Below are positions 1-64,000 of a DNA stretch of 64,000 nucleotides, one piece after another. A program made the position numbers and the translations under genes. The stretch comes from Tubiluchus corallicola (taxonomy: Eukaryota; Animalia; Priapulida). The stretch covers positions 63,821-127,820 of the forward strand of contig JAQGDQ010000614.1 in the NCBI GenBank assembly GCA_030141605.1, read 5' to 3'. Position 1 is the stretch's first letter, and each line of letters opens with the position of its first letter. The notes under the pieces were generated by a model, which saw nothing but the letters and a program-made list of their open reading frames with translations, was not told the origin of the DNA and made no database searches.

Positions 1-2231
1 AGTTTTAGTAGTTAAAGAAAGGTCAAATGAACAATACGACAAGTGACAATATCGATTTTGTTTTCACTCAGTTTTCGAAAACCATGAACATTGCAACAAA
101 CTATAATGGATGAAGAATAGTGACTGTTTTTTTAAGAATGCAACCTGCAACAACTTTTCGAACTTTACTTGATTTGCAAATTTTGCGCATTCACATATTG
201 CAACTTTTTGCATCTCCTGTAATATTTACTTTGATTCGTTGAAATAAAAAGCAGCTTTTTATGTTATACCACTGATGATACATTGTCTCATAATTTTCTC
301 CTTTGTAACTATGCCTGCAACATAATTTTGATATAGTGCAATAGGCCTATAGGTTTTGCAATTGCAATAAATCAACTGGACAAGGCCGAATTCTGCAACA
401 GTGGTACGTGCAAATATTTATCGTAAATTTGGCAAAACACATGAATCAGACCCAAGTTTACAGAAACGTTAAAAAAGGTAAAATTAATATCAAAAACTAA
501 ATATTCTTTGTTCATCATTGATCTTAAAAGCTGTTTCAACCTGCAGTTGTCTTGTAAAATCCCTGTGTCAGTTTTTAAGACCAGTTTGTCACAGAGGGAA
601 TATTCAAAGTCTACAGCTTGTGTAGAAATGTTTTTTCGCTTTCACAGAAAAAAGGTATGGCGATTAAATTGCAGATCCATGTGTGTACACGGCTTTCCGT
701 GTGGACGCCATGGAAACAACTACCACGGAAAACATTTGTTTGCAAAGGTGTGCTATTGCTTCAATTTTTTCAATGAGAGTTATACAGAAAAATTCCATGT
801 CTGTGAGAAAATACAATGTTTTGCAAAACATCAGTGTTAGTAAGTTATTAACCGTTATCATTTGATTAGTTATTTCATTGTATTGTACTAATTGTAATGC
901 TGTGCAGTGATCTTGTAACGATTTTCAAACAAGTAATGAACACAATTTAATCTCGCAATATAAAACTGACTGTATTAACTTGAAGTGAGTTAGTGTGTAT
1001 TAAAGCAAGGGGAAAGTAAAAAAGCAGCATTTTAGTCCTTTAGTTGATGTTCCTAATGACTCGTACATATTTGTGTCACTACTGTAGCTACAAGGTATGC
1101 TAATAAGTTTTCCTTTAGAAGGGGTTGGCAAATACAAATTTTGCTTAATGGACTATAAGACATAAGTTATTCTCTTTGTGCACAAGTTGAAAGCCGAAGT
1201 GGACGTCATGTGATCTGACGTGTGTTCTGTTATATGGGCTCATAAATAATTTTCTTCTAAACTTAATAATAAAACATGTTGTTAACGGTAGTGAACAGAT
1301 TATTGCTGCAGATTGTTGCATTATTGTTGCCGAGCAGCTGTGATTAAGCAATTTATTGTAGTCATGTGAAATATAATTTATAACTTGAAAATCACATTTT
1401 ACTGCTGTGCTATGGTGGTGTCAATATTTCTCTCCTTTAACTCCTGCACATTTCTAATTTACATAATTTTTTGTTAGGCAAATTTAATTTATTCGTCTAA
1501 TCGTCTCATGTACACCAGTACATTTAATTACCTTATAGTAATTAGTTTAACAACTGTTTATGATGTCTTGTTCGCTATCATGGAGCTTCATTTCATGTGC
1601 AAAACTTTACTGGTTACAGAGACCCTAGTTAACAATTTACATTTGTCATTTTCAACTTGCTGTTAAGGGTGCAAAATTAGGAAAGTCTCTAGGCCTTCAT
1701 TATGAGGTTCAATAGTGATTGGTTTTGGTACATTTCATTAAAACCCTAAGACGCTACGCCTCTTGTAACAAGGAAATAAATTTTTCCTTATTTTACAAAC
1801 ACAATATATAAAAGATTCTCAACTTTCTGGAAGCAAACAACTCATTTAAAATTATCAAAACTTTGCACCAAATGCAAGATTGACTCACGAAAGGAAACTT
1901 GGGATGCTTTTTAATTCCACAATTACCAACAATCGATCAGCCACAAACATACAACATTTAATTTCCAATTTCTACAATTCTTATTGTACAATACTAATTC
2001 TTACATTACTGTGCACGTTTATACATTACACGATGTATAAAATGAGTTCTGGTATTTTAGGATACATTGTCAATTCCACATCTCGCACATAATTTCCACT
2101 CACTGTACTTATACGAGTGATTCGTCCCATTTGGCAGGTTGGCTGTGATTCAGTGATACGAAGACATCAGATTCCACGGAACATTAACTACAGCCTAATT
2201 GCTATGCCTATTGATATAGGGAAACGGATGT

Positions 2232-2420
2232 GGGTCTGGCTTTAGTTGATAGCTTGGCAATGTGAGAGTGAGTCGTATTGATTCAAACTGTCCGAGGATC
2301 ATATATTATTTACGGCTGCTGCTCAAATTTGTGATATTAGCTGACCAAAATTTGATGCTCATCTGACCAATAGAGAAAACCTTAATTAATCTTCACAGGT
2401 CGATTTGTACGACCTTTATT
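2232..2420 (+). mobile_element. Possible tRNA-derived SINE remnant
   Basis: A-box-like tggctttagttg and B-box-like gattcaaac at tRNA-like spacing; aggtcg-N7-cgacct hairpin at the 3' end. Confidence 0.3.
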
Positions 2421-4212
2421 TGCCCTCCATTTATTTGAATCTTCGGGTTGTGGCAAGCTCTCTAAGTTTGTGTGATAATTATTGAACAAGTGCAAGGTTA
2501 CAGTTTCATGGTCATACTTTGGCAGAGTTTATTGATCTGAAACTCAAAACATATTTAAACATTTCGTAGTTGCTATATTTCTAGTTTTTAATCAACAACA
2601 TATATCTAATAAACAACGGTACTGTACAGCAGTGCACTTACGAATTGTTGTGGCCCATTTTTGGCATTATGACTTTGCACCATTACCACATATAAAACAT
2701 ACAATAATAAATAGTCTTACAGATTTGAGGACTGCTGTGATTATAATTTGAGCCAATTTCTGAATTGTAGCTTAAATGTGTTTTTTAACAATTCGGAATG
2801 TGATTGGGCTTTTTGGCTTAGAACAATCAGCATCATTTGAGCCATTTATTGTGCAAAAAATCTAAAAATATGAAATTTTTTACTGAACTTGCATTTAGTG
2901 TTCATACTGTAATAAAAAACAGTAAGGCTAGTAGTTCAGTTGTCAATCAGGCTGACTTTCCTTTGTAAAATTAATGTGAAAGAAGCCTAATCCAATTCAA
3001 TTAAATTTATGCAAGAGCAAGAACTAACTTTACGGCTGTTATAATAAGCAATTTCTGTCCTGGACATGCACTGTAAGTCCCTGTGCACCGGTGGTCTGAC
3101 AATTAGCATTGCATACAACTTTGCCAACCAATTGCTGATATTTGCCATCAGGCAGCTGTACAAGACTGTAGGGATTTATACTGCCTGCATTATTGATTGC
3201 CAAGGATTTGAGAGTTCCAATTCACTTCCAAAGCTTTGTGAGCAGAGAAGCCTCCTTTGGTTTGAAGGCGTGCTGCTAGGAAACAGAATGTGGTGTCCCC
3301 ATCTGTTGAGAGCTTCTTTTAATCCTATGTTTTTTCCAAAATTTATTTATGCAAGTGAGCTTTTATTTTAATCATATAATCATGTTAATTCAGATTCTGT
3401 TCGTCAATGGTTTAATAAATATTGGCATTTGCAAAATTGCACGGAAAATAAATAATCGCTGCAATAGAGGAAAACACAGGCCATGTAATATTGCTTAAAT
3501 TATAATGTAGCATATTAATTATTTTGTGTGTAACTGCACAAGCAAATAAAGAAAGTATTGTTACATGTCTTGATGAAATTGAGATGCCTTAAATATACAT
3601 GGCATATGTGAATGGTATGTAATTAAATCATTAATTTATGTCCCAGCTTACATGCCTTATTAAATAGTGAATACATTGGAAAAGCTTAGAAGTAAAATAA
3701 GTTTATTGTTGCTGTAAGTGCATATACTCTTTCAGCAACTAATTCCGCATTATTCAACTTTCGTTATTGCCTAGGGCCATGTAATCTGCGTTTCTCATTC
3801 AAGCTGGAATTTATGCTACTGTTGAAGCTATTATATTTATTAAATTTTACATTGTAATGCTTAAACTACTTCCTGTGCTAACTGACGCTCAGTGTGTTTT
3901 ACAACTTTTCTGTATACTCTGCAGAAATCTATGCCCAATTTGCTCTTCCACACGTGCATGTGAGTTGCAAAGAAAAATTTTGTTTCGTCAAAAGGAAAAT
4001 TTTATTCCTTACTTCTGAGTTTTTAACATTTTATTCAGTTCATCTATATAACATTTTATGTTTGTGCTTTCATATGTGTTTGATTGGTCCCTTTACAGCT
4101 TGGAAGACTCCACCTCAGCTTTTTGCATGCTTTCCTTGCAATTTTCAAGCAATAATTTTATGAAGTAGCTGCAAAATAGGAGATAAAGTTTTTTGCTTAC
4201 AGAACCCTCTGG

Positions 4213-4266
4213 TACAACCATAAAACCTTTAACTTTTGTTACAACCATAAAACCTTTGACTTTTGT
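4213..4266 (+). repeat. 27-bp tandem duplication (tacaaccataaaaccttt[a/g]acttttgt x2)
   Basis: Direct reading; one mismatch. Confidence 0.9.
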
Positions 4267-4528
4267 TTAACGTTCCTACATAGTTACCCATTCTTTGCCA
4301 TATACTATTTCCAATAAATCATCATACACTTATACCAAAGCATCGCATATACACAAACATCAAAATATTGCATTGCAAAGTGCTCTGCCTATTTTCCAAA
4401 AATTACATTTAGATTAGGTAAAATCTAGATTAACACAATCTTATAAGTAGTGTTCATTGTACTATTATAGCTTTCCACTGTTTAACTTAATTGTTAGTGA
4501 TACCAGCACATTGCTTTATTTATTTCAG

Positions 4529-4595
4529 CATCACCGGAAGAAGCTGCAAGGGCGAAGGTTAGATTATGACTGCAAGCGGAGGAAGAAAGCTCACG
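4529..4595 (+). CDS. EndoA: Endophilin A exon (BAR domain, [22 protein letters not shown])
   Basis: tttcag acceptor, G|gtaaac donor; RRLDYD BAR motif. Confidence 0.93.
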
Positions 4596-7500
4596 GTAAA
4601 CTGCCTGGTCTTATTATCATGTTTATTGTCACTTTTATCACTGTAATGTCATGCTTTTGTTTCTTCAAGTGATACGTAGTGATTCAAACTGGTCATCATT
4701 CCTTAATATCAACTAAGGATTCCTAAACTGGTCAACTAGATCAATTAACCCATCTTTTTAGTTATATGTATTATTAATAATTCTGCATAAAGTTGGAAGC
4801 AAGTTTCAGTCCAGCTGAAAACTTAGTATCAGTTTCACTTTGTCAAAACTATTTTGGAATAATCATTCTTCGTCTATTTTAACCAAACAATGTAGTGTGT
4901 CTGCTGATTTCTGGTCACTTGCAATTTTTTGGGTGCGATATTTTTTTAGGGAGGTGCCCATCAATTGAAGTGCACTAAACTGTACCAAGAGCCAACATAC
5001 AGTTAAAACTGTTTCACAATTCTAAAGTTTTTTTAACGCCAAATGTCACTCATAACGACGTGTAATTTTTATTAAATTCGGCAATGCATTGTATATCATA
5101 ACTTGTCTCCGTGTTTGATTGCTTATTTCACAGAATATTGGTAATCACTCAGTGTTTTCTAATATGGAGCAGGTGCTGATGCTACCCCAACTCCTACACC
5201 AGTATAGGCCAGTTCACACTTCTTGTGTTCACTGTCAGGACTCTTGTCAATGTTGCTGTTTATTTTTTCATTATGTTTGTCATTTATTTGCGATGAAATT
5301 AATAGACTAATCAATGAATTAATGAAATTAATACTTGTGGTTTTTTCAGGCTCACATGTCACTGATGATGAGCTAAAAACTGCAGAAGAGAAATTTGAAG
5401 AATCGTGGAACTTGGCTGAAGCTGCTATGATCAACTTGCTTGATAATGATGTATGCAGATTACCTTTTAAGTTCTTTGAAGTACAAAATTAATTTCAGCA
5501 AACAGTGCAGTGTATATACATGATGATAGCTAAAACGTTGGTGTATGCTAAACCTAGACTACTCATATCTTGATTTTTGAACTTGTCAGCTAATACATAG
5601 ATCGCAAGCGGCGTTTAGCCCTGCCCACACTGATGATGCAACACACGTTCTCACAAACGCTCGCTGCAAGTCCTTACAAACATGGATAGCTCATCTGCCC
5701 AAATCTTTAGTTTAAAAATCTGTAGAAAAGAGCAAAGTTTCAAAAATGGCAGAAAGACAGCAGTTGTAAATAATGCATTTTTTTTATTGTAACATGTACT
5801 AGGACCGTTGGTACCGTCTTAATTGTGAAAAAGTCAAGTAAATTCTTTGCAAACGTTTAGATAATATGTTTAGTTCATTGGCAATTGCTGTTAGTTAATA
5901 CTTTAAACTTTATTTATTTAGATTACGTGTTTTCTAGGAAATATTTGTATCTCTGTTTTTATTTAAACCTGAAAGAATTAATATTTAGTTTTTTGTCACC
6001 AGGTGGAGCAAATATCTCAGTTGGCTGCTCTGGCTCAGGCGCAATTGGATTATTACAGACAGTCAGCAGATGTTTTAGAAGGCCTTGTTGGTGTTTTGGA
6101 GCTAAAGTAAGTGGTACTGTATACAGATCATGAAATACCACATAAGATCAAAAGCATGATTTACTATAAAATTTGTTTAGCGACACAGTTTTCGTGTGCT
6201 TGTGTTATTTAACTTTAATAACATAGTATGCTACTGCAAAATTACTTTGTTGATAAACGACATAAATTCTCTTTTTCATATACTTAAAATGGTTATCAAA
6301 TTTTATTGTTTAATTTTATTAGCAAAAATACAACTTATAAAAACTATAACTGTCTAAATCTGGGAAGCTCTCTATCCATTCCAAAATGGCATTCCACAGA
6401 ATTGTAATGATGAATAGGATTCCTCAGTTTGTCATTATTAATCTGAATTATCAAGTGAAATCTAAAGTATTGCTCTAATTCACATTTAAATCCTGGGTTT
6501 TAAAATGTTGAGAAGAAAAGAATATATACTGCTGTAGAGAAAAGCAACTTAGCTGACAAAAAGCAAATTTGCTGACAACTTCTCCATTTTTTTCATGTCA
6601 CCACATGGACAAATATGTTGCATCTTAGTCTCTCAGCTACCTTACGTCTCCTTTTATAAGATGCTAAGTAACATTCATTTTCTTTTTTTCAGTAGGAATT
6701 TTACGAGGTGATCTAATTAGCTGTTTTTGAAGTAACGTTTCTTTTTTGGAATGCCCTTTTTCTATTAAACGTTGCTTCTTGAACATAAATGTAAAGTGTG
6801 CACTTTGAATGCATGTACCCGTGTTCTGTAGGTTGGAAGAAACAAAGAACAGACCTCGTCGAGAACCTACTCTTCACGTTGTACCAAAAACCATTAGCAT
6901 GTCTTCAACTTCAAATTCCTCCGATATATGGAACAACACAGACAAGGACACTAATCGAGCAAAGAGTCCATCATCATTGTTTGCTGATAATGCTTGGCCA
7001 GGTATAAGGAGCTTATTCTTTATTGTTATTCCCATTGTTCTCCTTTATTATTATCATGGTCATCATTTTTATCATCATCATCATCATTTCTATTATTATT
7101 GTTATTGTTTGCTCAAGTTGGTTGTCTGAAATATGCTGGTCTACGACCAAGTTCCAAAGAACAAAGTCACCCAATACAGCCAGTTGTTGACTTGTGACCA
7201 CATTTGGTTCCAACCGATCAGATGTAAGGCAATTTAAACATAAGTCGGATAATAAAGATACATGATCCTTAAGTCATATTTGCATAGGTCTTAAGTTGAT
7301 GACTATCTGTATCTCTGAACTGTCAGAGAGCATTAAGTGCATTACATTCACACACATTCCTTTTGTTTAATTGTCGATTATTGGTATGAAGTATTTCATA
7401 AATCAATCACTTAGAGAGTTTTATGTTTAGTAGTATCATGAAAAATTATTTCTGGCAATGTCTTTTTTCATGTACATTACAGTATGATATTTAGCTAATT

Positions 7501-8794
7501 TGTTGACTTCTCTGTACATACCAGTGTATCAGTATTTTGCAGACTTGTATATCATTTAGCTATGCTAAGTTTATGCAGTTTATGCAAAAAGACATTATTA
7601 TTGAGCCAGCAGAACTATTGAAATTATTGTTTGGAAAAGCAATAGTAAGTGGCATTGCTTAGTTAAGTTAAAGCAGCATGCAAATAATTATTTAATGGCA
7701 CTAAAGGCTATATTGATATAAAATGAAACTATTTTAATACTTTTTCTTTTGTCAAATGTCATCCTGACCTAGGTGATACCCTGATAGCAATTACAATGTG
7801 CATAATGTGTCTCAACTGTTTTCTGTACATTTTCATTGTTTACCAGGTGATGATAACATGTCAGCGTGGCCTGTGGACAATACTGCTAGCACTCAAAGTA
7901 GCAGGTTTACTCCAACAAAAGCGCGTAAGTGCGATACTCCCTTTTTCAGAAATATGCGTGGTCTTAATGTCCATTTTATTTGTACATTGAGTTAAAAATG
8001 GACACTATGTTACATTTAATGCATGATACGGTGAATGCAAGTAATTGAAGATGATCAAAACATACGAGCAGTACCTAAAAAATTATGGAATTTTACAAGT
8101 AAAACTTATTTAATTTTAGTCTGAACAGCTGAAACAAAGGTTGTATTTTGAACTTTCTTATTTTTGTCAAATTTATGCAGTGTTGACACTTGTAGTATGT
8201 AAAATTAATGTAAAAATCCTAAACATTGTAGTGAAGAACTCATCAAGGGAATAAATGAGCAAATAAGAAAAGAAACAGTAAGGTGAACCACTATTAGCGG
8301 CTATCAAGCGTGCTTGCCTTAAGCAACACAATTTTGAATAGATTATTTATGAAAGAAAAAGAAAAGAAAATACAATATATTACAAAATGTCAAATTGTAG
8401 TCTTATTGTATCAATGATGAATTGGTTCATATAGTGGGGAAACCTAGTCGACAATGTTCTTGAGATTGAAATGTGATGTGACACAGCAGTTTCTAATGCA
8501 AACAGCATTCGCAAAAATTTAAAAGGATAAATATCCGTATGGTAACTTACTTGGCTTTTGTTATTTGCAGCTTCTCCTACCCCGACACGCCCGTGCTGTG
8601 AGGGTCTCTATGATTTTGAACCAGAAAATGAGGGCGAGCTGGGCTTCTCCGAGGGAGACATCATCATGTTGACTGAGCGAATTGATGAAAACTGGTTTGA
8701 AGGAACCCTGAATGGCAAAACTGGCTTCTTTCCTGTCAACTATGTCAGAGTTATTGTGGATGTTCCCCCTAGTGCTAATTTTGCAAACTATTGA
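4529..8794 (+). CDS. EndoA: Endophilin A (SH3GL1/2/3 family), 3' part: BAR C-terminus, linker and SH3; 5' exons not found in the window
   Basis: Six exons with canonical AG/GT and consistent phases: 4529-4595, 5350-5450, 6003-6106, 6832-7001, 7847-7924, 8571-8794. The joined protein [20 protein letters not shown]...EEKFEES...[27 protein letters not shown]... plus SH3 [40 protein letters not shown] matches the endophilin-A pattern. Confidence 0.95.
5350..5450 (+). CDS. EndoA: Endophilin A exon ([36 protein letters not shown])
   Basis: ttttttcag acceptor, gtatgc donor, phase 1 to 0. Confidence 0.93.
5596..5680 (+). repeat. Dispersed repeat, copy 1 (tagatcgcaagcggcgtttagccc...)
   Basis: Near-identical to 19415-19500 over the first ~30 nt, with continued similarity (acacac.ttctcacaaac.ctc...tgcaagtc). 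Confidence 0.8.
6003..6106 (+). CDS. EndoA: Endophilin A exon (BAR last helix, [28 protein letters not shown])
   Basis: gtcaccag acceptor, gtaagt donor, phase 0 to 2; this frame is not listed in the ORF track. Confidence 0.93.
6832..7001 (+). CDS. EndoA: Endophilin A linker exon ([11 protein letters not shown]...DNAWP)
   Basis: ttctgtag acceptor, G|gtataa donor, phase 2 to 1, RPRRE post-BAR motif. Confidence 0.85.
7847..7924 (+). CDS. EndoA: Endophilin A linker exon, symmetric phase 1-1 ([25 protein letters not shown])
   Basis: tgtttaccag acceptor, gtaagt donor, 78 nt, open frame. Confidence 0.75.
8571..8794 (+). CDS. EndoA: Endophilin A terminal exon, SH3 domain
   Basis: ttatttgcag acceptor; [14 protein letters not shown] / ENWFEG / [10 protein letters not shown]3 motifs; TGA at 8792-8794. 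Confidence 0.96.
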
Positions 8795-11700
8795 AAGCAC
8801 ACATTTTACAGCTATGATACCATGTCAAATATGGATAATTAGTTGGTTGTCACAGCAAATGTTTGGCATATTAAATAGTTTAACCTAATAGTTAGTTCAT
8901 GAGTTATAGTTGTAAATTATTTAAATTGTATATATAAGTGGTTTCAAAATGGTATAAAATTCCAAGTTGGGGTTTCTTAAATAGTAACACAGCTATGGCA
9001 GTTTGCTGTTGACACTTATGCATAATACAGTTGCTAATACTGAATATTAAATTTGAAGCCATCTGTAGTTAAAAAGCTGCAGTGGTAGTTTGAAATATTT
9101 AGGTTAAGTACTCTCACTCACTGGTTGGTTCTGTTCCACTAAAATTTAATCTTGCACCTCTGCAGTAGCCACGTTAATCAAGAAACGTTTCGTTGTAACT
9201 ATCACCTTTGTTTCTTTGGCAGTCTTCTTCCATTGTGTGCCACTTTTGGGATGCTTAGCAGCATATACAGTTAACCCTTTTTGTTACTGGTGCTTTTTGG
9301 ATTATTTATTAGGTTTCGCATGTCAAGGAAATTCCAGCTACTAATGGAGATTGATAACTGTTTTATTTTTTGTGTTATGAGAGATTTTAGAATCATTTTA
9401 CATTTTACTTTATAAGTTTAGGTTTTTGTGGCATTTATTTATTAGTACTCAGGTTTTCTTTGTAGAATTCTGCTGCTCAGGATTTAACTTAGTTGTACAC
9501 TTTAACGTCTATTAATCTCTCCGCAAAATCTCTGTAATTACAAGATATTTGTGGTATTTAAGCTACAGTATTTATTTACGTAACTATTAAAATTTAACTT
9601 TCGAGTATGCCATTTTTATTGTGCTGTCAAGTTTGAGTGGATTTGCATTTTTACTTAATTTGTTGCTGTAAGTACTCAGTCATTGTATTTTTGTTGTAAT
9701 CTAGTCATTATTTTATGAAAAACATTTACAAACAATTGTCATCAGACTTGTTGCTGATAATTAAGAACAACTAACAGACTTAATGCAAAATTAGATAGCA
9801 GGGTAAAAACAAAAGTGTAATCGTATTCTTGTGATATGGATTGGAGAAGTTTTTGTTTGATTTATCAGTGAGTGATTGCAACTACTTAACGTAAAAGTCA
9901 TTAAGTGTTATGTATATTGTAGTTAGACTAAGCAATAATAGGTTGTATTACCATTATTATTAATGTTATTATTGTATGACTAACTACACATTTTCTTTTA
10001 TCTCGATGTTGTGATATATTACTAAAAAAATGTAATATTAGTGTGTTCTCACAAAGAGCTCATTATACTTTGCTGTGTATATAAAAGTAATTTTGTTAAA
10101 ATTATGAGTGTATAGAAGACTAGGTTTTGCAATTATATGCGAGAATATAATATGACAGTAATATGATAATATATAGCGAGAGCATAAAATAAGGAAAAGT
10201 ATGCGAGCAAAAGCTTAAAGCAGCTATGTCTTTTGCATATTGCCACCTCGGATGTGTCTGGTTATGTTTGAATTATAACTGACAAAATACATGTGATCAT
10301 TCTCATGAAATGCTGAATTTTGTTGTCGCTAATCACTTGCCATTTAACTTTGAGAAAGACTGAATGAGCACTGTTAACAATAAATGAAGCAAACGTATAA
10401 AAATGGCTGTCATTGCTTAATGAGTGATGATAAATTACAGTACTTTTGCGCAGCGTCAAATTAAAATGAAGGATTTAGTTGGACTTACAGACTTTGTAAA
10501 CCAGGAATTGTGACATGCTTGGTAACTGAGAGTAATTATTTATTAATAAATACTAAAATTGTGTAGTTAGGAGTAATGTAGGTTGCAAAGTAATTGGTTG
10601 TAAATTTTTTTGCTCTTTGTGTGTATGTGACTTATCTGTTATGTGTCGATTTTTAATAATTTGGTCATTGTTATTGTTTGTCTGTTAAAGTCCTAAAGAT
10701 TTTAGTCAGATGTTTGTAAAAATAAGCACATTCTTTCAAATACTGAATCAAAATTGTCGATTGTTTAAAAAGCGTATTTGCACTTTTTTCTATGCTCCCA
10801 AGTTGTTGACTACATTCCAAAACCTTGGTTTAACAGTTTAACAGTCCACAGTTATTAGTCCTCTTTTTGTGTTGTATACTTGCCAGAATGTCATTAATCT
10901 TATTTTTAAGTAATTAGTGGTGGTAGTGTACACATTATTGTGCATGTATATATACATGCATTAATTACTTCACATATCTGAAGGTTATTGTTATTAAAAC
11001 GTTAATTCTGCCATTACCACTAGGTCTATTTAAAACAACAGAGAAGTTATGTTTTAGAAGTAAGCTTAAGAAGTTCGCATCAATTCTGTTTAACAATCCA
11101 TTCGTGTTATGAGACTAGAGTTCACTCAACGCCTATAACTTGTTTATTTATTAGCCTTCAGATTATTAATTATTTAATTGCTACACAACTACACAAAGTT
11201 ATTGGCTTAATGTATTGCAACGCGTTGAACGCAATTATGTAAAGATGCTTTACTGCATTTGTTTGCCTTGTTTTGCTCCTTTACTTTTAAGCTGTTTCAC
11301 TAAAATAATATTTTTTGTGACGGTAGGTAGAGCCATGTGCCCACAATAGCAAAAGCACAAGAAATTTAAATTTTATTAGTACCATCTTTTTGTGTTGTTT
11401 ACCTGCCAGAATGTCAATCTCATTTTCAAGTGATTGATGGTTTAGTACATTTTTCTTACCTGTAATTAATATTAAAAAATTGTTATTTAGTATGGAGAGT
11501 TTTGGTTACGCATGTCTTTACTCGAAACCTTTCCTTCATTATTTTGGTTTTTGAAGCGTCGGTATGGCTCTTGTGTGCATTTGTATTATAGGTAAGAAGG
11601 AAATAATTATAAATTTAGGGAGTTCAAGAAGAAACAGTGAAGCAGAAACACGCTGATATGCTTACACCGGAATGCGTGAAAACCAAGTTATAAGGTGTTG

Positions 11701-12205
11701 AAATTGGAATTATGCAAATATAATGCCGTATAATTACATCAAAACAAAAGTCCCTGGTAACATTTCTTTGTGATTTGGTCACCATATTATTTCAGCACAT
11801 TTCTGCATTGTTTCTTTTTTGACACTCTTTACCATGATTAGTTGCTGTTTTGCAATTTTAATGAGATTATGCCTTCCTTGTACATAGTGGTATTTAAAAG
11901 CAAGCGAGTTTTAGCATTGTGTCTCAATCCTAAAAAGTAACATTCATTTCAAGTTTCACTGAAACTAAAATGTGCAGTATCATGATGTATGTTATTTAGA
12001 TATTTCTAGTTGGAACGTAACTTCTGCATTCACGTGAGTCTGCATCCATACTAAACTGGTATATTTTGCTTTCAATAAACCACGAAACTGGGTAAATATT
12101 CAAATTGAAATGATACACACAGTTGTGATTATTTTGTGTTTTTTTCCATAGGAGTAGTTATTGTGTACCACTGCAGTGTTTGTGTCTGAATTTACTTAAA
12201 TGTTA

Positions 12206-12250
12206 AATAAATCATTTTGTTTTCCTTAACGTGGTTGTTTGTTTGTTGAT
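12206..12250 (+). terminator. Candidate poly(A) signal of endophilin A (about 3.4-kb 3' UTR)
   Basis: AATAAA at 12206-12211 followed by a GT-rich tract (gtggttgtttgtttgttg); the T-rich UTR-like composition ends here. Confidence 0.45.
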
Positions 12251-12309
12251 TCACCTGTCGTGTACTACCGAAACATTTAACTCTCAGACGCCAAATAGTA
12301 TATAGTATT

Positions 12310-12315
12310 TTTATT
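12310..12315 (-). terminator. Candidate poly(A) signal of the STAP-like gene
   Basis: tttatt (AATAAA on minus strand) about 900 nt past the stop codon, facing the endophilin signal. Confidence 0.35.
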
Positions 12316-13209
12316 GTAGAACATATAAAATAACAGGTACATAACATATTCCAATAAATGAAATGCAGTTTTTTCTTTTGTAAATCTATATCTTTAAACT
12401 CGAGTTACTTGACTTATATTTGCAGTAGGTGACATAAAAGACACAGGTATAACACTTTTGAGTTTCAGCTCTGATAAAGTGCATGTAGTACCTAAAAGTG
12501 TACTTTGATACTTTCGTTCTAAAAACATAAAATATAAATTCACGGAGAATAAAAGCTTTAGATTTGTTTTATTTGATCTGATTTGCGATGGGTAACTTTA
12601 ATGTTTACGTGCAGGATTGCCTACGTGCCTAAATTCTTGGGAATTTAGCAGTTTTCTATTTTCAATTCTGTCAATTTTTTCTAAAATTTTTAACTTGTAT
12701 AGTTAATGAATTAACTTTGATAATATTGCTAAAGGAACTATATTTGAAACACTTGAGGAGTAAATGATTTGTGAGCAGACTTTTAGAATGTAGCTTATTA
12801 AAACCGGAATAAAAATCGCAAATTCTATAAGGTTGACTACAGAAAAGAAATGACACAAATGTATCTGCCACTATTGTTGCTAACCACTGCTGAGAAGAAA
12901 TTATGCCCTTTTAGATTAATCGTTCATATCAGGTTACATACCACGCACACACACACACATATGCATATATATGCAATGATATATATATATAAATATATAT
13001 ATATATATTCAAGTGAGTAGGACCTAAATGTCACATGGTTTGCACTAATCAGCTTAATCATTGCAAATTAGGTAAACAAGCGCAATTGTAATACCACAAA
13101 TCCAGCATATTAAACCCATTGCAAGCAATCTAGTAATTGTTTATCTTATGATGACGTCATTACACAATCGTATGGTCAATTTTTATGAGTGACGTCACCA
13201 CTCATCAAA

Positions 13210-36109
<22,900 letters not shown>

Positions 36110-38938
36110 TATTCACACTTAAACCGATAACAATAGAACTGCGCTAAAAAAAATAACAACAGCAAGAGAAAAACACCCGAGGCGAGAATTTTTGATAGCT
36201 CGACAGCACGATAACACTGGGTGTTCTTTCATGCAAGAACCGTCTTTACAATAAGAATCTAGTCTAAGTCAAGGACATGTTGGTTAACGTAGGCCTACTA
36301 TCTTCTCAGCGTCGTCTGCAGTCCCAGAAAGATAATCAGAAGACAATGGTTGAAAAGCTTCACTGAAATTAACCAATTCGAATTGGCTCTGTCATTTTCA
36401 AGGCAGGCAACAAGTCATTATTTAAGCACCTGTAGGCTTTTGGAGAACTACGCACTGTTTTCATGTCTAATGGAGTTCTGTAATAAAACGACTAGTTCTC
36501 GTACAAAACTCTTATCTCTCTTTTTTGCAACACAGTAAACTGCGACACTTTTTTCCAGTCATGCTTAAATAAACTTTAAAATTTTACATGGTGTTACGAT
36601 AATAAAATCAGCGCAGTTTGTGTAATCACATGTGTCCGATTAATGTCTCTGCTCTATCAGTGAGTGCAGAAAAGTTTCAACTAATTTTAATGAACTCCGA
36701 ATTACCACACTCCGGCAGTAAACAAGTGCGTTTCAGCAGTAAACTTCACCTCGTTGTGACATCCGTATTATTTTGCTTCTAACGAGGAATTTTTGGTCAC
36801 AGTCAGTGCCCCTGTAGAGCTCCTCGTAGTTCTGCTGACCTCATTACTAGAGTTTCGGTCAAACCATGTGAATAGACGTTGTTCATCAATGCTGTTATTT
36901 GTACCAAGTTATGTTACTACCTGCTCAAGTTCAACTGTAAACTTGTCCAATTAGTTGAGGTTTTGCCTAATACAAGAAGCAATAAACTTGACATTGTGGA
37001 TTTTGGCAACTTTTAGCGCGTTTTATACTTGCTTTTATTTTTAAGAGGGCTGTTCGAACGGTTGTCAGAACGTTCAGTAGCTATTAATACAGAAGAATTT
37101 TCATTAAGAAAAAATAAAAGTAAAAAAATCTGAAATGTGGATAATCTAATAATTCAATAGAATTTGAATTTAATTGCAAGTTGAAATAATTAAAAAATTA
37201 TTTTTGTTTCTTTACAGAACTTTGGTCTATTATAGGCCAGTGCGCATAGTGCATAATAGGACCTACTGTATATAAAAAAATTAATTTCGGCCTGAAACAG
37301 GTAGTGTGTAATACATTCAGAACGGATAACTTATATAAACACTCGTTTTTCTCAGTTCGTTTGTTTGTACTTTCCTTTTTCAGTGTTGCGATTGTTCTTT
37401 CTGATATTTATAATTTATTTAATACCGTCAGTATATTGTTATTATGTAAATGTGTATCACAGTATAATACAAAAAATTAGTACACCATGGCATTTTCCTA
37501 TTATTAACTTTTATTGCCCACTTTAAAACGTGAATGACTGAAGTACATTTATGATATATAAATTTTTATGTATAATTCGACACACTGTAAGCCCGAGTTT
37601 AGCAGCAGAATTCAACGTGGATGGTTGTATCATTTGCTTTTACCATCATTATGTAGATTAAAGAAAAGTTCAACTAATCATCTAGTGGAGTTGAGAAAAA
37701 GTGCAAATAATGTTATTGGGGCTGACTCGGTTCCAATGGACTAATGGAAGAGCTGAGTCATCAATGTTTCGGTAGATCAGAGGATGAACTGAGCTAATGT
37801 TTTAGTGAACTAGCAAAAAAGCATAGCCAGTATCCCAGTGAACCCTGGTAAAACTGAGCCAATCCGCTAGAGCTGATCTAGTCGACTAAAGGAAGATGTT
37901 TGCAAAGAGCGAGAATGCGCGGTGTTAAATTTGGAGGTAAAGCAGTTTAAAAATTTAAGTTTTAGTCTTTCCCTTGGTAATCTTTTTTAGCTATTTTATG
38001 CCAAGCGGTGTGACAGGGACCTTTTCTCCGCTAGTGCTGCGAGTGAATGAACAAAAACATGGTAAGATAATTACTTTTGAAAGGAAATGGCAAAGGAAAT
38101 CGATTCATTAATCAAGATGACATTTTTGTTATTCTAACAAATAAACTCTGGACTTATTCAATGTATTTGGATTGTCATGCAATTCACTACCCTGTTATAT
38201 GTCCTGTTATGTTTCAGTGTATTATCATTATGCCACAGGATTCTGCACTCCGAAACGCTATAAGTTTTTCAAAACCAGTTATGCGTTTTTTTATTTTGAT
38301 GTACATGTCGCTGTTCGATACCTTGTTTCATTAATGATAAACTTGGTTAATTTCTTTAATAAATTCTTCTGGACTTGAAGCCTGGATAAATGTTGCAGTA
38401 TACATATGCATAACAACCTTTATAGAAAACCCCCAAATGTCGTGAGTAATGCGTGTTGAAGTGTTACTACTTCGTTGCTGCCTTGTCGTCGTCGTTCATC
38501 ATCGTTACCACCATCACTGTAATAATCGTCTCCACCTACGCTACTGGAAATGTTAGCAAAATATAGCAAAATATGTGTTGTTTTATAGCTCTTTTAAAAG
38601 GCTTGTTTCTCGTCTACAAAAAGTCGACGAGAAATATATATATATACTTGCTTTTGTTACAGCATAAAATTTTAAAATTTATAACTTTGTTATATTTTTA
38701 CGATGTAACATTACTTTTACCGCACTTTGCAAGGGGAACTGGATATTTTCTAAGCTATAGGCCTCTAACAATGATTCTGTCAGAGTGCCCATGGGAGGCA
38801 TCAAGGCTAGAGTTATAAACCTTTTGAAAAGTTAGCACTAGGAAGCCAGAGTGACAAGGTAATTTTCGACAAAATAAAATTTATTATCATGGCGAGTTTA
38901 TGAATTAGAAACTTTCTGTGTAGTAGCTTCTTCCCTAC

Positions 38939-39199
38939 CGTCATGGTAATAAACATCTACTTTAATCTAATGACGTACAATGCTGAAATGAATGATGACG
39001 CATTTACTTGTCATGTTATCAACTCAAAATGAATCCTCTGTATTCTTGGCGCATGTTCAGATGTGATGGACAAACAGGGGTTTTTGTCTTAAATCCGTCA
39101 CACCTGCATGTTCTTTTGAAGATGAAACTTTGGCAAAATTTTCGTGGCAAATTAATTTCAATCACCTAACTCTGAAAATTATTTGCGTATATATTTAAA
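38939..39199 (+). promoter_or_regulatory. Candidate promoter of the peptide precursor: four CRE half-sites plus TATA-like element
   Basis: CGTCA 38939, TGACG 38971, TGACG 38996, CGTCA 39096; tatatatttaaa at 39188-39199, about 60-70 nt before the ATG. Confidence 0.4.
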
Positions 39200-39259
39200 C
39201 TCATCTAGGTTAATCGCGTAAGCTAATAACCACAAAAGATTTGACTACTCTACGCATGC

Positions 39260-40750
39260 ATGATGTCAAAGCAAGTGATTTTAGTTTTGTGCTTTCTTTA
39301 TTGTGCTCACGCCAAGCAGAATTCCATTTTCCCAGAAAGAAGAATTACCGCAAGTAGTGACGGCAACGGCAAACGCATCGATATTAATAAAGAAAACGTT
39401 GACGGTAAAGGTATGCGCGGGGCTAATATTGCTTTCGTCTGTAAGCAGCAGTTAAGTTATGAATTCCCGTCCTATTCGCACTGTTGCACTGTGCTAACTG
39501 ATTTCATCCAATTTATGTGCAAACTTTATAGAAATTGACTGTGACGAACATACCTTTAAATTGAACTTTTCAAACTTTTAATTAAACTTTTGCAATACTT
39601 TTTGAGAATTTCTTATAAACCATTACTGACTTTGTAAAAGGTTGTAAGTAGCCTTAAAAGGTTGTAAGTTTCTTTTTTCATGAGTATATTTTACAAGCGT
39701 AGAATTTTATGAACAAAAAGATTGTAAATACTAATGTATCAGGTGGCGCAAAAATGTGCCGAAGTTTTGATCACGACACCATAAGATGAAAATACATTGA
39801 TGTTACAGACACTTATATTTAAATACTAAAAATTTTAGGTCATTCCTTTAGATTTGTCCAAAGATAGAGAAGTTTTAAATCAACAAGTCAAAAAAACACA
39901 AATGTCGAAAAAATTGCTAAAATTTATAACAAGTATAGTATGTGTCCAACATTTTCACAGCAAGCTCGATGAAAGCATTTCTTCAAACAGCTGGGTATTT
40001 AGTCCCAGTAATCAACAATTTTTGCTTTTAGTTTCTCCGCATCCAATGGCCCTGTGCGGCTGTGCCGTACACTCTCTTTGAGAAATTTCAAATGCCATAG
40101 TCCAAACAATTGTCTCATTTTTAAGGGTTTTATACGTCAATGCGGCTTTTTTCAGTTTTCCACTGAAACTATAAACTTTCACAGCTGAAAGGTAACGCAT
40201 TGAATACATTTGTAACTTTGTAGGGCACTTGGTCCTAATATTATAATAGTCTTAATTTCGCCACATTTTTTCTACGTCACCCGATATATATATTTTAGTT
40301 TTCTAACTAACATTCTATATCCATTGTAATATGTCCATTCTAATACTGGCTGAATTAAATCGGGTGAAAAGCCTTCTGTGTAAAATGCCTTTATGAAAAT
40401 TGAAAGATAAAGCATGAAATGTTTACAGTTTGTGTATGCTTTTTATATGTTGTACAATATTTAAGCTTTGTTTTAAATACTTGAAGAGAACTTTTTGACT
40501 AGTATGAGGTCGAAAGTTGCGTTCTAAATTAAAAAAAGTAATACAGTACTATTAATTCAACCTGACAAAACCAATGGATTCTCAAAAAGGCACTCTACTG
40601 AGTTGGGGGACACAGACAAAAAGGGTTATATGTTTTTTCTTAGGAAGTGAGAGTGAGAAGAAAATGGAGAAAGAGAGAGTGGGAGAGAGTGAGAAATAGA
40701 GACTTAAAAAGAGCAAGAGAGAGGTGAGACGGAGAAAAGGAGAGACAGAC

Positions 40751-40842
<92 letters not shown>

Positions 40843-41257
40843 GGAGATAGAGAGGTGACAGAGTTCACGGATAAGGAAGAAGAAAAAGTAGAGCAACAGC
40901 AACGAAGAGAAAGGTGAAACTAATTTTGGTAACCCTTCCGTTACAGATGGACATAAAATGTGGTTTCCACGCGACGGTTCACATTCACTCCCAGCGTTAC
41001 CACTAAATAAAATGGGTTTGTCTGATGACAACCAGATTCTCTGGAAGCGCAATACCCGCGATGTCCTGAACTGCAACAGCTACACAAGCTGCAGATCTAT
41101 GATGCTAAAGACAATACAAGGGGTCATAACAGCGAAGAAGCAGCTCAAGCACGCGGAACAAGATCTCAAGGAAAAGACTGATGTCGTATTTAAATTGTTT
41201 TGTCCACCCAACCAAAGAGTATTTTCTGTTTATCCCATTTCTAGGTGTTTTATTTGA
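39260..41257 (+). CDS. Uncharacterised secreted peptide/prohormone-like precursor (153 aa from two exons; possible extra 81-nt exon 39852-39932)
   Basis: Exon 1 (39260-39410, AAAG|gtatgc) encodes signal peptide MMSKQVILVLCFLYCAHA plus RR and GKR sites. Exon 2 (40947-41257, cccttccgttacag acceptor, phase 1 matches) encodes KRNTR-DVLNCNSYTSC...CPPNQRVFSVYPISRCFI*. TATA-like element at 39188-39199 and AATAAA at 41431-41436. Confidence 0.72.
40655..40855. repeat. (GA)n microsatellite and purine-rich tract in the precursor intron
   Basis: Direct reading. Confidence 0.95.
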
Positions 41258-43034
41258 AAGACTGACATTATACTGTGTTTGAAGAATTAGACATCTTTGT
41301 AAAAGCTATCACCATAGGTGGGCAAAAATCACGTAAAACGCTGTGAATGATCGCACACAGACTGCGCTACTTCCATATTTCGGTCTCTATAAAAGTGTGA
41401 AAGAATATAACAATAGTTTTTTTCAATCTAAATAAAAATAAAACAGTTACAGCAGTCACTGAGAATATCATGCATCATTTTATTGAACATTACAAGAGCA
41501 GCATCCGTCAATTTGTACATCATCAGCCAAATGTATGTCAACCCTAAATGCAAATAATTGAATTACAAATTGCAAAGAAATGTTTTTTTACTGGGTATTC
41601 AAAATTACGAACGAGCAGTGAAGAAAGAAATCACGCATTTTAGACCAAATCACCAAATTTGAAATTTAGTAGGCTATGGCCTGTAAATAGCAATATATAC
41701 CGTCTAGCATCATCCCACACAAATAACCTGTAAAGTGCAAGCCCATTTGAACACATCAAGCGTAGAAATTCACATCATTACTCAGAATTCTTTCCAGCAA
41801 AAAAACCAAAACAACGCTATTTACAACTGCTAACTAAATAAGAATCGTGCTGAAAGAAATGATGAGTGATTATGTTTTATTTCTGTTGAAATTAAAATTT
41901 CAGAATGACAAGATCTTTGTTCAATTTAGGTAGTAATTAGTTTTTTGTCCTTCTATAATAACAAATTGGCTTATACTAAAGATTCGTCCACAAACAAAAA
42001 AATACATCAATGGTGTATGAAAACACGTATGCTGAGTATCTGTTTCTATTTTTTCTATTATCTGTGCCCTTTTTACTTCTTCTATTGTAAGTGTAAAGTA
42101 CACATGAGCAAAACTCAAAAATGTTGATCTGCCTTGTCTTCCATGGCAGATTTTGTCCTCTTTATTTTCTGTATCAACACTATTCCAAAGCATCCATTGA
42201 GTTATCATCACTATTTTAGTAACTTTATTCTAGGGGAACTTTAATTGTGATGTGGTGTTCAGGAAGTAATTCTATGGCCAGTCTTTTGAAGAACAGTTTG
42301 GCTAAGTCTAATTGAAGAATAATAATATGCAAATCATATTAACTATGGCATCTAATGAATATTTGCCATTAATTTTCAATAATTACTTGGGTATAAACAC
42401 AAGTTAACTACCAACTTGCTTAGTTGCTCTTAGTTAATGACTTACTTACATATTTAATTTAATCGGTTAGTTCCAAATTTCAAATTATCATCTCGATAGA
42501 AACTATGTGCTACACGTATTTTTTAACCAAGGAACTGTACAAAAAATTTATTATGAAAACATGAGCATCAGTGATTCATGATGTGCAAATAAATTATTAT
42601 GTAACTCTTTATTTATTATTATTTATAAAACATCATTTGATATTTAGAAGAATACTTCTTTCAATCAAGGTGAATAATATAAAACAAATTAATGTTATTG
42701 TTTTTCATATACAGTTTCACAGTGCGACCTTTGGATACTGGCCTCACAAATACTAATGATTTCATTATTTAAGCAAATGTAAGAGCAATAGGCAGAAATA
42801 AATATGTAAAGCAATAAGAAAGACTCATTGTGTCAGAACTGTTGGAAAGATAGGTTAAATAACAAAGAAAAAAGGAAAGAAGCTAATAATGTCATAAAAA
42901 ACCCACAGAGAAGACTGTTAATAAAATGCCTGCAGGTTGCTTTCCGCATGTGGCTATAGAAACAAAAATAAAAACTCAGCAGGTATTCAGTATTATTGTT
43001 ATTACTCAAGGAATGATTACCATTAGCATGACCT

Positions 43035-43631
43035 TTATGAATCCCATACAAAACCGAGTCGATGCAAAGTTGAAGATGTGTCCAGATTGTGTTCACTTTG
43101 GTCAGCATCAGTAAGACTTGGCCCTTTGAATAGTATGCTAGCATCTGAGCTCACTCCAGCTTGAGCCGCTTTCTTCAGAGGAATAGTATTACGACCTCTC
43201 TCTTCTGCTCCTTTTATCATCTCCTTTGCATATTCCTGGAACACTTTATCTTCGTTTTCTATTTGTTCTAACTGTTTTTTGTCGAAAGCCCTTTCTCGAT
43301 CTTCCCATTGTTGCATGATTGTTTTACGCCTTTCCACCTGTGATTTGCGATACTCTTCAACTTGGATTTGCTCCGCACGCTTTTTCTGCTTTTTCTCAAG
43401 TACCCGAGCTTTGTGCAACTCATCTGCCAATTTTCTCTCCTCAAGAAGCTTCTTGTCTTCTTCGATTCTTTTCTTTTCTTCTTCTTCCCTTTGTTTTTTC
43501 TGGGTTAATCGTTGATGTGTAATTTCTTTCTGTACCTTTTGCCTAGCTTCCTCCTTTTCTTTTTCGGCCTTTTCTTCCTTCTCCTCTCTTTCTCGCAAGC
43601 ATTTATCTATGCGTTGATCTTCATCATCCAT
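43035..43631 (-). CDS. CFAP210: CFAP210 exon 4 (terminal)
   Basis: ctgctttag acceptor, ends RLGFVWDS*. Confidence 0.9.
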   Translation of the reverse strand: MDDEDQRIDKCLREREEKEEKAEKEKEEARQKVQKEITHQRLTQKKQREEEEKKRIEEDKKLLEERKLADELHKARVLEKKQKKRAEQIQVEEYRKSQVERRKTIMQQWEDRERAFDKKQLEQIENEDKVFQEYAKEMIKGAEERGRNTIPLKKAAQAGVSSDASILFKGPSLTDADQSEHNLDTSSTLHRLGFVWDS

Positions 43632-46600
43632 CTAAAGCAGAAGGTTATTTGTTTAGTTATCAATATGTTGGGGAACACACTTCTAGACACAAAAGTAATG
43701 TTTACTATGCTTTTATAAGTTAATACTAACGGTGATTGTTGTCAGTGTACTAATAACATGCCTGCTGCATGTAAATTAATGATAAAGCTGATACTCTATA
43801 AAGAAGAATAAAAATTGCTTAGTTTCCCAAGCTAACTGATATTAAACCAAATAGTTAATGCATGCTTAAAAATAATTAGAAACACCATAAACTTGGTTGG
43901 TTCTGAACCCCTTTACTAAACACGCTCAGGTCTCATCCTGAACAATGGAACCCTTTGCTTAACTAAATAAGCTGATTCCAAAAGAAAGGCATAAATGAGC
44001 TCAGTGCTAGCTTTGCTTTGGCTTTTTTCTACTTTTTACTTTGACTTTTCATTTCCACCATCAAGTCAGGTAAACAAGACTTAAGGGTAAATAAATTCAC
44101 GAAGTTTAATTACATTACCATTAGCCACTTTTAAATACTTTTTGAACAAATGGATTTGAAACAGAATAGCCTCAGCAGATTTCCAACATTTATTGAAAAA
44201 ATAATCAATGAAGAAATGATTGGTAAAATAAGCAATGAAACGAACAAGCAGTCATAGTCAATAGTATTTGAAAAAACCTTCACTGGCAGGTTTCAAGAAT
44301 TCGTTAACATTTAAAAGCTAATGAATGAAAACATGAAAAAACGCTACCTTCTGCTTTAGTAGCCCAGATAGATATCGCACCATTTCTTCTTTTTGTTTCT
44401 GTGCCTCGTTAAACATCTGCCTTTCTTTTTCTCTCCTTATTTCATCCATCTTTCTCTTTGCATCTGCGAAAAATTCTACTTCTACTGCTTCTTCTTGTGC
44501 TTGTTTCTCTTCTCGGTTTCTAAGTGCCTGTATTTCTCTCATCTGAGACATGCATGCTTCTAATGTTTTCTGAAATTATGATTTTTTTTATGTAATTGAA
44601 TTTTATGCCAGTATTACAACATTTACAATTACCGTCCTGCTATGTATAATTTACATAGTCTGCAGCCTACTTATTTAATACCCTGACTGTTCTATTTTCT
44701 AATTTTTTTATAATAATCCTGCTTTTCAGAAGAAGAAAAAAGGTAATACAAAACTTAAAACTTAACAATTTTTCTTACTTATCAACTTGTTGTTAAAAGT
44801 TCTGAATCAAAGCTCAACATGTACACTCATTGTGATATGACAAATTTGCAATATGAACAATGATGGCAAACTTGCCTCTGATGTCACCAAACCTTTGGTA
44901 TATCTGACAAAGTCTCAATGCATTTTACTCACCCTTTTCTCTTCTTTCCTTTTTTGTTCCAGCAATTTCTCGTTGGCAAGATATTCTTCATCTTCTTTTC
45001 TAATAAGTTTTCCTTCAACGTAATCTCTCTCTTTTTTTTCAGTCAACTTTTGTATATTATTTTTTATTTGTGCAAGATGCACTTCAGCCATTTCTTTGCG
45101 AGTATCAGTACGCTTTTTTATCTCTTCCTGTTCTTTGCGAGCTGCCACTTCTGTTTGACTATATAACTATTATAAAAGCCTGCATTAGTAGTTTCTTTTA
45201 TCCAAAAACCAAATCAAGTTTATTTCATCACTAACTAATATTGAACTGTTTTATAGATGCATCACTTTGTCTCTGTGTCTGTCTGTCTGTCAGTCTGCCT
45301 TATTGTACACAACTGTCAAGCAGTTGTGCATTATTGAATGCATCACTCAAAGCATCAGAGAAGTATGAAACTGCCTCTTTGACACCTAAAAGCTGCTGTG
45401 ACTTTTGAGTGTCATTCCACAAAGGTAAAATGGTGGCCTAAACCAGTACATTGGCTTACTGGTTCACCTCCCAGTATAAATTTGTCTTTCATTATTTAGA
45501 GAAAGTTCTTGAGGCAGAAAGAAACCCATTTCGTTATGATCATAACTAGATGCATTCGTGATGCATTCTCACTTTTAACCTTTTCACTTCAATAGCCATG
45601 GCACACCGAGTCTCTGTGTCAAATTATGTTATAATTTGGCCACTTATTTTTGAGTAAGAGCTCAGATAATCAGAATTTGCCAAACTTTGTTATGATTTTG
45701 ATGTTTCACTTTTTAACTTGATATATCTAGCAGCTCTGGTGAAGGGGTAAAAAACCTATTTTCATTACAAGTTTTAACTGTGCATAAATTTAAATTGGAG
45801 GATTTGGGGGTCATGACTACGACTTTAAGATTTTGTTAAGTTGTAAGCATCTTAACAGTATAATAATTTTACAGTTTTCATGGATGCAGTAAGCTATTCA
45901 CAAAAATATATATGTATAGTAAATTTAGGCAGCATGGGTCTAAAGCCCACGTTTAAAAATTTATGTGATTCAATACTAATTTTGACCTGGGACATGTGTG
46001 CTCTATCAAATACCTTTTAATTTAGTTTTTTACATTTTTACCATGTAATCACACGATATTCAGTAAATGACAATTATTAAGTCCAATTTTCATAAAGATG
46101 GTGCTTTTTCCTATATTAATGTTTACCAGACAAACTGGATAACTGTATTACTGCATCATTGCTGGACTTCTTGACGCAAGCACATACAGGCAGCGCAAAC
46201 TAAGTAAAAGTGAAAATATCTCTACCTTTTGAACATATTGCTTTTCTCGTTCTTCCTTTTGCTTGTTTATCATTTTTTTAAATTCTAGTTGTGCCTCCCT
46301 TTCCTTCTCGGTTTCAGCAAGCAAAAGGGCGCCGTGAAGTCTTTTAACCCTGTCCGTTTGAAAATACTGTTGCATCTTTGCCTGTCCAATGGCATGCTTG
46401 CGCCTTTCTGCTTGAAACTCTGTTTCTTCTTCATCCAGTTTCTTTCGCTCTTCCTCTTCTTTCTTTTGTCGGTCTTTCATCTCTTGTAGTTTTTTCTCCC
46501 TAATTCCGCTGATGGTGTTTGGCCAATATTTGACCATGTCACGTGAGAGCTCTCGTAGTTTTTGCTTCTCTGAGCGGTTCTCCGCAGTCTTCTTTGCTAT

Positions 46601-46756
46601 TTCTTCTTCTTTGTTCAACTGGTACTGTATTCTGTCCCAGTCATTTTTGGATAGAACACAAGCTTTGTCTTGGTAAACTCCACTAAAAGCAACTGGTTCA
46701 AGCAGATTAACTTTGTCTCTTACAGCCCTTGCACTGTGCTTACATACAAATTCCAT
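43035..46756 (-). CDS. CFAP210: Cilia- and flagella-associated protein 210 / coiled-coil domain-containing 173 (TPH domain), 527 aa
   Basis: Exons 46756-46226, 45166-44933, 44569-44348, 43631-43035, all phase 0 with AG/GT. Motifs DWDRI, MVKYWPNTISG, YFQTDRVKRLHGALLL..EREAQLEFKK, GRNTIPLKKAA and C-terminal RLGFVW are typical of CCDC173; long E/K/R coiled coil. Confidence 0.9.
44348..44569 (-). CDS. CFAP210: CFAP210 exon 3
   Basis: aatttcag acceptor, AAG|gtagcg donor. Confidence 0.85.
44933..45166 (-). CDS. CFAP210: CFAP210 exon 2
   Basis: ttttataatag acceptor (phase 0), AGG|gtgagt donor. Confidence 0.82.
46226..46756 (-). CDS. CFAP210: CFAP210 exon 1
   Basis: ATG at 46756, AAG|gtagag donor, 177 codons. 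Confidence 0.88.
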
Positions 46757-46891
46757 AATTAAGCAAGCAAAGCGATATAACTTTTGGAAAAAGTAATTTA
46801 ACTTCTTTTAATATATTTTACTGAAACAATACACGAAAGTGTATTTGTTGTAACGTAGTTGCGCTGATAAACAAATAAATTTATGTAAACG

Positions 46892-46904
46892 GTAACCAAG
46901 GAAC
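46892..46904. promoter_or_regulatory. RFX X-box upstream of CFAP210
   Basis: GTAACC-A-AGGAAC fits GTNRCC-N(0-3)-RGYAAC with one mismatch, about 135 nt upstream of the ATG of a ciliary gene. Confidence 0.6.
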
Positions 46905-47029
46905 CACACCAAGGTGGTGCTGCCATCTATTATCCTTATACTATAATTATAATGTCATATTAGTGGATAAGTGAAGTACACTCATAGAAAGCTCATATTT
47001 GTCCACAAAGTAATCGTCAATAATAATTA

Positions 47030-47480
47030 ATAAAGATTTAAATTTTACTAGGGTCGGTGCGGCAATCACAATGGCTGGCAAATTATCCTATTTGTTCACT
47101 ACTCTCACAGTAAATGATTGCTTTACGAATGTCGAGAAGTAAAAGTAATTTTTAAACTATGCCCTCTAGTTTTTGAATCAACAATAAATTAAAGAAATTT
47201 TCAGGCAGAATGTTTCTTTCCTACTCAGTACTTTATATATCTCAATAAAGCATCCTCGATGTTTTCTTAATCCAAGTGTGGTCAAACGGCAATATTTCAA
47301 TCTGTCTAAATAAAAATTTATTATGTGGGATTTTTCCAACCAAATATTATTCTTGTTACAATAATCTTGTAGTACGCCTTTGCACAACTCCCATGAACAA
47401 TAATTATGTCTTTCCGATTATGGGTGATTCCGAAGCTGTACACCAGTCTACTGCTAGTTGTACTGTTGGCTATCATCATT
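47030..47480 (-). mobile_element. Highly decayed CR1-type LINE 3' fragment
   Basis: Broken frames HNRKDI...VQRRTTR...LDRLKYCRLTTL..R..RG.FIEIYKVL...TRGHSLKI...FTVRVVNK*DNLP, the usual CR1 ORF2 C-terminus. Confidence 0.75.
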
Positions 47481-49227
47481 ATGGGAACTGCTCAGTAGGA
47501 ACTAGGCGTAGAAAAAACTCCATTTTTAGTGGGAAACAAAAGTTTGTCCAATTAATATTCCAGTATTTACAGATGTCTTTAGTCAAACAGTAAAAATATA
47601 CCAAAACAAATTTTAAGAGAATCTTTACAAGCTAATACATTGGCCGCATTTAAAAAATTAACGTTTGTAACCCTGTCTCTAATGTGTTAGGCATTACACA
47701 GTAACCAACAGACTAATTCAGTCATTTTTTAATAATAGTAATAGGATGCTGTTGATAGTATTGTACTATATATGTGCAGAATCACAGAGATCTACAAGAT
47801 AATTAAGTCTAATAACCAGAGAGCGCATTCCTTGCAAAAGCAAGGAATACATGTAAGACTAATATAGAATTGTATGCGCAGAAGTGATTTTAATGCGTCC
47901 TTGTAACTGTTTGAAAATCTCAAAAGTTAAAACCTCTAAAGTTTTAAAAGAAAAAGACGATGTAGATAGTCGATAGATGTTATGTTTATTTGTTTTTATT
48001 TTATAGAAGATTAGCTTAGAGCACTAACTTTAAAGTACAGTAGTGAAGTACGTATTTAAATAAAAATTAAATCCTAAAATTGCAAAAAAATAGCTTAGTT
48101 TTAACAAGCTTAGTAAAAATTTTGTACCGAGTAGGGCACCGGGACACAATAATTATCATTTAATTAATCTATATTTTATTGGAGATTCAAAAATTTTAGA
48201 TACTTTAATCGTTAAAACATGCAAGCTTGCAATAAATCCCCGGGGACCACAAGACTTTAATTCTATAATAATATCACAGTACAAACACTACCATACTGGC
48301 TTTTGTCTGCTAACATTTCTCGTCTAACTAAAACCCTAAGCGTGTCAGTAATTACCGTATGGACAACGATGGACAGCGGCTGTCACCCTGGAACAGCGAG
48401 GAAAATTAAAACGGTACTTTGTGATTACTCTGTTTATGATTATGACTAATTTGGTCATTCAAGTACATTCATTCAGTCCCATTTAAATACAACTAAAAAT
48501 TTTTTACTTTTTGATTTTCATGTTGTTTTTTATAATGCCGTTTACCTAACAGTGCCATACAAGTTGGTTTTAACAACAATATCACATTGCTGGTCTTTTT
48601 ATGAACACCTAATACTGTCAAATCAGAGTTGCCATATTATGATTAATAATGTAAAGGTAATTCTCCACAAATTGGTTGCCACAGTCGCAGTTTATCTTAA
48701 CAACGGCGTGAATGACAAGACTAGATTGCTATTTAGTTTGGGAAAACATTCATTTTAACTAATTAAATAGCATGAATTGATAACAGATTGTTAACAAAAC
48801 AGGAGAGGCAGCAGTAATTGCAAAAGTGACAATTTAAAAATTCTTTACCTAAGCAATAAACTGTGTAGTATTTGTATTAAATAACATAAAGTGCACTTTA
48901 TATATTCTGGTTAGCATAACATCGAAACTTCGAGCAGAAAAATTTGATGTTTTTGAATTTTGGAAATAAAGTAACGTGGTTCTAAACCTTACAGACTGCT
49001 CTTTCTTCACATTTTTGTTACCAAATTAATTGTATTATAACCGTGCGTGTGTTAAAAGATAAATAAAAGATTATTATTATATTATTATTATTATTATTCC
49101 ATAACACACTATTCTTAAGCTTGAACTCAATAATGATCATAGAGCATCAAAGACAAGATGACGGCGATTCAAATACAAAAAATGAAATGGCTCACATACA
49201 CCCAATGGCATATACGACAAGCGGCTA

Positions 49228-49380
49228 GAGTTTACAATTCCCCACACACATGAAATTATTTCGTGAGCGGATTAGGGTTAGTGTTAGGGTTAGAGTTAGT
49301 TATAGTTAAGGTTATAGTTAGTTAGAGTTAGGATTAGAATTAAGGTTAGGGTTAGTGTTGGTTTTCGGGTTAGTAAACTC
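49228..49380. repeat. Degenerate TTAGGG-like hexamer array flanked by 8-bp inverted repeats (small non-autonomous element)
   Basis: ttagggttagtgttagggttagagttag... at 49272-49373; gagtttac 49228-49235 and gtaaactc 49373-49380. Confidence 0.65.
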
Positions 49381-49517
49381 CTTCCCGACAAGCAAACCAT
49401 TTCAAGATAATTTAGCTTTAGTGATCCTGAGTTTTTAAGGAGTTGGTTAGTATATACTGACATACATGTAGATATGACTATTTACTGTACGAGAAGTTCT
49501 GTAATTCAAGTTGGTGA

Positions 49518-51062
49518 CGGTGTGCAGACATTTCGACACAGATATTTAGAGACAGGACGCTTCGCCACAAAGCTTTTAGACACACAAGCAATTTGAGCAC
49601 AGATTCCTTTGGACACATAGGCACTTTGGGCATAAGATATTTGGTCACATAGGTAATCTGGACACAAGGCTATTTGAATATATATAGGTTATTTAGACAA
49701 ATTATCTGTTTGGACGCATACGTTATTTTACTCAATAACTGGGCACTCAATAAGAGTAGGCACTTAGCCATGCGTAGCTGGTTTTTCGCGGTCCAACGTT
49801 TAAACATTTTGTTTTTAAGCTAAATATTTAACCGTATCAATTCAGTTTTGTGCCAAATTCGCATTCTACTGCATACGTTTCATGACAGAAATAAAGTTTG
49901 CCAGCATGGCTGACAATATTTAATAATTTGGCCAAAAAAACACTGAAACTTGATTCATTGAATCTACATAACCCGTGAAAGACTACAAGAGTCACGATAA
50001 GAGCTGCATGACTTTGATTCGTTAACTCTCACTGGTGTGAAGGCATTCATTCCAGAGATATTGAAATAAGCGGTTCAGCGTATTACGATTGGTTAGTGAT
50101 CGCAGATTGACCAGTTCTCAAAAGGGGAACCATGCATGTTGTTTTTAGGGAAGCTATGCTTCCAGATATCAGCAAGTGGCTACGCAGAGAAGGCCAATTT
50201 TTTTAAAATCTGTGGCAACTGCAATTATGTGCGCTGTTTCTATATTTAATTAGCAGGGAAAAGGTGCAAAAATGCAAAAAGGTCCATTGAATTTTGAAAA
50301 AAACGGTTTAAATTTGCTCATTCCCAGAACGTGGTATAGCTAAACAACCAGTGTTGCTAAATGGTACCATGTTCTGCTTTACTGGATACCTATTCTAAAC
50401 AGTACGTGTCAAAGTTATATACGTGTCTAAGTAACCTACGTACTCAAATCATCTGCTTTAAAATTACGATATATTAGGTTTAATTTATTTATAATCTTAA
50501 TTTAAAAATTACTAATTAATAATCTAATTAAATTTTATCACCAGGCGGGCCGAAATAAAGAGCATATGAAAACGCCCAGATCGAACTTAAATTTGAACTA
50601 CGATCCCTGGCTCATAGGAGAGACATATGTCAAACTGCGTTTCGAAATTACGTATTTTTCGACTTTCAAAATAACTTATGTATGTTCGAATTTCCTACGT
50701 GTCACATTTGTATGTAAAAGACTTGTGTGCCAAAAACTTCCCAAGGTAAATGACTTTGACTAAGTGTCCAAATAAATCATGTGTTCAAATATGATGTGTG
50801 CAAAATACCTAGAGTCCAAATGTCCAAGCTACCTTGTGTCCAAATGTCCTACGTGTTCAAATAACCTTGTGCCCTCTCCATTTGTCCAAAATACCTAGTA
50901 ACTGAATGGCCTATGTTTGGAAATAACTCATATGTCCAAATAACCTATGTGTACAAATTACCTTGTGTCAGAATGAATCATGTGTCCAAATAACATATGT
51001 GTCTAAAATGTTTTTGCCGAAATAGCCCGTGTCTAAAACTTCTGTGCAAAAACCCCTGTAAC
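49518..51062. mobile_element. Foldback-like element with inverted arms made of ~17-18-bp tandem units
   Basis: Left-arm units tttggacacataggt-like (49528-49770); right-arm units acctatgtgtccaaat-like (about 50400-50460 and 50650-51060) in the opposite orientation. Confidence 0.7.
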
Positions 51063-54000
51063 TTGGTAGCCAATGATTTTAATTAAGCGATATCGACCTC
51101 GCTGGAAAACAGTTTTTACTGTCCTTTTCATTAATGTCAATTTTACTCACCTGGCAAGTCAGATTTTGAGCTTTCACCTTCCAATTTCTTCTATTTTTCT
51201 AGAAATTAAGTACAATTAGGATGGTATAGCTAGAAAAATAAACGGATTTAGAATGTACTCGAAACATTTCAACAATGAACTGTATATTTTAGCCCCTATC
51301 AAAACAATAATTCATTATAGGAAAATAATTAGCTGTGGCACCCTTAAGCCCGCATATCTGTTTGCGCATGCGTTGAGTTGATCGGCATCTCCGTGTAACT
51401 AGGCGTCTAATTCCGCTGCATCAGGGAAGCTGACTTGATCAATGATTCCAGCTCGGGAAAGATGATGCCACCCTGAATTCTTGATTAGCCGGCAAATTGA
51501 GCCCGCGTGATGAGTGTCACCGTGAAGTTCTTGTACAGTTTGCAGTTGGAGAACAACAAGAAAGTATTGAACAAGTCTTCAAACTGAAGGAAACACTGGG
51601 TAGGTGGTTTAGTGCTAGTTTTACTACTAACAGACCTGATTCTCTTACTTTTAGAACAATTTGTGCATATATTACAAGATTTACAATCATAAAAATATTG
51701 CTAAAGTGAATAAATGTTTGTAAAAGTAAAACCTTTCTGAAAAGATTTACTGTTTTTTTAAGTTTAAAAGGATTTGCATGCTTTTACCATATGGTATAAG
51801 ACTCTGCAAAATAGCAAATCCACTACTCGTACGTTAACTACAATGCGCGAATACATAATTCACTACAACTAACTAAAGGTAATGTCAAAGGTGACCAATT
51901 AGTGCCCAACATCACCGCTATCATAGATGAGAAGGGACTCGACTCATGCATTTGCTGTAAAGATGTCCGTATGATATTACGCAAAAAGTGTGATGTCATT
52001 ATTGGGTAAGAATGGGTTACGGTGTCATTATGACTGCAGTGATTTATTCTTTCATTTAGTACTCGTTGAAGTTTTTGTTATAACTTGGTAATTATTGTTG
52101 TTTTCAAAGTTTCCTCTTCCTTAGTTTGAGTTTTCACAATAAGTAGGCTACCAATAGGAGGTTCTGTGGTTTTCGCGTTTTTCCAAATTACACGCGTATA
52201 AACTTGCGTGTAGTTAGTAGACGCTTCTCCTTTATCTTCGCTTTCATTGTTTGTTCTGTCTTTTTAACGTGTCTTTCTAACACGTTTTGCGGAAAATTCT
52301 TTCTCTGGCGTGAGAACGGAAAACATGGGCGTGTGTTCAGCACATAGTCACGGCTTACTAACCGCACACGATACAGTGTTTGCAGTTAATTTCTACCGTA
52401 AACAGTCCAAGCGTCGATACACATTCTAACGAAACTAACACCTAAACATTTTTGTGACTACTGTTGAGTCTACAGCTTCTTTTAATCGCACAAATAAAGC
52501 AAGAGAGCCGCACACTGTTTTAGGCACTGGGAATTTATCTATTGATAATTATTCACGTCAAAACAAGGCTTCCTGAATGTATATTATGAATTCTGCACTT
52601 CTTCACTTGCATGCCCCTTACTTGCGCGTGGCTCAATTCACCCAAGCTCGTTTGGCTTCCCCGTGTTTTATGTACGCCTCCTGGAGTTAGAAGAATGAAA
52701 GCACTTCTCTTGCAGCTTAGAATGCTGAATGATTTAAGACACTTGAGGTTTTTCGCGGGTCCATGAATGATGTATGCTAATAAACTGTAACTTTATAACA
52801 GCTGCTGAGCACTTGCATTTTCCCATGCTTCTTTTGATTCGAATCAGAAAACGCTTATAGATCCTGATAACTCAGGATTTCAAGGTTACAAAGGTATGGT
52901 CTATAAGGTTTAGATGATGTAAAAACCCCGACTGTCCAGTTTCTTTGAAAAAAACACAGGTGATTTACACGGAGAATACAAAATCCATATAGTGTTCTGG
53001 ACAATTTTCCGTTTTTGATGGCTCTATAATAAAAGGCGCAATTCACGATAGGGAAAATGGTAAAATTATTCGTACGGAAATCCGCTTAGACTGCCTCTTG
53101 AACGATTTTTTCAGCAATTGCCCACGGATTTTTTTCTAACTAATCGTTCCGCTCGCTCGCTTTTGTTCCGTAGGCGTTATTTTACTGACCATAAATTTTT
53201 GTGAAAACCGTATTCTGTGTAAACGATCTATCCAAACGGAAAATCGTGTGGAAAATCGTATGAGTCGTAGTCAGTGAGACGCTTTCCGCAATATGTCTCT
53301 GGGTGTAAAAATGTGTCTAAAAATAATTATGAAAAGATGAGAGCTTCCACAAGGAAATACTCGACGTCCTGTGCTATCTTTAGCGTTATTTTTCTGTAAA
53401 GTACGTAGTACAAAACTAGTCAGCGTCTATTTTGTTTTATGGATATTCATAACAGAAAAGCTATGTAGCGCACACAGTCATTTGTGTTAAATAAAAAATG
53501 ACAAAATTAAAAATACCTAAAAGCTGGAAATAGAAAGTCAACTCCTGCGCCTCGTAGATTTTTTTAATGTTTTTTCTTAGCATTTAACGTAAATTTTCTT
53601 GTTTGAGATCATAACTTTGATGGTGCCTTTTTATTATTGCATGGCTTTTTTTATTTATGTAGTATAAGTTACTGGTCCGAATGATGCTCAATTCGAAAAT
53701 TGTAATGCACTTGTCAAAATAAACTCGCCAGATTGTAAAGGCAAAGCACATGTTCCGCACGTGTTCAAAAACATTTTTCAGCTCACCGGAAACAGATTTT
53801 ATTTAGAATCGCAAACGTCTGTTTTTATGGATTGCAGACTCTTTTGTCAGACATAAAACTTGAAACGGGAAAGAAAGACTTGCTTGACATACACAAAATA
53901 ATGTAATAATAAAGATAAACGAAAAATAAAAGAGCAAGATAATGTTTTCTATAAGCTATAAGGAATATAGAGATTTTTTTCATGATTGGAATCCTGGCAC

Positions 54001-57000
54001 ATATAAGCCAGCTCATTGATCATTTTGCCTTATGCCAACGCCTTAATGAGACGGCTATGCCATTCAACAAAGGATGATTAAATTGCACTAATAATTTCTG
54101 TTTAGTGCTTACATAATATTACTAAATATACTTTAGGGAGTACGTACCTTACCAGTGTTGGCAGACAGTTCTATTTTATTCATTAAGCGTGCTAACTAAC
54201 TGAATTTAAGAATATAATTATAAAAATAATTAGATTTTTTTAATTTCTCCCATTAAAATAAATTTTATTCATTTATTTATTCTTTCATTCTTTTTCACAT
54301 TCAATCATTCCTCTTTTGTACGGTAATTTACTCATTCACTCATTTGATCGAATTAAGTGCCAAAATGAACGAACAAATAAATAAATGCAAAAAGAATGAA
54401 AGAATAGTGAAAGGAAGAGGGAACACTGTAAGAAGAGAAAGAGGAAGAGAGAAGAAGAAAGAAAAGGAGAAAAACGAAAAAACAAAGAAAGAAAGAAAGC
54501 CACAGCAGTACCAGAATGAATCTCAGAGACTGCTAAGTTACAGTACGGATATAAAGGTGGTCTGTGAGTTCATCTGAGTCAAAGAAAAAAGCTGCAATAC
54601 AAGAAAGCAAGGTAATTCACTTTTCAAGTAGTCACAAACAAATGTCGTTCAGTCTACTTTCGTACGTTCATTCCTAGTCTTCGTAAGTTCATATAGGACA
54701 CGTAGGCAGTTACACGGTATGTGTATGAAGTGAACATTTGTATGAATGAAATCACTTACCCGTAGAAAAGAATAACAGCAACTGCTATTCAACATTATAC
54801 ATGCATAGCTAGATTTATTAATTTATTTTAGCTTTGCTGGTATTTGCCTAATCCACTTACAGCCATATGGACACCATTGCTGAAGTACCAGTAATACTTG
54901 ACTTCGTAACTGTAACTTGTATGGCTTGCTTGTGCATGGATGTTTGGATTATGTTACTAGGCAGCATAAAGAAGGGTAATTAACAAAGGAAACTGGGTCC
55001 CCTCACTTTAAAATAACCTGTCATTTTTGGTATAAGTGTTCTTTTGATTACCTTTCCCTCTAATCTTTATATCCTTTCGAACTAGGTTAGGTCATGTTGA
55101 CATTGTATATAGGGGTGCTTTCAATCAACTTTCAGCTTCCATCTGGATTTAAATTTTGCATAAACTTTGAACTAGATTAACGATCTAATAACTTTCCCGA
55201 GAGGTAAGAAATATCTGTCTCTTTCCGTTGCCGTTAATGGCTTCACATATATTTGATGTGATTAATACTCCTCTGCCATACAGACCAGCTTCCCCCGGGG
55301 CGTACCAGAGTGGCTTCATAAAGCCAAAGCACAGTAACAGCGAAACCGTGTCAGTATTTTTCTTCTGGCGTTCTGGATATGTTGCCTGCTTAGCAAACAG
55401 CAAGCAGGGCGATTAGTAGGGAGAGATTCCAATCTAAGTCTGCTAGCAGCTCATGGCGGTTTCCTAATCTATCTGGATAAGTTAAAATAACTTGTACGGA
55501 CTACCAAGACTTAAGTCATCAGGGTTAGTTGATGTGTACAAACTATACATGGAATGCTTTTGGTTGTGCAGGCCGATAGGTGAAAACAAGTAGTTACTTA
55601 CTAATAGCCAGATTAGGCTTTTGTAGGTTAATTACCAAGGCACAAAGTGAACTGTATGTACAACCAAACAGATAAAGACAAAATCATTTACCATCGATTG
55701 TTTTACAATGAATTTTTTCGTTAGTATTACTGTAACACAATAGCTACTTAGCGCCTTAATTACCTGACATTTATAGCAATATGTGAAGACACAAGAAACA
55801 TATACGGTATTGGTCTGCGTCCTGGCATTGCCAACCACTCAGCTAAACAAAAAACTGTGGTCACGTACTGCATGTATGTTACCTTCAAGAACGGTGGAAC
55901 TCTGGAGGAGTTATGTTAGAACACCTAAAATGACACCAGGTATAGGAAATTGCTTTTTTGTGCAATATTCTTTTTAAAATCAGTTAATGCAAATGCAAAA
56001 AATGCCTGCAAGCTCACACATTGATATTCATCGAGCATGAAATTGATAACTAATGCGTGCATATACGATTTACTGCAACAGTAGCAAACTTCAATACAGT
56101 ATTTGCTTATTCAAATATAAGAGATGATTGATAAGGGTCATCGCCCGGATGCGATGGGCCATCGCCCACACTTCCCCTCCCAATAAACTGTTAATTATGA
56201 ATATCGCATTAGTAACATATTGTCGCGCTATAAATGAAAGCAATTAGTACGTTCGAGACAAGTTTCATAATATTAGCAGTTATAGTAAACAATGTATTCC
56301 TACATCGATTGAGCAAATAATGCAGTCATAACGTAGTAAATATTTGATAAGATTCGGATGACAAGAAAAGTAACAGTTTCTCTTTAATGAGTGTAATTAT
56401 GGATAGATGGTACCAGATGTAGCTGCTTCAGTTTGGTGTGGGTTATGGAGCATTCACACATGCCAACAGCGTATTGGAAAACTATTTTGTTATGCATTGA
56501 ATCTTTGTGCAAAGATAGTGATTATTGCACTGAAAAGCCGTAGCTGGTTAGCTACTACTGCACGGAAGGCGGACTATCGCGAGGATTTTGTTTGGTGTGG
56601 CTTTGTAAGGCAGCTATTTTAAAATAAATTTCTGATAAGCGATATGTCCTCAATAGGTTTGCTTTCACGATGCAGTGCCCGGTGTCAGCACCACGATGCG
56701 ATTTGAGACCTAATAATTGATTATCTGTTACATAGAGTTTTTATATAGAGTGGGCAGTCCAACAGGTTTTACTCTTTGCCTAAGAGGATTTTCTACCGAA
56801 ATGTTGTGTCCTAATACGTGATCTGTATGTAATACGTACATGCTGCCGGTTTCATGGATTGTATTATTTTTCATCTCGATGACTAGAAAATCCAGGTCCT
56901 AGTACAAGTTGCAGGGTAAATGGGCTGCTAGCCAGTAGAATACGCCTGATTATTGTTTTTAACTTGAACCGAAGGAGACCAAATAAATTTTCAGGAGTCA

Positions 57001-57920
57001 CTTGTCCAACTGTTTTAAATTCAGCAAATGGTTTGGTTGTTTTCCATCTTTCCTTCCTAGGTCATAAGACTACTACCAATATTGTGAACATTTATACGTC
57101 AAAATTACGCTTTTATGATAATGATGATACCGTTGATGATGATGTTGATTGTGATAATGATAATGAAAATAAATGCAATTATGTATAAAGACCATTGTCT
57201 TTATAGACTATGAATGTATAACTCTATGTACAACTACATGTGTGTGTGTGTAAAAAACTGGCGAAAATCAGCACCAGCAAAGCTGGCAGTAACGTACAAA
57301 ACATTGGCCATGAATCATGTGGAAGACGCCATAACTTTGTTGTCCGTAGCGATAACAACAAAAGCGATAACAATAAAAGTGAATCGAACTGCAAAGCGCA
57401 GTTGTAACAGCAAAAACTAATTACAGACCTAGTTTGACTTTGGCTAAGCTTTAGTAGCCGTTCTAGAATGCGTCTGAGAAGAAAAGAAAATATGCTCATT
57501 GAGAAAAAAGCAGGAGGAGGTTTGATGGTGACATCGTAATTAGTTGCTGGTGAAATGAATGGACAGCCATTCCATATACCGACGAAGAATGGGACCTAGG
57601 CGCCAACTGAGCGCTTTCATGTAAGATTCAATTATCGAGCTTGATAGAGAAAGTGTGGGTTTAAGCTCAAAAATGAAGCTATATATAATAAATAATGCAC
57701 TTTGTTGATACTCGCTCAACAGAATAGAAGTGTAGCGTGCACCATAATTCCAGATTAATAAGAGAAGAAAAGCTATATAAAAATTTTTGTGTAGAGAGCT
57801 TGTTTTAACAAGTAATAAATTCAATGTAAATTTGTTTAGAAATTTATTTGTTGAAAAGAGACTATTTCTGGTTATTGAAATTTACTGTCTTTACATGTGT
57901 AATTATGCCATCGTCTTCTC

Positions 57921-57921
<1 letters not shown>

Positions 57922-57975
<54 letters not shown>
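57922..57975. repeat. (TCA)n microsatellite
   Basis: Direct reading. Confidence 0.97.
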
Positions 57976-60689
57976 GCGTCAACATATTGGCATTTTGATG
58001 AAACTAAAGTTATAAAGATATAAAAAAGTACCAAGTTAAAAGTGACATTTATTAGCTGACATTACGATTCTGCTAGTTAGCATGTATTTTGTATTAAAAT
58101 TAGGCCGAGTTAATTAATTGGCTTTATTTCTTTTGCAGCACTATGTTAGGGTTGCACGACATTAGCATTTTCTCCACTTATTTTTCCAACACGGCTACGC
58201 AATGAGAAACCGTGGTTCAATAACGTAGTAATAAATGCAAGCTGTAAAATTTTAAAACGCTTTTAACCAGAAGCTCGTACAAAGCTAATGTCCACTACAG
58301 CTTAATTTCTCAGTAGTTACAACTTTATATTGTAATTAAGAATCTGCATTGATTATGAAGTTCAAAGTCCGTTCAATGTACTGCTAGATCAGAATTCACT
58401 AGTCGTGAAATCACAAGATCTTGGAGAGTAAAAGTGTGAAAATACAAAATAACAATGAAAGTACAACATGACAGTATTTAATTTCGCTTTTAATTGTATT
58501 TTCCGGGAGAATTTGTTTAGTTCTGAGACTAAGATCCGTTATGTCACAAACAGTTAAGTAGTTGGTTTGGTCACCCAGTTAGAAAAACTTCCAGAAGTTT
58601 TTGGTGCAACATTAAAAAAAATGAAAAAAATGAAGCCACCACGAAAGAATTAGAGTGTAAGCGGTTTAAAGCCGGAACGTAGCTACGTGTAGTATAATTT
58701 CTATTTCTAGACTCAAAACTATTTCTCTATTTTAAAAGAGCTCAAGTTCGATATTTCTTCTAAGTTGTACATTAAATTATTAATAAACATCTGATTTGGA
58801 GTGAATATGAACTTTGCAGAAACGTGTATGGTCAGTAAAACTAAACGATGTGCTTTTAATCTGGAAAATTATTACAAAATGAAAAAGAGATTTTGCCACA
58901 GCGTAGATGTTTTCATCACTCAAATTCTACAAGAACAAATACGGGATATGAGTCGGACTGCACATTGGTGCTTGGAAACTCAGCACCCTTTACAATGGTG
59001 TTCACGACCTCAGACCCGCAACCGTGGCACCCGTCACTTCGGCACCCGCTACATAGAGTTTACCGCACAGCAGTCCTGCTCTTTGTTTTTCAATGATTCA
59101 TATACGCCTTCATTACAAGAGGCGTTATTTTGCTTTCTGGCAGGCGTCAGTTTCGAAAACAAACTGCAAAAATCCTCCATTTTTCCCCTTGCAAACAGAC
59201 AAATAAATATTCATGATGCCAGTGATAGAGAAGATAAACATACAGTGTCCAAAATGCTTTAGGGATTCATCGATCAAACTACCATCATGTCATGTGAGAC
59301 CCTCAGCATGGGATAGTAAGCATTAAACACGACCCTTAATTAAGCTTTGTATTGCCCCACATTGAAGTCTTTTCAAGTGATCTCATCAGACAGAAGTTAT
59401 CTGGGGAATACCCAGTGAGATGAGTGATTTTCAATTGAGCACAATTCTAGAATTGTACCGAATAAAAAGAAGATGTCATCAGTTGCTGATGAGTCTGACT
59501 TCTGATAAACTGAAGTGGTCAAAAATAATGCGTTAAATCAAGCAAAAGTGACTTCATGTCTTTCACTAAACTCGGCTCCAAAAGTTTAGCTAAAACGCTA
59601 AAAAAAAGGAAGATTACTATCATGTGACGATGAGAGTGCTAAATGCATTTGAGGCGTTTCGTAAGTAAAATTGAAAGCGAGCGGTACGCGTTTTTCATTA
59701 TAGTGAAAACTGTTATGAAACCAAAAAGAAATATTGCGAAAGTGTAAACGTTTTCACCATTCAAAGTTAAAACTTTATTCGAATTAGTTTACCACAATCC
59801 TTGCAGATCTATAATATTATAGAAAAACGTCCACGTGCGACTCTACACTATGGGTTATTAATATGCACTTAATTTTTTTGTTTGTCATTTTATGTCAGAT
59901 AGTACAAATGAAAGTTTCTCCGCCGTTAACTTTATTAAATCTTTTTAACAAAGTAAAAAAAAACATAATTATCTTTACAACTGGTAACGTAAAATTTTTA
60001 TTACGCTAGTGGTTTTTGGTATACCACTGAAATACTATGTTATTAAATTGTTTAATCACGACCTCATTTTAATAAAGCACCGTCTTTCTGTTTTTTTTCT
60101 GCTGTCCCTTTCTAATTAAATGCGATATGACTTAATAGGTTTTTAAGGTCGCTCTTTATAATTTAATGTTATTAATAACGAAAGATCAAACAATCGCGCA
60201 GCGCATTTCCTGACACAAGCAATCGAGCAGTAAGTGAAATATCGCATTTGCCAAGTCATTATAGCTTGCTGGCTTCACAGTCGAGTCAAAAGCGCAAACA
60301 TTAAAGCGGCGCTTATCTAGGAAATATTTCAACTAATTAAATTTAATGGAATTGCGTTGTTTCTAACACAGACATTCGTCTTTAACGTGAATCATTTTCT
60401 TATCTTTATTGCGAAAAGCTATTTGAGCTCATAGTCGCTGTGATGAAAATTTATAAAACGGTAGGAATAAAAATGGCGGCAATATTTTCCACATATCTCC
60501 TCGCAACTTTGACGAAAACTGGTCAAGATACTGATCTTCTGGCTGCCTATAAAATTCAAGTAACTTGATGACAAGTTTCGGAGAAGAAAATGACATATCG
60601 CTTATCAAGTATTTTCTTGACATCTTTGAGTTTTGTTTTTCTACAGTTACATCCCAACAATCGAACATTTTCAGGTTGCATAACATACA

Positions 60690-60773
<84 letters not shown>

Positions 60774-61110
60774 CTCTTTCTTTCTTTCCATCTATCTCTT
60801 CCTCCCTTCTTGTTCTTTCTCATTTTCTCACATATTCTCTTACTGTTCCTCTCTCTCCCCTTCTCTCTCTGTCTCTCTATCTGCCTGTTTGACTGCACGT
60901 CTGTCTGTCACTCCGTGTGGTCTGTCCATTCGTTCGTCCGACAGTCAGTCTGTTCTTCCATCGTCTACACTCCCCCCCTCCAACTACTACAAGCCATCCA
61001 CCCACCCACCCATCCATCCATCCATCCATCCATCCATCCATTTATCCACCCCGCCCATCCATCTATCGATCTATCCGTCCATCTATCTATGTACATGTCT
61101 GTCTGTCTGC
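60690..61110. repeat. (TC)n microsatellite followed by pyrimidine-rich and (CCAT)n tracts
   Basis: Direct reading; explains the ER/SL/PSIH ORFs. Confidence 0.95.
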
Positions 61111-64000
61111 AGTTTCATTAGCTAATATTTAAATGTATTTATCGTCAGGAATTCTCTTATAGATGGTAAAACGTATACCTATTTTATATTATAAGTAAAA
61201 TTATCATTGTTTAAAAAAATCATTCAGTTCTCCTTCAAAACGAGTACCACTTAAAGTGCCGAACTCGAGCTAATGTATGTGTAAAAGTGAATGAAGGGTG
61301 TAAACTTTGAAATTAAATCATGTTTAAACTTTGCTTTTAGTGTACAGTTTTAATCATTACATCTACTTAAGCCATTTCCTTTTCGTTGATAGCACTTTTC
61401 CACCTACAAAAACACAAGCGAACTATCTTTCTTCCCTGTCAACTCTTTTACTCGCTCGTGCCCTAAAGCTGAATATATATCTTCGTAAAATCTGATTCAA
61501 CAGAACGGTTCCCATTATGGGCCACCTGCACGACTGGTGTTCAATTGAGCTGTCCTCCCAAACGCATGAAAATTACCCCTGATTCCTTAGAGCAGCCCAG
61601 AACATTCAACCGTTGACGGTAATGGAAAGCATTCAAGAAAAATTGAAAAGGAAACACGCTTTAACTATAAGCACGAAAATAAGGATTATGGCTATTATGC
61701 TCTATCGGAAACACAACAGCTGCTTTGCCGATAGTCTGAGCGCATGCGCAATAAATCTACGGCGCCTTTCACACCTGCATGCGCGTGAAATCGGACATTA
61801 TTTTTATTTTAGTGAAGCATATAATTGGGATAGTTTAGAACGAGTAGAATGAACCGTTTGTCCAATTCTGGTATGGAATGTACAACTTCTGTGCAGCTTA
61901 ATACTTATACTGTAATAACAGACGCGAGAAATGTACGTGAGAAAAAATTCACATGGGACACCATTACTTTGAACGGTTACTAACTACAGTTTTTTGATAT
62001 AGGAAGATTTTAAAGTGGAATATACAAACTTCTGCAGACGATGATAAATTAGTACTGACTGTGTCGTAATCAGGTAAAATTCGTTAAGGTGTTTTTTATT
62101 CTTAGTTGTTTGTCGTTTACTTGTGCATATAATTGTAATTCGTTATCAATTTTCATTAAAAGTAATCAGTTATCAAGTAAATTTCCTTACCTTATCCGTC
62201 GATGATGTTTCCAATTCCTCTATACTAAATTATACCATGCGCTTTTTTACCGCAAACAAAAAATCAATGATTTGCTATTATGACTTTTTCTAATAGGGAA
62301 TATGTTTGCTTGTCTGCCCACTTTGTTTGGTTATTTGCTGACTAATGCGCTGTTTCGTCATAAATTGATTTTAGTGCAAAGCTTTGTGTTTTTATCAATA
62401 CTGAAACGTATCACTCAATAACTATTATTTTCACGCAGTGCCTTGTGGCGCTACATAGTCCTACATCCTTTCAACAGAAGCCACATTCTGTTTGCATTTA
62501 TTTTACCGTCCTTTGTTAGCGTCATATCTATGTATCGGTTTTGGCCAGCCATTTAACTTGTAGCTAAACAAGCTGTACTAGCCATTGCATAACTAATGCA
62601 ATGACGTCTGGTTCATTGTTTACCAATGAAAAATATTTTTTATCGTGAATAGAAACTATGATTAATGCCGTTGAACCACTAAGCGTAAATACTGGCTCTT
62701 ACAGCCGTGTTTGGAATGTAAACATGGTTATCTGAAATAGCCTACGGTTGCTGTTTGACTAATTATGAACGTAAGGTATTGAGTATTTAAATTTTATTCT
62801 TGTCTGAATTCAGGTACAGTAAATAGAGCGTTCGTTTCTTGACAGGAATCGTAGTTTACTATCAATTTCACAATCATCCAACCAGCAACAAACGTTGAGT
62901 AATGTGACTAATATTGGTACGCTTCTGCGTCGTATATCTCACAAGCGAAGAAATTAATCAGTGGCTGTATTTTTCGGTGAAACTGATTCGCAGAAATAAA
63001 ATTTCGGTGGAAGAAAAGCAGATCGATGCAAAGTTTGACTGAGACAAATTAAAATTCAAACTCAAGTAACATTTATTGACTCAACAGTCACACCAAAGCC
63101 GACGTTTTGGCGTGTGAAGACTTTGAAGAAAATATTTAATGTGTGCCAGCGGGTAGCAACATAAATTTCAGCCTTTGAAATGATGCAGTAAAATAAGACG
63201 ACTCAACAAACATAAATTTGACTCTACCAAACAACAAAGAAAATTATTGTCATCCGAACTGCGGCTACACAAAATGCAGCAAATAACCTGGGCAAATGAA
63301 CAACGAATAATAAATTTGCTGTCTTAAAGAAGAAACTTATTATGTTTGCTGATGAGAATGGGCGAATAATGTTTACGTAAATGTAACGTATCTATTGTTT
63401 ATTGGGTGCTACACGAGAAAATGCTTTATATTTCTTCGTTTAGAAGTTTCAAAATTGGCACATTTGACTTTTTATCAGTACCAGAATCCATTAGTCGCGC
63501 AATCTTTATTTCTTTACTATTTCTGTATAAACTCAAACAAATCGTGCTTGTGTCACTCAGCTACGTATTGGTGATAACTGGTGAGCAAAAAAACTTACTG
63601 TGCCGAAAACTTAACTGGTTTTACAAAAAGTTGTCATATATCTGCTTGAACTACCTATATATCACACTTTTTACTATGACTGATGGACGTAATTGTAACT
63701 AATACTTAATGTATTTTAGAATAAGTCAGCCAACACATATATACATTACATATTTATAATTATGGCATTTTTAGGTTGAAATATCATGCACAAATGGCCT
63801 TCGCAATTTTCCACATAACTCATGTGCCCGACGACTACTTTTAGAATTGAAAATAAACGAATGGAACTCGTTCTGCTAAGAGGATTATGTTTAACTCCCG
63901 CGACGGTACAACAGAAATTGACTATTTAATTGTTGCTGGTTGGATGATTGTGAAATTGATAGTAAACTACGATTCCTGTCAAGAAACGAACGCTCTATTT

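What the first reader, a model, noticed from the sequence alone, without database searches (positions are those of the whole stretch)
39260..41257. Unrecognised secreted peptide precursor between the SH2 adaptor and CFAP210
Seen: two ORF-track fragments (39260 and 40958) splice in phase into one 153-aa protein. It has a hydrophobic signal peptide ending AHA, then ERR and GKR sites, a spacer, and a KRNTR site (dibasic plus furin R-X-X-R). That site would release a 66-aa C-terminal peptide with four Cys. A TATA-like element and AATAAA bracket the gene. Known: this layout is the standard prohormone/neuropeptide or toxin precursor architecture. Inference: this is a signalling peptide or secreted effector that I cannot assign to a described family.
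Basis: partly seen in the sequence, partly recalled or inferred. Interest (0 to 1): 0.85.

Follow-up and report, generated by a model that had tools for sequence, protein, structure and literature searches.

The report
Orphan ring-helix-ring peptide precursor gene
This invertebrate DNA likely holds a real two-exon gene for a secreted precursor that would be cut to release a 65-residue peptide, predicted to be a small disulfide ring, a long helix and a second ring; it is likely a hormone-type signal, but no relative or transcript was found to confirm it.

Summary
The anatomy is in the sequence. Exon 1 (39260-39410) and exon 2 (40947-41257) join in phase 1 to 153 codons: an 18-residue signal-peptide-like start, RR, GKR, a spacer, KR/RNTR, then a 65-residue (not 66) tail with Cys spaced C-x5-C-x36-C-x14-C. 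A strict gene-model rule finds only this locus, and a match in 3 of 810 simulated windows; a loose rule matches 101 of 810. Both listed differences in another individual's exon 2 are synonymous. No spliced transcript was seen. No homologue was found, but the neighbouring CFAP210 has no relative above 58% identity, so close proteomes seem absent. Ring 1 resembles CCAP and calcitonin rings, ring 2 the Hairpin-DREP loop, yet defining features of each family fail (no amidation, no Pro-amide, wrong loop length or intron phase). A weak match of the last 33 residues to human POT1 (E 0.004-0.11) is probably chance. Verdict: likely a real orphan prohormone-type gene of an ordinary kind; a new family is possible but unshown.

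The parts
39260..39410 (+). Coding exon 1 (50 codons + 1 nt); second in-frame ATG at 39263 has A at -3
39260..39313 (+). Predicted signal peptide, residues 1-18, ending AHA
   Evidence: hydropathy and -3/-1 rule; SignalP not available
39338..39376 (+). RR (27-28) and GKR (37-39) basic sites; would free two short peptides, the second amidated
   Evidence: cleavage inferred
39411..40946 (+). Predicted phase-1 GT..AG intron, 1536 nt, holding a dispersed repeat (about 39670-39910) and a GA microsatellite (40667-40854); branch-like CTAAT 40920-40924
   Evidence: donor hexamer GTATGC also follows an endophilin coding stretch near 5450; splice not seen in RNA
40947..41257 (+). Coding exon 2 to TGA; GC 0.42 against 0.33 in the flanks; alternative in-phase acceptor before 40995
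41045..41059 (+). KR overlapping R-N-T-R: predicted convertase/furin site
   Evidence: cleavage inferred
41060..41254 (+). Predicted mature peptide, 65 aa, 7.5 kDa, pI 9.3, Cys at 5, 11, 48, 63
41072..41092 (+). Ring 1, C-x5-C, CCAP/calcitonin-like spacing
   Evidence: disulfide pairing inferred
41081..41200 (+). Predicted 40-residue amphipathic helix (residues 8-47)
   Evidence: pLDDT 71-87 over the first part, lower towards its end; hydrophobic moment P=0.05
41201..41248 (+). Ring 2, C-x14-C, low-confidence beta-hairpin; weak likeness to Hairpin DREP and to human POT1 576-607
   Evidence: hairpin absent in the second model
41431..41442 (+). Tandem AATAAA poly(A) signal, 174 nt after the stop
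39256..39357 (+). Out-of-frame upstream ATG with a 33-codon overlapping frame

Best explanation
This is likely a real two-exon gene for a secreted prohormone-type precursor that would be cut at KR/RNTR to release a non-amidated 65-68-residue peptide, predicted to fold as a small disulfide ring, a long helix and a second ring, and likely acting as a neuroendocrine receptor ligand. Shown: exons, phase, basic sites, Cys spacing, poly(A) pair. Inferred: splicing, signal cleavage after residue 18, convertase cleavage, 1-2/3-4 disulfide pairing. Most inferred: that it works like calcitonin-type hormones, the helix docking on a receptor ectodomain and the N-terminal ring activating the receptor (mechanism of class B1 ligands recalled from general knowledge, not tested).
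For: Strict rule (signal-like start, consensus donor and acceptor, exon 2 of 80+ codons, cleavage site then an even-Cys tail) is met by this locus alone in the window and in 3 of 810 Markov simulations; without the cleavage/Cys clause 29 of 810 (0 and 1 of 40). In DNA run X1, a different individual, 2 of 2 listed exon-2 differences (41122, 41134) are third-position synonymous; chance 0.04-0.06; the contig has a third, unlisted difference. Tandem AATAAA after the stop, 1 of 5 in the window and the only one on +. A phase-1 first intron after the signal exon is the bias of neuropeptide and secreted-protein genes (PMC13542836, passages). All four exon-2 Cys lie after the cleavage site. Ring 1 meets 4 of 6 CCAP position classes, the only one of 92 C-x5-C rings in the six frames to do so, P=0.0014. 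Two AlphaFold runs both give the long helix.
Against: The splice is not observed. No homologue in any search, so nothing shows conservation of the peptide. The strict thresholds were written after seeing the candidate; the loose rule gives the full architecture in 101 of 810 simulations and flags a second locus (about 22.0-22.4 kb) in the real window. Codon models did not separate exon 2 from noncoding DNA (P=0.34), though they also failed on known endophilin exons. The intron lies 151 nt into the CDS, beyond the typical 50-100 nt. An out-of-frame ATG sits 4 nt upstream. No amidation signal follows the main peptide. The motif P values are post hoc and uncorrected for the many families considered. 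Nothing here separates a hormone from a defence or gland peptide.
Confidence: 0.5

Rival explanations
1. Same secreted precursor, but the cationic amphipathic product is a defence, gland or cuticle effector acting on membranes or as a coiled-coil structural peptide, not a hormone.
For: Net charge about +5, pI 9.3; 36-residue amphipathic segment; lineage-restricted; phase-1 intron bias is shared by venom and other secreted genes; X1 contig over exon 2 does not exclude extra copies.
Against: Propeptide is near neutral (+0.9), not the acidic pro-piece common in cytolytic precursors (general knowledge); no tandem paralogue in 36.0-43.1 kb or, by the gene-model scan, in the window; the listed polymorphisms are synonymous, not diversifying.
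Confidence: 0.22
2. A diverged member of a known family (CCAP-, calcitonin- or Hairpin-DREP-related) whose processing sites have drifted; the active piece would be one ring, released at single basic residues.
For: Ring 1 C-N-S-Y-T-S-C against CCAP-type rings in PMC5100318 and the PMC6660194 supplement, 4 of 6 classes; ring 2 meets 4 of 6 Hairpin-DREP classes, P=0.0005; an Arg follows ring 1.
Against: All CCAP rings that I saw start two residues after a dibasic site, nearly all with F before the first Cys and G before the second, and end at basic or G-basic sites; here none of these holds. No Pro-amide for calcitonin. Hairpin loop is 12 residues with a phase-0 intron after it; here 14 and none. 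No Pfam hormone family hit with 8 fragments.
Confidence: 0.12
3. Not a gene: a chance pairing of two open stretches, or a decayed exon (for example POT1-derived) in intergenic DNA.
For: Loose rule met in 101 of 810 simulations; very many windows were read in the scan; codon tests uninformative; last 33 residues match human POT1 576-607 with 12 identities, E 0.11, 0.048 and, after trimming the query and reading the stop as X, 0.004.
Against: Strict rule 3 of 810; synonymous differences; tandem poly(A) signal. The POT1 match covers one 33-residue stretch of one family, gains no identity beyond the stop, no POT1 from any species scored E<=0.001 among 1.84 billion representatives, and no longer protein shared three words with that region.
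Confidence: 0.16

Closest known systems
Calcitonin-type neuropeptides (PMC12638048, passages read; PMC5996578, passages read)
   Same: Signal peptide, spacer, KR, then a peptide opening with a short Cys ring (C-x5-C in sea cucumber AjCT2, also four residues after the start) followed by a helix-prone stretch.
   Different: No C-terminal amidated Pro, no G-K/R; about twice as long; a second Cys ring at the end.
CCAP / molluscan CCAP-type peptides (PMC5100318 and PMC5996578 passages; PMC6660194 passages and supplement file 6, 18 of 21 motif places shown)
   Same: C-x5-C ring with C-N-S-Y inside.
   Different: No KR-x-F lead-in, Ser instead of Gly before the second Cys, no amidation or dibasic site after the ring.
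Medial DREP and Hairpin DREP of molluscs and annelids (PMC10501145, parts 2-4 of 7, passages, supplement Data_Sheet_10)
   Same: Medial DREP: two Cys pairs separated by a helix-prone stretch after a KR or RR site. Hairpin DREP: aromatic-C-x-P-[GN] start and R/T before the last Cys; phase-1 first intron.
   Different: Medial: C-x4-C..C-x5-C, 40 aa, amidated, phase-2 intron. Hairpin: 12-residue loop just after KR, phase-0 intron after it. Neither reported there outside molluscs and annelids.
Somatostatin / allatostatin-C precursors (PMC7536072, passages read)
   Same: Cys ring at the very end of the precursor.
   Different: Phase-0 N-terminal intron defines the family; here phase 1; ring of 14 residues with no cleavage site before it.

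Membership tests
Prohormone/neuropeptide precursor (architecture) | N-terminal signal peptide | tested here: met
   Crude von Heijne-type rule, cleavage after residue 18; SignalP itself not available
Prohormone/neuropeptide precursor (architecture) | Dibasic or furin sites bounding a peptide | tested here: met
   RR 27-28, GKR 37-39, KR 84-85, RNTR 85-88
Prohormone/neuropeptide precursor (architecture) | Spliced transcript | tested here: inconclusive
   No suitable RNA run; see Tried and rejected
Prohormone/neuropeptide precursor (architecture) | Conservation confined to the mature peptide in orthologues | tested here: inconclusive
   No orthologue retrieved; close proteomes appear absent
Prohormone/neuropeptide precursor (architecture) | Neural/endocrine expression, processed peptide, receptor | not testable with these tools
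   Needs in situ hybridisation, MS, receptor assay
CCAP | Two Cys forming a C-x5-C (or x4) ring | tested here: met
   Cys 5 and 11; 4 of 6 position classes
CCAP | C-terminal amidation (feature stated in PMC5996578) | tested here: not met
   Ring is followed by R-S-M; no Gly-basic site in the 65-mer
CCAP | Dibasic-x-F before the first Cys and Gly before the second | tested here: not met
   Seven residues between KR and Cys; Asn at -1; Ser before Cys 11
Calcitonin-type | N-terminal Cys pair | tested here: met
Calcitonin-type | C-terminal amidated proline | tested here: not met
   Ends C-F-I-stop; no P-G-K/R. CGRPs also lack the Pro,
Calcitonin-type, CCAP, CRF/DH44 | Pfam profile match | tested here: inconclusive
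   No such family listed for 3 + 8 fragments at E<=10, but filters drop matches above about 0.1
Somatostatin/allatostatin-C | Phase-0 intron in the N-terminal part | tested here: not met
   Predicted intron is phase 1
Hairpin DREP | C-x12-C loop just after KR, phase-0 intron after it | tested here: not met
   Loop of 14, no basic site before it, stop two codons after it
Medial DREP | C-x4-C..C-x5-C, amidated, phase-2 intron | tested here: not met
   C-x5-C..C-x14-C, no amide, phase 1
POT1 C-terminal domain | Similarity extending over the domain on both sides | tested here: not met
   Only 33 residues align; no identity past the stop

The most novel reading that the evidence does not exclude
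An undescribed invertebrate peptide-hormone family with a two-headed design: a CCAP/calcitonin-like ring and a Hairpin-DREP-like loop held about 36 residues apart on one rigid helix, so that one ligand could engage two receptor sites or two receptors, for instance one of the orphan receptor guanylyl cyclases or class B GPCRs of this animal.
Probability: 0.15. Interest if true: 0.65.

Novelty: new member of a known kind. Interest (0 to 1): 0.36.

Why it matters
Peptide catalogues of poorly sampled invertebrate phyla are built from known families (NP-HMMer uses 46 arthropod-trained models; 10.1101/2024.07.20.604414, parts 1-2 of 3 read), so family-less precursors like this are missed. If orthologues confirm it, it is a candidate ligand for orphan receptors and adds a cysteine framework I did not find in the families I checked. 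On present evidence it is one unconfirmed orphan secreted gene, a common thing in such genomes.

Tried and rejected
No whole genome is held, so paralogues and the animal's own CCAP, calcitonin and POT1 genes could not be searched. RNA: no RNA holder listed. X1 is unspliced DNA with intron cover. X2 is a spliced assembly of a near relative (three GT..AG joints in endophilin, 15 differences in 487 nt) that has no contig on either exon; it is shallow (70,053 contigs, 13 million letters), so this is no evidence on expression. X1 depth over exon 2 is 44.6 against 3-16 for the other 15 X1 pieces listed; the contig runs into the GA repeat and the tool warns that depth is no copy number, so no conclusion. 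Homologue searches: 0 hits among 1 candidate; 3 hits among 1.84 billion representatives, all tandem-repeat proteins whose score is summed over 8-10 stretches, rejected; 0 of 174 and 0 of 280 metagenome pattern matches; none for residues 60-102 among longer proteins. Exon 1 was scanned only against Pfam, not against the protein collections. Pfam: only GxGYxYP_N, E 0.03-0.19, below cut-off, rejected. The ESM Atlas gave no result. Fold searches with a single-sequence model (pLDDT 68): 3 matches at E>5, best Z 4.5, generic helices. Homodimer prediction: no verdict, score 0.13. Codon-based coding tests had no power. TATA-like element rejected as evidence. A CRF/DH44-like pattern in the helix is recalled, not from a call; only the Pfam scan bears on it. 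Literature searches found no peptide with this framework; one search required two of five ring motifs in one paper and found 0, so it is a weak test. Alignments in figures, the bioRxiv supplement with the Priapulus precursors and the FASTA supplements of PMC10501145 could not be seen and may hold a relative. The script machine was lost, so a planned count of signal-like starts was not run.

Full report
Setting. The window is AT-rich animal DNA (GC about 0.34) with endophilin exons on + at 5-9 kb (BAR and SH3), a retrotransposon remnant at 14-18 kb and CFAP210 on - at 43-47 kb. The best named CFAP210 relative is a nemertean at 49% identity and the best unnamed ones reach 53-58% (23 hits), so the lineage is not resolved. 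Earlier scan notes suggest a priapulid-like animal; I could not confirm that.

Observation. Exon 1 (39260-39410) ends at AAG|GTATGC; exon 2 starts after TTACAG at 40947 with CTAAT 22-26 nt upstream. The join is phase 1 and gives 153 codons with one stop. Residues 1-18 are hydrophobic and end AHA; RR, GKR and KR/RNTR follow as described. The tail after RNTR is 65 residues, Cys at 5, 11, 48, 63. A second in-phase acceptor before 40995 would shorten only the spacer. A tandem AATAAA lies 174 nt after the stop, the only + strand one of 5 in the window. The TATA-like element carries no weight (177 matches), and an out-of-frame ATG at 39256 overlaps the start.

Is it more than chance? A rule combining a signal-like start, consensus splice sites, an exon 2 of 80+ codons and a cleavage site before an even-Cys tail picks only this locus in the window and is met in 3 of 810 order-4 Markov simulations (29 of 810 without the last clause). 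With looser thresholds the figures are 101 and 509 of 810, and the real window shows 7 loci, 2 with the full architecture. The thresholds were set knowing the candidate. Codon-based tests had no power: exon 2 P=0.34 against noncoding DNA, and known endophilin exons also scored near or below zero. In DNA run X1, another individual, the contig over 40855-41259 differs at 3 letters; the 2 listed are both third-position synonymous, chance 0.04-0.06. I put the gene's reality near 0.8. The splice has not been seen in RNA.

Relatives. None was found in 5.8 billion clustered proteins, 1.84 billion representatives (3 repeat artefacts), metagenome contigs or Pfam. Given the CFAP210 calibration, a fast-evolving peptide gene would be expected to vanish at these distances, so orphan status is weak evidence of novelty. 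The only recurring hit is human POT1 576-607 against the last 33 residues, 12 identities, E 0.11 and 0.048, and 0.004 after trimming the query and reading the stop as X, with no identity gained past the stop. I judge it chance but cannot exclude it without the animal's own POT1.

Shape. Single-sequence AlphaFold gives a helix over residues 8-47 and a low-confidence hairpin at 53-64 (mean pLDDT 68); the longer model keeps the helix but not the hairpin. The helix is borderline amphipathic (P=0.05). Fold searches return only generic helices. The simplest pairing is ring-helix-ring (Cys 5-11, 48-63), inferred.

Mechanism. Likely: transcription and splicing, signal cleavage after residue 18, convertase cuts at RR, GKR and KR or furin at RNTR, release of a 65-68-residue non-amidated peptide. 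A short N-terminal ring followed by a helix is the layout of calcitonin-type ligands, which suggests a receptor ligand; this last step is inference. The product is cationic (+4.8, pI 9.3), so a defence or gland peptide is a real rival.

Comparison. Ring 1 meets 4 of 6 CCAP position classes (P=0.0014; 1 of 92 such rings in six frames) and ring 2 meets 4 of 6 Hairpin-DREP classes (P=0.0005); both class sets were written after seeing the candidate and are not corrected for the number of families. Defining features fail: CCAP amidation and lead-in, calcitonin Pro-amide, somatostatin/AstC phase-0 intron, Hairpin and Medial DREP loop lengths and intron phases. A phase-1 intron after the signal exon fits secreted and neuropeptide genes in general. 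So it works like a prohormone and is filed in none of these families.

Papers seen: 10.1101/2024.07.20.604414 parts 1-2 of 3; PMC6660194 passages and a search in supplement file 6; PMC12638048, PMC6188537, PMC7536072, PMC5100318, PMC6523705, PMC5996578, PMC4422128, PMC13542836 passages only; PMC10501145 parts 2-4 of 7, passages and one supplement. Figures and several supplements were not visible and may hold a relative.

Verdict. Observation confirmed with small corrections; interpretation partly supported. Likely a real orphan precursor of a known kind. Interest 0.36; a new two-ring hormone family has probability about 0.15.

Noticed in passing
window 5208-8791 (+): Endophilin-type gene (BAR and SH3 exons); three introns confirmed by spliced contigs of RNA run X2 (6106/6832, 7001/7847, 7924/8571).
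   Followed up: yes
   Followed up: partly
window 13213-36112 (-): Scattered proline-rich and tyrosine-motif exon candidates; a Met near the start of the frame at 35888-36112 would place this gene head-to-head with the candidate, about 3.1 kb apart. No Pfam SH2 hit in the fragments scanned.
   Followed up: partly
window 39670-39910: Dispersed high-copy repeat inside the predicted intron, many partial contigs in X1; type not determined.
   Followed up: no
window 40855-41259: X1 contig over exon 2 has depth 44.6 against 3-16 for the other listed pieces and ends 2 nt after the stop; extra copies or an effect of the adjoining GA repeat.
   Followed up: partly
window 41171-41254: Weak match to human POT1 576-607.
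   Followed up: yes
window 58795-59259 (+): 155-codon stop-free stretch with no Pfam hit; not examined further.
   Followed up: no
window 9089-9261 and 10001-10402: X2 RNA contigs at 89-95% identity beyond the last endophilin coding exon, likely 3' UTR of endophilin or of the opposing gene.
   Followed up: no
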